A DNA stretch of 64,000 nt, taken from IMG/VR virus record IMGVR_UViG_3300027730_000005. One strand, 5' to 3'. This DNA comes from a virus (lineage: Duplodnaviria; Caudoviricetes). A model generated the notes under the pieces. It was not told the origin of the DNA. It searched no databases and worked only from the letters and a program-made list of their open reading frames with translations. The position numbers and the translations under genes were made by a program. Each line of letters starts with the position of its first letter. Position 1 is the stretch's first letter. This document shows, piece after piece, positions 1 through 64,000 of the stretch.

Positions 1-103
1 CTGGTCAACTAAAAAAGTTGTGGTTTTTTACAACAAAAATGAAGTTTTTAGCTGAAAATTTGTCTTTTTGTTATTTTGCTGACAACTTTAGTTGTAATTG
101 GTG

Positions 104-520
104 CTATTGATATAACCAACCTAAGTTGAGTTTTTGGTGCATCCAGGTAAACACTGGCACTGAAAACTCTAACTGCCAAATCCCATTCCAGCCTAGATAG
201 TGTTGGCCGGGCAATTCGCTAGGTCCAGTTAAGTGTGCTGGGTAATCTGGCCTATACACTCCGGCCCACACAAATCGTGGATCAGTGATGCCAAAAAAAC
301 TCACGCTCACAATTTCTACGGCTGTGGTGGGATCAGAATCCAATTTATCAACATGATGCACTTTTATTACCGTTTGATCAGTTGCAATAAAATCAAACTC
401 AAAATCTTGAGTATGTGTTAACATTTGATCAACACTCTTACCGCCCGCAGTTATCACCACCCTTGGCCGATTTATCGGGCGCAATCTCAAACTCATTATG
501 ACCTGATAATCAATAGCCAT
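104..520 (-). CDS. hypothetical protein downstream of radical SAM gene
   Basis: ORF track 104..574; start moved to MAIDYQ (520), which overlaps the radical SAM stop; no recognisable motif. Confidence 0.6.
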   Translation of the reverse strand: MAIDYQVIMSLRLRPINRPRVVITAGGKSVDQMLTHTQDFEFDFIATDQTVIKVHHVDKLDSDPTTAVEIVSVSFFGITDPRFVWAGVYRPDYPAHLTGPSELPGQHYLGWNGIWQLEFSVPVFTWMHQKLNLGWLYQ

Positions 521-1799
521 GCTTATCCCAGACTGCTTCAAGTTCTGGGTACAATAATCTAGCATTGTAGCCATATAGTGAATCCCATTTACGGCAATGA
601 TCTACCATGTGTGCCAGCAAGGCATCTGCTTGTTCAGGTTGGGGTGTAGACAAAATGTTCATGCACATCTGCGCCTGCTCTTTCACAATCAATGCATGAT
701 TGTTCAGATCACTTGCATTGTAATCAACAGGCACTTTTATTTCTGCCAACTGATCTAGAAAGTGTTGATATTGATTGACATACTGTTTTTTTACATGATC
801 TGGCAACAACACTGCATTTAAAAATGCTGGGCGGGTAACTGACAAACTTTTGACTATGAGATTTTTTTCCAAGCAATGTTGCAATAGTCCAACAAAATAA
901 CCAATGGTTAACAAACTTATTGCAGGCCGCACTGTTAGTGTAATGTTATGATTGTTACAAAATGCTTGATAATTGTCAATATTTTTTAATACCTGTTGAG
1001 TGTCTGTGCCTTGGCGTTGATAAGCATTGTGCTCGTCTACCGTTTCTATGCTGACTTCAATTCCTACTCTCCTGAACAATTTTAATTTGTTTATCAACTG
1101 AGTATTAAACACTGTGCCATTGGTTACAAAACTTAAATTTAAATCCAGCCGATCATGCGCAATCATGTAGTCAACAAAATCTTCAAATCGTTTGGTTAGC
1201 AAAGTTTCGCCACCCATGAAATGTATGTTGTTTAGTTTGGGGATTGCAAGAAGTTGTTGCAGAAAGCTGTGCCAAACTTGTTCATCCTGAGTCCAGTCTG
1301 TACCAAGGTAAGGCCTAGAAGATTCAATGCCCCACTTTATCTGCTGACTGGCAATTTTACTTGATGCATTCGGACCGCACATTTTGCAAGCAAGATTGCA
1401 AAAGTTACCAAGGTCTATATGTATGTCAATTGGATGAGTATCAGTAATGCCAGATTGATTGAAATGTTTGAATCCTGGGCTTTGTACCACGCTCTGGACA
1501 AAGCTCTGTTTAAAAATTGCACTCTTTTGATTGCTCTTGATACGTCTGCTGTTACCACCAACTTGCTCTTCTCGATAACAAGTAGAGCATGCACTAACCG
1601 GATAATCTCCCAACACCTGCTGTCTAAATTGCTTGACCGGCTCACTATTAAACCAGTCTGATATGGTCATAGTGGCAATGTTGTAATTGCCAGAACTGTA
1701 TAACTTGTGTGATTCCTGGCAACAAATACCCAAGCTACCATCCCAATAGATGTGTAGCTCATACCACGGGGTATTACAAAAAATATTTTTATTGATCAC
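510..1799 (-). CDS. radical SAM protein with N-terminal Twitch/SPASM-like Cys cluster
   Basis: CNLACKMC (CxxxCxxC), FMGGETL, FVTNGT, SIETV; N-terminal CNTPW...GICC...CSTC. Confidence 0.9.
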
Positions 1800-2379
1800 G
1801 ATTGGCTAGAATTTTATCAGCTAATCCGTATGCCACAGCTTGATCAGCTGTCATAAAGAAGTCACGTTCCATGTCTGACTCTAGCTCAGCATAAGATTTT
1901 CCAGTATGCTTGACATAGATATCAGTTAATACTTTTTTCCAACGTAGCAATTCACGTGCCTGGATTTCTACATCAGTGGCTTGCCCTGAGGCTCCTCCCA
2001 ATGGCTGATGAATCATATGACGTGCATTAGGTAAGATATACCGTTTTCCTGGTGCGCCAGCTGTTGCCAGCAATGATCCCATACTTGCTCCTTGCCCCAT
2101 CACAATAGTTGCAACATCAGGTTTGATAAACTGCATGGTGTCATAGATGGCCATGCCTGCGGTTACACTTCCGCCTGGTGAATTGATATACAAGCTGATT
2201 TCTTTGTCTGGATTGTCTGCTTCAAGAAATAACAACTGGGCACAGATCAAGCTGGAACTGTGTCCGTTGACTTCGCCGTCCAGCATGACCACACGATCAC
2301 GTAACAGTCGACTGTAGATATCATAACTGCGTTCGCCTTTGGAGGTTTGCTCGAGAACTATGGGTACTAGACTTGACAT
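1789..2379 (-). CDS. clpP: ATP-dependent Clp protease proteolytic subunit
   Basis: [42 protein letters not shown] (Ser), MIHQP (His), MERDFFM (Asp). Confidence 0.97.
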
Positions 2380-3359
2380 GGTATTCCTTGTTTGATTTTT
2401 ATCCACTGACCTTGTACATAATCAGTGAAGTGATGTTTATTGTATAGGATTTTTTCCTGCAAAGCAAGATATTTGGCTTGCCAATATTTAGGAGTTTGCT
2501 CACATAACACTGCTAAAAAGTTTGCAATGTTATCCGGATTTGTTAAATCCAACTGTGTGATGTCTGTGAAATCTTGAATGTAAGATTCAAATCCACGGTC
2601 TTGTAACCATTGAGTACCACCATCAGGATCGTATACCAAGAATGGTCTACATCCTACTATGGGTTTGTAAATCTTTTCACTCACAAATCCTGAACGATTT
2701 ATGTCGTATATAGTTTCGGTAACAATGTTGACCAAATGCCGTTGCCAATTTTTAATATGTCCCAGACTCGCAATGTCATTGGGCGGCCCGTAGTGTTCTC
2801 GTCCTGGGTTAGGTGCTAACGTATCTGGTTCTCGATCAGTATCAAGTAGAATCTCTGCTTGACCGTTGACTCCTCCCATGCTTACTATTCCATGTTTGAC
2901 AATATCCATTGATTCCAACTGTTTGTACAGTTTGCGCCTGTGCAAATGTGGTTTGCGATTCAAACACATATAGGCTGTGTTGATTTGAGTTGCGTCTAGT
3001 AATATGTCTTGGGCAGGTGGATTTAAATAATGTTCTACAAACAATGCACAGAAATCCACAGCATGTTTGCCTGGATAGTACCCCACTGTTAAAATCTCAC
3101 AGTCAAACTCATTGTACCATGATTGTTGTGGTATAGCTTGATCCAGCATAGCTACCAGTATAATTCTATCTACTGGATTAGATTTCAGCCAAGCCAACAC
3201 TTGCTGATGATACTCATTGGTGTACCACACTGAGTTTATAACCACAGTTTGACTCAAGTCTATTGCAATATGTTGTAACAAACTATCAACTATACTTTGT
3301 TCAAATTGTTTAAGAGGCAAATGATTACCCCACCCATTGTCAAATTTTTGTATAATCAT
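2367..3359 (-). CDS. putative glycosyltransferase-like protein (GT10-like SEK motif)
   Basis: [12 protein letters not shown] and VNIVTET...[19 protein letters not shown], shared with two paralogues in the window. Confidence 0.5.
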
Positions 3360-4377
3360 GTGTTGTTAAATTAATTTGATGATTGCAAATTTTTGAAAGA
3401 TGTTGTCTATTGTGCATGGCAATTTTGTGGGCCTGTGTTAAAACTTCAAGTTGGTCACTACGGCTGCATTCTAATAGTCTATTCATGCTTTTACGCATGA
3501 GTTCCCAACGTGCTGGACCTTGATATAGGTCATAACTTTCGTCCCAAATTTCACTGTAGGTACGGAATCCTAAACTGCGTAATCTTGCAAGATAATATTG
3601 TGGCCCGTACACCAGGATGGGTTTAGCAGCCATGAGTGGACGGATGGTTTTTTCTGTGGGAAAAAAAGTATTGCCTTGCGTAAAAGTTTCACATACAATC
3701 TCAACAGCAAACCGATTGTAATATTGTAACAGACTGGTATTGGTATCTACCCAGCCCATTGGATTGCTAAATTGATCTCTTACTGATTTAGAGTCAACAC
3801 TGGTTATATGATTTCCGTTAAACCAATCAAACAAGTCCACTTGTTTATGCAACGGGAACCAGCTAGATATGATCTCAAGATTATGCTGATGCTGATCTGG
3901 GACTCTCCATGGAAATTCTTGCATAAGGCTGGCAAAAATTTGTCCGCTAATAGAACCTGTGCCAGCCCGCATTAAATTATAAAGTATTGCAGCACGACTC
4001 ATGGTCAACCGCCCAATGAATATACCAAATGGTTGTTGATATTGTAATTGTTGTTCTAGTGTAGGTTCGGTGTGTTGCCAATACTCACGCACCATGGTAA
4101 AAAAATGACTTATCTTGCTGCATCTAACACGCTGATATGGCACAAATTCAACAGGATTGCACCATCTCAGTATCTGTACAGTGTACGGTGATTGTTGCCT
4201 ATTTTTGAGCCAATCATTTACTACTGCGGTAACACCAAACAATTCCAAGCTAGGACCTTCGCTATGCAGGTCTAATACCAAAGGTTCTCCTTGCGGATGT
4301 TGATTCAATTGCTGTTGAAATTGCACTGGATTGGTCCACCAATCACCAATGAATTCCACTGATATGGGTTTTGTCAT
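3340..4377 (-). CDS. putative glycosyltransferase-like protein (GT10-like TEK motif)
   Basis: FIGRLTMSR and EIVCETF...FFPTEKTIRPLMAAKPILVYG...LRSLGFRTY. Confidence 0.5.
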   Translation of the reverse strand: MTKPISVEFIGDWWTNPVQFQQQLNQHPQGEPLVLDLHSEGPSLELFGVTAVVNDWLKNRQQSPYTVQILRWCNPVEFVPYQRVRCSKISHFFTMVREYWQHTEPTLEQQLQYQQPFGIFIGRLTMSRAAILYNLMRAGTGSISGQIFASLMQEFPWRVPDQHQHNLEIISSWFPLHKQVDLFDWFNGNHITSVDSKSVRDQFSNPMGWVDTNTSLLQYYNRFAVEIVCETFTQGNTFFPTEKTIRPLMAAKPILVYGPQYYLARLRSLGFRTYSEIWDESYDLYQGPARWELMRKSMNRLLECSRSDQLEVLTQAHKIAMHNRQHLSKICNHQINLTTHDYTKI

Positions 4378-4406
4378 CTTAATACTTATGTTCCACTAAA
4401 TACCAC

Positions 4407-6002
4407 ATGAGATATTTACTAGACCGATTAGACAGATTAGTATTACCACTTGCCGAAGGTGTGGGCCTGGCCAATCGTAAACCTGGCGAAAAATTCAAAA
4501 ATTCTGTAGGTGACATTATTACCTTCCAAAACTTAGAATTTTATCCTACCTCGGGACGATTCAACACTCCTGACGAATTGCAAGCCGGTGTAGATGCCAT
4601 GTTGGCAGATAAACAAGTTCCAGCTACTCAAATACATTGGGTCAATCAACCAACCAAAAGTGCAGGTGCATTCAGTATTGCTACTTTCGCTGGTGAAGAT
4701 GGTACTCCTTACTACCTAGGCCGATGGGCTGGTGCAACTAGTGCAAATCGTACACAAAACAAATTTGCACACGACGACATTCCTGGTGGTTTTAAATATC
4801 AAAGCCGCGCAGGACAAAAAGAAAACTCTGGACTCAAACCCAGCGAATGGTTGACACAGTTTCAGGACAATACTCCCGACTCTATACTGTCACAAGTTCA
4901 ACAACATTTTGGTGCTGATAGCGATGAAGCTAATGCACTTGAGATCTTTATCAACTCAGATATTCCATGTACAGTGCCGCGTGGCAATATGAATCCCGAT
5001 GCTTTCCGTGATTACTTTGCTGAAGTGCTACAACCTATTGCTCTAGTAACAGGCAAACGAGTAGGCGGCAATGCTGAAGAAGCTGCTGATATATTCTTTG
5101 GTGAAGGTGGTTACAGTGAATGTACCATCAGCTTCAACAGCAATACCATTGGCGGATTATACGACAGCTTGTTGGTCAATCCTGAAGGTAAACAAATCAA
5201 ACTCAGTAGCAAGGGCAAAGACGGCGCTTCGGCGTCGGTCACAAACTTGTTGAAATCTGTAAATGAACTATCAGTCACGCCCAAGGGTCAAAAACTATTG
5301 ACCACACACAAAGATGCCATAGAACTGTTAAACATCATCCAGCAGGACGGTCACTTTGGTGCACCGCTGACTCTGGGTGTAAAATATGGCATCATTACTC
5401 CTGAAGAAGCTGCACAAATTCCACAACTTAAGAAACTTGGACCAACTGACGATATCGTTGGTACAGGCATCCTGAGTCCTCACTTGGAAGAACTGTACAG
5501 TCGACGCAAAAGCAAAGATCCCAAACGTGTGATTCCCCTGGAGCATATGACCGCCAGTATTGCTTACAATGTGGCCAACTACGTGAACAAAAATACTAAC
5601 TTTGGTAAAGCTGCTTCGGAGATCCTAAACAATGCAGCCTTGGTGCAGATGTACACTTATACTTCTCACACTGACCAAACTATCACCATCAGCAAGTCGG
5701 AAGCAAAATACCCTAGCGACACAGTGAATGGTGTATTGTTGGATGCCAGCAAAGTTTATTTTAGCACAGGCGGCAAAGGTAACTTTACTTTTACCATTCT
5801 CAAGAACGGTGCCACAGAGAAAGATGTTAATCCAATAGATGCTGTGGACAGTCTAGATGATCAACCACCTGCTGCTACCAGTGCAGCTGATCTAGATGCC
5901 GAAGCTGAGAAACCCAGATTGGCCGGTCCTGGAGCAAAAGCAGCCAGAACCAGTCGCGAACCCAGAATGGATCGTGCCACCCTGGGTCGCGAACTTCGTT
6001 AA
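4407..6002 (+). CDS. hypothetical 531-aa protein, probably late/virion; possible restriction-endonuclease-like fold
   Basis: Long ORF preceded by TAAATA-CCAC-ATG; weak E...D...(K)LSSK pattern (AEVLQP...LYDSLL...IKLSSKG). Confidence 0.6.
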   Translation: MRYLLDRLDRLVLPLAEGVGLANRKPGEKFKNSVGDIITFQNLEFYPTSGRFNTPDELQAGVDAMLADKQVPATQIHWVNQPTKSAGAFSIATFAGEDGTPYYLGRWAGATSANRTQNKFAHDDIPGGFKYQSRAGQKENSGLKPSEWLTQFQDNTPDSILSQVQQHFGADSDEANALEIFINSDIPCTVPRGNMNPDAFRDYFAEVLQPIALVTGKRVGGNAEEAADIFFGEGGYSECTISFNSNTIGGLYDSLLVNPEGKQIKLSSKGKDGASASVTNLLKSVNELSVTPKGQKLLTTHKDAIELLNIIQQDGHFGAPLTLGVKYGIITPEEAAQIPQLKKLGPTDDIVGTGILSPHLEELYSRRKSKDPKRVIPLEHMTASIAYNVANYVNKNTNFGKAASEILNNAALVQMYTYTSHTDQTITISKSEAKYPSDTVNGVLLDASKVYFSTGGKGNFTFTILKNGATEKDVNPIDAVDSLDDQPPAATSAADLDAEAEKPRLAGPGAKAARTSREPRMDRATLGRELR

Positions 6003-6577
6003 CGTTGAAATTCAGATATTGAATCGCAGATGTTTAGTTTCAATGCATCATGGGCATCTAGCCAAACATCGTGTGGCGGCAATAGTTTGGATTTAATCAC
6101 TGCGTCAGTTAGCCCTGTACAATCTTTGTAGTGCTGAATCATGCGTTTTTGCGTGAGCTCAAATTCACGTATGGTTGCAAACAATTCGTGTGCTTTGCCG
6201 TCACTGCCCCAACTGAACTGATGACTTAAGATACTGGTGTTAGGTGTGAGTGTGCGTCGTCCCGGTGTTCCTGCTAGAAATATCAACAATCCAGCTGATG
6301 CAATCTGTCCCAATCCTACTGTTTTTATACTCAACTTGGAACTACGCATGACGTCGATCAGTGCAAAGGCTGAGCTCATGTCACCGCCTTCACTGCAAAT
6401 ACTTAAAACTAGTTCTTTACGTCTCTGGGTTCTTACAAAGTTTTCATGCAGTATCCATTCAATCGCTGGCTTTACAGTATCAGTGTCAATTGGCCCCATC
6501 AACACAAATATGCCAGCGGCATGCAAGTGTTGTGAGTGCGTCCAAGTGCTGGTATCCGTTGTTGCCGTTGTTGCCAT
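5999..6577 (-). CDS. clpP: second, divergent ClpP-family protease subunit
   Basis: LSICSEGGD, GLGQIASAG (Ser), ILSHQ (His), HDVWLDAHDAL (Asp). Confidence 0.85.
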   Translation of the reverse strand: MATTATTDTSTWTHSQHLHAAGIFVLMGPIDTDTVKPAIEWILHENFVRTQRRKELVLSICSEGGDMSSAFALIDVMRSSKLSIKTVGLGQIASAGLLIFLAGTPGRRTLTPNTSILSHQFSWGSDGKAHELFATIREFELTQKRMIQHYKDCTGLTDAVIKSKLLPPHDVWLDAHDALKLNICDSISEFQR

Positions 6578-6586
6578 ATCACATAC

Positions 6587-6733
6587 TTATTTGATAGTAA
6601 GCTGATCAAGATATTCACGTAGAATATTTTCAATCAACTGATTCAAAGTAATATCTTGTTCATGTGCCCGCAGCATTAGCTGATACAACAGTTCTTCTTC
6701 AATTTCAATTTCAATGTTTTCACGTTTGCTCAT
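6587..6733 (-). CDS. small ribbon-helix-helix-like DNA-binding protein
   Basis: IEIEIEEELLYQLMLRAHEQDITLNQLIENILREYL beta-alpha-alpha pattern; GGAGG SD before MSKRE start. Confidence 0.6.
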   Translation of the reverse strand: MSKRENIEIEIEEELLYQLMLRAHEQDITLNQLIENILREYLDQLTIK

Positions 6734-6734
6734 A

Positions 6735-6953
6735 TTAACCTCCAAAATATTTAATGACCACATCCAAGGCTGCAATAGTTTGAGTATTGCCGACCACATC
6801 TTCAGGATGTAGCCAATAGCCGTCGGGATTAGTATCAGACCTGGGATTCTTTTTCCATTGTGCTAGTTCTTTTTTAAGATACGCACGGCAGTCTTTGAGA
6901 TTGCACAGTGTAATACCGTCAGCAACTTCTGCATCTAATTCAATTTTTTTCAT
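6735..6953 (-). CDS. hypothetical phage protein
   Basis: 72-aa ORF tightly packed in the operon. Confidence 0.6.
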   Translation of the reverse strand: MKKIELDAEVADGITLCNLKDCRAYLKKELAQWKKNPRSDTNPDGYWLHPEDVVGNTQTIAALDVVIKYFGG

Positions 6954-7171
6954 TATTCGACTCCGAAATGTTCTCTAATCAAATTGTATGCTTGACCACG
7001 GCTAACCATATCACGCAACATAGGACTTAGTGCTACACTACATTCCCGCACAATCAACTCGGCAAACTTTTCTCTATCAAATTTGGCATAACTGCTGGCA
7101 TAACCTTGTGGACCTACCATTTCTACAATCGATGTAGCCTGTTCAGCAAGTTCTCGAATTCGTTCGTTCAT
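6953..7171 (-). CDS. small phage protein, MNERIREL...EKFAELIVRE family
   Basis: Paralogous to 7282..7482. Confidence 0.65.
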   Translation of the reverse strand: MNERIRELAEQATSIVEMVGPQGYASSYAKFDREKFAELIVRECSVALSPMLRDMVSRGQAYNLIREHFGVE

Positions 7172-7278
7172 TACATATAATCCTGAGGGTGTTCATCTTT
7201 TGACTGTGTGTCTAAGTATTGAAAGAATTTTACAAGACCATAAACACCAACCACAAACCAAAATAATTCAACAATCAT
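7171..7278 (-). CDS. 35-aa predicted membrane peptide (MIVELFWFVVGVYGLVKFFQYLDTQSKDEHPQDYM)
   Basis: Translated by hand; AAGGAG SD upstream; TAATG overlap with next gene; hydrophobic N-terminus. Confidence 0.55.
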   Translation of the reverse strand: MIVELFWFVVGVYGLVKFFQYLDTQSKDEHPQDYM

Positions 7279-7281
7279 ACT

Positions 7282-7482
7282 TTACTCCTTGAAGTGTTCT
7301 ATCACTGCATCAGCAACATCAAGGTAAGTGTTTTGCGGTAGATTGTTGGCCACAACCTGCATGGTTTCCCGAACAATCAACTCGGCGAATTTTTCTTTGT
7401 CAAAAGTTTCAAACCCGCCAACGCATTCAGAAAAGTGACGATCAGTACATTCTTCAATAAGTTCTCGAATTCGTTCGTTCAT
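7282..7482 (-). CDS. small phage protein, MNERIREL...EKFAELIVRE family
   Basis: Paralogous to 6953..7171. Confidence 0.65.
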   Translation of the reverse strand: MNERIRELIEECTDRHFSECVGGFETFDKEKFAELIVRETMQVVANNLPQNTYLDVADAVIEHFKE

Positions 7483-7706
7483 TTTGGTTCGTCCAAAGGA
7501 TGCATCACCCCTGGTGATCGTTGGGTGTAAAATTTTTCATCAGGTACTGCAATCACCATAACTTCATCTATAGTATTGCAATATGGGTCCAATGGGTTTG
7601 CGTATTTTACAATAGCACATTGAGTTTCTTGCCCTTGCTCAAATCGATCCAGCTTGCTCAGCAAGGTCAATAGATTGCGCCGAGATAGATAAATTCGTTC
7701 GTTCAT
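7479..7706 (-). CDS. hypothetical phage protein
   Basis: 75-aa ORF with the same MNERI start; ATGA overlaps. Confidence 0.6.
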   Translation of the reverse strand: MNERIYLSRRNLLTLLSKLDRFEQGQETQCAIVKYANPLDPYCNTIDEVMVIAVPDEKFYTQRSPGVMHPLDEPK

Positions 7707-7858
7707 TCTTCAGACCCTTTTTTCACATGTTTAGCACGACGACGATACTGCACCCGACTCTGCTCTGCACGATGACGAAATGGAGTGTCACGAGAGTACA
7801 GTTCCACAGCACGACGGCGCTGTCGAGGTAGTTCAATTTGAAAGCTCAAGGTACGCAT
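7703..7858 (-). CDS. Arg-rich small protein, weakly ArfA-like
   Basis: PFRHRAE...YRRRAKH resembles ArfA LFRQRVE...YMRKGKH; GGAG SD; early promoter directly upstream. Confidence 0.4.
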   Translation of the reverse strand: MRTLSFQIELPRQRRRAVELYSRDTPFRHRAEQSRVQYRRRAKHVKKGSEE

Positions 7859-7891
7859 TCGTATCTCCGTAAAAAATCCGGTATATGCTGT

Positions 7892-7920
7892 ATTATAGCA
7901 CACCCCGGATTAGTGGTCAA
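7892..7920 (-). promoter_or_regulatory. sigma70-type early promoter TTGACC-N17-TATAAT
   Basis: Read directly on the minus strand; same architecture at five other sites. Confidence 0.8.
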
Positions 7921-7939
7921 CTGCTTTTACGCAATCAGT

Positions 7940-8215
7940 TTAGGTATTTTTCTGCGTGTTCTGATATGCTTTCATGATACCTTCGCCAAACTTAGTATAG
8001 TCAAATTTGGAACCTGCTTGAGCCAATTTGATTGATTCCTGCATGATGGTAGTGGATGCATCTGTAGAGGCTTTGAAAGCCTTTTTGGTATAATCAGCTT
8101 GTGTGTCAATGAATTGATTCATTGACTCAGCAATGGTGCTGTTGGTGACAAAAGTCTTAACGAATTGTTTTTTACCATTTTGAATGGTGTCGATCATGGC
8201 GTCTGCTGTAAACAT
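7940..8215 (-). CDS. small helical protein, possibly phasin-like
   Basis: 91 aa, amphipathic A/Q/T/K-rich helices; strong SD; TGC-N4-GCA element upstream. Confidence 0.4.
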   Translation of the reverse strand: MFTADAMIDTIQNGKKQFVKTFVTNSTIAESMNQFIDTQADYTKKAFKASTDASTTIMQESIKLAQAGSKFDYTKFGEGIMKAYQNTQKNT

Positions 8216-8274
8216 ATGTTTCTCCTAATTTAAGCAAGTAGATTATAGAACCCGCCCTATGCAGCATCCTATAC
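8216..8274 (-). promoter_or_regulatory. ROSE-like RNA thermometer 5' UTR
   Basis: UACUUGCU-UAAAUU-AGGAG hairpin occluding the SD, preceded by a UAUAGGA/UUCUAUA stem. Confidence 0.45.
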
Positions 8275-8381
8275 ACTATTATATATGATAAAATGCTGCG
8301 ACCGCACATTTTTAGGCAAAATTCAGAAGAAAAATACGCAGGTATATGTAGTCACTAATAAATAAAACATAGGAGACAATC

Positions 8382-8699
8382 ATGTTCAAGAAAATCGTAG
8401 AATTCTTTACTGGAAAGAAAACCGAAAGCAACTTTGCTCATCCCCTGGATGCAGTTACCGCCCCCAATGTGCCACAAGCACCATACAAGGTTCCTGAACC
8501 TGTTGCCACAAAACCAATTCCGGTTGTTGAGCAGCCTACTACTGTTGAAAAAGTTGTAGCAGAGCCAGCTCAGACTGAAAAGAAACCTGCGGTGAAGAAA
8601 CCTGCTGCGACGAAGCCTGTTGTGAAGAAACCTGCGGTGAAGAAGCCCGCTGTGAAGAAGCCAGCTGCGCCTCGCAAGCCTCGCACCCCCAAACAATAA
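8382..8699 (+). CDS. Lys/Pro/Ala-rich histone H1-like protein
   Basis: C-terminal KKPAV/KKPAA repeats; AGGAG SD. Confidence 0.65.
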   Translation: MFKKIVEFFTGKKTESNFAHPLDAVTAPNVPQAPYKVPEPVATKPIPVVEQPTTVEKVVAEPAQTEKKPAVKKPAATKPVVKKPAVKKPAVKKPAAPRKPRTPKQ

Positions 8700-8753
8700 T
8701 CTTACACTATATCATAGATCCAGTCCCATGTAAATACTACGTGGGGGGGTTCT

Positions 8754-9194
8754 ATGAAAATAAAAATAATAACAATAGCCTTGCTTGTAGTAACAATACA
8801 GGTCAGGGCTGCCGAACTGGTACATCAGTTCAATTCATCTGCATTCAACGGTGTTGGATACAGCAGTCATGTTCTCACAATTGAACAACTAGAATCACAA
8901 CGTCGAAAAGCCTTGGCCGATGCTGCCAAATCCGCTGCTGACCAAGCCATTAGAGATGCCAAGAATACCAATCTGGCCAAATTCTTAGTCAATGTTGAAA
9001 GTCGTATCTATGCCCAACTCTCAAAACAGTTAGCCGATGCTATGTTTTCTGAAGGCGGTGAATCTGGCCAACTGAATTTTCAAGGTACCAACATCTCCTG
9101 GCTGAAAACTGCCACCGAAGTCACACTAACCATTATGGAAAATTCAGGCAATCGCACTGAAATCACTGTACCCATCGGGAGTTTTGCATTTTGA
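8754..9194 (+). CDS. csgF: curli assembly/transport component CsgF-like
   Basis: Signal peptide then ELVHQFNSSAFNG; LAKFLVNVESRIYAQLS; C-terminal TEITVP; immediately upstream of csgG. Confidence 0.8.
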   Translation: MKIKIITIALLVVTIQVRAAELVHQFNSSAFNGVGYSSHVLTIEQLESQRRKALADAAKSAADQAIRDAKNTNLAKFLVNVESRIYAQLSKQLADAMFSEGGESGQLNFQGTNISWLKTATEVTLTIMENSGNRTEITVPIGSFAF

Positions 9195-10006
9195 TCCGAA
9201 CTGTGCTATCACTGTTGTTGGCTACTGTACTCACTGGTTGTGCCGCAGTGCTGTGGGACACTGAACGTGAAGAGCCTCGTGTGATCCCCAGGGTAAGGCT
9301 GTTGGATTCTATACCTGCATTGGATGGCCCTCCTATGCCTATTGCTGTGTATGGATTTTTAGACAAAACTGGTCAAATGAAATCCAATGATCGACTAGCC
9401 CTATTTTCCAAAGCAGTAACCCAAGGTGCCGAAGTGTTTCTGATCAAGGCTCTGCAAGACACAGGCCGTTGGTTTACTGTAGTGGAACGAGTGGGGTTAG
9501 ACAATCTCATCAAAGAACGCCAACTCATACGTAATCAACGCGAAGTGTATGAAGGCAAAGATGCCAAACCCTTGCGGCCCATGCTGGTGGCTGGTATTAT
9601 GATTGAAGGTGGCATTGTGGGTTACGATACCAATTTACGTTCAGGTGGCGCCGGAGCCAGAATCATGGGAATTGGCAATTCCGTGCAATATCGAGTGGAC
9701 GAAGTGGTTGTGGCCTTGAGGTTTGTGTCGGTGCATACAGGCGAAGTGTTAATCAATACTGCTGTGAGTAAGACCATTTACAGCACTGCTCAAAATGCAG
9801 GCATGCTGAGGTTTGTGGATGTGGGCACACGAGCTGTGGAATTAGAAGCTGGTGCTGCACTCAACGAACCTACAACCTACGCTGTTCGAGTGGCTATTGA
9901 ACAGGCTGTGTATGAAACTATCATCACAGGTGAACGTCGAGGACTATGGCGTTTTAAAACTACAATGAGCGTGTCTGGGGAAAACTCGGGCATAGATAAA
10001 AAATGA
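9191..10006 (+). CDS. csgG: curli secretion channel CsgG/HfaB-family lipoprotein
   Basis: Lipobox LTGC; IAVYGFLDKTGQ, FSKAVTQGA, WFTVVERVGLDNLIKERQLIR, EGGIVGYDTN. Confidence 0.93.
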   Translation: MIRTVLSLLLATVLTGCAAVLWDTEREEPRVIPRVRLLDSIPALDGPPMPIAVYGFLDKTGQMKSNDRLALFSKAVTQGAEVFLIKALQDTGRWFTVVERVGLDNLIKERQLIRNQREVYEGKDAKPLRPMLVAGIMIEGGIVGYDTNLRSGGAGARIMGIGNSVQYRVDEVVVALRFVSVHTGEVLINTAVSKTIYSTAQNAGMLRFVDVGTRAVELEAGAALNEPTTYAVRVAIEQAVYETIITGERRGLWRFKTTMSVSGENSGIDKK

Positions 10007-10602
10007 TAACAAAAACTCTCAAAAGTGTAATATTATTGGCAGTTATGCTGTGGTCCACAGCATGGGCCAATGAACTGTATATGGAACAAAGTGATGACTC
10101 GTCCACCATAACCATCACACAGGACGGTGCCAGCAATGAAATTGGCACACAACTGTCTCCGGTGTTTATTGGTGGAGGCTCAAATACTGTAAATATTGAA
10201 CAAATTGGTGCCGGCAACCAACTACAGTTTACAGTAAATGGTGCCACCACTGCTATGACCATTGAACAACACGGTAGCAACAATATCGGTACAGTGACTT
10301 GCGGTACCACTGCCAATGCCAGTTGCAGTGGCAGTACCATTTGGCAATTTATCACTGGTGATGACAACAACATCAGTCAGCTTCTAGGTGCCGGCGGAAA
10401 TCATACCAGCAAGATCACTGTGACTGGGGACACCAACACAGTGAGTCATACCAGTACCAACACAGGCGCTGTGAGTATGCAATACCTAGTAACTGGGAAC
10501 AGTAATTCAATTTCAGTGACCACTGCAGGTACCACAGCCAAGACTCTCAATGCAACTACTACTGGCAATAGCAATACTGTTACTATCGTTCAGACCAACT
10601 GA
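10003..10602 (+). CDS. curlin-repeat-like secreted protein
   Basis: Signal peptide plus about 7 repeats of type T/N-x-x-I-x-Q/V-x-G-x-x-N (ITQDGASN, IEQIGAGN, IEQHGSNN, ITGDDNN, VTGDTN, VTGNSN, TTGNSN). Confidence 0.7.
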   Translation: MITKTLKSVILLAVMLWSTAWANELYMEQSDDSSTITITQDGASNEIGTQLSPVFIGGGSNTVNIEQIGAGNQLQFTVNGATTAMTIEQHGSNNIGTVTCGTTANASCSGSTIWQFITGDDNNISQLLGAGGNHTSKITVTGDTNTVSHTSTNTGAVSMQYLVTGNSNSISVTTAGTTAKTLNATTTGNSNTVTIVQTN

Positions 10603-11623
10603 TGCAGTAGCTTCTGTCGGAACAATTACTTCCTTGACAGGACCCACTGAAATAGTAAGAAAGCGACAAAGCATGCCTAGTCAGGCTGGCTCGGCCATTG
10701 AGATGAATGACACAGTGGTCACTGCTCGCGCTCGAGCAGAACTGACTTTTGTAGACCGGACTCAGGTCAAAATCACTGAACAGTCAAAACTGATCATAGA
10801 TGACTTTGTGTATGATTCCAATCAAGGTACAGGTAAACTGGCATTGAAAATGGCGCTGGGTACTGCTAGATATGCGTCAGGACAGATTGCCAAGAACTCA
10901 CCGCAAAATGTAGCTGTGCAAACTCCTACGGCCACAGTGGCTGTGCGTGGCACAGATTTCTCAATGACTGTGGACGAACTGGGTCGCAGTATGATTGTAT
11001 TACTACCCAGTTGCGATCAAAACAGTTGTGTCACCGGAGTGATTGAAGTGTTCAACGAAGCTGGTCGTGTGATGCTTACCCAGGCCTATCAAGCCACACT
11101 GGTCACAAGTTTGAGTACTCCGCCCAGTCAACCTACAATGATCACTGTGGATATCAATAACATAAACAATTTGCTGATCATTAGCCCACCTGTTGAACTG
11201 CGCAGAGAAGAATTTCAAAATAGCCGCCAAGAACAAGAATTCAATCTGCTAAATGTAGATTTCTTACGATACGATGAGCTGGAAAAAAACTATCTAGACA
11301 ACAGATTTTTGGATGTTGATTTTTTAGAAAACACGTTTTTGAGTAATGAATTGGATGCAGTTGGAATAAATGTCTGGGCAGCAACTGCTTATTTGTTGGA
11401 TAATGGCATGATGCCAGGATATGATCCCGCTAGTTTATTGCGATACACTGTGGATGATCAAGATCGCTTGTTTCTCATACGCAAAGTCAACAATCACTAC
11501 ACTGAACTCATTGTGAGCAAAGAAGCCAATCTAGTAGTAGATATTCGGCAAGACGGCATTCCTGTATGGCAGAGGGTAAATCGCGGAGGATCTACCACAG
11601 TTACAATTGTGCAAAGGCAATAA
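10550..11623 (+). CDS. FecR-domain periplasmic protein
   Basis: Signal peptide; D(T)VVTARARAELTFVDRTQVKITEQS, VQTPTATVAVRGTDF. Confidence 0.85.
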   Translation: MQLLLAIAILLLSFRPTDAVASVGTITSLTGPTEIVRKRQSMPSQAGSAIEMNDTVVTARARAELTFVDRTQVKITEQSKLIIDDFVYDSNQGTGKLALKMALGTARYASGQIAKNSPQNVAVQTPTATVAVRGTDFSMTVDELGRSMIVLLPSCDQNSCVTGVIEVFNEAGRVMLTQAYQATLVTSLSTPPSQPTMITVDINNINNLLIISPPVELRREEFQNSRQEQEFNLLNVDFLRYDELEKNYLDNRFLDVDFLENTFLSNELDAVGINVWAATAYLLDNGMMPGYDPASLLRYTVDDQDRLFLIRKVNNHYTELIVSKEANLVVDIRQDGIPVWQRVNRGGSTTVTIVQRQ

Positions 11624-11630
11624 ATACTGT

Positions 11631-11912
11631 ATGGGTGATTATTTCAAACTTGTGGCCGAAGTGGGCTTTCCAATAGCAGCAGCCATAGCTGGCGGTTACT
11701 TTGTGTTTTTAACACTGAAGTTTATTCTAGCCGGGGTAACCAGCTCTGTGAATGGAATCAAAGGTATAATCAGTGCTTTAGATAATCGTGTAAAAACCAT
11801 GAACCATGATGTCATACGCATAGATACTGTGGTTTCGAATGCGTTAGGTCTTGTACCTGATGTGGTCCGTGTGGCTCGTGCTGATGGCAAAAACGATGCT
11901 CGACGTGACTGA
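11631..11912 (+). CDS. single-TM coiled-coil protein A
   Basis: GFPIAAAIAGGYF...ALDNRVKTMNHDVIRI; start after TAAATA-CTGT; paralogue of 12073..12411. Confidence 0.7.
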   Translation: MGDYFKLVAEVGFPIAAAIAGGYFVFLTLKFILAGVTSSVNGIKGIISALDNRVKTMNHDVIRIDTVVSNALGLVPDVVRVARADGKNDARRD

Positions 11913-11921
11913 AAGACAATT

Positions 11922-12086
11922 ATGCTATTTGTTGACTACACACTTCGCACTGCCGACAATGGCAACATTATTCTCGACGAAGAACTCAAAGCTCAAAGTT
12001 TGGGCGTAGCAGAGGGTGATACCTTTGTGGTTCATATTGTAAACAATCAAATTATATTAGAAAAACAACAACATGGACTTAGCTGA
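11922..12086 (+). CDS. 54-aa AbrB/SpoVT-like small protein
   Basis: Hand-translated MLFVDYTLRTADNGNIILDEELKAQSLGVAEGDTFVVHIVNNQIILEK; G-x-I-x-L...LG..EGD...I.LEK pattern. Confidence 0.5.
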   Translation: MLFVDYTLRTADNGNIILDEELKAQSLGVAEGDTFVVHIVNNQIILEKQQHGLS

Positions 12087-12411
12087 ACTTATCAACAAAT
12101 ACGGTTTCCCCATTGTGGCTGCTGGAGGTCTTGGGTATCTCATATATTACGTATGGGTATGGGCTACCAAAGAAATCAAGCCTGTGCTGAGTGAAGCCAA
12201 TAGCACACTGATTGCGTTGATCGATCGTATCCGTATGCTTGACAACGATCTTATTAGACTGCAACAAAAAGTCAATGTCACACTGCAATTGCGTGGCAAA
12301 GTCATTGAAAGCGAACGTGTGCTAGCACAACAGAAATTTGATTCCGAAGCTGAAACAAAATTCAAGAAGGCAGCGGCGGAAGACTCCGACACTGCTGCTG
12401 GCAAAAGTTAA
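12073..12411 (+). CDS. single-TM coiled-coil protein B
   Basis: GFPIVAAGGLGY...ALIDRIRMLDNDLIRL; paralogue of 11631..11912. Confidence 0.7.
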   Translation: MDLAELINKYGFPIVAAGGLGYLIYYVWVWATKEIKPVLSEANSTLIALIDRIRMLDNDLIRLQQKVNVTLQLRGKVIESERVLAQQKFDSEAETKFKKAAAEDSDTAAGKS

Positions 12412-13112
12412 TGACATTACTCATAGCCACGCTGTTGATGACACATGCTACTATAGTTTGTGTTACACTTTATCTACACCGCAGTCAAACTCATAGATCA
12501 GTAGAATTCCATCCGCTTGTGGCGCATGGCATGCGCCTTTGGCTGTGGCTGTCAACTGGTATGGTCACACGCCAATGGGTTGCTATACATCGTTCTCATC
12601 ATCGGCACAGTGATCAATCTGACGATCCGCACTCGCCCCATGTGTGGGGTATTTGGCGTGTGCTGTTTGGTGGTGCGTGGCTTTATAATCAAGCTGCTCA
12701 AGATAGTGCATTAGTTAAGCAATACGGAGTAGGCACTCCCGACGACTGGATTGAACGTAACCTGTATACTGCACATAGCCGCCTTGGTATTCTTTTGATG
12801 CTGATTATAGATTTATTGTTATTTGGGCCTTGGGGACTTATGGTGTGGGTCGTACAAATGCTATGGGTACCTTTTCACGCCGCCGGAGTTATTAATGGAT
12901 TAGCACATTGGTGGGGTTATAAAAATGGTCCCACCAAGGATCAAAGTCGTAACATCAGTCCCTGGGGAATATGGATTGGTGGCGAGGAATTGCATTCTAA
13001 TCATCACCAAGAACCAGCTAGTGCTAAATTAAGTCGCAAGTGGTTTGAATTTGACGAAGGTTGGATGTGGATCTGTATTTTACGTTTTTTTAAACTTGCC
13101 AAAGTTCGTTAA
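12411..13112 (+). CDS. acyl-CoA/acyl-lipid delta-9 fatty acid desaturase
   Basis: Three His boxes: HRSQTH, HRSHH, HSNHH; DDPHSP; GEELH. Confidence 0.92.
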   Translation: MTLLIATLLMTHATIVCVTLYLHRSQTHRSVEFHPLVAHGMRLWLWLSTGMVTRQWVAIHRSHHRHSDQSDDPHSPHVWGIWRVLFGGAWLYNQAAQDSALVKQYGVGTPDDWIERNLYTAHSRLGILLMLIIDLLLFGPWGLMVWVVQMLWVPFHAAGVINGLAHWWGYKNGPTKDQSRNISPWGIWIGGEELHSNHHQEPASAKLSRKWFEFDEGWMWICILRFFKLAKVR

Positions 13113-15164
13113 TTATTTTTCGGTCGCTATCCATTCACCATTCCAATTGGACGGTAAGGCTTGCCGCTTCATAAAGTCGCAACGTTCCGTCCATATCTTA
13201 TAATACTTGTCCATCTGTCCGCCAAAGTTTCCCTTTAGATCTGCACACATTACAGCAGCTTCGTCAAACTTTTTCTGTCGATACAAGGCATGCATCGCTT
13301 CGTGTTGTGCTTTGTCTTTAGAGTAATCTGTGCCTTTGGTGCGTAGAGCTGTATAGATCAAGTCTGCTACAGTTTTACCCTTTGGTTGTAAGTTATCTAG
13401 CAACAAATACAAGAAGTCATCTTTGGTTCTATTATATGTTTCGGCACCAATAATACATAGCACACCATATGCTTTGCAACGTGCTTCCAAACGTGCAGCG
13501 GTGCTCACCATGTCACCCAAGATGTCATAGCTGTGTCTTTCTGTTGATCCCATTTCACCAATAAAGCCAATACCACTGTTACAACCCCAACCCATTGCAG
13601 CAGGTGGTAATCCCTGTGCTTCCATAACTTTGGTATACTCGTCTACCTTGTCTAGCATTTCAAGTCCTACCTTAACAATTGTTCGTGCGTGGTCAGGATC
13701 TTCAATAGGAGCACCGTGTATGTGCATTGATGCATCGCCCACATACTTGATGACCATACCTTGGTTGTCTAGCATTGGCTGACTAATGGCATCCATATAA
13801 CCGTTCATGTACTTGCCAAGTCCGGCAACGTCATCGCCATAGTATTCACCAATAGGAGTAAATCCACGCAAGTCGCTGAACATAACTGATACGTCTTTAC
13901 GCACACCTCGCTTGATTAAGTCTGGATCTTTTTGTAGTAACTCTACTACTTCTTTGGAGCAGTAACCGGCAAACTGTTTCTTTATGGCTTGCTTTTGCAA
14001 GAACTCGCTTAGAAACTTGATACCATAGGCATGCAGAGCGACCAAAGTTGTGCCAACTGCAAAGGCAGTAGCATCGAATAAGAATAAAAAATTGCTGTAA
14101 GCAAGAATGCTGCCAGCAATACCGCCGCCCACAATAACCAAAACTGTCGCCATACCTGCATAAGTATACCTCGTCAAAAACAACAATGTTAGGCCAGCCA
14201 GAGCCATGGCCAATATCTCAGCACCGTCGGCCCAATCAGGCCGCACAATGCGACGTTCTGAAGTCAGGGTATCTAGTACAGCGGCCTGCAGATAATGCGG
14301 GAAGACCTCACCTCTTGCAGTGGCCACTGGGTTGTTGAGTCCCCGGGCGGATAAGCCCACAATGACGATTCCACCTTGGAAATCTTTTGGCAAACTAGCC
14401 AAGGAGTGTTCTTGCGGTCGGGATGACCAATCCACCCAGATTCTACCAAGACTGTCTGTTGGGATTTTTCCAAACTGTGGAATTCTAACTGCTTCAATAA
14501 TTCCTGAGTTGACTCGAACTTGGAAAGAGGGGTCGCCTGCTGCAACTCGTAGGGTTTCAAGACTGATAGAGGGGTAGATCTGTTGTCCAACACTGACGAC
14601 CATGGGGATTCTGCGAACGACACCGTCCAGTTCGGGCACAGTGTTAACAATACCAATACCAGCTGCTGTTTCATTGATCTTCCTTTCGTTGGGTTGAATT
14701 GCCCGGTATGGTATGCCCGGTTCACCTGAACCAATCACGCTTACACCAGGTCTAAATGGCACAGTGTTGGTGCGCACTGGGTCATTGGTTGCGGTGTGTG
14801 GCAACACCACAGGATATTTTTGTAAGAGTTGCGCCAATTGCTGATCTTGACCTGCACGATCTGCGTCGGGCATGAACACATTAAACACCACAAGACCTGC
14901 ATTACGCTGATAGAGATCTTGAATTATTTGGGCGTATTGGCCCCGGGGAAAAGGAAACTGTCCACGCTGCTCAATGGCCTGATCATCAATGTTCACTAGA
15001 TGTACGCCAGAGCTGGCCGTGGTTGGTGTGCTGGTTATCACTGTGTCAAAGTAACGCAGCCTAACACTTTCTACTAAGGCTGGATCTGCGATTCTAATGC
15101 CAACCATTATGGCTAGAGTTAGCAGCGCAGTCCAAGGGGATAACAGTAATTTTTTTACCACCAA
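13113..15164 (-). CDS. CHASE2-domain class III adenylate/guanylate cyclase
   Basis: CHASE2 (VNIDDQAI, FPFPRG, DGVVRRIP, FPHYLQA); three TM helices; SVMFSDLRGFT, IKYVGDA, YDILGDMVSTAARLE; start may be GTG 15161. Confidence 0.93.
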   Translation of the reverse strand: MVVKKLLLSPWTALLTLAIMVGIRIADPALVESVRLRYFDTVITSTPTTASSGVHLVNIDDQAIEQRGQFPFPRGQYAQIIQDLYQRNAGLVVFNVFMPDADRAGQDQQLAQLLQKYPVVLPHTATNDPVRTNTVPFRPGVSVIGSGEPGIPYRAIQPNERKINETAAGIGIVNTVPELDGVVRRIPMVVSVGQQIYPSISLETLRVAAGDPSFQVRVNSGIIEAVRIPQFGKIPTDSLGRIWVDWSSRPQEHSLASLPKDFQGGIVIVGLSARGLNNPVATARGEVFPHYLQAAVLDTLTSERRIVRPDWADGAEILAMALAGLTLLFLTRYTYAGMATVLVIVGGGIAGSILAYSNFLFLFDATAFAVGTTLVALHAYGIKFLSEFLQKQAIKKQFAGYCSKEVVELLQKDPDLIKRGVRKDVSVMFSDLRGFTPIGEYYGDDVAGLGKYMNGYMDAISQPMLDNQGMVIKYVGDASMHIHGAPIEDPDHARTIVKVGLEMLDKVDEYTKVMEAQGLPPAAMGWGCNSGIGFIGEMGSTERHSYDILGDMVSTAARLEARCKAYGVLCIIGAETYNRTKDDFLYLLLDNLQPKGKTVADLIYTALRTKGTDYSKDKAQHEAMHALYRQKKFDEAAVMCADLKGNFGGQMDKYYKIWTERCDFMKRQALPSNWNGEWIATEK

Positions 15165-15168
15165 ATAT

Positions 15169-16323
15169 TTATCGTGGCAGGCCTCTTAAAATATCTATCA
15201 TACGATGAGCTAAATTGCGAAACCATTTCTCATCGTGTCCACGGGTTGTTTCTGCGGCCACACCAATACGTACACCTGATGTTTCAGCAAAGCTACGAGT
15301 TTCGCCTGGTACACCATTTTTGTTTACGGTGATTCCTTGTGCTTCTAATTTATCAGCATACTCGCGACCACTCATGGCATGATTACGCAGATCTACAGTG
15401 AACATATGACATTGTGTGCTGCCACTCACGATGTCAACTCCTGCATCTAGAAACGTTTGTGCCATGGCATGTGCGTTGATGCGAATACGTTTGGCATACA
15501 GTTTGAATTCTGGTTGTAGTGCTTCATAAAAGCACTGTGCCTTGCCAGCAATGATGTGCATGAGCGGACCACCCTGGGTTCCAGGAAACACTGCACCATT
15601 AATTTTCTTGCTAAGTTCATCGTCATTCCACATGATCATACCACCACGAGGACCGCGTAAAGTCTTATGTGTAGTTGTGGTTACAACGTGAGCATGAGGG
15701 AATGGACTTGGATATTCGCCGCCAGCAATCAATCCTGAATAGTGGCTGATATCTGCTAGTAAGACGGCACCAACAGAGTCTGCAATTTCACGAAATCTCT
15801 TCCAATCAATCACTTGACTGTATGCACTAGCTCCAGCAATGATCATCTTAGGACGATTCCACTCGGCTAGTTTTTTGACTTCTTGATAGTTAATAAAACC
15901 ATTTTCGCCTACACCATAACTAACAGGATCAAACCATGCGCCGCTGACATTTACGTTGGCACCGTGGCTCAAATGCCCGCCACTGGCAAGATCCATTCCA
16001 AGAACGCAGTCACCTGGAGTCAATAATGCCTTGAACACTGCTAGGTTGGCATTAGCGCCTGAGTGTGGTTGCACATTGGCAAATGAACAGCCAAACAACT
16101 TGGTAGCATATTCAATGGCAATGTTTTCAATCTTGTCAACATTGGCACATCCATTGTAGTATCGCTTGCCCGGCAAGCCTTCTGCATACTTGTTGGTTAA
16201 AATACTACCACACAATTCCATAACTGCATCACTAGTGTAGTTTTCACTGGCAATAAGTTCAATTGTATTTTCTTGTCTGATTGCTTCGTTGTTTAAAGCA
16301 ATGTGAATTCTTGGATCTATCAT
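15169..16323 (-). CDS. glyA: serine hydroxymethyltransferase
   Basis: LIASENY, NKYAEGLPGKRYY, GGHLSHG, TTTTHKTLRGPRGG, FPGTQGGP. Confidence 0.97.
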   Translation of the reverse strand: MIDPRIHIALNNEAIRQENTIELIASENYTSDAVMELCGSILTNKYAEGLPGKRYYNGCANVDKIENIAIEYATKLFGCSFANVQPHSGANANLAVFKALLTPGDCVLGMDLASGGHLSHGANVNVSGAWFDPVSYGVGENGFINYQEVKKLAEWNRPKMIIAGASAYSQVIDWKRFREIADSVGAVLLADISHYSGLIAGGEYPSPFPHAHVVTTTTHKTLRGPRGGMIMWNDDELSKKINGAVFPGTQGGPLMHIIAGKAQCFYEALQPEFKLYAKRIRINAHAMAQTFLDAGVDIVSGSTQCHMFTVDLRNHAMSGREYADKLEAQGITVNKNGVPGETRSFAETSGVRIGVAAETTRGHDEKWFRNLAHRMIDILRGLPR

Positions 16324-16327
16324 ACTT

Positions 16328-16834
16328 TTAACTATTTAAAACCTTGGCAACACTATTCATCACACTAGCAATTCGACCAATGTCACGAAGTTGTTCGACA
16401 GTATAACCTTCTGTCTTCAATGTTTCGTAATGTGCTTTTACACAGAAGTGGCATTTACCAACAATACTGGCCGCTAGACTGAATGCTTCAAAGTTCGACT
16501 TGGTAGTTCCGCCATGGCTTGCGATAGCGTTCATTCTGAGTTGTGCCGGTAACCCCTTGAGAGCAGGATCATCTGCCATTTCGACGAATGGGTAAAAAAT
16601 ATTGTTCTGTGCCATAATACTAGCGGCTGTCATGGCAGCATCTGCATGAACAGGTGCGTCTGCTAGCATAACTGCAAGTACCTTACCGTTGCCAGTTGCA
16701 GCAAGTGCAGCCACCGCACAACCCATGGCCACATCTGCATCTAATGTACTACGTAGTAGCACAGCATCCAGATTTAACTTGGTGTCCTTGGCATAGTCTG
16801 GCAATGCGCCTTTTACTGATTCAATAAAACTCAT
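16328..16834 (-). CDS. ahpD: alkyl hydroperoxidase AhpD (CMD family)
   Basis: LPDYAKDTKLNL, LRMN, SIVGKCHFCVKAH (CxxC). Confidence 0.9.
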   Translation of the reverse strand: MSFIESVKGALPDYAKDTKLNLDAVLLRSTLDADVAMGCAVAALAATGNGKVLAVMLADAPVHADAAMTAASIMAQNNIFYPFVEMADDPALKGLPAQLRMNAIASHGGTTKSNFEAFSLAASIVGKCHFCVKAHYETLKTEGYTVEQLRDIGRIASVMNSVAKVLNS

Positions 16835-17466
16835 TCTTTTCTTCCTTCAATGGTATAAAACCAATCATCTCCAGCCGACCACTTGCGTGTACCATCAACT
16901 GTGAATATTGTCTGTGCGGCTTTAAAGTCTGGAAACTTAACATTACCCGAAATCAAACTTTGATCGTACCACAAACATCGATTGTTGGGTTGGCAGGCAA
17001 ACTGACCATTTTCTAATTTAATAAAATTAAACGATTTGTGTTCTTCGGCAACTTCAGTAAAGCCTGTGTCTACATCCATGCCGTCGGCACAAAAATCCAC
17101 AGTAAACAAATAAGTCCCGTGATGCCATTCCTTGTCTTTGCCCAAGAACTTAACACCTAAATTACGCAGACCTATTTTTTCAATAATAGTAAAGCGGTAG
17201 CCCATGCAGTCCCAAAGCTGTAGGGTATCTATGGGCAAATTACCTGTGTAATTCTCTTGCCACACATACGCATGAATAGGTAGCTTGTCGTACAGTGCTC
17301 CATAATTGGGTAACAGTGATTCAATTCGAAACACCTGTCCCCTAAGAGCTTTGAGACTGACCCATATTGCAGGTTCTAATTCACCGTGACCTTTTTCAAA
17401 GTTGTAAAGAAATTCACGTTTTATAAAACATTTAATCGGCGGCAAAGATCCTACAATATAACTCAT
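16831..17466 (-). CDS. conserved hypothetical protein
   Basis: 211-aa ORF in operon with overlapping stop/start; YLFTVD and QPNNR motifs of unknown function. Confidence 0.7.
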   Translation of the reverse strand: MSYIVGSLPPIKCFIKREFLYNFEKGHGELEPAIWVSLKALRGQVFRIESLLPNYGALYDKLPIHAYVWQENYTGNLPIDTLQLWDCMGYRFTIIEKIGLRNLGVKFLGKDKEWHHGTYLFTVDFCADGMDVDTGFTEVAEEHKSFNFIKLENGQFACQPNNRCLWYDQSLISGNVKFPDFKAAQTIFTVDGTRKWSAGDDWFYTIEGRKE

Positions 17467-18155
17467 TCTTTTCTATCGCCAAATAATTGTAACAAGTTAA
17501 TAAACAAGTTGATGAAGTCCATGTACAGAGTCAATGCACCACGCACTTCTGCGCTATCACTGGTCTCAGTACTAAGTTCCTCACGAATCTTTTGTGTGTC
17601 ATAGGCAGTTAGGCCAAGAAAGATAACGATAGCCAATGCTGAAATTACCATCTGCATCACAGTTGAGCCAATAAAAATATTAACAATACTAGCAATAACA
17701 ATAGCAATCAATCCAACAATCATAAACTTACCCATGCTGTCTAGGCTTTGTTTAGTAAAGTAGCCGTAACCACTCATGACACCAAACAAGATAGCTGCAC
17801 CCATAAATGAGCTTACAATGCTACCCATATTGAATACAGCAAAAATTGTAGCAAAGCTCAATCCCATTAGGGCCGCAAAGCCATGTAAGCATAACTGTGC
17901 CACGCCTTTACTGGGATTATTGCCTAGCACATAGCTGACACCAAAGATTGCCGCTAGTGGAGCAAAAATAACAACCCATTTTAACACACCTGTAAAAAAG
18001 AATTGTAGTAACTCTGGGCTAGAACCCACAAAATAGCTCACAAACATTGATACAATCACAGCAAGGCTCATGTGTCCGTAGACCCGACACATTGCTGAGT
18101 TGATTTCGCTTGCAGAACGATATGATCTTTCGTTTTCATAAGTTGTTTCAAACAT
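17463..18155 (-). CDS. BAX inhibitor-1/YccA family membrane protein
   Basis: About 7 TM; GLTAYDTQKI and ALTLYMDFINLFINLLQL. Confidence 0.92.
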   Translation of the reverse strand: MFETTYENERSYRSASEINSAMCRVYGHMSLAVIVSMFVSYFVGSSPELLQFFFTGVLKWVVIFAPLAAIFGVSYVLGNNPSKGVAQLCLHGFAALMGLSFATIFAVFNMGSIVSSFMGAAILFGVMSGYGYFTKQSLDSMGKFMIVGLIAIVIASIVNIFIGSTVMQMVISALAIVIFLGLTAYDTQKIREELSTETSDSAEVRGALTLYMDFINLFINLLQLFGDRKE

Positions 18156-18165
18156 AAGTTTCTCC

Positions 18166-18786
18166 TTAAAATTTACCAGATGCTAATACGATTTGACAAA
18201 TATGTTCTAATCGTTCAATGTGTTCAAACGCACGCCATGGGCTGGTATCGATTGCAACAACACCGTGACCTTTGATACCCACAATGTCATAGGCAATATT
18301 ACCACGGTCATCTAATTCCAACCGATAATGGCACTGATCAGCAAGTTCTTGGCTGATTGGTTTCACGTCACCTACATTAGGTGCTACCTTGGTATAACGA
18401 CTAAGTTCAGGAAAGTCATCAACAATAGTACTCAGATCAATGCCGGCATGCATAGCCGCAACACAATAGGTAGGATGCAAGTGAACTACTACTCGAACAT
18501 CATTGCTATGTTGACCCATTGCTCTCTGTAATCCAAAATGTAATGGAAGTTCTCCACTGGGATTTAGATTAGCACTAATGTCAGTGTAGAAATCTTCTTG
18601 CCATAACAGCCCATGAATACTGATCTTTTTAAATTGGTCAGGTTGTAGTGTCTGTTTACGGACGCCACTGGGTGTGATATAAAAGTGATCACGGTCGTGA
18701 TGACGAATACTTACATTACCATCACGACTAGTAATCCAATTGCGTTTATATGCCTCGACTAGAGTATCACAAATAGTTTCTAACAT
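18166..18786 (-). CDS. class II aldolase/adducin-family protein
   Basis: SRDGNVS, ITPSG, PSGELPLH, VVHLHP, KGHGV; start moved to MLETIC. Confidence 0.88.
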   Translation of the reverse strand: MLETICDTLVEAYKRNWITSRDGNVSIRHHDRDHFYITPSGVRKQTLQPDQFKKISIHGLLWQEDFYTDISANLNPSGELPLHFGLQRAMGQHSNDVRVVVHLHPTYCVAAMHAGIDLSTIVDDFPELSRYTKVAPNVGDVKPISQELADQCHYRLELDDRGNIAYDIVGIKGHGVVAIDTSPWRAFEHIERLEHICQIVLASGKF

Positions 18787-18982
18787 AATTATTTTCCGTA
18801 TTGTTTTTTGGCAAATCATTTGCCAGGGCATCCTCGTAAGTCAGTGATGGATCGTTCCAGATGTTACAATTATTCCACTCACGAATCCTGGCCAATCTCT
18901 CCGCGTCAGTCAGTTCATAACATCTAGGGTTACGATCTGGCTGACGAAGTGTATCAATGCCTCTACTTAGAAGCCTGAACAT
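18767..18982 (-). CDS. hypothetical protein
   Basis: 71-aa ORF abutting the ahpC stop. Confidence 0.45.
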   Translation of the reverse strand: MFRLLSRGIDTLRQPDRNPRCYELTDAERLARIREWNNCNIWNDPSLTYEDALANDLPKNNTENNYVRNYL

Positions 18983-19522
18983 TTAGAGAGTCTCGCCGCC
19001 CACTGTACGGTTACAGGCACACAGTTCGCCAGTTTGTAGCGCATCTAATACACGAAGTGTTTCGTCCGGACTACGACCAACATTCAAGTTGTTCACAGTA
19101 ACGTGTTGGATAACGTTGTCTGGGTCAACAATGAATGTGGCGCGAAGTGCGGCACCTGCTGGAGCATAGAATACGCCGAGTTGTTCAATCAAGCTCAACT
19201 CACCACGCTGTGTGTCTGCGAATTGTGTGTGGGTGATTTTCTTTAGATCTGCGTGAGCATTTTGCCAGCTAACTTTACAGAACTCATTGTCTGTTGAACC
19301 TGTTAGCAATACTGCGTCACGGTCAGCAAAATCGCTAGCCAACTTGTCATACGCAACAATCTCTGTAGGACATACAAAAGTAAAGTCCTTGGGATAGTAT
19401 ACGATAATTTTCCACTTGCCTTCAAAGCTTTTCTCCGAGATATCGAAAAATGCATCTTCTGGTTGCCCGGGACGAACGCCGGTGACTACGAATGCATCAA
19501 GTTTATCGCCAACTGTTTTCAT
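18983..19522 (-). CDS. ahpC: peroxiredoxin AhpC
   Basis: YPKDFTFVCPTE, RATFIVDP, GRSPDETLRVLDALQ, LCACN. Confidence 0.96.
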   Translation of the reverse strand: MKTVGDKLDAFVVTGVRPGQPEDAFFDISEKSFEGKWKIIVYYPKDFTFVCPTEIVAYDKLASDFADRDAVLLTGSTDNEFCKVSWQNAHADLKKITHTQFADTQRGELSLIEQLGVFYAPAGAALRATFIVDPDNVIQHVTVNNLNVGRSPDETLRVLDALQTGELCACNRTVGGETL

Positions 19523-19636
19523 ATTTTCTCCTTAATTTAAAAATGAATTCCAATTAAGTATTATACACTTACAATAGTAATTATCAAAAGATTCTGGCAA
19601 AATTGTTAAATTTTTATGACTTGGCAACTATGGCAT

Positions 19637-19909
19637 TTACCAACCAGATTTTTCTCGGGCCTCAATTTCAAGAGGATTAGCGTGATAGCCAAATCGCAGA
19701 TTATACCAAAGATACACTAAAGTGAATTTTACTGCGCCTAGCCGTTGAATTTGTTCAATGTGTACAGCTTCGTGATCTAAAAGTTTTTGATACTGTGGAC
19801 CCACTCGATCTGGACGAAGATACACAGTTTGCCAAGGCATGGTTATAGCACCATAATCAAATGTTTCTAGAAACCAACGAATTGGACCTGTTGCTGTTTT
19901 TGTTTTCAT
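19637..19909 (-). CDS. small HExxH metallopeptidase-like protein
   Basis: LLDHEAVHIEQ and NPLEIEA; start after TAAATA-N5. Confidence 0.55.
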   Translation of the reverse strand: MKTKTATGPIRWFLETFDYGAITMPWQTVYLRPDRVGPQYQKLLDHEAVHIEQIQRLGAVKFTLVYLWYNLRFGYHANPLEIEAREKSGW

Positions 19910-19926
19910 AAAAATATTTATCGTGA

Positions 19927-20124
19927 TCATTCAAAAGAAAACTTACTACTGCATCCCAAATCCTGTTCAGAGTTTTTGTCAATATCTTTAGAGATAATGT
20001 CATACACTTGTGTGTATGTGTGGGTAATTTTGTCTAGCTGTTGTTCGGTAACCAAATTATTATCTTCCAAAATAGCTAAGTCTTTAGCTAAGTTTTCTTG
20101 TAATTTTTTTAGTTGGTTGACCAT
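19927..20124 (-). CDS. hypothetical protein
   Basis: Preceded by the full TATAAATA motif 5 nt before ATG. Confidence 0.5.
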   Translation of the reverse strand: MVNQLKKLQENLAKDLAILEDNNLVTEQQLDKITHTYTQVYDIISKDIDKNSEQDLGCSSKFSFE

Positions 20125-20132
20125 GTATATAT

Positions 20133-21134
20133 TTATACAGGATTTTTGTCAACCAAATTGTCGCGGAATATTTCCCAAGCTCGTTGCCATGACCATTTTT
20201 GGCTACCTTCTAATACTCGTTCTCTATTCAATACAATACAGCGATGAACCGCAGTGGCTAAATCTTCTTCCAAGTATCCAGTCACTCCCTGCTCAACCAC
20301 ATCCTCGGGACCTTGCACAGGATATGCTGCAACCGGTGTGCCACAGGCCATTGCTTCAATCATTACAATACCAAATGTTTCCCACTGACTAGGGAATACA
20401 AACACATCGGCCTGTCTATAGTAGTCGGCCAATTCTTTACCAGTTTTATATCCTACAAATTCAACATCAGGGTACTGGTGTCGATATGTTTCCAACATAG
20501 GTCCATCACCCACCATGACTTTACAATAACCTGGGTAGTCTAGCTTAAAGAAATCTTCTAAGTTTTTTTCTTTAGAAACTCTACTAACACACAACAGAGT
20601 GCCAGTGTTAGTATAAGAATTGCTAGGATAGAAAATATCTCTATCAACACCTCTTGTCCAAGATATAATATCTCCATCAAATCCATGATCACGCAACTCC
20701 TTTACCATTGAGTCTGTAGTGGTCAGCACTTTACCACTGTGTTTGTGAAACCAACGCACTAAAGGCCAAGTAAGGACCTCAGGTATTCCAAACAGCTTCT
20801 TAATTCCTTCTGGAAATTTAGTATGATAAGCAGTATTGTAGCAATAACCGTGTTTGTCAAGATATTGTCTAGCACACAGACCCACAGGACCTTCGGTGGC
20901 GATGTGGATATGATCCGGATTGATCTCCTCAAGTATCTGGCCCATCTTCCAGGGAAAGGCAATCTTGACTTCGTTGTAGCCAGGGCAATCAACATAGCGG
21001 AACCGCCCGGGATCAAGATATACAACACGATAGTTGTCGCGAATCGCACACGTCTCAATATTTTTGTAGGTCGTGGCCACACCATTGATCTGCTCCGGTA
21101 AATTATCTGTGACTATCAGTATTGTTTTTGACAT
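20133..21134 (-). CDS. GT4 glycosyltransferase, Agt-like (putative diacylglycerol glycosyltransferase)
   Basis: QINGVATT, HIATEGPVG, AYHTKFPE, WTRGVD, VSRVSKEKN, FPSQWETFGIVMIEAMACGTPVAAYP; adjacent to plcP-like gene. Confidence 0.85.
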   Translation of the reverse strand: MSKTILIVTDNLPEQINGVATTYKNIETCAIRDNYRVVYLDPGRFRYVDCPGYNEVKIAFPWKMGQILEEINPDHIHIATEGPVGLCARQYLDKHGYCYNTAYHTKFPEGIKKLFGIPEVLTWPLVRWFHKHSGKVLTTTDSMVKELRDHGFDGDIISWTRGVDRDIFYPSNSYTNTGTLLCVSRVSKEKNLEDFFKLDYPGYCKVMVGDGPMLETYRHQYPDVEFVGYKTGKELADYYRQADVFVFPSQWETFGIVMIEAMACGTPVAAYPVQGPEDVVEQGVTGYLEEDLATAVHRCIVLNRERVLEGSQKWSWQRAWEIFRDNLVDKNPV

Positions 21135-21155
21135 TTGCCTTCTACCTTAAAACTT

Positions 21156-22043
21156 TCAAACTTTAACTGCCACTTCATTGTGGCCAGTGCTTGTTCGCAT
21201 ATGTGTTGACTGGGAAATTGTAGTTCTATTCTCCCTGGAGTGTCTTTGGGATTGTTTATGTGAACTGCTATCAATATCATCAACCACATCATCTCGCTCC
21301 TTGGACCAAGTTACTATTTCCCATTTACCATCATGATGTTCTACCAATGCGGTACAACTTTCTACCCAGTCACCGTCGTTCATATAAATGATACCGTCTA
21401 TGTCTTTGATCTCTGCGTGGTGTATGTGACCACAGATCACGCCATCAAACCCACGCTTTTTACAATAGCCTGCTAGATTCTTTTCAAATTGAAATATAAA
21501 ATCCACAGCTTTCTTTACTCTATGCTTTAGATACTTACTTAAACTCCAATAACCAAATCCCATCTTATGTCGGCCCCAGTTAAACTTACTGTTGAGATTG
21601 AGTACAAAATCGTATAATTTGTCTCCCAAGAATCCCAGCCAAGGAGCTAGTCGTGTAATGCCATCGAACAAATCACCGTGAATCACTAAGTAGTGACGAC
21701 CGTCTACACCTATATGTTCAAATTGATTGTGTATTTCTACTAGACCAAAACTAAACCCATATGGTAACATAGGTCTAAGAAACTCATCATGGTTACCAGC
21801 TATGTAGATAACTCTAGTACCACGTTTAGCATGACCAAGTACTCTACGAACTACATTAGTATGACTTTGTTTCCAACGCCATTTGTTTTGCTGTATTCTC
21901 CAAGCATCAATGATATCACCCACGAGATACAATGTATCGCAGGTGTTGTGCTTGAGGAAATTATTCAATGCTTCGGCTTTGCAATCTTTGGTGCCAAGAT
22001 GTACATCACTGATTGCTATGGTTCTATAAGTTTTGGTTGTCAT
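21156..22043 (-). CDS. plcP: PlcP-like metallophosphoesterase (LpxH-like family), putative phospholipase C
   Basis: ISDVHLGTKDCKA, LYLVGDIIDAW, YIAGNHDEFLR, HGDLFD, CGHIH, YMNDGDWVESCTALVE; context pstS-plcP-GT4. Confidence 0.75.
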   Translation of the reverse strand: MTTKTYRTIAISDVHLGTKDCKAEALNNFLKHNTCDTLYLVGDIIDAWRIQQNKWRWKQSHTNVVRRVLGHAKRGTRVIYIAGNHDEFLRPMLPYGFSFGLVEIHNQFEHIGVDGRHYLVIHGDLFDGITRLAPWLGFLGDKLYDFVLNLNSKFNWGRHKMGFGYWSLSKYLKHRVKKAVDFIFQFEKNLAGYCKKRGFDGVICGHIHHAEIKDIDGIIYMNDGDWVESCTALVEHHDGKWEIVTWSKERDDVVDDIDSSSHKQSQRHSRENRTTISQSTHMRTSTGHNEVAVKV

Positions 22044-22089
22044 AGTTGTTGTATTTGTTATTATAATGCAAACCCACAAATTAAAAACT

Positions 22090-22111
22090 AAAAAAGGACC
22101 AGTTGGTCCTT
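22090..22111 (-). terminator. intrinsic terminator after pstS
   Basis: AAGGACC-AACT-GGTCCTT followed by a T run on the minus strand. Confidence 0.65.
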
Positions 22112-22155
22112 AGTACTGGTTACGAGTTCCAGCCACACTCTATCGTTGTGTGCGG

Positions 22156-23160
22156 TTATTTAATCTGTGTCCAAACTCGCTGACGAATCTGATCTTGCAA
22201 CACTGTGGGCAAGTGTACATAATCCAATTCTTCACTCATGTTCTTGCCGTTCTTGAATGCCCAATCAAAGAATTTCAACGCTTCATCACTGGCGGCTTTG
22301 TTAGTAGGATTTTTGTACATGATAATAAAACTTGCTGAACTCACTGGCCAGGCGTTGAGATTCTTTTGATCCACAATGCTGAGTCCCATACCCGGAACTG
22401 AGAACCAATCAGCACCGTCTGCCGCAGCGGCAAATGTTACGTCATCTGGACTTACATATCGTCCTGCGTTGTTCTGGAGTTGTAGAAATGTCATGTTGTT
22501 CTTTTTAACATACGCATATTCCACATAACCAATTGATCCTTTGATACGGTTTACATTAGCAGCAACTCCTTCGTTGCCTTTACCACCCACTGAACTGGCA
22601 GCAGGCCATTTAACAGCAGCACCTCGGCCCACACGCTGTAGCCACTCGGGACTTACAGTAGCAAGATAGTCTGTCCAATTAAAAGTTGTACCCGAACCAT
22701 CAGCACGGTGTACCACGGTGATTTCTGTATTAGGCAAGGTTTTACCTGGGTTCAATGCTGTTAATTTTGGGTCATTCCACTTAGTAATGTTACCCATGAA
22801 CACTTCCGCCATAACTGGTCCAGTGATCTTTAGTTCTCCGGGCTTGATACCATCTAAGTTAACAATAGGCACAGTACCGCCAATGATGGCAGGGAATTGT
22901 ATCTGTCTCTGTTTGTCTAGGTCTTCACCCTTAACTGGAGCATCGGTGGCACCAAAGTCTACAGTTTTGGCATTGATTTGTCTAATGCCACCTGAACTGC
23001 CAATTGATTGATAGTTCATGCCTTTACCAGTGGCCTTTTTATATGCTTCGGCCCATTTAGCATAGATTGGATATGGAAATGTAGCGCCAGCGCCGGTAAT
23101 TTCCTGTGCTGTTGCAGAAAATGCAACAATTGCAAGTAGCATGGTAATGAGTTTTTTCAT
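22156..23160 (-). CDS. pstS: phosphate ABC transporter substrate-binding protein
   Basis: ITGAGATFPYP, YQSIGSSGG, DFGATD, HRADGSGTT, SIGYVEYAY; signal peptide from MKKLITM. Confidence 0.97.
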   Translation of the reverse strand: MKKLITMLLAIVAFSATAQEITGAGATFPYPIYAKWAEAYKKATGKGMNYQSIGSSGGIRQINAKTVDFGATDAPVKGEDLDKQRQIQFPAIIGGTVPIVNLDGIKPGELKITGPVMAEVFMGNITKWNDPKLTALNPGKTLPNTEITVVHRADGSGTTFNWTDYLATVSPEWLQRVGRGAAVKWPAASSVGGKGNEGVAANVNRIKGSIGYVEYAYVKKNNMTFLQLQNNAGRYVSPDDVTFAAAADGADWFSVPGMGLSIVDQKNLNAWPVSSASFIIMYKNPTNKAASDEALKFFDWAFKNGKNMSEELDYVHLPTVLQDQIRQRVWTQIK

Positions 23161-23202
23161 CAAAATTTCCTTTAGTTGATACATTTATTTAAGCATACAA
23201 GT

Positions 23203-23220
23203 ATTACAATTATGTTACAG
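23203..23220 (-). promoter_or_regulatory. Pho box (PhoB site) upstream of pstS
   Basis: CTGTAAC-ATAA-TTGTAAT, two 7-mers at 11-bp spacing matching the CTGTCAT repeat, about 43 nt upstream of the ATG. Confidence 0.7.
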
Positions 23221-24237
23221 ACTTAGCCAATGTTGATGTAATTGGTTAGTGGCCAAGTTCTTACCTTTGGCTTCAACTTGCATGTCCCACTCTTTACTAA
23301 AGGTCAACGCCCATTCAGTCACAGCATGATTCCACAAGAAGTCACTATGAGCTCGCAGCTTCTGCTTGCGGTATCCAGAATTAAGAAGTTGTCCCAGGTC
23401 GGGACGAACATTGGGATCGTGATCCACCAAAACGTCTTCACGACTAACACTGTAGTGCAAAGCAGGACGAGTACCACGCCAAGACTCCAACACGCGACGA
23501 GCACGAGGGTCGTTAGGAGTGATGTATTCGCCGGTGTTGATCCAGTGGTGGTGGATATCCAGCGTAAGAGCGCAATGCTCAGCCACAAGTAAAGTAACGT
23601 CGATCCCATTTGTCATCTCATCATTTTCAATAGCAATTAGATTCCTAGCTTCTGGAGTAAGTCGACCCAGGGTGCGAAGGAACTTTGTAGGGCCGCCTTT
23701 GCCCGACAAATGTACATTGATCTTAAATCCATGATCATGCCATGAACTGCCATACCCCATCCAACGAGCCATGTCCGCATGGTACTCGAATTCCAAAATA
23801 CTACGTTCCACAATCTCGTCTGCTTCACTGGCCAACACACAAAATTGGCCTGGGTGAAAACTGAGCCGCACACCAAGTCGACGTGCAGCTTCGCCCACAG
23901 GGGCAAAGATTTTTTTGCAATGCGCTTGGATGTCGGCCTGTTGCCACCAAGAAATCCAGCTGGGTTCAGTATAGCCTTGCAGCATTTCGCTGCCCAGCCG
24001 TACCATGCGACGTTCAGGAGCCATTGCACCCACACGTTCCACCATCATCAATGCTGCACGAGCATTGTGATTCATAATATCCCACTGGCGTTGTTCGGCC
24101 TGGTCCTTGTGTTCACGTAACCAACGCATTGTGGTACTTCGTCCGTTGATGTCACGATCAATGGCGTTGACTTTCATTCCGCCAGTTTCATCTGGAGTGT
24201 TAAGCCATTTGCAGCAAAAACCAAATCGAGGATGCAT
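23215..24237 (-). CDS. uvsE: UV damage endonuclease (UvsE/UVDE)
   Basis: RLSFHPGQF, INVHLSG, IAIENDE, LDIHHHW, HYSVS, AHSD, VEAKGK. Confidence 0.9.
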   Translation of the reverse strand: MHPRFGFCCKWLNTPDETGGMKVNAIDRDINGRSTTMRWLREHKDQAEQRQWDIMNHNARAALMMVERVGAMAPERRMVRLGSEMLQGYTEPSWISWWQQADIQAHCKKIFAPVGEAARRLGVRLSFHPGQFCVLASEADEIVERSILEFEYHADMARWMGYGSSWHDHGFKINVHLSGKGGPTKFLRTLGRLTPEARNLIAIENDEMTNGIDVTLLVAEHCALTLDIHHHWINTGEYITPNDPRARRVLESWRGTRPALHYSVSREDVLVDHDPNVRPDLGQLLNSGYRKQKLRAHSDFLWNHAVTEWALTFSKEWDMQVEAKGKNLATNQLHQHWLSL

Positions 24238-24239
24238 AA

Positions 24240-24785
24240 TTACTCACCGTTGTTGTTACCCAGTAATTGTAACACATTTGGCAATAGATCTCTAGTGATA
24301 TTGGCAAGTTTTTGGATGGGTTCGGCAAGATCGGTATGATGATCTACTATTACCCATTGTTTACCGCTGCTGCGTATGGCTTCAGCTAATAGTCCAACAT
24401 AGTTGGTTCTACGTTCTGTTGATTTGGTTTCTAGATCAAATCCAATCATAAGAATCACATCAGCTACACTTGCTACCAAATGAGCAGCAATTATGTCGTC
24501 AACCGAATCTACAGAAAAATCAAACTCTCCACCAAATGCCCGCACACCTTTGGGTGCCTTTAACTGTTCATAAACTGTTTGTTGGATGTAAAGATTGCAT
24601 ATCTTTGCATATCCTTGTGCCACTAACTTGGCAGCTTGCTCGGTGTCCCAGCACACCACATTGTCGGTATTATATCCTCGTTGGGTTCGCCAGCTGCCCC
24701 AGATTGGTGCAAGATTTTTTATGGCCTGAACCGGTGTCGTGGGCGGCAACATGGTATTTTCGGCAAATAACCAGGCTATGTTCAT
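24240..24785 (-). CDS. hypothetical protein
   Basis: ATGA overlap with the amidinotransferase stop; MIGFDL motif; function not recognised. Confidence 0.65.
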   Translation of the reverse strand: MNIAWLFAENTMLPPTTPVQAIKNLAPIWGSWRTQRGYNTDNVVCWDTEQAAKLVAQGYAKICNLYIQQTVYEQLKAPKGVRAFGGEFDFSVDSVDDIIAAHLVASVADVILMIGFDLETKSTERRTNYVGLLAEAIRSSGKQWVIVDHHTDLAEPIQKLANITRDLLPNVLQLLGNNNGE

Positions 24786-25699
24786 GACTCTCTGTGCAGG
24801 TCTAAGGTGACACAATGAAACCCGCCGCCTAATGTTCGACTATGGCGAAGTTGCATAGGTACAACTGTGAATTGATTCTTTTCCAGGAAATCAATTAACA
24901 TGGGTTGATTCTGATCTACAACTACTGTGTATGGATTTACTACCAGCATATTCAATGCTATCCATTTAGATGCATATGGATATTGGAAGAACCCTTGTTC
25001 TTCCACGTGATTGCAATAGATGACTTCCCAGTCTTTTAACACTCGTGGTAAGTTTCCTGGAGTGACTCTACTGCCGTTGACTAATACCAATCCTTCACGT
25101 AACGGAACTATGGTTGAATCAATATGTACTCCTGCGTAGAAATTAACCAATTCAATATCTACTGTTGGAAATTGATTACATAACCAATCATATGCAGCGC
25201 GATTGCCTGATGCAGATTCTAAGAAAATCCATTTGTCATTTAGTCGTGCTATGTTGGCAGCATCCAGAGTCATACCCACATGTCTGGGCATGAATAGATA
25301 ATTATCAGCAGCATCTGCTATATCACGATAGCATTCAATTTCCATATCTCTGCAAGGATACATCATGGCTGGATTCACAATGGTATTACCGTATACCAAC
25401 AATCGATCTCTAGGACAATAGTTATACATGCCATCGTGTTCTTGAAAATCAAGATCATCCGGGCGAAACACTTCTACATTCAATGATCGTAAAACCCCAG
25501 CTAATGCATCAAGGTCTTCATTGGCTTCTTTAATGATCCAGTCTGGCACTGGTCCCGACGGTAATGGAGTTTCTTTCCATAACGTTCTTTCACTTTCGCT
25601 GCGGAACACTGGATCTTTTGTTGGCCAATTGGCATGGTCAGCACGCCCTACTACTACGGATCGCAATGTATCCCATTCATTGAAACTGTGTATCTTCAT
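24782..25699 (-). CDS. amidinotransferase (glycine/inosamine-phosphate amidinotransferase family)
   Basis: NEWDTLRSVVVG, NYCPRD, HIDST, LGGGFHCVTLD (catalytic D/H/C). Confidence 0.9.
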   Translation of the reverse strand: MKIHSFNEWDTLRSVVVGRADHANWPTKDPVFRSESERTLWKETPLPSGPVPDWIIKEANEDLDALAGVLRSLNVEVFRPDDLDFQEHDGMYNYCPRDRLLVYGNTIVNPAMMYPCRDMEIECYRDIADAADNYLFMPRHVGMTLDAANIARLNDKWIFLESASGNRAAYDWLCNQFPTVDIELVNFYAGVHIDSTIVPLREGLVLVNGSRVTPGNLPRVLKDWEVIYCNHVEEQGFFQYPYASKWIALNMLVVNPYTVVVDQNQPMLIDFLEKNQFTVVPMQLRHSRTLGGGFHCVTLDLHRES

Positions 25700-26217
25700 A
25701 CGGTTCCGGTAAGTTGTAATGTATATCTATCAGTTTGTCCCATGTTAGCTGCCAAGTGTAAAAAATCATCACGCCAGCTTACCCAATCACCGGCACGCCA
25801 GCCAGTAAACGGTTGTCCATTCATTTCCAAGTAATGCCCACTGGCCCAGTCCTCCATGAATACAATGGTGCGTACCACATTGTGGGTGGTTTCTAATCCA
25901 TGTATCAGCTTGAATCTATCATATGTATCTCTATGTGCAGGCAATACACTTCCTGGAGGCATACGATAAAAACTCCAACCAAATCGTTCAAATGGAAATA
26001 TTGTTTGGAACGGTGTTATCCAGTCTGGTTCGACTTGTTTCATGTCATACATGTCACCGGTGAATCTAGTTTGTGTATAACCTAATCTGCGCCACTCACG
26101 CAATGCGTAAGTGTCATTGAACTGCTGGTTGATGTAGTTGAGATCGCGATGTCGTAGATCCCACCAAGGATCTACATGCCCTTGCGCCCAAGCATTATTT
26201 GTTGCGAGTGTTTCCAT
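25696..26217 (-). CDS. 2OG-Fe(II) dioxygenase-like (cupin) protein
   Basis: MPPGSVLPAHRD (HxD), LHLAAN (distal His), DRYTLQLTG. Confidence 0.75.
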   Translation of the reverse strand: METLATNNAWAQGHVDPWWDLRHRDLNYINQQFNDTYALREWRRLGYTQTRFTGDMYDMKQVEPDWITPFQTIFPFERFGWSFYRMPPGSVLPAHRDTYDRFKLIHGLETTHNVVRTIVFMEDWASGHYLEMNGQPFTGWRAGDWVSWRDDFLHLAANMGQTDRYTLQLTGTV

Positions 26218-27433
26218 AATGGACCACGGTTAGTCCTTCGACATTGGATAGTTTACGCCATGGATCAATGATCACTGATCCTTTGGGTATTTCACAATAA
26301 GGTTGTGTTTCAGGTTGATCACCGGTGTATTCATATGTGATTTTACGATTGTGTGCCCACAAAATAACAGCAGGGCCTGCTAGCTCTGAGATTACTTCTT
26401 TAGGATCATCTGCCAATGGGTCAAGATACCTGACACTAAACCCTGCTTCTTTGATATAGTGACCAACCAATGTAGAATATGATCCAATACAATACGGAAC
26501 ATCGGGCTTGTATGCTTTACCATGAATCACTATGCTCATTCCAAGTTGTTTGGCATACTTTACTAAAAACAATGCCAGATTCTTTGCTTGAATTTCTCGA
26601 GCATGCATCACAGTATCAAACAAGTCGTATCCAATGTCATACTCCTTGGCCAACCAACGCAAAGCAATGTTGTCGCGTGGGTGGCAGGCACCTGCATCAC
26701 CCATACCTGCAGTCATGTATTTTGGCCCCATAATACGCATGGTGCTACGTGCTAATGCATTTGTAACAACGTCCACATTGATGTGACCAATTTTCATAGC
26801 AAAGTCTTGCACCATGTTTACCAATCCTACTTTGGCTGAAATAAATGTGTTGTAGAAGATCTTAACTGCTTCGCATTCGTCCCAGGTACCAATTTCGTAA
26901 CGTGGATCGTTTTGCATCACAGTGTCGTAGAGATCCTTAAGTTCACCCGCAATGCCATTCCAGTCACCGTCTTCAGTACCAATCATAATCATTTCAGGAT
27001 TAACCATATCCCACTTTACAGATCCCATGGCAATGAGATAAGGGTTGTAAAGGAACTGATGTATTGGATCTAGCAATGGCACAAAATTTCTACGTGTGGT
27101 TCCTGGTAACACTGTACTGATCAATACCACTTTCTTGGAACTACGGGCATGCTGGTTGATTTTGTGAATAGCATCAATCACTGCGTCGTGCCCAAAATCT
27201 CGAGGTTCCATATGGCTTGATGGCACAGAGCCATCATACCCATCAGCATGAGGAGTTGGTACAGCAATAAAAATCCATTCGCTTTCGTTGATCAATTCAT
27301 CAATATCGCAAACTTTTACTGAGTCACTGGTTCGTGGGTAAATATCATAGCCTCTGACTTCATGCTTCTCAGCCATGACTTCAGCGCAATCCAATCCCAG
27401 TTTTCCAATGCCAATAAAACCAATTTTCTTCAT
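26195..27433 (-). CDS. ugd: UDP-glucose/GDP-mannose dehydrogenase family protein
   Basis: GFIGIGKLG, IAVPTP, STVLPGT, NPYLIAMG, EAVKIFYNTF, GACHPRD, KAYKPD. Confidence 0.9.
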   Translation of the reverse strand: MKKIGFIGIGKLGLDCAEVMAEKHEVRGYDIYPRTSDSVKVCDIDELINESEWIFIAVPTPHADGYDGSVPSSHMEPRDFGHDAVIDAIHKINQHARSSKKVVLISTVLPGTTRRNFVPLLDPIHQFLYNPYLIAMGSVKWDMVNPEMIMIGTEDGDWNGIAGELKDLYDTVMQNDPRYEIGTWDECEAVKIFYNTFISAKVGLVNMVQDFAMKIGHINVDVVTNALARSTMRIMGPKYMTAGMGDAGACHPRDNIALRWLAKEYDIGYDLFDTVMHAREIQAKNLALFLVKYAKQLGMSIVIHGKAYKPDVPYCIGSYSTLVGHYIKEAGFSVRYLDPLADDPKEVISELAGPAVILWAHNRKITYEYTGDQPETQPYCEIPKGSVIIDPWRKLSNVEGLTVVHYGNTRNK

Positions 27434-28774
27434 ATGAATATTCCTTTAGATAATCTTTATCATTGGGTGCAAGGCCTAGTACAACATCCAATGATACTTT
27501 ATGTATTCCGTCCACATGGCAGCAAAGATATTTTTAATCTAACTCAGTTTGAAAACTATCCAGCCATAACATATCTATTAGACATAGCGCCAGTGGTTAT
27601 CTGCCATGACCAGGAACCATTAAATTTCAACGACCATAAATTTAATTTTGATCTTGATCGAATCAAACAGTTGTTATTACATAGAGGTCGTAACAGAAAT
27701 GAGTTAAATATTCCAATAGAATTTTATTCTCATTTATCGTCATTTCCTAATTTTAATCCAAATTGGCTCAGAGCGGCCATTGGTCATAATGATTGGTTTA
27801 TACTGTTACATAGTGAAAAGAATAGTTTGGATGTTGAGCAGTTTTCGCATGTGGGATTTGTTCCAGTTTACTATTGGAGTCATGCCATGATTGCCAGAGA
27901 TTGGTACAGATTTGCCCAACACGATAAGAGACTGACTCAGAAAAAAATACAAAAAACTTTTCTTGTGTATTGCAGAGACTGGATGCCACGTCGTGAATAT
28001 AGATTAAAATTTCTTGATTTATTAGTAAACGCCGATTTAATCAATGACTGTAACATCAGCACTCAACACGTAAACAATCAAGGTGTGCATCTTAAAGATT
28101 ATGTTGCCAAAGATTCAAGATTTGCCATTGATACAAAACGTCTTGAGATTATACCCGACAACAATGTCAGCTCAAACGCTAGTGCTGACTACGATGTAAC
28201 TGACATAAATGCCACTGCTATCAGTGTGGTGTTAGAAACAGTAGTAGATGATAAGATTCATCTGACAGAAAAGATATTCAGACCCATTGCCTGCGCACAC
28301 CCGTTTGTGCTAGTAGCGGGCCCTGGATCACTGGCATATCTTAGAAGTTATGGATTTAAGACATTTGATTCTGTGTTTGATGAAAGTTATGATCAACAAA
28401 CCGATACTGTTAAACGATTAGAAATGGTTGTTCAACTCATGCAAAACATACAACAACTGACTGAGGCAGATTGGAGAGAAATCAATGACATTGCTGCATA
28501 TAATAAACAACATTTTTTCAGCGATTCATTTGTAAATCAAGTTAAGGTCGAATTACAAACAAATCTCAATGGCGCAGTAGAATTCTGTCTTGAAAACCGT
28601 GGTGACACCTGGTGGAGATGGCGGAAGATTTTAAGACGCACAAGACAACTTTATCAACTTGCTATTTTTAAATCTGACTTAGATAAGAATACCATTCGCG
28701 AATTAAGAAAACATAGATTACGAAAATCGCAGAATAACCCCAGTCCAGTCGTCCCCAAGGGTTTGGGTCTTTAG
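27434..28774 (+). CDS. putative glycosyltransferase-like protein (GT10-like TEK motif)
   Basis: SVVLETV...HLTEKIFRPIACAHPFVLVAG...LRSYGFKTF; start moved to MNIPLD, abutting the ugd start. Confidence 0.55.
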   Translation: MNIPLDNLYHWVQGLVQHPMILYVFRPHGSKDIFNLTQFENYPAITYLLDIAPVVICHDQEPLNFNDHKFNFDLDRIKQLLLHRGRNRNELNIPIEFYSHLSSFPNFNPNWLRAAIGHNDWFILLHSEKNSLDVEQFSHVGFVPVYYWSHAMIARDWYRFAQHDKRLTQKKIQKTFLVYCRDWMPRREYRLKFLDLLVNADLINDCNISTQHVNNQGVHLKDYVAKDSRFAIDTKRLEIIPDNNVSSNASADYDVTDINATAISVVLETVVDDKIHLTEKIFRPIACAHPFVLVAGPGSLAYLRSYGFKTFDSVFDESYDQQTDTVKRLEMVVQLMQNIQQLTEADWREINDIAAYNKQHFFSDSFVNQVKVELQTNLNGAVEFCLENRGDTWWRWRKILRRTRQLYQLAIFKSDLDKNTIRELRKHRLRKSQNNPSPVVPKGLGL

Positions 28775-29071
28775 ATCTTGAATACGTTCAATTAACACAG
28801 TATAAAAAGTGTCAAGTTCGCCATTCCATTTGCCTCGAAGATGCTCCACAGCATCTTCACAATATTTCCAATTGCGCTTGCGATACTCTTTTAATAGATT
28901 ACTGTGCAATTCTTTGAATGTGTCCAAACTAAGCATTTCCATCAATGTTACTCGTTCAACCAGTGCGTAGGTAGTGGTCAGTTGTTGATCCACTTGAAAT
29001 GTGTCTAGTTCTAATACTATGTATTTTTCTCGGGCTTGTTGTGCTGCCAGGTTGCCAAATATTATGTTCAT
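28718..29071 (-). CDS. stand-alone homologue of the adenylate cyclase C-terminal helical tail
   Basis: HSNLLKEYRKRNW...LRGKWNGELDTFY...ERIQDLKTQTLGDDWTG aligns with cyclase HEAMHALYRQKKF...LKGNFGGQMDKYY...ERCDFMKRQALPSNWNG. Confidence 0.65.
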   Translation of the reverse strand: MNIIFGNLAAQQAREKYIVLELDTFQVDQQLTTTYALVERVTLMEMLSLDTFKELHSNLLKEYRKRNWKYCEDAVEHLRGKWNGELDTFYTVLIERIQDLKTQTLGDDWTGVILRFS

Positions 29072-29095
29072 GTGTAATCCTTTTAAATATGTATC

Positions 29096-29899
29096 ATGAG
29101 CATGACATTTGATTTAATTTCAGATCTACATCTGGAAACATGGCCCGGGGAATTTGATTGGTCCGGGCAACCTACTAGCCCGGTGTGTGTAGTAGCTGGA
29201 GACATAAGTTCAGATCCTAGAATAGTGAGAAACTGTTTGAAACATCTGGCCAATTGTTATGCGGCTGTGTTTTACATAGACGGTAATGACGAGCATACCT
29301 ATAACTATCACAGAATAGGTCAAAGCTATCAAGAATTAGCTCGCAGTATTAATCGATTACATCGAGTCACATATCTTCAAGACAATGTGGTTGTAATTGA
29401 CGGTGTGGCTATATTGGGTACTAATGGATGGTGGGGATACGATCTAGATGAAAATATCAACAGAGACGATTGTAAACAACACATGACCGATTGGTACGCC
29501 AAGAAAATGCCTGGATTTAAAATAAATCCTGAAGAAATCAGTGACATGTCCAGACGTGATGTAGCTTATCTGGTCAACAGTGTGCAACGATTACAAACAC
29601 ACAATGATGTAAAAAAGATTGTGATTGTAACACATACTGTGCCTGGTGCGCATTTGATACAACATGATATAGAATTAGCAAATACCACACAGTTTAATCA
29701 CATGGGCAATAGACTCATGCATCTAGTGCATACCAATGATACTGAACGCAAAATAAACACCTGGTGCTTTGGCCACTATCATGGTAATGTGGACAAAACT
29801 ATAGAAGGTATAAGATTTGTAAACAATTGCCGAGGGCGCGGCGACACATCTTATCGGCAAGATGTTTACTTTCCCAAACGCATAGAAATAAAAACTTAA
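29096..29899 (+). CDS. calcineurin-like metallophosphoesterase
   Basis: SDLH, AGD, GNDEH, THTVP, FGHYH. Confidence 0.85.
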   Translation: MSMTFDLISDLHLETWPGEFDWSGQPTSPVCVVAGDISSDPRIVRNCLKHLANCYAAVFYIDGNDEHTYNYHRIGQSYQELARSINRLHRVTYLQDNVVVIDGVAILGTNGWWGYDLDENINRDDCKQHMTDWYAKKMPGFKINPEEISDMSRRDVAYLVNSVQRLQTHNDVKKIVIVTHTVPGAHLIQHDIELANTTQFNHMGNRLMHLVHTNDTERKINTWCFGHYHGNVDKTIEGIRFVNNCRGRGDTSYRQDVYFPKRIEIKT

Positions 29900-29900
29900 T

Positions 29901-30209
29901 TTATTTAGAATCAGGCTCTAGCTTGATTTGCAAAGGAAAATCTTGCTCACGTGCGCTTTCGTTTACTTCATACTTTTTTTGCTCAGCAATTTCAAACGGC
30001 AATACTGCTACAATAGCTTGACCATTTTCATGTATGCTCACTGTCAACTGTGTAGCTGTTTCAATGGTATAGTCAAAAAACTCTACTAGACTTTCTACTA
30101 CAAATTCCATAGTAGTAGTGTTATCATTGATATAAATCACACGATAAAGAGGCGGCTCTTTGATGGCTTTTTTAGTTCGGATAATGGTTGCTGCTTCTGC
30201 GTTTGACAT
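29901..30209 (-). CDS. clpS: Clp protease adaptor ClpS
   Basis: PPLYRVIYINDNTTTMEFVV, VSIHENGQA, FPLQIKLEP. Confidence 0.92.
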   Translation of the reverse strand: MSNAEAATIIRTKKAIKEPPLYRVIYINDNTTTMEFVVESLVEFFDYTIETATQLTVSIHENGQAIVAVLPFEIAEQKKYEVNESAREQDFPLQIKLEPDSK

Positions 30210-30264
30210 ATGGTTCCTATTGGAGTGGTAGGATAATTCCTACCACTGTATTTACACAATTATA

Positions 30265-30711
30265 TTACACAGTGTATGTGATTGCAATGCTCTTCGGCTT
30301 GGCTGATTCAGGAACTTTACGCTCCAAGTATACAGTCAAGATACCATCTTTGATGGCTGCACCATTGACTTCCACGTGTTCGGCAAGCGGAAATGTTTGC
30401 TTGAACTCACGGCTAGAAATACCACGATGTAGATATTCATGCTCAACGCTGTCATTGCGCTTTTTATTACCAGTTACGGTAAGCAATCGCTTGTCCAAAC
30501 TGATATCAATTTCGCCTTCAGAAAATCCTGCCACTGCGACTTCAATTGTGACTGTGTCGTCACCAGTTTTAATCACATTGTGTGGAGGATAGTTGGTTGA
30601 GCTTTGAGTTTGTGTTACACGCATCAGATCGTCAAACAGATTGTCAAAACCAATTCCAAATTTGTTGAATGCGGGGATATCGAAACTACGAAGGTGTAGA
30701 GTTTTTGTCAT
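30265..30711 (-). CDS. small heat shock protein Hsp20 (IbpA-like)
   Basis: NYPPHNVIK, IEVAVAGF, YLHRGIS, GILTVYLERKVPE. Confidence 0.95.
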   Translation of the reverse strand: MTKTLHLRSFDIPAFNKFGIGFDNLFDDLMRVTQTQSSTNYPPHNVIKTGDDTVTIEVAVAGFSEGEIDISLDKRLLTVTGNKKRNDSVEHEYLHRGISSREFKQTFPLAEHVEVNGAAIKDGILTVYLERKVPESAKPKSIAITYTV

Positions 30712-30776
30712 GTTGTTTCTCCTTTAATAAGCAAGTATGACTGAATAATGTAGACCCCACCATGGGCATCTACAAA
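30712..30776 (-). promoter_or_regulatory. ROSE-like RNA thermometer 5' UTR of hsp20
   Basis: UACUUGCU-UAUUAA-AGGAG hairpin plus an upstream UGUAGA/UCUACA stem; TATAAATA at 30779..30786 just upstream. Confidence 0.6.
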
Positions 30777-30795
30777 TGTATTTATACAAGAAATC

Positions 30796-31032
30796 TCAGT
30801 GGCCGTCAAGTTTCATTGGCTCAATTACTCTATACTTTCTAAGATATTCATATGGTGGATTCCAGCTTAGAGCAAAAAAACTATAAAGTTCGTCGGATGC
30901 AAATACCACACGGGTTACATTTTTGACTGTTTTGGTCTGATAAGGTATATCGTATTTTTCTTGCCACTTATCTAATGCATCTTGAATATCATTCAAGTGA
31001 CGAAAGTTCACAAGATCAAATGCAATATACAT
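30796..31032 (-). CDS. hypothetical protein
   Basis: 78-aa ORF between clpX and hsp20. Confidence 0.55.
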   Translation of the reverse strand: MYIAFDLVNFRHLNDIQDALDKWQEKYDIPYQTKTVKNVTRVVFASDELYSFFALSWNPPYEYLRKYRVIEPMKLDGH

Positions 31033-31036
31033 GACA

Positions 31037-32239
31037 TTAGTCTGTACCAGTTAGTGCAGTTGGTTTGTTCACTTGTGCAGGATCAATTTCCACACACTTG
31101 ATACCTGTGTTGGCATAGCGACGTAGATTAAACATGTGCGGAATCAATGTACGTTCCAGTTCAGAATGCAGTCCACGAGCACCAGTTTTGTTGACCAGAG
31201 TGTGTTCAGCAATAAGATCCAAAGCAGGTTCTGTGAATGTTAACTCCACTCCATCTTCTTTGAACAACCAATGATACTGTTCAATGTAGTTGTTCTTGAC
31301 TTCAGTGAGAATACGGATCAAGTCTGCTTTGCTGAGTTCTTTGAGACTAACCCAATTAGGAAAACGTCCAACAAACTCTGGAATCATTCCAAACTTTACT
31401 AGATCATCAGGAGTGGTCATGGCTAGATCTGCGTCTATGTCTGTCTTTACTTGGGCATTGAATCCAATACTTGTGCCTTGCACACGGTTCTTTACAATGC
31501 CGTCTAGTCCTACAAATGCTCCACCTGCAATAAACAAGATATTCTTGGTGTCAATTTCAATCATTTCCCCACCAGGATGTTTCCGCCCGCCCGCAGCACT
31601 CACGCGACAGATAGTACCTTCGACCATCTTTAACAAGGCCTGCTGTACACCTTCGCCGGACACATCTCGTGTGATGCTGGTGCTTTCACCTTTGCGCGAA
31701 ATTTTATCAATTTCATCCACAAACACAATACCTTTCTGTGTTTTGGCTATATCATTTCCTGATGCTGCGTACAGTCTGCTGATCAAACTCTCTACATCGT
31801 CACCAACATAACCTGCTTCTGTAATACTTGTGGCATCTGCAATAGCAAACGGTACATCAAGATATCGTGCTACACTTTTGGCCAGCAGGGTCTTGCCCGA
31901 GCCAGTGGGACCTAACATCAAGATGTTGGCTTTGTCTAGTTCTGGCTGTGTTGTGGTTTTATTGATGCGTTTGTAATGATTTACAATGGCCACCGCCAAC
32001 ATGATTTTGGCAGCATTTTGTCCAATCACGTATTGGTCTAGATAATTCTTTAACGCAACAGGATCCATCTTGTCAGATGGTTGTGCCGGTGCCGCGGGCG
32101 CTTCTTCATCAGTGAGTAGATCTTGACAAAAATCCACACACTCGTTGCAGATACCTGCGTATTCCCCAACAATTAGTTTTTTCACTGAATCTTTGTTTTT
32201 GCCGCAAAAGCTGCAAGATGTATGTGTTTCTTTGGTCAT
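31037..32239 (-). CDS. clpX: ATP-dependent Clp protease ATP-binding subunit
   Basis: Zn-binding CSFCGK...[44 protein letters not shown]. Confidence 0.97.
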
Positions 32240-33675
32240 TTGGTTTGTGTTATGCGTTGTTCAATTTGGTCACGTTCACTGTCACTGAGCTGATCGGGAT
32301 CATATAGTCCTTGTTCAATTTGTTTAATCAGATGATCAATGTAAGCTGTATCGTAAGTGTAGTTATTTTGCTGAGTGGTGTCAATTCCGATCCACGCAGA
32401 TCCATTATGTTTATATAGCCTATGTGGAATGCCAGAGGTGGATATAAATGTATCACCTTTGTTTCCTTTATCAGGCAATACTGAACCAAAACCTGACTCA
32501 GGAACTTTGGGCAAATATTTCATCCAAGGCAGTTGATCTATTACGCCGACTTCTAGCAAACGTCGATGGCGTTTTAATGTGTCATTGGGATTATCCGCTT
32601 TCCATTGTTCCTTGGCATTTTTAAGGTCAACGCTGTCGTTTTCATCATGGTCTTCATCAACTTGTGTTGTGGGCAGAATAACTTTGATCTGCACGGGTTC
32701 TTGATCATCCAAAAACGGACCGTCAAGTACATCACACGCTCGGTTGGGGCAGAATGGCCCAATACCTGGGGCATGTACCATTGGCGTACCACATTTATAA
32801 CAAGGGTCTAGTGTTGGATCACTAGCTTGGTGTTTTTGGATATCAACTGGTGATGTATCAGCAACTGTGGTGGGCCAAGATGTTTTGGGTATTTCTTCAT
32901 CAATTTCTGTTGCTGTTGGTTTGCGAGCCCACTTGAGACTTTCTGTAGCAGCCAACAACATCATAATGGCCAATGGATCAAACACACAAACTAGTAGTAT
33001 GATCACCCAACGCACAGAACGTTCTAGTACATTGGTATCTGTATTGTCCCCATAGATCAATGCTGCAATGTATTTGATTGGGCCAACTTCGGCTTCGATC
33101 TTGCGTACTTCAGCCGATATGGGTGCTCGTTCTTGTCTAAGAGCACTAATTGTTTTCTGTTCGGCTGCAATTTCAGCCAGTAGTCTAGATCTTTCTTTCG
33201 CTTGCGACTTACGGATGGCCACCGCTTTGTCAGCACCCGTTTCTGTTGTCGAGCGTGCCATGCTTTGGTCCACCGCCTCATCGAGTTGTTTAAGTGCTTT
33301 GCGATTAACATCAATGTTGTCCTGTGATACTTTTATTTTTTCGTCGTAGACTGCAATCTTGGCCTGCACGTCTCCCGATACCATGCTTTGATCACTGTGT
33401 GCCTTGCTCAAGAAACCAAAAATGCCCATGCTGGTGATCAGCATTAACATACACACAGCTGGTACTAGATACAATTTCATCAACCAACGGCAGCGTGACC
33501 AATATTCGTGTAGCCACAATGTGACCACAACCTTGGCCAGTTCTAGTACAGAACCCATGATCATAATAGGCACCAGGGCCGCGGCAAATATGGTAGCAAG
33601 ACCTGCAATGCTATAATATGCAGCAATGGCGCTGAGGCCTAATGCCACAGCTAAAGTAATAAGACTAAGAAACAT
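32236..33675 (-). CDS. membrane-anchored coiled-coil protein with internal Cys4 motif
   Basis: N-terminal TM helices, coiled coil, a further TM, then CYKC...CPNRAC. Confidence 0.7.
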
Positions 33676-33679
33676 AAGA

Positions 33680-34009
33680 TTATTTACCGGGTGGTGCTAG
33701 CACAGTTACCGCATACTTTATAGCTATCCAAGTGGCAAACTTTTCGTCAGGTACATCGAACCACACACGTTGGGGTGTGTTAGATTCGGTGGGCCATCTC
33801 ATACCCTGGCGATCTAGCCGACGTTTAGCACCTGATTGGCCACGCCAGCCACGAATACCAAATTCACGATTGGCTTCTGCAATGATTTTGTACCAAACTT
33901 CGGTACTGCCAATCTCTACCCAAATACGGTGCATGGGTTGGGGCGTTACTTTAAGCGAATTGAATGATTCAGACATGCTCGACGCAGAGATCTCAACTTC
34001 AACAGACAT
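33680..34009 (-). CDS. hypothetical protein
   Basis: 109-aa ORF with AAGGA SD. Confidence 0.6.
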   Translation of the reverse strand: MSVEVEISASSMSESFNSLKVTPQPMHRIWVEIGSTEVWYKIIAEANREFGIRGWRGQSGAKRRLDRQGMRWPTESNTPQRVWFDVPDEKFATWIAIKYAVTVLAPPGK

Positions 34010-34195
34010 TTACATATCCTTTCCAGATTATTCCTCTTGGCATACTCCCAGGGTACCAGCCTGGTTTTGATCGTTCGATCGAGGTCTTAGTCGCATCCTC
34101 AGAGACTTACATCTATTTGCCACGGATATCTACAGGCCCGGGTTATTGAATTACCCTGCAGACACCAATAGAAAGCTCCACCTCCCTACCCATGC
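34010..34195 (-). ncRNA. candidate structured non-coding RNA or 5' leader
   Basis: About 190 nt with no convincing ORF after a perfect sigma70 promoter; 12-bp stem 34125-34136/34155-34166; multibranch closed by TGGCA/TGCCA with three internal hairpins. Confidence 0.35.
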
Positions 34196-34201
34196 ATAGT
34201 A

Positions 34202-34230
34202 ATTATAGCAAGAACTACGAGTGTTGTCAA
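34202..34230 (-). promoter_or_regulatory. sigma70 promoter TTGACA-N17-TATAAT
   Basis: Perfect consensus read on the minus strand. Confidence 0.85.
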
Positions 34231-34301
34231 TTTTAACTTGGGTCGCCTTGACCTAAAACGTTGTCGTCTTCATCTTCCAATTGTAATGGTCCATGGAACC
34301 A

Positions 34302-34580
34302 TCACTCTTGTTCATATGCTACCCAACATTTATTTCTGTGATCCCAATGTCGATTATCGTGTACGCCAATATGGAATTCCCAACCTAGCAATCCCAATTC
34401 AAGTCCTATGCCAGCATGATCTTGCATAACAGTATATTGAAACTCAAACCTAAACAAGTTTTCAGTTTTGAGTATTTCAATTTCCCATGATTTGTTTTTG
34501 GTAATTGAGCCTGCATTGTTCCATACATTTTCAAAACGGTCAAACCAAGGACTGCGGAGATTGAAATTCAAATAGATCAT
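34302..34580 (-). CDS. hypothetical protein
   Basis: 92-aa ORF in operon with ligase. Confidence 0.6.
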   Translation of the reverse strand: MIYLNFNLRSPWFDRFENVWNNAGSITKNKSWEIEILKTENLFRFEFQYTVMQDHAGIGLELGLLGWEFHIGVHDNRHWDHRNKCWVAYEQE

Positions 34581-34795
34581 ACTACGTGACCAAGCACTTG
34601 ATAAATCAACTGATCTAATTCTTCTTGATAGTTATTGTTGCCCTGTCTCCGCTTTAACCAAATTGCAGTTAACAATTCTTTGGCATCAAAACTAGCGTCA
34701 GCTGGCAGTTTCCCGCGAGACTCTAGTTCGTCAAGTAAGTCATCTGTGTCGAATTCCGAGATATCAATATCAACATCAACTGTTATGTATGTCAT
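34577..34795 (-). CDS. hypothetical protein
   Basis: 72-aa ORF with overlapping start/stop. Confidence 0.6.
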   Translation of the reverse strand: MTYITVDVDIDISEFDTDDLLDELESRGKLPADASFDAKELLTAIWLKRRQGNNNYQEELDQLIYQVLGHVV

Positions 34796-36180
34796 AGTTT
34801 CTCTCCAGGTTCAAATCCACGGAATCGTTTGTGACGAGGAAATCTCAAGCTGTATGATCCGTCTTGGTTTTGCGTAACTGCGTCAGCTTCGACTTCGCCA
34901 ATGACACCAAGTAGACGATCTCGGGCAGTCCAAAAATCATCACGATCTTTATCGCTATAGCCAGTACCAACATTAACACGAATATTTCGCTCATTATCAA
35001 CTCCTTCGTAAATTATAGCACCAAGTCGGCCAGCATTGCGACCAGTCCCTTCCTCAAAGCCCACAATATTAAGATCCACTGTAATTGTGGGCTTCCATTT
35101 CATCCAAAAGCTGGATCGTTTGCATTCGTAAGGCGCAGACAGATCTTTGATCATGATGCCTTCAAATCCATCCTTTACTGCATCCTGAGCATAACGATTC
35201 ATAATGTCATGGCCCTCGGCAGTGTCCAGATCTACATCAATGCCCGACATAATGCGCAAACAGTCTGTGGCCATTAGTCGATCTCGACTGCTTTCCAACC
35301 ATTCAAGACGCCGTGCTTGTCTGGCATTACAATGCCCTTCCATAAACTCATCCAGCGGCATGGCATCAAAGATGTGATATACCATGTCTGAAGTTTCTGC
35401 ATTGCTCTTGCGATGTGCTTGGCGCATGAGCTTTTGGAAACTCTCGCCTACTACTTCACCATCAAGAATAAAACTACCTTTGATTGGAGAGTGTGCCAGT
35501 AGTGCGGCTCGAGATTCCATCACAGCATCGGCAATCTGTGGAAAATTTGCAAACTCTTTACCGTTACGGCTGTACAATGTGCAACCATTTGCATTGACCA
35601 CAGCAATGACTCGTACACCATCCAGCTTGACTTCCAGGCGTTTGATGCCTTTCATCTTGGCTGGACGATCTGTAGAGTCTTGTGCCAGTTGGCAGGAGAA
35701 CACAGGAATACGATATTGTGTTCTACCCAGTACCTTGTTTAGTGTTTTTTCACTGATACCACACCGTAGATCTTTGCGAATTACTGGAGCACAGATTGTG
35801 TTCCATTCTTCACTATCAAATTCTTCACTCACACGAAGCATGAAGTCACGAGCTGCATGTCCGGTGCTAGAGCGTGTGCGTAGACTTTCAAGCAAGGCCC
35901 AAAACATTGGCCAAGGGTTGTCACGTCCAACAAGTCCTTGGGTTTCGGGCACTTGTTTGACATGAAAAGTATAAAAAGGATTGTATGCTTGATAGCAATT
36001 GAACAAAAAAGACTGAGCGTCGGCACTGCCCAATTTTGCAGCCATCAAGGCTTTTTCAATCACTTTTTCTTTGTGAATGCGACTGTCCGAACTGTTGAGA
36101 TCTTTTATCCAACCCGAGGACATATATCCTTTGAAACGATCATTGTCAATGGTATATGGTGCAAGTGGTTCATACGTCAT
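34792..36180 (-). CDS. ATP-dependent DNA ligase
   Basis: Motif I EVKLDGVR, LDGEV, IFD, EGIMIK, WMKWKP, SLRFPR. Confidence 0.95.
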   Translation of the reverse strand: MTYEPLAPYTIDNDRFKGYMSSGWIKDLNSSDSRIHKEKVIEKALMAAKLGSADAQSFLFNCYQAYNPFYTFHVKQVPETQGLVGRDNPWPMFWALLESLRTRSSTGHAARDFMLRVSEEFDSEEWNTICAPVIRKDLRCGISEKTLNKVLGRTQYRIPVFSCQLAQDSTDRPAKMKGIKRLEVKLDGVRVIAVVNANGCTLYSRNGKEFANFPQIADAVMESRAALLAHSPIKGSFILDGEVVGESFQKLMRQAHRKSNAETSDMVYHIFDAMPLDEFMEGHCNARQARRLEWLESSRDRLMATDCLRIMSGIDVDLDTAEGHDIMNRYAQDAVKDGFEGIMIKDLSAPYECKRSSFWMKWKPTITVDLNIVGFEEGTGRNAGRLGAIIYEGVDNERNIRVNVGTGYSDKDRDDFWTARDRLLGVIGEVEADAVTQNQDGSYSLRFPRHKRFRGFEPGEKL

Positions 36181-36183
36181 TAT

Positions 36184-36645
36184 TTACTCTGCTTTCTGTT
36201 TGGTTAATGCACACACGAATAAGAACTTTTCGTAAGCATCACGCACTGCTGGATTAGAGTATAACACATCTGCTTCTTGTTGTAAAGCATTCATTCCTGC
36301 CTCGGCAACATCGTGTGCGCTAGGTCCTTGTAAAGTGCAGAGTTCATTACCAAACTCTTTTGCTAATTTTTTCCAGGCTCGTTCTTGTCTCGGTGTTATT
36401 GGCTTTTGTATTGGTCGAAGCTCACTGGCCATAAGCATGGCTCTAATCATGACATCTTTTGCCACCCGCCCAGCGGCAATTAGCGCGGCATAATTAGGTT
36501 CCACGTCATACCTACAGGATTTACCCCCGGGGTATACGCAGATAAGGTGACTACCTTTATGGAAACTATCCAAAAGATCGCTATCATACTCAGCCACAGG
36601 CCGATACCGCCGTCCAATTTTTTCATAATATATTTTCTTTACCAT
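36184..36645 (-). CDS. hypothetical phage protein
   Basis: 153-aa ORF in early-gene array. Confidence 0.65.
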   Translation of the reverse strand: MVKKIYYEKIGRRYRPVAEYDSDLLDSFHKGSHLICVYPGGKSCRYDVEPNYAALIAAGRVAKDVMIRAMLMASELRPIQKPITPRQERAWKKLAKEFGNELCTLQGPSAHDVAEAGMNALQQEADVLYSNPAVRDAYEKFLFVCALTKQKAE

Positions 36646-37016
36646 GAGCTATTGTAAAACACTTTTAGTCCCAGAAACAATTCGGCCTTGGCGTTACGAA
36701 CAAATGCAAGATCCTGCTCTTGATAATGGTTGTCACTATTATCACCAAAGAAGAATCCTCTAGTAGCAGGTAACCGCTTATTTACAATATCCTGCTCAAG
36801 TTCTTCAAGATCATCCCAGGTGAGTTCTAGTTCGGTGCCATTAAATTGATCTCCAGGATGGCCGTTTGGACGGCCTTTGTTTTCCCATAACTGTTGCATC
36901 CAACCATGCAGATTAGGATGCTTGCGCCAGTATGCAATTTCACGCTGTACCAATTTACCTGCGTTGGCGCTGGCATTTGACTGAGTGGCTGCATAAGCAT
37001 ACATATCTAATCCCAT
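36639..37016 (-). CDS. conserved phage protein (MGLDMY...YWRKH family)
   Basis: MGLDMYAY, YWRKHPNLHGWM, GFFFG, YNSSW. Confidence 0.7.
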   Translation of the reverse strand: MGLDMYAYAATQSNASANAGKLVQREIAYWRKHPNLHGWMQQLWENKGRPNGHPGDQFNGTELELTWDDLEELEQDIVNKRLPATRGFFFGDNSDNHYQEQDLAFVRNAKAELFLGLKVFYNSSW

Positions 37017-37023
37017 ATTTTCC

Positions 37024-37377
37024 TTATGTGTTGACTAAGTTTGGCACTTTGCCATCTTTGAGTGTGCGTAGTAGAATACGATTACGCTCATCTTGCTCTT
37101 TGCGTTCACGCTTTTTGTCATTGTTCCGATCAATGGTCATACGGTCGTATTCTCGTGCCCATAACACACCTTGCATAAACCTGTCGGCATGTTCCAATGA
37201 TCCAGCAAATAATATAGCATCACGGCTGTAGATAGGCAATGCGTCTTTATCTTTTGGCACTAATGCCACACGCTCGCCATACACGTCATCATGCTTGTAA
37301 GCAGTAAACCGCATGCCAAGCCCATCCGCTCGTTCTTCTAACTTACGAATTTGTGTAATTGTATTCCAGCCTGCCAT
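37024..37377 (-). CDS. hypothetical phage protein
   Basis: 117-aa ORF with SD. Confidence 0.65.
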   Translation of the reverse strand: MAGWNTITQIRKLEERADGLGMRFTAYKHDDVYGERVALVPKDKDALPIYSRDAILFAGSLEHADRFMQGVLWAREYDRMTIDRNNDKKRERKEQDERNRILLRTLKDGKVPNLVNT

Positions 37378-37408
37378 GACAATTCCTATGTTAGCAAATA
37401 ATCATTGA

Positions 37409-37828
37409 TTATTTGGTGCCATACACCGCCATCATCAGGCTGTCAACTTCGGCTTCTGTCACTACCACTTGAGCGGCTGCGGCACGAGCCTTGGCTGCTT
37501 TGACACGGATAGAATCCATAGTAGGAGCAGTTTTGGCACTCTTCACTACCTTGGCCATTTTGGTCACACGCACCTTTACAGTACGAGCAGGTTTGGCTTT
37601 GGGAGCCACTTCTGCTTGTAGTGCTTCACGAACTGCATCTGAGGTAGCAAAGCCGCTGGCCAAAAGATGTGCAACCGCACTGGCCTTGTCCATAGTAGAC
37701 GGCAGCGGAACAATGTTCACATCAGTATCTCCCAGCTTGGCCAGCTGTTTGGCACGAGCCTCAGAGTTAGCAAAACGAACTTTGAGAACACCTTTGAGAA
37801 CGGAGGTACCAGCGAAAGTGTAAGACAT
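37409..37828 (-). CDS. hypothetical phage protein with basic Ala/Lys-rich C-terminus
   Basis: 139 aa; AGGAG SD; own early promoter. Confidence 0.7.
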   Translation of the reverse strand: MSYTFAGTSVLKGVLKVRFANSEARAKQLAKLGDTDVNIVPLPSTMDKASAVAHLLASGFATSDAVREALQAEVAPKAKPARTVKVRVTKMAKVVKSAKTAPTMDSIRVKAAKARAAAAQVVVTEAEVDSLMMAVYGTK

Positions 37829-37856
37829 AAAAACTCCTGAGTTAAATTAAAAATGT

Positions 37857-37885
37857 ATTATAACTGAAAACACAATACCGGTCAA
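37857..37885 (-). promoter_or_regulatory. sigma70-type early promoter TTGACC-N17-TATAAT
   Basis: Read directly; the -35 box overlaps the upstream stop codon. Confidence 0.8.
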
Positions 37886-38517
37886 CCCCAGGCCAGCCCA
37901 AAGTTGCGGGCACATACCGGACCATACCCAACTTGCACAGAACGATCATCTTTCAGACCATGATTGCAGAAACTGCAACCACCAGTGAGACGTCCATAGC
38001 GTCCTGCGGTAGCAGATGGGTCATCTGCAAACTCTTTTACCAGCTCACACACTTCCTGAGTGGCACTGCGGGTAGCAAAGAACTCGCCGGTAACATCCAC
38101 GCGGCCAAAGAACTTGTTGTTGCCAAACGGGCCGCCGTCAGTGATCAGGACCTGACCTGCATATTTGCTGTTGGTACCTGCACGAAAGAATGCCACTGGC
38201 TGCCCTTGTGTGGTTTGCAATTTAACTTTGACACGGCGCAACTTTTTGGCGGCCACATCAAACAGATCTTGAATCTTTTGAAAGTTCACTTGGATCTGCG
38301 CAACAGGTGCAGGTTGTGTGGCACGTTGCTGCAAAGTATCAACCCAGGTCAGCTGTTTAGGAGACAAGCTACCATAACGATAAAAGTTTTGGATCAAACT
38401 TGAAGCAAAATTGCCATCGTTTTTACTCAGCTTATCCAGAACAGAACTCAGTGTTTCAACCTGAGTTTGTTGTACTGCATTCAGTTGCACAGTCTTGCGA
38501 GTTTGATTTGCGAACAT
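37882..38517 (-). CDS. phage protein with C-terminal Cys4 DUF6011-like Zn motif
   Basis: CSFCNHGLKDDRSVQVGYGPVCA; start MFANQ after AAGGAG. Confidence 0.65.
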   Translation of the reverse strand: MFANQTRKTVQLNAVQQTQVETLSSVLDKLSKNDGNFASSLIQNFYRYGSLSPKQLTWVDTLQQRATQPAPVAQIQVNFQKIQDLFDVAAKKLRRVKVKLQTTQGQPVAFFRAGTNSKYAGQVLITDGGPFGNNKFFGRVDVTGEFFATRSATQEVCELVKEFADDPSATAGRYGRLTGGCSFCNHGLKDDRSVQVGYGPVCARNFGLAWG

Positions 38518-38547
38518 AAACACTCCTTTTTGTTGCTCTATGTGTAT

Positions 38548-38576
38548 ATTATAGCAAATTGGGCAATTCTGGTCAA
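38548..38576 (-). promoter_or_regulatory. sigma70-type early promoter TTGACC-N17-TATAAT
   Basis: Read directly. Confidence 0.8.
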
Positions 38577-38618
38577 CCAAAATCTGCTGTAAAAAAGTTA
38601 ACACTTTGGTATTACTTT

Positions 38619-39068
38619 TTAGTTTACTAGTTTTTTCCTGAACAGTGCGTTGCTCAAGGGCACAAGACCGCCGGCTACTAATCCATCAACATCATACACA
38701 GAGCCCACATACCACACACCATCTCGCATGATGTAGTAATATTCGGCACCGCTGTCGCTCACACGTTGCATGAAATCTTCAAATGTGTGATCCACTGAAA
38801 ACTCGCAACCATTTTCCTTACGATCGCGACCGTAGAAAATAGTGATACCTTCTGCAGGACTCTCAAACGAATGCTCAACACCTTCGGGGATTTCAATGTT
38901 TTGACACAGGCTTGACACATCTCCTAGGGCCACCAAATGATTGGCCTTGGCACTGTCATAGTGTTCAAGCAGAGTGGCGCCAACCCTGCTGAGATAGCCA
39001 TCCCAGTGAATGTAAATGCTCTTGCACTTGTCACCGTGCATGACACCAACGCGACTACGAGTTCCCAT
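38619..39068 (-). CDS. conserved phage protein (MGTRS...HWDGY family)
   Basis: MGTRSRVG, IYIHWDGY, EYYY. Confidence 0.7.
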   Translation of the reverse strand: MGTRSRVGVMHGDKCKSIYIHWDGYLSRVGATLLEHYDSAKANHLVALGDVSSLCQNIEIPEGVEHSFESPAEGITIFYGRDRKENGCEFSVDHTFEDFMQRVSDSGAEYYYIMRDGVWYVGSVYDVDGLVAGGLVPLSNALFRKKLVN

Positions 39069-39070
39069 GA

Positions 39071-39370
39071 TTATTGACCTTTCATAACGTAGGTTGAAAG
39101 AACCCATTTAGCACGATTCAGCAGTTGGCGCTGGTCTTCCATTATGTTGGCCAGTTGGTCAGAATCGTAAGGGCCAAAAAAGACCATTTCTTGTGCATCA
39201 CTCATCAAGCTCATAGCATACATTGCCGGGCCTGAAAAACGATAGGTCAAACTTTCTTCTACGCACTCACGCATCTGGTCCACGGTAGTACCATACATGC
39301 GAATTTCACGACGGTCTGATTCAGTCATGTCGCGCATGTAGCGGCCTTGGAGGTCAAGCAGTACACTCAT
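39071..39370 (-). CDS. hypothetical phage protein
   Basis: 99 aa; AAGGAG SD; own early promoter. Confidence 0.6.
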   Translation of the reverse strand: MSVLLDLQGRYMRDMTESDRREIRMYGTTVDQMRECVEESLTYRFSGPAMYAMSLMSDAQEMVFFGPYDSDQLANIMEDQRQLLNRAKWVLSTYVMKGQ

Positions 39371-39399
39371 TCGGGCTCCTTTTTGTTAAACTATGCTAT

Positions 39400-39428
39400 A
39401 TTATAGCAAAATGGGAATTTTGGGTCAA
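39400..39428 (-). promoter_or_regulatory. sigma70-type early promoter TTGACC-N17-TATAAT
   Basis: Read directly. Confidence 0.8.
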
Positions 39429-39658
39429 CCAAAAGCTCGGATCATACCCGAAATACCAATGGCTATGCTTACAAGATTAACGGTGATCTGTGGCTTATTT
39501 CCCACACGCCATGCCCAGAGAAAAAACATCACAGTGCCCAGCAGGAATGTAATGATGTTGTAAGGATACGCCGCAGGGCCCACAGCGTTGAGACTGTGAC
39601 CTGCAATGATTAGGACAGCGCCCGACCATTGCAAAATTTCGTTGATGTCTAGTTTCAT
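39425..39658 (-). CDS. small 3-TM membrane protein
   Basis: Hydrophobic 77-aa ORF from MKLDIN; ATG lies 6 nt after TATAAT, probably leaderless. Confidence 0.6.
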   Translation of the reverse strand: MKLDINEILQWSGAVLIIAGHSLNAVGPAAYPYNIITFLLGTVMFFLWAWRVGNKPQITVNLVSIAIGISGMIRAFG

Positions 39659-39664
39659 GTGTAT

Positions 39665-39693
39665 ATTATAGCCGATCTTGCAATTCTGGTCAA
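39665..39693 (-). promoter_or_regulatory. sigma70-type early promoter TTGACC-N17-TATAAT
   Basis: Read directly. Confidence 0.8.
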
Positions 39694-39701
39694 CCAAAAT
39701 T

Positions 39702-39932
39702 TTAAAGGAATTGAACAGTTTGACGGATAGTGCGATTCAACCGGATTATCTTGCTCATGATTTCCTGAAGTTGCTTCTGCAAAATGGGTTCAGCTTCGCG
39801 GGGTACAGCGTTCATGACTGATTGTAAACGCATAGCGTTAGCAACCAACTCTTGCTTCTTAGTCATTTTCTTGACCATGTCAGCATCTACTAGAGCTTGG
39901 CGCCCACCTACTAACATCTGTACTTTTTGCAT
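39702..39932 (-). CDS. hypothetical coiled-coil protein
   Basis: 76 aa; AAGGAG SD; own early promoter. Confidence 0.6.
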   Translation of the reverse strand: MQKVQMLVGGRQALVDADMVKKMTKKQELVANAMRLQSVMNAVPREAEPILQKQLQEIMSKIIRLNRTIRQTVQFL

Positions 39933-39961
39933 GTCAACTCCTTGTTGCTGTTTATGTGTAT

Positions 39962-39990
39962 ATTATAGCCGATTAAACGATTCCGGTCAA
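39962..39990 (-). promoter_or_regulatory. sigma70-type early promoter TTGACC-N17-TATAAT
   Basis: Read directly. Confidence 0.8.
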
Positions 39991-40016
39991 CCAAAATTTC
40001 TGTGAGATTTCACAAC

Positions 40017-40044
40017 AAAAAACCCTGCGCAGGGCAGGGTTTTT
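40017..40044 (-). terminator. intrinsic terminator after porin gene (symmetric, possibly bidirectional)
   Basis: AAAAACCCTGC-GCAGG-GCAGGGTTTTT. Confidence 0.7.
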
Positions 40045-40088
40045 GTGGTTATTTTACAACAATTTGTTGTAAATTTAAGTTGACACAA

Positions 40089-40997
40089 TTAGAAATTGTA
40101 TTCCATTCCAACACCATATTGTTTAACATCGGCCACTGAGTTTACATTATCAATGTTAGCCCAACGACCATGCAGAATCAATGATTTGCTCATCGAGTAC
40201 GCCACACCAAGTGCCTTGGCAGTTACGCCAGTGCTGGTTTCACCGTAGCTGCCCAACAATGCAACTTGTGAATTAAGTGCTTGACGAACACCCACGCTCT
40301 TACCTGTGCTGCCAACACCAGACACTTTGTCATCGCTGTACATGCCAAACACTGTGGTACCTGTTTTGGCCACAGTATATTTGGCACCAAGGATGGTGCT
40401 TGAGCTGTTTACACGGTTGCTGTAACTTGCCACAGTAACAGATACTGGACCTACTGCGTAATCAATGCCGGCAGCATGTGCATTGGCCACACCAGCTGTT
40501 TCGCTGTTGGACACTGCGTAGTTACCTTTGAATCCAGCCACAGTTGGGGTGCTAACAAATACTGCGTTTTGCAAACGGCTACCTTGTGCATTGTGAATTG
40601 TGGCTGCGGATGTACCATACGCATTTTCCATCACATCAAAGTTATCCAACACACGAGTCACACTGTGCTTGTCGCGGCCTAGACCAATGGAACCAAACTT
40701 GCTGTCCAAACTGAACAGAGCAGTGCGATCACCTAGTGTGGTAGCTCCTGGTGCGTCCATTAAAATTCCAGTTTCAACCACTGCACTAGCAGTGATCCCG
40801 CTGCCAACATTGGTTGTGGCCTTAAATCCCAGGCGACTGGAATCATTGGTCAATCGTGTCAATGCACTAGCAGTGCCCAAGGTATAAGATTCTTGATACT
40901 GACGGACTTTGCCATAGATGCTGACTTGAGGGGTGGTTTGTGCCTGAGCAAAACCTGCGGCCAATGCCAGGGCCAATAGTAAAGCATATTTCTTCAT
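40089..40997 (-). CDS. general outer-membrane porin, Burkholderiales/Neisseria type
   Basis: Signal peptide; VSIYGKV, SSRLGFK, FGSIGLGR; C-terminal YGVGMEYNF (terminal Phe). Confidence 0.9.
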   Translation of the reverse strand: MKKYALLLALALAAGFAQAQTTPQVSIYGKVRQYQESYTLGTASALTRLTNDSSRLGFKATTNVGSGITASAVVETGILMDAPGATTLGDRTALFSLDSKFGSIGLGRDKHSVTRVLDNFDVMENAYGTSAATIHNAQGSRLQNAVFVSTPTVAGFKGNYAVSNSETAGVANAHAAGIDYAVGPVSVTVASYSNRVNSSSTILGAKYTVAKTGTTVFGMYSDDKVSGVGSTGKSVGVRQALNSQVALLGSYGETSTGVTAKALGVAYSMSKSLILHGRWANIDNVNSVADVKQYGVGMEYNF

Positions 40998-41073
40998 GAA
41001 GTTTTCCTTTTAAAAAATTGTTGTTATGTACCCGAAGGCACATTCTTACTTAGCTAGTATAGCAATCTAAGTG

Positions 41074-43002
41074 CTATTTTACGACTAAATTGGCTGCTTC
41101 TGCCTCGGTATATGTGCTCGGAATCAAGTTTCCCTGAGTAGGAATTGAATTGGGTGTGCTAGGAATCACTGTGTCTTGTCCAGCCCCAGCAGCATCCAGA
41201 ACAAATATATTTTTACCTTCTCTCAAACAAGCCACTATGGCTTGCCCACCTTGTGTGCTGAGATTGGCAATGGTTTCAAGAAACTGTGCAGGTCCATCTT
41301 GTTCTGTATTGACTCCATAATCAGGCAAACTCTGTACCAAACTCATAATTGGACCGCGGCTGGTTGGATCTAAATTGGCCACGTCTATGCTGGCTAAAGA
41401 AAGATTAGTATTCTCTAAATTGAGATTAGCAGCCATGGAAATAAAATTATTGTTTAATACCAAAGATTGTGTAGGATACAAACTTTCAATACCAGCAACT
41501 TCAGCAGCGGCCACAGTGATCAATGCATTCAGTGCCGCATCAGGATTGGTATAAGTTCCTGCGCCTGGGCCCGGGGGGATGACCACTGTGTCGTCTATAC
41601 CTGTATTATAAACTCCATCCACGGTATTTTGCATTCGAGTGTAGATGATAATTAATGTGTTCAGGATTCCATCTGATGTCATGCTATTGAGTGTGGTGGT
41701 AACATTGGTAAGATCACTAGTGAACGGTACCCCGACTGCTGCACCCAACAAATCAGTTATGACCAATGTCCCATTGGGACCTGTTCCAGTTGCATACGTG
41801 TTGGCATAGAATTCTGCCACAGATGGCGGAACTGCTGTGGTCAATGAACTTATGAGATCAAGGTCTCGAGTGGTCTCCATGTTAGCAAATGCTAACGCCA
41901 ACTGTATCAAACTCATGTTGTTGATATTTTTAATTTGTTGCAAACTCACCTGCATGGCCTTGCAAGCCAATGCCTGATCTGGTGGGATGATCAAACTCAA
42001 TCTTTGATATGTGATCATATTACTACCGCCCAAGATCAACACATATCGTGGCAAGTAAATCAACAACTTTGAATTCACAGCGCCTTGATTGTTGTCGTAG
42101 ATGGCGCGAAGCACAGTCGATGTCTCTTGATTGTAAGTTCTCACTGTGAGACTGGGATAGCTGTTAGGGAATATCTTGACTGGGTTTAACAAGTCAGCCA
42201 TGTTATTGATATTTGGTGTGCTTACTCCAAACACAGCCAGCACCTGTTCTAGTTCTGTGCCGGTCACAGTCAACATGCCCTGATATGCTAGTCGTTGCAA
42301 ATTGTCACTAACTGTGACATTTGGATTTGCAATGTCGTTGATATCGGTTTGGTCAATTCCTGCCTGAATCAATGCATTGCTTACCCCTGGGATGAGATTG
42401 GTCAATGAAGCCAATCGTCTCAACAACGAAGCTGGTGATCCAAAATTACCAAGGTCAGAAAGATCAATCAGTTGTCCCAGCGCAGCTAGATCAGCACCAA
42501 ATGTCGGCATGGCCAAATTCACATCACTAAGATTCCCAGTGATCAAACTGTTCATTGTAGTAAAAGTTGACCCTAGATAAGTCTGACTGTTGATACTGGT
42601 ATTGATATAGTTGTTAGTTGCACTCACATAGCCTTGTGCTGCTGGAAACACCTGTGCAAACACAGTCACGTTGCCATTGCCAAGATAACTGTTGCCTTGT
42701 TCAGTGATTACCCCGGTGAATCCTGAATTCACATTGATTCCCAGATCAAGATAACCCGCAGGCGTATTGTCAGCCAGTGCCGGTACTGTGGTCGAGCAAA
42801 ACGATGCCATATTGGCCAATGTGTTGGCAGTGATGCCAGCTGGTCCTGAGTTGGCTATTGCAGCAAAGAAAGGAGTAAGCAAAGTGGTACCAGTGTAAGA
42901 AGTTACAGCAGCAGTCCAAGTGTTGGCAATTCTGATGCCACCGTTGTTGCTCAGTGTAGCACCAGCAATCATTTGTAAAGGAGTTAGAATACCAATGGTC
43001 AT
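41074..43002 (-). CDS. large T/A/N/G-rich protein, probably virion (baseplate/tail region)
   Basis: 642 aa; directly downstream of the PAAR gene; structural-type composition. Confidence 0.6.
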   Translation of the reverse strand: MTIGILTPLQMIAGATLSNNGGIRIANTWTAAVTSYTGTTLLTPFFAAIANSGPAGITANTLANMASFCSTTVPALADNTPAGYLDLGINVNSGFTGVITEQGNSYLGNGNVTVFAQVFPAAQGYVSATNNYINTSINSQTYLGSTFTTMNSLITGNLSDVNLAMPTFGADLAALGQLIDLSDLGNFGSPASLLRRLASLTNLIPGVSNALIQAGIDQTDINDIANPNVTVSDNLQRLAYQGMLTVTGTELEQVLAVFGVSTPNINNMADLLNPVKIFPNSYPSLTVRTYNQETSTVLRAIYDNNQGAVNSKLLIYLPRYVLILGGSNMITYQRLSLIIPPDQALACKAMQVSLQQIKNINNMSLIQLALAFANMETTRDLDLISSLTTAVPPSVAEFYANTYATGTGPNGTLVITDLLGAAVGVPFTSDLTNVTTTLNSMTSDGILNTLIIIYTRMQNTVDGVYNTGIDDTVVIPPGPGAGTYTNPDAALNALITVAAAEVAGIESLYPTQSLVLNNNFISMAANLNLENTNLSLASIDVANLDPTSRGPIMSLVQSLPDYGVNTEQDGPAQFLETIANLSTQGGQAIVACLREGKNIFVLDAAGAGQDTVIPSTPNSIPTQGNLIPSTYTEAEAANLVVK

Positions 43003-43005
43003 TGT

Positions 43006-43296
43006 TTATCCTGCAAACACAGTTGCACTACCACTAGCTACAAACGTACAACCAGCAAGGCCATCACCAACTCTTGCCAACGGCTTGCCGCCGACAAATA
43101 CTGTAGAACTTCCACTTGAAATTGGTGCCACGTGCGGCGGACATTTCGTGCCTGCTGGACGCAAATGAGGCGTACTGAGATCGCCAAGTCTAGCAGCAGG
43201 TTTTGAATTGACAAATACTGTGGCACTGCCTTGAGCAATGCTAAATCCGCTGCAATGTGGAACTCCTTGATCACCCAATCTCGCTACTGGTCGCAT
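43006..43296 (-). CDS. PAAR-repeat spike-tip protein (T4 gp5.4-like)
   Basis: PVARLGD, PAARLGD, PLARVGD with His/Cys Zn ligands; GGAG SD before MRPVAR. Confidence 0.92.
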   Translation of the reverse strand: MRPVARLGDQGVPHCSGFSIAQGSATVFVNSKPAARLGDLSTPHLRPAGTKCPPHVAPISSGSSTVFVGGKPLARVGDGLAGCTFVASGSATVFAG

Positions 43297-43486
43297 ACGC
43301 TTTCTCCATAAGTCTATTAAACAGACCCAGCCAGGCGTCAATTTCTTTGTGCTGCTGTTGAGTATGCGGCTCCGGAGGGATTTCCGGAAGAAATTCTATC
43401 ACATGGTCCAGGTCGTCAGGGATATCGTCATAGCAATCGTATACTTCAATTATATCGCGCCTCATGATTACAAATCTGTGTCCCAT
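43271..43486 (-). CDS. hypothetical protein
   Basis: Start MGHRF 4 nt after TATAAATA. Confidence 0.6.
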   Translation of the reverse strand: MGHRFVIMRRDIIEVYDCYDDIPDDLDHVIEFLPEIPPEPHTQQQHKEIDAWLGLFNRLMEKAYATSSEIG

Positions 43487-43514
43487 ATTGTATTTATAGG
43501 AGCAAAAACTCGTA

Positions 43515-43805
43515 TCAGCCCAAATGTATACTGGTGGTGCTTTGCATGTATTGGTCAGCAAATGATTTGTCACTGGCCACCGCAACAGTTACTGTGAGTT
43601 TACTCAAGTTGATATCTTTGTCTGGTGCCACAGTGAACAGGTATGGCATCAACCCTGGTCCCTTGGCACCCATGGCAATTACCATGGGCTTTGACAGTTT
43701 GTAATGTGTAGCAGTTTCTTCATTGAGTCTTGCCACTAATTCTTCACCTGATGTGAGTTTGAGTGTGACTACTTCGCCTGCGCTAACGCCTTTGTCTATT
43801 AACAT
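43515..43805 (-). CDS. conserved T4-like phage protein, possible Sm-like fold
   Basis: VVTLKLTSGEELVARL pattern. Confidence 0.6.
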   Translation of the reverse strand: MLIDKGVSAGEVVTLKLTSGEELVARLNEETATHYKLSKPMVIAMGAKGPGLMPYLFTVAPDKDINLSKLTVTVAVASDKSFADQYMQSTTSIHLG

Positions 43806-43840
43806 AATTTTAAACTTTCTTTTGAATTGACATTTGTAAT

Positions 43841-44086
43841 TTACTCCCCATATCCGCCAGCAGTTTCTTCAATGTATTTTTTTAATTCTTGAAACCCCCC
43901 AATGTGGTTGTTATGTACAAAAATTTGTGGTACTGTTCTTGCTGTGGGCACTGCTTCTAACAAGTCTTCTCGGGTGTATCCGTGCCCAATTTTCTTTTCT
44001 TCATATGCAATATTGCGTTGCTTTAACAAAGCTTTGGCTTGGTCGCAGAATGTGCAATTGTCTTTTGACCAGACGATGGCTGTCAT
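43841..44086 (-). CDS. glutaredoxin
   Basis: CTFC, RTVPQIF, IGGF; follows nrdB. Confidence 0.95.
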   Translation of the reverse strand: MTAIVWSKDNCTFCDQAKALLKQRNIAYEEKKIGHGYTREDLLEAVPTARTVPQIFVHNNHIGGFQELKKYIEETAGGYGE

Positions 44087-44095
44087 ATTTTTCCT

Positions 44096-45196
44096 TTATA
44101 AATTTGGTAGTTGATCATAATCAAGTTCAGACGACATAATACCAATTACGTAGTTAGTTGACTCATTTTCTTGCAAGGCCGTCTGTTTGCTGGATGTTGA
44201 GACATGTTTGTTGAACCATGGAATAGGTGTGCTGCGTGGTGCTGCGGTTTGATATTTGATACCAATGTCTTTGAGAGCACCAACTGCTGTGTAGTCCACA
44301 AAATCTTTGAGAATGTTTGCATTGAGACCAATTACTGGACCCATCTTGAACAAATGCTCAGCCCAGGCTTTTTCTTCACGGATCACATCCTGATACAAGG
44401 CATACACTTCTGCTTCGCAAGCGTCTTTGACCGCAGCAAATCGGTTGTCTTCTTTGATAACTTGGTTGATAAGATATGCAGTCCATCCTTTGTGCAGCAA
44501 TTCGTCTTGCAGAATCAATCCAATAATGTTGCCATTGCCAATGAAGATTTTGTTCTCTACCATGGCCAAGCTAGTGGCAAACGATACCATGAATCGGAAT
44601 GCTTCCAGTGCATAACTGGCATGCAATGCCATCCAAATTGTTCGAACATGTTCACGTTCTTCCACCGGTTGCCCTAGTTCTTTTGCACAGTTGATTCTGT
44701 GTAAGTCATCATAATATCGTCCTACACTTGATGCCATGTCTACAATTTCTGTGGTGTCATGAATGGTATTGAAAACATCTTTAGGCACGTTATAGATATT
44801 ACGAATGATATGGCTGTAACTCTTTGAATGGATATTTGTTTCAAAGAATCCCCAGTTATACATCAATGCTTCTACTTCGGGCAAGCTGCATACCGGCGTG
44901 AATACCTGTGTAGGTCCACGTCCTTGCAAACTGTCCAATGCAGTCTGCCGCAGTAAATTGCTAGTAAAGATATGTTTGACTGCATCACTGGCATCTTTAA
45001 AGTCATTGGCATCTTTGCTGAGACTGATCTCTTCAGGTTGCCAGAAGAAGCCACGTGCAGTGGCTTCAAAGTCTGCAATCTTTTTATACTTGACTTCTTC
45101 AAAGCGTTGAATAGTAACTGGACCTGCTGGGTCCAGAAACATCTTGCGATTCAAATAATCTGTCTTTGTGTTTAGGTTATATTGTGCTTGGCTCAT
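44096..45196 (-). CDS. nrdB: class Ia ribonucleotide reductase beta subunit
   Basis: FWQPEEI, ALDSLQGR, FETNIHSKSY, LEAFRFMVSF, QDELLH, QENESTNY. Confidence 0.96.
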   Translation of the reverse strand: MSQAQYNLNTKTDYLNRKMFLDPAGPVTIQRFEEVKYKKIADFEATARGFFWQPEEISLSKDANDFKDASDAVKHIFTSNLLRQTALDSLQGRGPTQVFTPVCSLPEVEALMYNWGFFETNIHSKSYSHIIRNIYNVPKDVFNTIHDTTEIVDMASSVGRYYDDLHRINCAKELGQPVEEREHVRTIWMALHASYALEAFRFMVSFATSLAMVENKIFIGNGNIIGLILQDELLHKGWTAYLINQVIKEDNRFAAVKDACEAEVYALYQDVIREEKAWAEHLFKMGPVIGLNANILKDFVDYTAVGALKDIGIKYQTAAPRSTPIPWFNKHVSTSSKQTALQENESTNYVIGIMSSELDYDQLPNL

Positions 45197-47025
45197 AATT
45201 TACAACTTTCGCAATCTTCTTCTTCATCAAAATCTATATGTTCTAACATCGGCGGTGCGATTTCAGCATCAGCTTTGCTACCCTGTTTATTCACGAGGCT
45301 ATAATAGAAGGTCTTGAGGCCCCACATATGTGCTTGCATCAAGTTCTTTGCTATCAATGTAGTTGGAACTTTACGGTCAGCGTAGTGTGCAGGGTTATAG
45401 AATGTGTTAGTACTGATACTTTGATCTACATAAGCCGCTAATACTGCTGCGGTTTTTAAGTAACCATCACAGTCTTTTTGTTCCCACATCAATTGATACT
45501 TGTTCTTTAGTTTGTGATATTCTGGAACAACTTGTGTAAAGCTACCTGCTTTACTTTCTTTAACACTAATCAAACTCATGGGCATCTCAATGCCATTTGT
45601 ACTGTTAATAACTACACTACTTGATTCTACTGGAGCAATAGCCATTTGTGTAGCATTACGTACACCGTGTTCTTTCATGTTAACACGTAATGTTTCCCAA
45701 TCTAGTTCTGGAGCAAAGTCAGTTAATTGATTAACACCTTTGGCTCTTAGTTCCCAGGGGAATACTCCTTGACCATATCTTGTCTTGTCGCTACCTTCAC
45801 ACTTGCCTCTTTCTTTGGCAAGTTCTACACTTGCTTCTGTTAGATAGAATGCTAGATGTTCTGCCCAAATTTTAACTTCAGCTAATGCATCTTTCTCACC
45901 GTACTTGAGACTACGCTTTGCATGCCAATATGCTAAGTTAGTTACACCAATGCCCAATGGACGAATCTCATCGTTGCTCAGTTTAGACTGAATGGAGAGA
46001 AAGTCTTGATAGTCAAGAATGTTATTGAGGCTACGATGCAATATGCGACAAGCACGGCGCATATCTTCGGGATTTCTAAACGCACCCCAATTTATACTTC
46101 CAAGTGTACAGAGGGCTATCCTGCCGGTATCGTCATCTAATCGCTTAAAACTTTTTGTCGGAAGTAGGATCTCACAACAGAGGTTGCTTTGATAGATGGT
46201 ATGATACTCTGGATCAAACGGTCCTTGTTTCATTACATTATCTATGAACACAAGATAGATACGTCCAGTGTCAGTGCGCTCTTTCAGTATGCCTGACTTG
46301 AATACTTCTTCTGCACTCATAGTCTTAGTACGCAGGTCTTTGCGCTTTTCATATTTAACATAAAGTTCTTCAAATCTTTCTGTATTTTGATAGAACGCTT
46401 CGTACAAATCAGGAACTTCATTTGGATCAAAGAATGTTATTTGTTCTTTGTTTTTGAATCTTCTCCAGAAGAAAGCACTAAGCACAACCCCATAATCCAT
46501 ATGACGGACTCGGGTTTCTTCTGTTCCTTGGTTGTTCTTAAGGACAATAAGATCATCAAACTGATGATGCCAAATGGGATAAAAAACTGTAGCACTTGCA
46601 TTACGAATACCTCCTTGCGAATTGTGTGTCAATACCATTGGACCATTGCTACTAGAGGAAGCAAAAAAGGTATGAGTATCTTCTACTGTAATATCAATAT
46701 AGCCAGTATCGTTTTGCTGTTCAAAATCAGAAACTAGCAAACGAGTAAATCCTGTTTCAGTGAGAACAAGATGATCGTTAGTAAGTTCCTTAGGTTTTTT
46801 CTGTAAGAACGATCCCGAGTCGCTCCATACCATTATGGGGTGATTTACGGAGCAGTTTAACACAACACCGTTTTCAAACTGCAAACGAACTTGATCTTCT
46901 GTTTTTACAATAGTATCCCACTTGTTAGTTACTGCTTTAAACAATATATCTCCTTGCTCATTTTTTGTTTTAACTTTCATCCCTATCACAAGGTCTTTAA
47001 TCTGAATCTTTTTAGTTTTTACCAT
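45193..47025 (-). CDS. nrdA: C-intein (135 aa) fused to the C-terminal part of ribonucleotide reductase alpha subunit
   Basis: ...VLTHN/SQGGIRNASATVF..., then QSNLCCEI (catalytic Cys), IALCTLGSIN, IAPVESSS, DQSISTN, C-terminal CESCKL. Confidence 0.95.
   Translation of the reverse strand: MVKTKKIQIKDLVIGMKVKTKNEQGDILFKAVTNKWDTIVKTEDQVRLQFENGVVLNCSVNHPIMVWSDSGSFLQKKPKELTNDHLVLTETGFTRLLVSDFEQQNDTGYIDITVEDTHTFFASSSSNGPMVLTHNSQGGIRNASATVFYPIWHHQFDDLIVLKNNQGTEETRVRHMDYGVVLSAFFWRRFKNKEQITFFDPNEVPDLYEAFYQNTERFEELYVKYEKRKDLRTKTMSAEEVFKSGILKERTDTGRIYLVFIDNVMKQGPFDPEYHTIYQSNLCCEILLPTKSFKRLDDDTGRIALCTLGSINWGAFRNPEDMRRACRILHRSLNNILDYQDFLSIQSKLSNDEIRPLGIGVTNLAYWHAKRSLKYGEKDALAEVKIWAEHLAFYLTEASVELAKERGKCEGSDKTRYGQGVFPWELRAKGVNQLTDFAPELDWETLRVNMKEHGVRNATQMAIAPVESSSVVINSTNGIEMPMSLISVKESKAGSFTQVVPEYHKLKNKYQLMWEQKDCDGYLKTAAVLAAYVDQSISTNTFYNPAHYADRKVPTTLIAKNLMQAHMWGLKTFYYSLVNKQGSKADAEIAPPMLEHIDFDEEEDCESCKL
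46621..47025 (-). other. C-terminal fragment of split intein (IntC)
   Basis: IQIKDLVIGMKV; block B CSVNHP; block F YIDITVEDTHTFFA; block G THN followed by Ser+1. Confidence 0.92.
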
Positions 47026-48121
47026 TTTCGTGCTCTTTTCTTGTTATTGTTTCAATATCATTAAATTTTGCAGACATGTCATATTGTTTGACTTTCAGTA
47101 CTGTTTTTCCTCTAGTTGCTCTATAATATTGATCTAATAATTCTTTTGATTTAAAGAATTTACTGTCTACCTTATAGAAAACTTTAGTGGTCTGATTAGC
47201 ATAATCGTTAATATTAATTTGATATTCTTCTTTGTCTATTATAACAGTTTTTCTTTTAGAAATTGAATAAACTACCACATTTCCGGTGTTATGATGTTTA
47301 TATAAATCCCTATCATAATTTTCTTTTTTTACTAATTTCTTCTCTCCTGTTACCCTGTCTGTAACTGGAATTAAACCAAATGTATTTCCAATGTACCGAC
47401 CATTTGAATTGTTGAAATCTTCTTGTGTTATAGTTACTCTAGTGTTAGTGGTTGTGTCGTGTGCAACCACTTTCCCTTTAGTAAGTCCCACATATCTACT
47501 GTCCGCTTGAAATACTGATTTTGGAATCCTACATGATTGTCCAGTCACTGTATCCAATGCTAAGACATAATTCTTAAATTCAGTAGAATGAATGCTAGGA
47601 TCAAAATCTGAAGTATATATCTTTTTAATTCCGGTTTCTGTTCTTATATTCATCATACCTTTTGAAATATGTAGATGTTTTCCAGTAGCAAATTCTTCCA
47701 CACTTACCCGATACGTATTTCCACTAGAATCTTTGCATAATACAGACCCTGCTCCGCAGTTTGAGCCACCTGCAGTTAGAGAGTTTATAAAAATAGAGTT
47801 CTTACCAACTTGATGCTTTTGATGGAATATTTTTTCTGCCGTAAACGCATCACTCCTGGTAGTGAAGTATTCAATTCTATACTCAAATAAGTATGGCATC
47901 TTTTTTAGTTTTTCTTTAAAATCAACTACGGTTGAACTAGTAAAGTATTTTACCAACAAATCGTGCTTATTACAGCCTTCAACCCCACGAGAACCGGAAT
48001 AAAACTTTCCAGTCTCTGTATCTTTAATAGTATAGCAGTAGTAAGCCGAATTTGATAGCATATTAGTTTGTGCTCCGTTGTATGATTCTAGTAAATAATT
48101 TAGCATTTCGTATACCCCCAT
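47012..48121 (-). mobile_element. free-standing GIY-YIG homing endonuclease between the nrdA halves
   Basis: YYCYTIKDTETGKFYSGSR, YFTSS, AFTAE, FIN; C-terminal V-x-D-x-x-TG repeats; AT-rich; own TAAATA motif. Confidence 0.82.
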
Positions 48122-48150
48122 TATTATTTATGCTTGTGTGCGAAAAACTA

Positions 48151-49104
48151 TTATTTAGCAATAGAATCATCCTCATCTAGTACTTCTATCCAAGTATCCG
48201 GAGTTACACAGCAAGACCTTAAATCTCCAAACCACTTCTTTAAAAATGGTATCATGCCGGTATGCATGATCTCACCACCGCGGATGGGTGAGCCTAGTGG
48301 TCGTAGTCGTCCAATCTCTAACCCAATGCCAGCACGTTTGCTGGCATACTTGGCCATCATTTCCCCACTAGCGAATATACTATCGAGATCATCATCGCTG
48401 CGAATAAGAACGCAGCTAGAGAATTGTTTAGTAGGAGTTCCAAGACCAGCGAGAACAGGAGTAGCAAGAGTAAATAAGCCATCACTTGCAGCATTGTAAT
48501 ATTCCTTTATATAGCGCATTCTTGCTGAGTTTGGTTCTTCCGAGTGAAAAACTGTAGCCGCTGCAACCATGTAACGAACTTGGGGAGTTTCATAAGTTTC
48601 CTTTGTGGCACGATTCTTCACAAGATATTTTTCAATCAATTGCTCGATAGCGGCATAGCCATATTGTTCGTCCTTGGAATGATCTATCATGTCCTGCATA
48701 CGGTTCCAATCAGATTCGTCGTACCATTCCAATAGTTCAGGAGTGTACAAGCCCGTGGCTACGTTTTTCTTTACAATCTCATACAAGTGGGGAGGCTCAT
48801 AAGAGCCATATACATCTTTTCTCAACATGCTAAGACGTTGCTTACCTGCCACATATTGATAGTTAGTGTGCCCAACATCTGGATTATGTTCTATATCGAT
48901 CAAGTCCACAATGGCTCGTAGTGTGATACCATCAATTTCTTTGGTAGTGATGCCATCATAAAAGTGCATCTGGGCTTTGATTTCTACCATGCTTTGACTT
49001 ACATCTGCAATGCCTGCACATACTTTGGCAATTTGGGTTTGCCACTTTTCTAGGCTTAATTGTTCTTTTCTTCCGTTACGTTTAATAACTGTGATTTGTG
49101 TCAT
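48151..49104 (-). CDS. nrdA: N-terminal part of ribonucleotide reductase alpha subunit fused to a 19-aa N-intein
   Basis: ATP cone (VIKRNGRKE), ETPQ, LATPVLAG, FSSC, KRAGIG, FGDLRSC, then CVTPDTWIEVLDEDDSIAK-stop. Confidence 0.95.
   Translation of the reverse strand: MTQITVIKRNGRKEQLSLEKWQTQIAKVCAGIADVSQSMVEIKAQMHFYDGITTKEIDGITLRAIVDLIDIEHNPDVGHTNYQYVAGKQRLSMLRKDVYGSYEPPHLYEIVKKNVATGLYTPELLEWYDESDWNRMQDMIDHSKDEQYGYAAIEQLIEKYLVKNRATKETYETPQVRYMVAAATVFHSEEPNSARMRYIKEYYNAASDGLFTLATPVLAGLGTPTKQFSSCVLIRSDDDLDSIFASGEMMAKYASKRAGIGLEIGRLRPLGSPIRGGEIMHTGMIPFLKKWFGDLRSCCVTPDTWIEVLDEDDSIAK
48154..48210 (-). other. N-terminal fragment of split intein (IntN, 19 aa)
   Basis: Block A CVTPDTWIEV starts exactly where the extein RSC should continue as SQGG. 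Confidence 0.9.
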
Positions 49105-49108
49105 ATAC

Positions 49109-49531
49109 TCAATATAGTTGTTGTTTTACATCGCTCTGCGTGATGTGATGTCTATTCTGCTGTAGGTTGATATTTAACCCTGGAGACTGGTCCCAATTCA
49201 ATATATATTTCCCATTCTCTACTAGGACTAAATTGCCCCGATCTGATTCGATCAGCATAGCGTCTTGAAGATCGTAACGATCCAGCACAGTAATAGTATA
49301 CAGGATTCCTAGCCCGCGAGCAAGATCACAATAGATGTTGTCGCTCAAAAGTTGCCAGGGATCTGGCCAATCCGCTTGATCGTCCCAGTGTAAATGATAA
49401 GCTCGCCAGGGAGTTTGTTGCCACCAGGAATTGATCTCCTCTAGGGCATCCGGCTTAGGCAGTGTGCAAACGCGATTTCGTAAAACGTTCCACGCTGCCA
49501 AACGTTGTTCAAAGGTTGAACACCACATCAA
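49109..49531 (-). CDS. conserved hypothetical phage protein
   Basis: 140-aa ORF; WPDPWQLL...YC motif. Confidence 0.65.
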   Translation of the reverse strand: MMWCSTFEQRLAAWNVLRNRVCTLPKPDALEEINSWWQQTPWRAYHLHWDDQADWPDPWQLLSDNIYCDLARGLGILYTITVLDRYDLQDAMLIESDRGNLVLVENGKYILNWDQSPGLNINLQQNRHHITQSDVKQQLY

Positions 49532-51114
49532 GCAAGTTTGGTTACCGAATAGTTAATAGTGGCTCCAATACCAGTGTTAGTGGTAGTGGCTTTCCAAGTT
49601 ACAATACCAGCAGTTTCACTCACAGCAAACGCAACACCAGTGGATGCATTTTGCACACCTGCATCGGATCCTTGTATATTTGTACCAGCATTGTCTGTTC
49701 CAGCCACAATGGTATACACACCAGTTCTGGTATTAACATCTCGAACAATAGTATAGTCAATCTGTACTGCTCTGATTGCTGTGGAATTAAATGTCAAAAT
49801 GGTTTGATCGGCTGTGTTGTTAAGCAATGATCCAGTAGCACCAGTTTGTCGCAAATACGTACCTTGTTGTAGTTGACTGGCTGAATCAAATGCTATGTTG
49901 ATACCGTTATTGACGTCGATGCGAGGATAAGTGCCAGCATAAACTGTGGTACGTTGAAACATGTCTCCGACGCTGACATTGTTTTGTCCTATGAAATTAA
50001 TAACTGATGTTGCCGGCGATGTGGTTCCATTAAAGTGATTGCCCACATCATAAAACGTGTTATAACCACTGGCATTCATTCCAGTACCAGCAGCAATTAT
50101 AATACCTTCAGCATAGATGTTATCGAATACATTGCCTAAGAAACGGAATCCAGTAGGGCCGCCATTTACTGGAGAAGGATTGCCTAACGACACACCTTGA
50201 TAGTGTGTATCAAATGTACTTTCTGTAACCAATACACCTTGCACTTGATTGGGGGTCTCAAATGCCCAGGTGGTACCACCAAATGTACATCGACGGAAAG
50301 TGATGTTATTACAGACTAAACTTGCAGTGGAACTAAAATGTACACATGCTGTGCTATCAATTGCAGTTGTTAGATCAGGTTGGCCAAGTGATCCTGAAAA
50401 ACTCACATCTGTGAATGTACACTGTTCGGCATCTTCAACCAGGAATATATCTGCTAGGCCATCGGCTTCAAATCCCATATTGGATATTGAAATATCAACT
50501 GGAGGTGTGGCGCCATTGTTACCAATATTTACTCCAGTTTGCTGCAAGCTGTCACTGTACACAGCCACAAACTGACTGGCACTGCTTGCATCTAATACAA
50601 TAACACTGGAGTTGATCCCTTCACCGCACAACAATGCATAAGGTGGAATTTCAATTGAGCTAGTGACCAAGTAGCGACCAGCTGGGAAAAATAACGATCT
50701 ACGTATTTGTGGATTTGATTCTCTACAATACAGTTGAAACAATGCACGATTGATAGCGTCAGTGTCATCAGTTACGCCATCGCCCACAGCACCAAAATTC
50801 AGTACACTGGCAAATTGGTCTAGCCAGCTTTGCAGTGGAATACTAATTGGACTACCTGACGACGATCCTGTTTGTACTGTATATCCAGCTGCTGTACCTT
50901 GGTAAGTGTATGCTCCGCCTACTAGCAATATGTCACTGTATTCAGTGAGAATTTCTGTATTGCCTATTACAGGTGCACCATCTTGCAAGGTTCCATTGCC
51001 GATGTATAATCGACGTTCGTCGATTGCCCAGCCTAATTCTGCGCCAGCTAGTTGTGGCAGATTTTCTGCTAGACCTTTACGATTTGTTATTCGTGATACT
51101 TGAACTATTGCCAT
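49528..51114 (-). CDS. tail fibre/spike-type virion protein: Mtd-N-like N-terminus plus pectate-lyase-like beta-helix
   Basis: LPQLAGAELGWAIDERRLYIGNG; VLNFGAVGDGVTDDTDAINRA, LFFPAGRYLVT. Confidence 0.75.
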   Translation of the reverse strand: MAIVQVSRITNRKGLAENLPQLAGAELGWAIDERRLYIGNGTLQDGAPVIGNTEILTEYSDILLVGGAYTYQGTAAGYTVQTGSSSGSPISIPLQSWLDQFASVLNFGAVGDGVTDDTDAINRALFQLYCRESNPQIRRSLFFPAGRYLVTSSIEIPPYALLCGEGINSSVIVLDASSASQFVAVYSDSLQQTGVNIGNNGATPPVDISISNMGFEADGLADIFLVEDAEQCTFTDVSFSGSLGQPDLTTAIDSTACVHFSSTASLVCNNITFRRCTFGGTTWAFETPNQVQGVLVTESTFDTHYQGVSLGNPSPVNGGPTGFRFLGNVFDNIYAEGIIIAAGTGMNASGYNTFYDVGNHFNGTTSPATSVINFIGQNNVSVGDMFQRTTVYAGTYPRIDVNNGINIAFDSASQLQQGTYLRQTGATGSLLNNTADQTILTFNSTAIRAVQIDYTIVRDVNTRTGVYTIVAGTDNAGTNIQGSDAGVQNASTGVAFAVSETAGIVTWKATTTNTGIGATINYSVTKLA

Positions 51115-51160
51115 GTGAGTCCTGATTCTGTGCTGTATTTAGCCAGAATCCGTCGAGCAA

Positions 51161-51877
51161 CTAAATGTGTTTGGTATAGTATTCTTCTACCTTGCGCCAC
51201 CATAAGTTACAATAACGATCGTATTCAGCACCTTCCAATACAAATTCTTGATATTGAGGTGGGCTTATAATATTGTGATTGGCGTCAAGATCAGGTTTCA
51301 CACACATGAGAATCACTCCCTTGCGTATTTTTGTACCATGCAATTCATTGTGAGCTTCTGCATAAGCACATAATTGAACAAAGTAATCATCAATCCATTC
51401 ACGCTTTTTTGGCTTGTTGGATTGTTTGTAATCCAAAATACTTTCTTCATTCAAGTGCAACCCTGCACCATCAGTGGTACCTGCATATATCTTAGGGAAA
51501 TATAATGGTACTTCAATACCCCAGAATTCATTTACATTTTTCAATCCATCACGTATTACAGTCTTGGCCATTTCGTGACTGCTCCAGGAAAATGGATTTG
51601 TGCCACGTTCTTTAATTGAGCCTTTTTTCACATAGTCTTCAAGGTACGTGTGCATACGTGTGCCGCGATTGGCGGCTTCAGTGGTAATCTGTTGTGCCTT
51701 TTCTGCACCTACTGCACGCCGCCAATTGTGCAATGCAGCCTTGCTTTCTTCGCTTTTGGTCTTGTCAAGAATGGTAGTCACCGATGGCAACTTGTTTCCA
51801 TCTGGTGTGGCATAAAAACGTTTGCCTTCTATTGTGACTCTAGGAATCTCTTGGTAATCAAATTTTGGATTGTACAA
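51161..51877 (-). CDS. PD-(D/E)XK exonuclease (Cas4-like phage exonuclease)
   Basis: LPSVTTIL, RGTRMH, EVPL, YAGTTD, LDYK, QLCAYA; probable TTG start. Confidence 0.85.
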   Translation of the reverse strand: MYNPKFDYQEIPRVTIEGKRFYATPDGNKLPSVTTILDKTKSEESKAALHNWRRAVGAEKAQQITTEAANRGTRMHTYLEDYVKKGSIKERGTNPFSWSSHEMAKTVIRDGLKNVNEFWGIEVPLYFPKIYAGTTDGAGLHLNEESILDYKQSNKPKKREWIDDYFVQLCAYAEAHNELHGTKIRKGVILMCVKPDLDANHNIISPPQYQEFVLEGAEYDRYCNLWWRKVEEYYTKHI

Positions 51878-51878
51878 A

Positions 51879-52199
51879 TTAAACTCTAAAACTTTCTCCA
51901 CATCCGCAGCGGTCACGTTCGTTAGGATTGCTGAACTGAAATCCTTCGTTGAGCCCTTGTCTAGTGTAGTCTACTTCAAGACCTTGCAGATATGCACCGC
52001 TTTTGGGATCAACAAATAATTTACATTTGTTGGAATCAATACATATATCGTCCGGTTGCACAGTGTCTACATATTCTAACACATAAGCAAGCCCAGAGCA
52101 ACCTGTTGTTTTGACTCCCACACGAATACCAATTCCGTGTCCTCGACGTTGAATGGTTTGAGTTATTTTTCGAGCAGCAGTTTCAGTTATTGTTATCAT
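51879..52199 (-). CDS. iscA: Fe-S cluster A-type carrier IscA
   Basis: GCSGLAY, NPN...CGCGESF. Confidence 0.95.
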   Translation of the reverse strand: MITITETAARKITQTIQRRGHGIGIRVGVKTTGCSGLAYVLEYVDTVQPDDICIDSNKCKLFVDPKSGAYLQGLEVDYTRQGLNEGFQFSNPNERDRCGCGESFRV

Positions 52200-53446
52200 T
52201 TGATATGTTGATAGTAAGAGTTTTTATCTTCGTCTGACAGCAGATCCCATAATTTTTTATTGTTAAAACTCAGATCAGTCTTGGTTAGATTATCCCATTT
52301 TGCAGTAGTTGATATGTAAGTATCCCAATCGATCTCTGAAAAAGTATCACTAGTTAATTGATCTAAGAGAGATTGTATGCTTTTTTTAAAAACTTGATTC
52401 CTATTGAATAACGAATGCCCTTGTAATAATATCTCCTGAATCTGTACTGCTAATTTTTTCCGCAGATACAATGGCAGGGCTAACAATGACAAATGATCAC
52501 ATTCTGACAGCGAGTTGTCAAATATTTTAATATCACGCCCGGAGATATTAAACTTCCCAAAATAATCTAAAAATTCTTTAAGATAGGCTATATTGTTAAT
52601 ATAAAAAGTTGGAGTGATGTGCAAATTAACATTCGAATATGTTTCCGCTAACAATTTAAATTTTTGCAAATTATTGTGTATCTTTTCAAATTTCACTGGA
52701 TATCTTACATATACAAAGTTATCATCATCAGTTGAATCAACACTTATAGCAAACGATAAACTTTTAAAATTATTAGGCCATTTGTTAAAAATTTCTTCAA
52801 GAAACACTGATCCATTTGTGCCTATTTGCAAATTAATCTTGTTGCTGAGCTTTTCTTCTTGTAACCAGTCGGTTAGCATGTACAGGTCTGATTGGATAGT
52901 TCCTTCACCGCCCATAATGATTAATTTAAAATCTTCGTGCTGGTTGCTTATTTCTCTTATGTTAGTTTTTAATGTTTCAAAATACATTGGATCATTACCA
53001 ATGGATTTAGGTACCGTTTGGTTGGTGTTCCATATTGAATCATATAAGCTACTGGTATTAGCATTACATATTCTACAGGCCATATTGCATTTGTTACTAA
53101 ATGTAACAAACATAAGAAAGTTATCAATTTTTTTAGTTGTTAAAAATTTATTCAACTCTCGAGGACTTAAAGAAGCTAACGCCCGTTGTCTACCGCTAAA
53201 CTGATTGTTAGTTTCTTTTTTATGACATAAATGACAATTTTTATCAATCTTCCTTGATTCAATATGTTGTTTGACTTCGGCGATAGGGTTATCACCAGCG
53301 GATCGATACCAGCAACAAGGATCTTGTTTAATCGAACTAAAGTGAACACCTAAATTAGAATATGGTATTACACATATATGTTGATTGTCCATTGACCATT
53401 GATTAAACTCCACGCTGTAGTCAAATGTTGTACTATGCGGAATCAT
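52196..53446 (-). CDS. radical SAM protein with N-terminal Twitch-like Cys cluster
   Basis: CNMACRIC, MGGEG, GTNGS, SVDS; N-terminal CVIPY...PCC...CHLC; AT-rich. Confidence 0.85.
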   Translation of the reverse strand: MIPHSTTFDYSVEFNQWSMDNQHICVIPYSNLGVHFSSIKQDPCCWYRSAGDNPIAEVKQHIESRKIDKNCHLCHKKETNNQFSGRQRALASLSPRELNKFLTTKKIDNFLMFVTFSNKCNMACRICNANTSSLYDSIWNTNQTVPKSIGNDPMYFETLKTNIREISNQHEDFKLIIMGGEGTIQSDLYMLTDWLQEEKLSNKINLQIGTNGSVFLEEIFNKWPNNFKSLSFAISVDSTDDDNFVYVRYPVKFEKIHNNLQKFKLLAETYSNVNLHITPTFYINNIAYLKEFLDYFGKFNISGRDIKIFDNSLSECDHLSLLALPLYLRKKLAVQIQEILLQGHSLFNRNQVFKKSIQSLLDQLTSDTFSEIDWDTYISTTAKWDNLTKTDLSFNNKKLWDLLSDEDKNSYYQHIK

Positions 53447-53821
53447 TTAATGCTTGCTCTTGTAATCAATTATTGCTGCTTTGATCGCATCTTCTGCAAG
53501 TATTGAACAATGAATTTTAACTGGGGGGAGGGCAAGCTCGCCAGCAATCTCGCTATTCGTAATCTCTGCCGCTTGGGCAAGTGTCCGTCCTTTGACCCAT
53601 TCAGTAACCAGCGAACTCGACGCAATCGCGCTTCCGCAACCATACGTTTTAAATCTTGCATCTGTGATAATTCCATCAGTTACTTTTATGCTCAATTGCA
53701 AAACATCACCGCAACTTGGTGCTCCAACGAGTCCTATCCCGACTCCCTCTTCGTCTTTTTTATAAGATCCAACATTTCTTGGATTATTATAATGATCGAG
53801 AACAGCTTCACTATACGCCAT
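53447..53821 (-). CDS. iscU: Fe-S cluster scaffold IscU
   Basis: HYNNPRNVG, APSCGDV, KTYGCGSA, LPPVKIHCS. Confidence 0.96.
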   Translation of the reverse strand: MAYSEAVLDHYNNPRNVGSYKKDEEGVGIGLVGAPSCGDVLQLSIKVTDGIITDARFKTYGCGSAIASSSLVTEWVKGRTLAQAAEITNSEIAGELALPPVKIHCSILAEDAIKAAIIDYKSKH

Positions 53822-54407
53822 ACTTATCTCCTATTATAGATTTTACTACATCGTCTGATTGAAAATAATCCCATTTGGATCTATTCTCTTCTCCTAGTAT
53901 ATACCTTAAATTTTTCCTTCCTCCAATTACGGTAGGATCTATACCTAATGTGTATCCTTGCCTGTAAGGAATGATATGATCAAGTTGATAATCAGTTTTC
54001 CTTTTTCCAGTTATTTTAGCTGTTCCTTCTTTTTTCATAGCATACACAGTTCTATAAGTTGCTTTCTGGCATTCTCTTTTGTATGCAGTGAAATTATCAT
54101 CTACATAGTTTTTAGGTCTGAGATTATTCAGTTTACCATTTTTGTTAGGATTATCAATTAACCACTTTTCTCGTTGTCTTTCATTTGGAATACCTTTGTT
54201 CCACCCATGTCCTTTAGCAAGCCCCGATGTGTTTTGTTTTGCTTTTTGGTCATCATTGAGTTTAACACCCTTATTCCATGGAATGTGGCCTGGTCTGTTA
54301 TGTGGATTTTTACACGGTTGAGAACAATATTCAAGTAACCGCGGCTTAGTAATAAATTTGTTACCGCAGAATAAACATATTTTTTGTATACCATACTTGT
54401 TTTTCAT
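53811..54407 (-). mobile_element. HNH homing endonuclease with NUMOD3-like repeats
   Basis: N-terminal CLFC...YCSQPC, PWNKG/GWNKG repeats, YQLDHIIP...NL...EENRSK. Confidence 0.75.
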
Positions 54408-54444
54408 ACAAGTATTTATGATAGGCGCACCAGTCTGTGCAGGG

Positions 54445-54792
54445 TTAAACGCTGCGATCTTTTTTCATTGCGGATTGTGCGGCTTGTGCTACAATATCTT
54501 GTGCTTGATTAACTGGCATGGTGACTGGTCCAGGCTTATCGCCACCTTTGAATATTAGTTCTGTAGCGTCGGGACTCATTGGCTCAATCAAACCACTCAA
54601 TGGAGGTTGTCCAATTAAGGTTTGCAAAGTGTCGGGAGTGATATCTACGCCCATACTTTGTGCTCGATTGATAAATGCCTGCACTGGCATTTGCATCTTG
54701 GCAGAAGTGTCTTGTGCTCTACCCACAGCAAACTTGGCCAAGGCCATGAGTTTGTCTGCGGTAGCATCTGCTTCTACTTCGTTGATTCGCAT
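54445..54792 (-). CDS. hypothetical late protein
   Basis: 115-aa ORF, TAATG-coupled to the upstream gene. Confidence 0.65.
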   Translation of the reverse strand: MRINEVEADATADKLMALAKFAVGRAQDTSAKMQMPVQAFINRAQSMGVDITPDTLQTLIGQPPLSGLIEPMSPDATELIFKGGDKPGPVTMPVNQAQDIVAQAAQSAMKKDRSV

Positions 54793-55691
54793 TATCTGCG
54801 CTCGCGTCCTAGTGCTGCGGCCGGTGCGGCTGCACCTGGTTCAACGGCTGCTATTTCAATTTCTTCTTCGCCTGGCGCAGGACCTGCTAGTCCCATATCT
54901 CCTTCTGGAGGGGACATACCTGCATCGGCTCCTGGCATTTCTACAGGACCTTGCCCAGTTACAACACCCAATGCTTGTTCTAGCTGTTGCTTGCTGCTTT
55001 GCAAATTCTGCACTAGACCACTCAATGCCGCTTGTGCATCACTGTTAAACTGTGCAGCTTGGTTAGCCCCAATTTGATTCTTGATCGAATCCACTAATGC
55101 TGGCAATTCTTTGAATTGCATCTCGGTGCTGTCTTCAATCATGTCTTGCAGTTTGTCAACCATATCTTGTGCGGCCAATACAACTTGAGCTTGTTGCACT
55201 TCACTTTCGCTGAGATAGTAACCGTAGCCTTGCGCACGTAATCGAAGTTTGGTTTCTTGTACCGAAGTAGTGGTGTTAATACTGTTGAGTTCGTTCTGCT
55301 TATCAGTTACTTGTTTTTTCAAATCGTCAAGTTCTTGTTGCACCTGCTTTTTTTGATCCATCTTTTGCTTCACAGCCATAGCAGCGGCCTGTTGAGGATT
55401 TACACCAGGAGCTGCTCCTGGTGCAGTAGTTGCGACCATTTCGGCTTCGTAGATCTTTTCAGCTAATGCTTGTTCCATCATCATGAGCTTGAGATAAGCT
55501 GGATTCTTTTGGCTGGTATGACGAGCAGAACTGCTGCGCACTTCACTTAACACACCTCGTACCTGGCGATACATGTTATGCAGTTGTTTGCGATTCAAAG
55601 TATCAAAGTTGACCGATTGATCAAAATGACTTTCAAATACTTTAGAGATTTGTCGTGTAGGGCGTGTTACGGCCAATTCGTTTAGTTTCAT
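54792..55691 (-). CDS. hypothetical late/virion-associated coiled-coil protein
   Basis: 299 aa; GAGGA SD and TAAATA upstream; acidic/Pro-rich tail ending LGRERR. Confidence 0.7.
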   Translation of the reverse strand: MKLNELAVTRPTRQISKVFESHFDQSVNFDTLNRKQLHNMYRQVRGVLSEVRSSSARHTSQKNPAYLKLMMMEQALAEKIYEAEMVATTAPGAAPGVNPQQAAAMAVKQKMDQKKQVQQELDDLKKQVTDKQNELNSINTTTSVQETKLRLRAQGYGYYLSESEVQQAQVVLAAQDMVDKLQDMIEDSTEMQFKELPALVDSIKNQIGANQAAQFNSDAQAALSGLVQNLQSSKQQLEQALGVVTGQGPVEMPGADAGMSPPEGDMGLAGPAPGEEEIEIAAVEPGAAAPAAALGRERR

Positions 55692-56133
55692 TTGAGTTTC
55701 CTCGTAGTTGCCAGTATTTAGCCAAATTTATACATTTTGCTAGTTCTTTTTCTAGGACCTGAGTATATTCTTGCCTAGCACTTGTTTTATTAATCAAGTT
55801 TTCCCATGTGTTTCCGGCTGTGCGATCAGCCAATGCACGACGTACATATATGTCATTGCGCAATCTAACGACAGATTGATCTAATTCTTTTATTTGTCTA
55901 GCCAAGTTGAAATGATGTAGATTATCTGCTATGCACCAAGCCAATGCAGATTTGGTAGCAGAAAATGTGCCAATCTCATCATCACGCTGACAAACTTGAA
56001 ATCCTGCAGGTACAGGGTATATGGTGTATTTGCCAAATACTCGATACTTCTTGCCATCTTCTATAATTACTTTGTTTAAAAGCAGCGGCAACTCTTGTTC
56101 TGCTAATGCAGCCAATTTACGACTGGCTTTCAT
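55642..56133 (-). CDS. hypothetical protein
   Basis: Start moved to MKASRK (ATGA overlap). Confidence 0.6.
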   Translation of the reverse strand: MKASRKLAALAEQELPLLLNKVIIEDGKKYRVFGKYTIYPVPAGFQVCQRDDEIGTFSATKSALAWCIADNLHHFNLARQIKELDQSVVRLRNDIYVRRALADRTAGNTWENLINKTSARQEYTQVLEKELAKCINLAKYWQLRGNSNETKRIGRNTPYTTNL

Positions 56134-56390
56134 TTGAATACGTAGTTTGTTAGCATCCAACCCACAGTGGCCACAAGGAATCCAATTATAGCTATTCCCC
56201 ACCCAACGAGTTGATCATTACGTTTGGCTGACATGGTATGCACCATTTCATGCACTGACTCTACCATGACTTTTACCGATTCGATTCCTGATTCAACAGT
56301 TTGAATTTTGAGTTCTAGCATGCGATAACGTTCGGCACAAAGCTCAACGTGCGCCTCTAAACTTTTCTTCTCGATGTCTGTGGTGTCCAT
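56130..56390 (-). CDS. coiled-coil protein with C-terminal TM helix
   Basis: SLEAHVELCAERY coiled coil, terminal hydrophobic helix; TAAATA-N4-ATG. Confidence 0.65.
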   Translation of the reverse strand: MDTTDIEKKSLEAHVELCAERYRMLELKIQTVESGIESVKVMVESVHEMVHTMSAKRNDQLVGWGIAIIGFLVATVGWMLTNYVFK

Positions 56391-56393
56391 GAG

Positions 56394-56804
56394 TTATTTA
56401 TGGTTCAACGGTTCAAACCAGATGTTAACATCTGGACGTAGTAATGTAGTCAATTGTTGCTCAACATAGTTAATGATAGGTACACCATCGCAGGCTTGTC
56501 GTAATCTTCCCACAGGATCATTTTCCACTGCAAACACATCATCAAATTCTGTATCAAACTCAAATTGCCAACGTTGGTCTTTGATTCTCACACGAGACAC
56601 TCGTACTGGTTGTGTGTAAAGACCAATCAACTGCATGATAGTTTCCCAGTTGCGTTGTTGGTTACGACTGCGAACCCATGTGGATACGTCAGTTACTTGC
56701 TGCCCCAGCTGATCCGTAAACGGCAGCAAATTTTCTCTTAGATGTCCGGTAACTCCAGTGGGTCTGCAATCAAAGTCAGTGGTTATTTGTATACTCAATG
56801 TCAT
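56394..56804 (-). CDS. hypothetical protein
   Basis: 136 aa; TAAATA-N4-ATG. Confidence 0.65.
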   Translation of the reverse strand: MTLSIQITTDFDCRPTGVTGHLRENLLPFTDQLGQQVTDVSTWVRSRNQQRNWETIMQLIGLYTQPVRVSRVRIKDQRWQFEFDTEFDDVFAVENDPVGRLRQACDGVPIINYVEQQLTTLLRPDVNIWFEPLNHK

Positions 56805-56820
56805 ATGGTATTTACGACCA

Positions 56821-56849
56821 AAAAAAAGCCCTGGAAATAAACCAGGGCC
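56821..56849 (-). terminator. intrinsic terminator
   Basis: GCCCTGG-TTTATTT-CCAGGGC followed by a T run on the minus strand. Confidence 0.75.
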
Positions 56850-56872
56850 TTGATTTTTGCTACCGCTTAGAA

Positions 56873-57304
56873 TTAAGTCGGAGCAAAGTTGGTTGCGCTT
56901 GTGACAAACACAGCATTACCTGCGCATGAGCTCAATTCCAGGTTCTGACCACCTGAAGCCACAGTAGCACTGGTATTAGCAGTAGCTAGCAATGTGACGT
57001 TGGTGTAAGCACCTGTGGGATACACAGCCAAGTTCAACACTGTAGGTGCTGCTGGGCTAACTTGATACATGGCCACTGTGGCTTTGGTCTGAATAGCTTG
57101 CATCAGGTTGTTGATGTAGCCATTGACGTTACCGGATGTGGTCAATGAACCATTGGCTACCAAGCTGAAAAAGTCCAGCTTAGGGCCTTGGAAGTTAACT
57201 GAGCCTGTGGCTGCAATGTTAGCTGTACCTTGAATGTTACCATTCGCAGTGTCCATGTGGAATACTGGTTGTGTAGTTCCGTTTACTCTTGTAAATACTG
57301 CCAT
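56873..57304 (-). CDS. probable abundant virion structural protein
   Basis: A/T/N/G-rich 143 aa with its own ATAAATA motif, AGGAG SD and terminator. Confidence 0.6.
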   Translation of the reverse strand: MAVFTRVNGTTQPVFHMDTANGNIQGTANIAATGSVNFQGPKLDFFSLVANGSLTTSGNVNGYINNLMQAIQTKATVAMYQVSPAAPTVLNLAVYPTGAYTNVTLLATANTSATVASGGQNLELSSCAGNAVFVTSATNFAPT

Positions 57305-57364
57305 TTTAAAATCTCCTAGTTAGTGGGTTTTTGCCCTACACTTATTTATGAATTTGGCAAAAAA

Positions 57365-59341
57365 TTAGGCAGTTGGCGGATTGTTTCTGGCTTTATTTCG
57401 AGCAGTAAAATCAAACCTATTCACTGCTTTGCCATAGCCTGCAGGGGTAGCAAATACCCATCCTTCGTTGCCGGGCACTTGCGTATCCAGCTGCGACAAC
57501 AGATCTAGTTTTAAATCATGCAATAGTTCAAACAACAAGAATGCAGCAGCCAAGGCCTGTTCATTTGAAGTAGGGCTACGCAGGTATTGTGCAATGTTGT
57601 TTACTTTCTGCGGAGTTTGAGTTTGTTGTAACCATGATAAAAATCCTGGAACTAGATCACTGAAATCACCAGTATACGCAGCATGATTTGGATCCACACG
57701 TTTGTTAATATAATCCACTGCCAATTTGGCCAAGTCGGTTATTTTCATAGCACGTAGTTCAGTGGGATTAAACAACGTATCCAATACTGCACGATTCTGA
57801 CGTAACAGTGTTTTGATCTGTTTGACTATGGCATCGTTCTTTGGTACAGGTTTGGCGTAGATAGGTTCAATCAGCAACAATCCTGGCACAGGATTAAACT
57901 TGACTCTACTGAGTGGTTGTTTGGACGCACCTGCATCTTCATACATGGTATGTACTGCCACACCCACATCGCTGTTGGCAATTTGCTGTCCTAGCTTGCT
58001 ACCAGCAGGAATACGATACTGTACTGTGTTAGGTTGGAATACTAAATTTCCAGCCTCCACAGGCGGGGTTTGTGTGTATAACAGATCACCTTTGACAAAA
58101 CCACGAAAGTTGGTAGGGGTAGCTGCTTCAAGATATGGCCAAATAGTTTGATATACTGGTAGTAATGTGTTTACTCTAGTGGCTGCATTACCTTTGGCTG
58201 CTGCATTGGCATCTCTGCGAGCCATATCGTCAGCGATGGCATCCGGACTGGTAAACAATCCGTCATATCCGGCGGCAGTGAATCCTGCATCATCTGTAAG
58301 CACAAACTCGCCGGTCTCGGGCTTTCTACCAAATACCACAGCAGGTTTACCGTCCCATTTTACTGATCCAGTTTTGGAATTTTCATAGAATGAATCTGCA
58401 ATAGCCAATGCTCGATCCACACCCGCAGTGCCCTGGCGGAACACATAGTCTTCTAGGTGTTCAATACCCTTGGCTTTGCCGCCGATTGCAGCAGGTTCTT
58501 GCTCGTACAGTTGATATATTTTCTTGGTTTCAATCAACGGCATCATGCCTTGATTTACAATTCTATCACGTAGTCTTGCCAAAAAGTTAACATCATTTTC
58601 CTTGACTGTGGTAGTAGGCTCCTGAAGTTCTTCACGTGCCAGATATTCGCGGAAGTCTGCTAGCTTGGTATCTCGTGAAGGGTCTTGTGCCAATGCAGCA
58701 TAAATGGATTCTACATTCTTTAGATTCTCACGGTCGGCACCTTGCCCTAGCAGCACACTTGCCACGTAGTCAGGATCCATACCACCATCCACTAGCTGAT
58801 TTGTGGTGCGAGAGAACATACCATTGGCACCCACTTTGAGTCCCAGTTGCTTGGCTATGCTGCTCATTAGCACATTGCGGTTCATTCCTTTGTATGCAGA
58901 ATCTGTGCCGCCAGCATAAAAGAATTGGCCCCAATCCAAATTAGGGAAAAACATAAAATCTGTTTGTACAAAGCCTTTGTTGGAATCGCCTGCAATAGGT
59001 GTTCGCAAGTGTACTTCGCCGCCCTTTTTGACCCACTCTCTAGGATCAAGTTCTTGACTCTGCACAAACTGTGTGAGAATAGCAGCCAATTGTTCTTTGC
59101 TGATCTCATTGAGATCCACAGCTAGATCCAAATCGCCTGATGTGGGCTTTTTACCTGTGCTGCCCAACCAACGTAGTGGTATGCCATCTGACCCTTTTTC
59201 TGTAGTAAAGTCTATACCGGTGACTTGTTCGATCCAATCAATTGTGGCTGGCACATCTTGCAGATTGATACGTTGGGTTAATGACTCACCCGATTTGGTT
59301 TTGAATACGTTGCCACCTTCAAGTAGCTGTTTAATTTGCAT
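57365..59341 (-). CDS. fusion of a Pol-beta-type nucleotidyltransferase-like domain and a DUF6267-like (ligase-like) domain
   Basis: GGNVF, LGSTGKKPTSGDLDLAVD, VQTDF; then GIEHLED, SVKWDGKPAVVFG, GDLLY, EGWV. Confidence 0.55.
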   Translation of the reverse strand: MQIKQLLEGGNVFKTKSGESLTQRINLQDVPATIDWIEQVTGIDFTTEKGSDGIPLRWLGSTGKKPTSGDLDLAVDLNEISKEQLAAILTQFVQSQELDPREWVKKGGEVHLRTPIAGDSNKGFVQTDFMFFPNLDWGQFFYAGGTDSAYKGMNRNVLMSSIAKQLGLKVGANGMFSRTTNQLVDGGMDPDYVASVLLGQGADRENLKNVESIYAALAQDPSRDTKLADFREYLAREELQEPTTTVKENDVNFLARLRDRIVNQGMMPLIETKKIYQLYEQEPAAIGGKAKGIEHLEDYVFRQGTAGVDRALAIADSFYENSKTGSVKWDGKPAVVFGRKPETGEFVLTDDAGFTAAGYDGLFTSPDAIADDMARRDANAAAKGNAATRVNTLLPVYQTIWPYLEAATPTNFRGFVKGDLLYTQTPPVEAGNLVFQPNTVQYRIPAGSKLGQQIANSDVGVAVHTMYEDAGASKQPLSRVKFNPVPGLLLIEPIYAKPVPKNDAIVKQIKTLLRQNRAVLDTLFNPTELRAMKITDLAKLAVDYINKRVDPNHAAYTGDFSDLVPGFLSWLQQTQTPQKVNNIAQYLRSPTSNEQALAAAFLLFELLHDLKLDLLSQLDTQVPGNEGWVFATPAGYGKAVNRFDFTARNKARNNPPTA

Positions 59342-59576
59342 TGCTGCGCCTCACTGTTCTTGCAAACTTACTTGTATCACGAGTACGGATAGCATTGAGT
59401 AATTTGCGTGTTAAATTTTCTGCTTGTTCCTGTGTGTACGAAGCATCAATCTGTTCTAATAGATTGATTGCACCGGCAATGATATTTGCAGCACGACTCT
59501 CTATCACTAGGTCGCGTTCACGCTCAATGTACATAGAATCTAATTCTTCTAATAGACTACGAGTTCGTTTCTGCAT
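59331..59576 (-). CDS. conserved hypothetical phage protein
   Basis: 81-aa helical ORF (RTRSLLEEL). Confidence 0.65.
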   Translation of the reverse strand: MQKRTRSLLEELDSMYIERERDLVIESRAANIIAGAINLLEQIDASYTQEQAENLTRKLLNAIRTRDTSKFARTVRRSNAN

Positions 59577-59640
59577 ATGGATAAAGGCCTTTGGATTATT
59601 TATTTAAATTTGCACATACAACTTATTAATTAAATACCTG

Positions 59641-60684
59641 ATGAACAACTACTTTTGCGTTTTACCTTGGTACAGTCAAGAACTAGGATCTCAAAATAGT
59701 CCATGTTGCCTATTGCCGGACAAATACAATATTAATCAAATAAAACAAGATTTGCTCAATAACATTCCATCTGTAGATTGTAAAAAATGTTGGGATATAG
59801 AATCCACTGGAAACAAAAGTCGCCGTCAATTTGAGAATGAATTTTTAGACTATAAATTGGATAGAGATTTAGATAAGATTCAACAAGATTGTGCAGACTT
59901 AAAACATCAAACTTTACTTTATCAAATAACCACTAGTAATCTGTGTAATCAGGCATGTGTGAGCTGTGATAGCAGCTTATCAACTAAATGGGCGCAGATT
60001 GAAAAACGCATGGACATAATTCCTAAATCTCAATATCAAATTGAATTAGATCCAACAATTATCAATTACAGTTCAGCAAAACGAATTTCTTTGCTGGGCG
60101 GCGAACCGTTATTTGACCCTAAGACTTTTAAAATATTACAAAACTTAATTGACCACAATAACACTAATTGTTTTATATCATTGATCACCAATGGCAGTAT
60201 ACATCTAAACATACAACAAATTGACTTACTGAAGCAGTTTAATGATTTGAATATTTGTATCAGCATTGATGGCATTGGTACTGTATTTGAATACATGAGA
60301 TGGCCCGGAAAGTGGAATAACCTACTAGAAAATATTAAACAGTACAAAAACATAGCAAAAAATATCAGTGTAAGCTACACAATTAGTTCATTGAATGCTA
60401 TGTACTATAACGAAACTGTTGAGTGGTTTCAACAGAATAATCTAACATACAATCACAATGTTGTTTCATCTCCAGAATGGCTATCACTAGCAAACATGCC
60501 AACCATACTAAAACAACACTTAACTCAACAAGATAATTTTATCAAAATGTATTGTAAGCCCAATGGATGTGAGATAGATTTAAAAATCCTAACACAAAAT
60601 ATTGTTAAACAAGACCATGCAAAAAAAATAAACATCAAAGACTATATGCCTGAACTAGCTGCTGTTATTTTTGATACTGTATAA
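59641..60684 (+). CDS. radical SAM protein with N-terminal Twitch-like Cys cluster
   Basis: CNQACVSC, LLGGEPL, ITNGS, SIDG; N-terminal CVLPW...PCC...CKKC. Confidence 0.88.
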   Translation: MNNYFCVLPWYSQELGSQNSPCCLLPDKYNINQIKQDLLNNIPSVDCKKCWDIESTGNKSRRQFENEFLDYKLDRDLDKIQQDCADLKHQTLLYQITTSNLCNQACVSCDSSLSTKWAQIEKRMDIIPKSQYQIELDPTIINYSSAKRISLLGGEPLFDPKTFKILQNLIDHNNTNCFISLITNGSIHLNIQQIDLLKQFNDLNICISIDGIGTVFEYMRWPGKWNNLLENIKQYKNIAKNISVSYTISSLNAMYYNETVEWFQQNNLTYNHNVVSSPEWLSLANMPTILKQHLTQQDNFIKMYCKPNGCEIDLKILTQNIVKQDHAKKINIKDYMPELAAVIFDTV

Positions 60685-61783
60685 ATTCAGCAACTTCAGG
60701 GAATACTGCTGTCATGTTTAAGTTTCTGCGATGATCATTTTTTTGTAACTCTTCCAGTACTCTTGTTAAATTGTATTGTTGTGATCCTAGAATTTTCAAT
60801 TGTTGTATCCAAGGTTGGCAGTAATTGGATTGAGATTTAAAATACTCAATCATTGCATTGGGCATGGACTCTAGTCCGATGGACTCTAGTCCGTAAATTC
60901 CAAATGCTTGATGTGTGTATATTTCTATATCGTCACCAAATACAGATTTTGAAAAGTTTTGTTCATGCCAGTTGTACACATTATTAAGACTTAAAACATT
61001 TAAAATGCTAGCAGTCACAGTCAATGACAACATGCTGTTGTGAGGTAAATTTTTCTGCCACCACAATAAATTTTCTTCAACTTTATCCCATTTAGCTGGA
61101 TATCGCAAATACTCAAATTGATTACCAATCTCGTCGATACTGAAACTTATTCGAGCAAACTTAAATTTTTCAATAAGTTCTTTTGTTGATTGATCTATGC
61201 GTTGGGTACCATTAGTGTTGTACATTAATTTGATTTGGCTAACATCTGTATGATCAACTAGGTGTTGTAATATTTGTTTATGAGTTAATGTTAAAAATGG
61301 CTCGCCTCCCCACATACGAAGTTCTCGCAAATTTGAAAGATCGAGAGCCTGCAATTTTGTTTTTATAAAATTGTCAATGTTAGGCCTAACATTGAGGCCT
61401 TTTATCCCAAGTTCTTTTCTCCAGGTGGTACTTAGCTCCGGGCCGCATGTTACACAAGCCAAATTACAAGTATAGTCAATATTAACGTCAAGGTATTGAA
61501 TGCCTGGATCATGTGTTTCTGCACCATGGGTTTCAAGGTAACCTACCCGCATGCTTTTTTTATTTGTCTCTTCTTGAGCAATACATTTAGAACAAAAAGA
61601 TTTTGGCAAAATATTTTGTTGATTTTTAACACGCAGTTGGATTAGATCTGGGTGAAAAAAATCAACATGATCCGAAGTTTGAATTAACTGGTTTGCCCAA
61701 CAACATGCCGAGTATGATACTGATTGTTTGTCAATTTTGGCTAGCATAAGCCCATGATGTATCCTAGGGCAGTATTTGCTCAT
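60665..61783 (-). CDS. radical SAM protein with N-terminal Twitch-like Cys cluster
   Basis: CNLACVTC, WGGEPF, NTNGT, SIDE; N-terminal CPRI...ACC...CSKC. Confidence 0.88.
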   Translation of the reverse strand: MSKYCPRIHHGLMLAKIDKQSVSYSACCWANQLIQTSDHVDFFHPDLIQLRVKNQQNILPKSFCSKCIAQEETNKKSMRVGYLETHGAETHDPGIQYLDVNIDYTCNLACVTCGPELSTTWRKELGIKGLNVRPNIDNFIKTKLQALDLSNLRELRMWGGEPFLTLTHKQILQHLVDHTDVSQIKLMYNTNGTQRIDQSTKELIEKFKFARISFSIDEIGNQFEYLRYPAKWDKVEENLLWWQKNLPHNSMLSLTVTASILNVLSLNNVYNWHEQNFSKSVFGDDIEIYTHQAFGIYGLESIGLESMPNAMIEYFKSQSNYCQPWIQQLKILGSQQYNLTRVLEELQKNDHRRNLNMTAVFPEVAEFIQYQK

Positions 61784-63216
61784 GATGTTTTGATCTTTCC
61801 TAACAACTGCTTGAGTTTGGTACTTTGCACATCTGCTGAGATTTTTGGATCTGACGAGTCATTACTATCTTTAGGAGTCGGACGGTCCCACCTGCTGCCT
61901 GAATTGATAGATTCTGCTGGAGTGACTGACGCTTTTGCTTTGATAGAATCCATCAAGCTGGGTTTGCGGAACGAATTTTCACCGCCTTCGTCTCCAGCAT
62001 CTGTAATACGCATAGTGTCAATATCATATTCAAGATCAATTTTTTGTCCTACTCCTGTTGAACTGCGCGACTTCATACATTGAATTTGATACTTGCCACG
62101 CTCTTTCATTTGTCTGCTGGTAAGGATACCAAACACATTATCTGCTGTGTTGATCTTGCTAATACCACCTGAAATATGACTGTGGTCAAACTCTACTTCT
62201 TCTACAGCTGATCGATTCAACTGACTTGCAGTGACCATGAGTATTTGTAATTCTTTGGCCAAATTACGTAGTTCTTCACTCACATATTTGTCTTTAACAA
62301 ACAAATCATTAGGACTTACTTTTGCGCTCACTGGCATCAACAAATCCAAATAGTCAATCATCACAAAGTCCACACGCTTGCCTGTTTGAATTTGATATTC
62401 TTTCAAGTATGCTCGTATATCATTGATGTTGCTCTGTGCCGGTAATCCTTTCACTTGATAGTTTCCAGATTTCTTACCCACTAGTTTGACTTTGAGCTCA
62501 GTGGTATCAATATCTTTACGAATATCCTTGGTGCTCATGTTGGTCAGCATAGCATCAGTTCTTAGACTTGTGAGTTCTTCACTCAACTCCAATGTGATGT
62601 ACACCCCGCTCAATCCTGTTTGTACCCAATTCAATGCTATGTTCATCATGACCAAACTCTTGCCCGAACCCGACCCACCAGCAAAGATGTTTAATTCACC
62701 GCGACTGAATCCACCATACAACAGTCGATCCATCTGCGGCCATCCTGTGCTGACTTGTCCGCCAGAGTTGAAATACTTTTCAATTCTACCCTTGGGATCA
62801 GCAAAGTAATCAGTGCCCATGTCTTTAGTCAAGCTGATTTGCACAGCATCTTTGATCAGTTTCTCCACTGGATCATAATCGCCTTTTTCCAACAAGTCTG
62901 CTGCTTTGAGAATTGCACGTTCCAGTTCTTGACGGCGAGTGAATGCTTCAAACTCTGTCATGAACCATTCAAAGTGTCCTTCGTTCAGCTCCGGCACTGG
63001 TTGTAGTTTCACTCCTGTTGTGGCTGATATCTGTGCTCTATCAGGAAGTGTTTTGTATTTGTCTCCGTGTTCTTTAAGAAACTCAGCAGCTGGTCTCAAA
63101 CTTCGATCAAAGTTTTCTGGATTATAGATGTTCTGTACACGTACATAGCCTTGTGCGTCTTCCAACATCATTTCCAAAAATAACTTTTGTACTTCAATAG
63201 AATAATCTTTAAGCAT
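61780..63216 (-). CDS. DnaB-like replicative helicase (T4 gp41-like)
   Basis: GGSGSGKS, ITLEL, MIDYLDL, TASQLNR, KSRSS. Confidence 0.93.
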   Translation of the reverse strand: MLKDYSIEVQKLFLEMMLEDAQGYVRVQNIYNPENFDRSLRPAAEFLKEHGDKYKTLPDRAQISATTGVKLQPVPELNEGHFEWFMTEFEAFTRRQELERAILKAADLLEKGDYDPVEKLIKDAVQISLTKDMGTDYFADPKGRIEKYFNSGGQVSTGWPQMDRLLYGGFSRGELNIFAGGSGSGKSLVMMNIALNWVQTGLSGVYITLELSEELTSLRTDAMLTNMSTKDIRKDIDTTELKVKLVGKKSGNYQVKGLPAQSNINDIRAYLKEYQIQTGKRVDFVMIDYLDLLMPVSAKVSPNDLFVKDKYVSEELRNLAKELQILMVTASQLNRSAVEEVEFDHSHISGGISKINTADNVFGILTSRQMKERGKYQIQCMKSRSSTGVGQKIDLEYDIDTMRITDAGDEGGENSFRKPSLMDSIKAKASVTPAESINSGSRWDRPTPKDSNDSSDPKISADVQSTKLKQLLGKIKTS

Positions 63217-63221
63217 GATTA

Positions 63222-64000
63222 TTAAGAACTCCGTATTCTTTTAACAAGATTTTTCTTTCTCATTTCAATTTTGATTCGACTGGTTTCACGATTTTCAAAT
63301 ATAGTTAGCAGAGTTGTCAACCTACCATAGCGAACCACGCTGTCATTCACATCCTTGATATCTGCGGGCCACGGTGGCATGCTTACTGCCCATCCTAGTT
63401 CCACAGCACGATCCACAAGTTCCATACCTGCTGAATCTTGATCTGGCACCACAGTAATCTCTCGGCCAAGTCCGCGAATTAGTCTAGCTTGTTCATCTGA
63501 TATAGTGTTGTGCATTACTGCTAGGCCACCAATACTGAGTGCATCAAATATACCCTCTACTACAATTGCATTGGTCCAATCCGCATGTTGCAAATCTGTG
63601 CCAAACACATATCCCTGTTGGCTATCACTGATGTATTTGGGTGTTTTATTATCCAGAAATCTGCGAGTATATCCCACAATGCGATTATCATGAGTAAATG
63701 GTATGATTACATTAGGTCGTGTTAGGAAGGAACGTTCTCTGTGCAATTCTATCATCAATGGATAATCATCTGGCACATGTCTGTTTTGTACATAAGTTCT
63801 ATACGGTTCTTGATCGACCAGCAATTCGCTAAAATCTGGTAGTTCACGTTCTTCAAAATTAATACCTGCTAATGTAGAATACAGTCGCTGCCGGTCATCA
63901 ACGATACCGTATATGCCTCGATGTCTTAGACTTTCTAAGTTTAGCATATCAATTTCGGTGATAGGCACACCCATCCAGCTCAAGAGCCTACGGGCCTTAT
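63222..64000 (-). CDS. DNA primase (T4 gp61-like, TOPRIM), 5' end beyond window
   Basis: IIPF...GYTRR, VVEGIFDAL, VPDQDSAG, KDVND; frame open to the window edge. Confidence 0.88.
   Translation of the reverse strand, partial: KARRLLSWMGVPITEIDMLNLESLRHRGIYGIVDDRQRLYSTLAGINFEERELPDFSELLVDQEPYRTYVQNRHVPDDYPLMIELHRERSFLTRPNVIIPFTHDNRIVGYTRRFLDNKTPKYISDSQQGYVFGTDLQHADWTNAIVVEGIFDALSIGGLAVMHNTISDEQARLIRGLGREITVVPDQDSAGMELVDRAVELGWAVSMPPWPADIKDVNDSVVRYGRLTTLLTIFENRETSRIKIEMRKKNLVKRIRSS

Follow-up and report, generated by a model that had tools for sequence, protein, structure and literature searches.

A very short N-terminal intein fragment, a GIY-YIG-like endonuclease gene and a matching C-terminal intein fragment interrupt phage nrdA at specificity loop 2

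The DNA analysed here, a 64-kb stretch (hereafter the window) of a lake-water phage of ~256 kb, contains an nrdA gene interrupted by a 1590-base cassette (46621-48210) and spread over three minus-strand open reading frames (ORFs). These ORFs, described in a first-pass annotation made from the letters alone, were verified to the base against the ORF list of the window. The first (48151..49104, 317 aa) comprises a 298-aa nrdA N-extein (48211..49104), with the ATP-cone, the all-alpha domain and the first ~60 barrel residues up to the terminal WFGDLRSC, followed by a 19-residue intein N-fragment (IntN, CVTPDTWIEVLDEDDSIAK, 48151..48210) with a net charge of -5 and a TAA stop codon (48151-48153). 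Next come an RNA hairpin in the endonuclease 5' untranslated region (48106..48145) and a free-standing gene for a putative homing endonuclease with a GIY-YIG-like domain (47012..48106, 364 aa), whose stop codon overlaps the start of the third ORF by 14 bases. That ORF (45193..47025, 610 aa) opens with a 135-residue intein C-fragment (IntC, 46621..47025) and continues from SQGGIRN as the nrdA C-extein (45193..46620, 475 aa and stop), which carries the remainder of loop 2, the thiyl-radical cysteine of SNLC and a CxxC tail at the C-terminus. The junctions read from the first-pass annotation, FGDLRSC-CVTPDTWIEVLDEDDSIAK-stop in one gene and 135 residues ending in THN before SQGGIRN in the other, are exactly those in the ORF list.

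The outer ORFs had been proposed to be halves of one class Ia nrdA, and their complementary positions on Pfam and NCBIfam models indicate that they tile a single NrdA. The first covers the ATP-cone, RNR lgN and the start of the barrel (positions 3-293 of the 761 in the class Ia NrdA model, 313.7 bits) and the third the remaining barrel (positions 292-760, 498.4 bits); both are full-length and open. On the same strand, directly 3' of the C-extein, lies an intact nrdB (44096-45196, 366 aa), with an intact glutaredoxin gene (43841-44086, 81 aa) further downstream, and no second nrdA is present in the 64-kb window. Of nrdA, the nearest record (G001) includes no more than the 3' end.

In an alignment to E. 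coli R1 chains the insert falls between C292 and S293, where loop 2 begins, in agreement with the earlier assignment; the final Cys of the N-extein corresponds to C292 and Ser+1 of the C-extein to S293. Of the close relatives that could be assessed in IMG/VR, all 77 are without insert and read an uninterrupted ...WFGDLRSC-SQGGIRN. The sequence ...DLRSC-SQGGIRN of these cassette-free relatives is the predicted spliced product, and the relatives and the E. coli R1 alignment across the junction agree that in-frame removal of the insert restores the host protein. Extein DNA identity to cassette-free relatives, whose loci were chosen by the segment just 3' of the junction, is a mosaic of 62-98% per 90-base bin. 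Both alleles occur in lake run X11, which yields a contig minus exactly 1590 bases at a depth of 3 versus 56 for the cassette form.

The two pieces that flank the endonuclease gene lie on separate ORFs, with a stop codon and 1128 bases between them, and their motifs support an assignment to one class 1 intein that is divided immediately after block A. The very short IntN that had been postulated is reflected in the 19 versus 135 residues of the parts. Class 1 motifs in IntC comprise block B CSVNH (SVNH: S59, H62), block F YIDITVEDTHTFF (D111) and block G MVLTHN (THN: H134, N135), and the nucleophiles, Cys1 and Ser+1, are both invariant in alignments. Residues C58, S59, H62, D111, H134, N135 and S136 are invariant across 33 IntC sequences down to 74% identity, and Cys1 and the core C-V-T-P-D-T-W-V-E are kept in 26 N-fragments. 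IntN residues 1-13 form this conserved core (block A, probable strands b1-b2), and residues 14-19 a variable acidic tail. The N-terminus of IntC is basic (MVKTKKIQIK..., +5 over 25 residues), complementary to the -5 of IntN. The NCBIfam model TIGR01443 (intein_Cterm) is matched with 19.7 bits, above its cut-off of 15.6; Pfam PF14890 (Intein_splicing) reaches 24.8 bits, under its gathering cut-off of 35.8, and PF07591 likewise stays under its own. A profile of the family matches the solved Pab PolII intein across block B (E 1.9e-5) and among solved inteins with an atypical split it finds none at E <= 1.

A model of the IntN/IntC complex has an ipSAE of 0.70, compared with 0.02 for the best control. 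Among solved complexes 58 of 80 reach this mark, and among mismatched pairs 2 of 110; because the alignments behind the present model were our own, these counts apply only roughly. In the modelled interface, IntN residues 1-13 face IntC residues 2-10, 56-62, 105-111 and 120-133. Contiguous alleles of the intein, in which the same two pieces are joined by a short acidic linker, occur in relatives (P0048, P0088, P0108 and P0028), and the variable linker falls exactly at the split, the position expected after strand b2, although the sole monomer model, of a contiguous allele, is of low confidence (AlphaFold2, pLDDT 56.8). Taken together, the conserved residues and the structure model point indirectly to protein splicing, and the conserved catalytic residues and the complex model suggest that the enzyme would depend on splicing in trans.

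The claim that a GIY-YIG gene separates the halves holds for the free-standing gene and its predicted fold, and fails for a profile-HMM match. No Pfam match was obtained even at E 10, including to PF01541 and PF19835, and none in PHROGs or NCBIfam; 97 clusters of nuclease homologues belong to no precomputed profile family, and a profile of 27 homologues gave only chance-level matches to PDB sequences. Since profile searches gave no family, the GIY-YIG call rests on the fold match by VIA-align, the Atlas neighbours and the motifs. The nuclease model (pLDDT 87.8) consists of an N-terminal GIY-YIG-like domain (~residues 20-110), roughly six repeats of a beta-hairpin and a helix, and a small helical domain at the C-terminus. 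VIA-align matches it to the I-TevI catalytic domain with a modest Z of 5.8, below 8 (rmsd 3.6, 84 aligned), followed by UvrC, PD-T4-3 and T4 EndoII, so that the best four matches are all GIY-YIG nucleases; a Foldseek search of the PDB with the whole multi-domain model returned nothing at E <= 0.001. The neighbours in the language-model Atlas are SegE_GIY-YIG clusters (0.94). In 27 homologues YCYT...(F/Y)YSG, E91 and N108 vary little or not at all and the Arg position is Arg/Lys, with the correspondence to I-TevI R27, E75 and N90 judged by eye, without superposition. Megablast with the locus and tblastn with the nuclease found no match in 50,697 phage records. The gene has 32% G+C versus 39% for the exteins, and in relatives the same slot may contain it, lack it, or show a replacement or a degraded copy. 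The product is presumably an active nuclease, with the cassette-free site as its putative target.

The endonuclease most likely starts at ATG 48106 (364 aa) rather than at the in-frame upstream ATG 48121 (369 aa; listed ORF 47012..48121), because that ATG, a GGAGG-type ribosome site and the preceding hairpin are kept in relatives. The spacer from the IntN stop codon is 44 bases with ATG 48106, or 29 with ATG 48121. The hairpin stem has 10 bp, with a 3' arm ending on the A of ATG 48106, and its loop contains a late-promoter-like CATAAATAA box and a GGGGG ribosome site. Four stem pairs show double compensatory changes among 11 loci; the copy in the window has mismatches in 2 of 10 stem pairs and folds weakly better than shuffled sequences (z -1.84).

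The search for the same break in metagenomes, as the first-pass annotation had advised, identified hundreds of relatives interrupted at the same place, and hundreds of diverged copies keep the open arrangement. IntN length in relatives ranges from 12 to 25 aa, most often 19, with 12-13 aa in Acinetobacter phage KARL-1 and two further relatives (L056 and L064). Five states are found at this one site: empty; contiguous mini-intein (11 of 56 IMG/VR loci); invaded in the presumed S1 loop, where at least four types of nuclease occupy one slot; nuclease remnant; and nuclease-free split or re-fused. An intein of the type described in 2009, at SNLC|C, is a second insert in relatives and is absent from the window.

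This phage is not alone in having the arrangement, which is common in metagenomes and is also found in the cultured Acinetobacter phage KARL-1 (KARL1_58/59/60, MH713599), which has a homologous intein split at the same position. Its record labels two genes as 'aerobic NDP reductase large subunit' and one as a hypothetical protein, and the intein is mentioned neither there nor in the KARL-1 phage paper. The catalytic domain of the KARL-1 nuclease is homologous (28% identity, E 9e-7), but DUF7487 repeats stand in place of those in the window, the insertion is shifted by one residue (S|C, hence Cys+1), and IntN has 12 aa. Unsplit, nuclease-free homologous mini-inteins, 32-51% identical to KARL-1 IntC, occur in the loop-2 region of other phage NrdA proteins; a Campylobacter phage copy, annotated 'intein', appears on inspection by eye to lie about eight residues further on, after RGG.

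Both kinds of element combined here are already published, as fractured genes in 2009 and atypically split inteins in 2014-2023, and the cassette is not a new kind of element. The fractured genes of Dassa, London, Stoddard, Schueler-Furman and Pietrokovski (NrdA-1 to NrdA-7, NrdJ-1, gp41-1 and others; PMC2677866) have the same order of host N-part with IntN, short spacer, same-strand free-standing gene for a GIY-YIG or other endonuclease, and IntC with host C-part. The spacer is 27-51 bases there and 29-44 here, and overlapping frames, a hairpin with a late-promoter-type box before the nuclease and a phage nrdA host are common to both. However, the 2009 NrdA inteins sit at the thiyl-radical cysteine with a canonical split, a long IntN and a short IntC (PMC2677866), whereas the present intein occupies loop 2, some 147 residues further upstream, and has its split 13-19 residues from its start. 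In this respect it resembles the natural S1-position split inteins VidaL (16-aa IntN) and PolB16 OarG (15-aa IntN) (PMC10189870; PMC13014065), which are also class 1 inteins with blocks A, B, F and G, are split after the first two strands, as is presumed here, so that IntN is very short and IntC long, and were found in phage-like metagenomic DNA. It differs from them in host gene, insertion site and lineage, and combines Cys1 with Ser+1 where PolB16 has Ser/Ser. AceL-TerL (25-aa IntN) and GOS-TerL (37-aa IntN) are also natural short-IntN splits from phage genes in aquatic metagenomes, but are split later, after helix a1 (S2 position), in the terminase gene (PMC13014065). The natural IntN range was given as 15-37 aa in 2026 (PMC13014065); the fragments of 12-13 aa, known from sequence, fall below it. 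The identification of the nrdA cassette as a further member of the rare short-N-fragment split inteins is well supported. In the largely open-access literature covered on atypical split inteins, RNR/NrdA loop 2 and KARL-1, we found no description of this insertion site or intein lineage.

The anatomy of the cassette, its exact insertion site, its presence/absence polymorphism, the conservation of catalytic residues and the covariation of the hairpin are established here, and as a whole the locus very probably represents a selfish 1590-base cassette of a split trans-splicing intein and a homing endonuclease inside nrdA. We propose that a class 1 mini-intein in nrdA was itself invaded in its S1 loop by a free-standing GIY-YIG-type endonuclease gene, and that the stop codon and new start brought by this invasion turned nrdA into two genes. 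The two products would be translated separately, and the acidic 19-residue IntN would dock on the basic strand at the N-terminus of the 135-residue IntC, completing the HINT fold. Thioester formation at Cys1, attack by Ser+1, cyclisation of Asn135 and an O-to-N shift would then produce an ordinary 773-aa NrdA in which specificity loop 2 is unbroken (...RSC-SQGGIRN...). Translation of the endonuclease is probably confined to the late phase: read-through transcripts would fold the hairpin over its ribosome site and start codon, and transcripts from the late-promoter-like box in the loop would lack the 5' arm. During mixed infection, cleavage of cassette-free alleles by the nuclease would be followed by repair that copies the cassette into them.

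Splitting of nrdA by a homing endonuclease gene has a precedent in the nrdA-a/mobE/nrdA-b locus of Aeromonas phage Aeh1, a T4-like phage in which the nuclease is under hairpin and late-promoter control, as proposed here; there is no intein there, the fragments assemble non-covalently via added tails, the nuclease is of the HNH type and the site is another (PMC3045599). The intein halves in the window might similarly be a non-splicing docking module that holds the NrdA fragments together, since Aeh1 is known to have a functional split nrdA in which no splicing takes place (PMC3045599; PMC2677866) and the complex model backs docking rather than chemistry. We consider this improbable, because residues needed only for chemistry (Cys1, the block B His, the penultimate His, the terminal Asn and Ser+1) are invariant over many diverged copies, a 154-residue domain would remain at the start of the substrate-specificity loop, and contiguous alleles of the same intein must splice for any enzyme to form.

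A decaying nrdA in a phage that uses the reductase of its host or another one would recall Campylobacter phages, whose nrdA genes degenerate under intein and insert load (PMC3653736), and has only a very slim chance of being correct here given that both halves are full-length and open and score on the class Ia model, nrdB and glutaredoxin are intact, and the same open arrangement persists in hundreds of diverged copies. We give hardly any credence to an assembly artefact or to joining of the halves at the RNA level by an intron, the two outcomes against which the first-pass annotation had cautioned. Contigs of 1716 and 1840 bases from runs X11 and X12, neither flagged as a possible source of the window, reproduce 46513-48352 with 0 differences, and >500 N-fragment clusters in other assemblies stop at the same position; the stop codons are not errors of assembly. 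A joined nrdA form does occur in one RNA library (X20), but it differs at 10 of 104 bases and a joined form is also present in DNA run X11, so that we regard it as the cassette-free allele of a relative. Moreover, no Rfam intron or other RNA family was detected at E <= 1 in 44000-50000, and an intron would need to encode two in-frame intein parts.

For annotation, the cassette illustrates that two 'NrdA' ORFs flanking a hypothetical gene can be one enzyme. Because a short IntN is accessible by peptide synthesis, split inteins of this type are in demand for protein semisynthesis and for labelling in live cells, and only a handful of natural ones have been characterised. The present family supplies a Cys1/Ser+1 intein with a 13-residue conserved core, together with hundreds of natural variants, contiguous versions that can serve as references for folding, and a homologue from a cultured phage. 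Tentatively, and with slightly more doubt than confidence, we suggest that the family may record how split inteins arise and revert, that nucleases may home into the intein gene itself as parasites of a parasite, as the five states at one site suggest, and that an IntN of 12-13 residues may trans-splice efficiently; if so, these would be the shortest natural split-intein fragments known. The dense series of intermediates at a single site bears on the conversion of mini-inteins into split inteins by homing endonucleases, and on the mutual replacement among nucleases of different families.

The window's nrdA is carried in two open reading frames (ORFs) that, like every other cassette and nrdA feature in the window ORF listing, lie on the minus strand. 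By domain search, the first ORF (48151-49104, minus strand; 317 aa) encodes an ATP-cone and the RNR all-alpha domain, together with the opening ~60 residues of the RNR barrel. Its NrdA part closes with ...WFGDLRSC; a 19-residue tail (the N-terminal intein piece, IntN), CVTPDTWIEVLDEDDSIAK, and a TAA stop come next. The second ORF (45193-47025, minus strand; 610 aa) opens with 135 residues (the C-terminal piece, IntC) that weakly match intein/HINT profiles and end MVLTHN, after which SQGGIRN... begins the 475 residues of the rest of the barrel (PF02867, E 1e-94). Aligned to the 761-position NCBI class Ia NrdA model, the first ORF takes up positions 3-293 and the second 292-760, confirming the first-pass annotation's view of them as halves of one nrdA. 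Its placement of the break at RSC/SQGGIRN in loop 2 also holds: the Cys that closes the N-extein corresponds, in an alignment to E. coli R1 chains, to C292, and the Ser that opens the C-extein to S293; residues 292-301 make up specificity loop 2 of the E. coli enzyme. Between the halves lies an endonuclease gene (minus strand; 364/369 aa, 364 aa from the conserved start codon, ATG at 48106), whose stop overlaps the IntC start codon and whose G+C content is 32%, compared with 39% in the exteins. The downstream nrdB (44096-45196) and glutaredoxin genes are both intact, and the 64-kb window contains no second nrdA.

The intervening stops could in principle be assembly errors, but two runs that are not marked as possible sources of the window yield contigs of 1716 and 1840 bases that cover 46513-48352 with 0 differences, a span reaching from the IntN stop across the nuclease gene to the start of IntC; assembly error is therefore rejected. 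The stretch is present in at least 15 lake-water or freshwater metagenome runs, and the layout recurs across many other assemblies. An RNA intron joining the nrdA halves is likewise rejected, as no Rfam family, intron or other, matches at E <= 1. The metagenome search for the IntN/IntC pair and its site that had been proposed as a check returned 4788 proteins matching the IntC region and 512 clusters matching the N-fragment. Among the best 120 of these 512 clusters, the tail after ...SC reads C-V-T-P-D-T-W-V-E-V-L-D-E plus a variable acidic stretch, and is mostly 14-25 residues long, with 19 the commonest length.

The 19- and 135-residue pieces belong to a single intein. Alleles in which the IntN core and IntC are contiguous, connected by a short acidic linker, include P0048, P0088, P0108 and P0028, and such alleles occur at 11/56 IMG/VR loci; contiguous homologues are also found in the cultured Shewanella phages Thanatos-1/2 and Vibrio phages SUMAE/VPALA. 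The class 1 intein catalytic set is complete and invariant across 33 IntC and 26 IntN sequences (Cys1, block B S-x-x-H, block F Asp, His134-Asn135 and Ser+1). TIGR01443 passes its cut-off for the intein piece, and a family profile search matches the solved Pab PolII intein (E 1.9e-5). The claim of an atypically split intein with a 19-aa IntN is supported. Complex prediction with IntC(1-150) and the last 38 N-fragment residues gives an ipSAE of 0.70 (median run) versus 0.02 for the best control; this mark is reached by 58/80 solved complexes and 2/110 mismatched pairs, counts that hold only roughly here as custom alignments were used. In the predicted interface, IntC contributes its basic N-terminal strand and blocks B, F and G, and IntN its residues 1-13; the charge is -5 on IntN and +5 over residues 1-25 of IntC, a complementary pair. 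The model thus supports docking of the two pieces, as distinct from splicing.

The middle gene product is predicted to be GIY-YIG-like by fold. Its homologues fall into 97 clusters, all unnamed and none with a Pfam domain. The AlphaFold2 model is confident (pLDDT 87.8), and in an exhaustive structural search the top four matches of residues 21-111 are all GIY-YIG nucleases: the I-TevI catalytic domain (Z 5.8, rmsd 3.6, 84 aligned), UvrC (Z 4.7), PD-T4-3 (Z 4.7) and T4 EndoII (Z 4.2). The language-model neighbours are viral SegE_GIY-YIG and GIY-YIG clusters (0.94), the GIY-YIG motif residues are conserved, and the catalytic domain shares homology with its counterpart in the nuclease of Acinetobacter phage KARL-1 (E 9e-7). 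Beyond this domain come roughly six beta-hairpin/helix repeats and, at the end, a small helical part weakly resembling the I-TevI DNA-binding domain (Z 3.2). Profile HMMs from Pfam, PHROGs and NCBIfam give no match, so that the earlier designation as a GIY-YIG endonuclease stands for fold, neighbours and motifs, and not for demonstrated family membership. Contigs from lake runs X11 and X12 share the ends of the nuclease gene and enter unrelated sequence at 47318 and 47925, the consensus of the loose ends being identical between the runs, and a weak joint 47338->47906 is also present. In a co-occurring phage, the nuclease seems to be a variant whose central part has been replaced.

The spacer before the nuclease gene forms a 10-bp stem, with double compensatory changes at 4 positions across 11 loci; in the window itself, two stem pairs are mismatched (z -1.84). 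The hairpin loop contains CATAAATAA (TATAAATA in L042) and a GGAGG ribosome site, and the 3' arm terminates on the A of the conserved start codon. The same arrangement precedes mobE of Aeh1 and the nucleases of the fractured genes described in 2009, where the ribosome site is hidden in read-through transcripts and exposed in late transcripts initiated within the hairpin (PMC2677866).

The insert (46621-48210, minus strand) is a mobile presence/absence polymorphism at the exact site. Using the first 195 C-extein residues as query, we took the best 80 IMG/VR loci (94-98% identical in this segment); all 77 with enough upstream sequence (77/77) lack the insert and read ...KKWFGDLRSC-SQGGIRN, exactly the predicted spliced product. 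Lake run X11 contains both alleles, cassette-bearing and empty, in a single sample: the former is at depth 56, and a minor contig at depth 3 connects 46620 directly to 48211, with a net 1590 bases missing. A comparable junction contig from RNA library X20 differs at 10/104 bases and is a relative's empty allele. Several cassette-free loci (L068, L071, L073, L079 and others) are only ~77% identical in DNA to the window nrdA (45193-49104) overall, and 91-98% identical in the first 180 bases past the insertion site. This mosaic may or may not reflect co-conversion, the loci having been chosen by that very segment.

Relatives display a series of states at the loop-2 site. Besides empty alleles and the contiguous mini-intein, split forms carry the window's nuclease family (~26/56 loci), an HNH + NUMOD3 nuclease (L006; also P0078), 538-917-aa proteins with DUF7487 and weak Vsr/restriction-endonuclease matches (L024, L035, L040, L048 and L051; also P0033), KARL-1-type nucleases (L056-L058), nuclease remnants of 200-230 bases (L011, L026 and L060-L062) or no nuclease (L032, L034 and L064); re-fused forms retain an in-frame nuclease remnant within the intein (P0047, P0064/65). 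IntN spans 13-25 residues across the surveyed relative loci. In the relatives P0028, P0033 and P0037, the middle fragment of nrdA runs up to ...GEFKL and continues for about 40 residues, as TLDNG.EITLPGQHKVLL..., to a stop, breaking off just before the Cys corresponding to E. coli C462 (window C-extein residues ~168-171, IALC, about 46108-46119). From its sequence, this tail resembles one more short IntN, though with Thr as residue 1 in place of Cys; should that hold, these relatives would have a further atypically split intein, and one whose first residue is unusual. A single nrdA carries three inserts in P0048 (L002:4001-7318): its loop-2 intein is contiguous, the SNLC site is empty, and a further split intein at APVES/C is followed by a 32-aa ORF and then a 177-aa IntC with the C-terminal fragment. 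L002 also has a JmjC-domain gene between nrdB and the glutaredoxin gene.

Among cultured phages, intein homologues occur in only 8/50,697 phage records (six phages). KARL-1 has the full fractured arrangement: KARL1_58 ends ...AVHS, then 12-residue CLTPDTKVEILV, KARL1_59 is the nuclease, and KARL1_60 starts with an IntC ending MVLTHN, then CSQGG. The insertion thus lies one residue earlier than in the window (S/C), with Cys+1; the KARL-1 record and the paper on that phage are both silent on an intein. In Campylobacter phage IBB_35 the copy is contiguous, is annotated 'intein' and, by eye, lies ~8 residues farther into loop 2.

The class of fractured genes, in which split inteins go with a free-standing nuclease, dates from 2009; its members then included seven nrdA loci, each canonically split and each interrupted at the thiyl-radical cysteine site (PMC2677866). 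That intein occurs in the window's relatives as a second insert (SNLC/C...). Atypical natural inteins include AceL-TerL and GOS-TerL, split at the S2 position (PMC13014065), and VidaL (16 aa) and PolB16 OarG (15 aa, called 'record-short'), split at S1, with a stated natural IntN range of 15-37 aa (PMC10189870; PMC13014065). Both categories are already known, and the loop-2 nrdA intein belongs to both. Its insertion site is new, it has the Cys1/Ser+1 pair, and the predicted IntN of some natural relatives fall below the published range. Solved atypically split inteins give no sequence match to the family profile, and the literature searched, with incomplete coverage, yielded no published description of a loop-2 nrdA intein.

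A pectate-lyase-like (tail-spike type) gene lies directly upstream of nrdA (49528-51114, minus strand), and large Thr/Asn/Gly-rich structural proteins are encoded downstream of the glutaredoxin gene (41074-43002, minus strand); virion genes thus surround the nucleotide-metabolism block, and nrdA has the same neighbours in L002. Elsewhere in the window, three radical SAM superfamily genes (52196-53446, minus; 59641-60684, plus; 60665-61783, minus), partly in its lowest-G+C patches (32%), adjoin a DnaB-like helicase gene (61780-63216) and a DUF6267 gene (57365-59341).

Very probably, the intein halves would trans-splice to restore NrdA, and the GIY-YIG-type nuclease, expressed late, would drive the spread of the cassette. 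The locus is no new kind of system; it provides a solid and useful loop-2 intein with a rich evolutionary series around its site.
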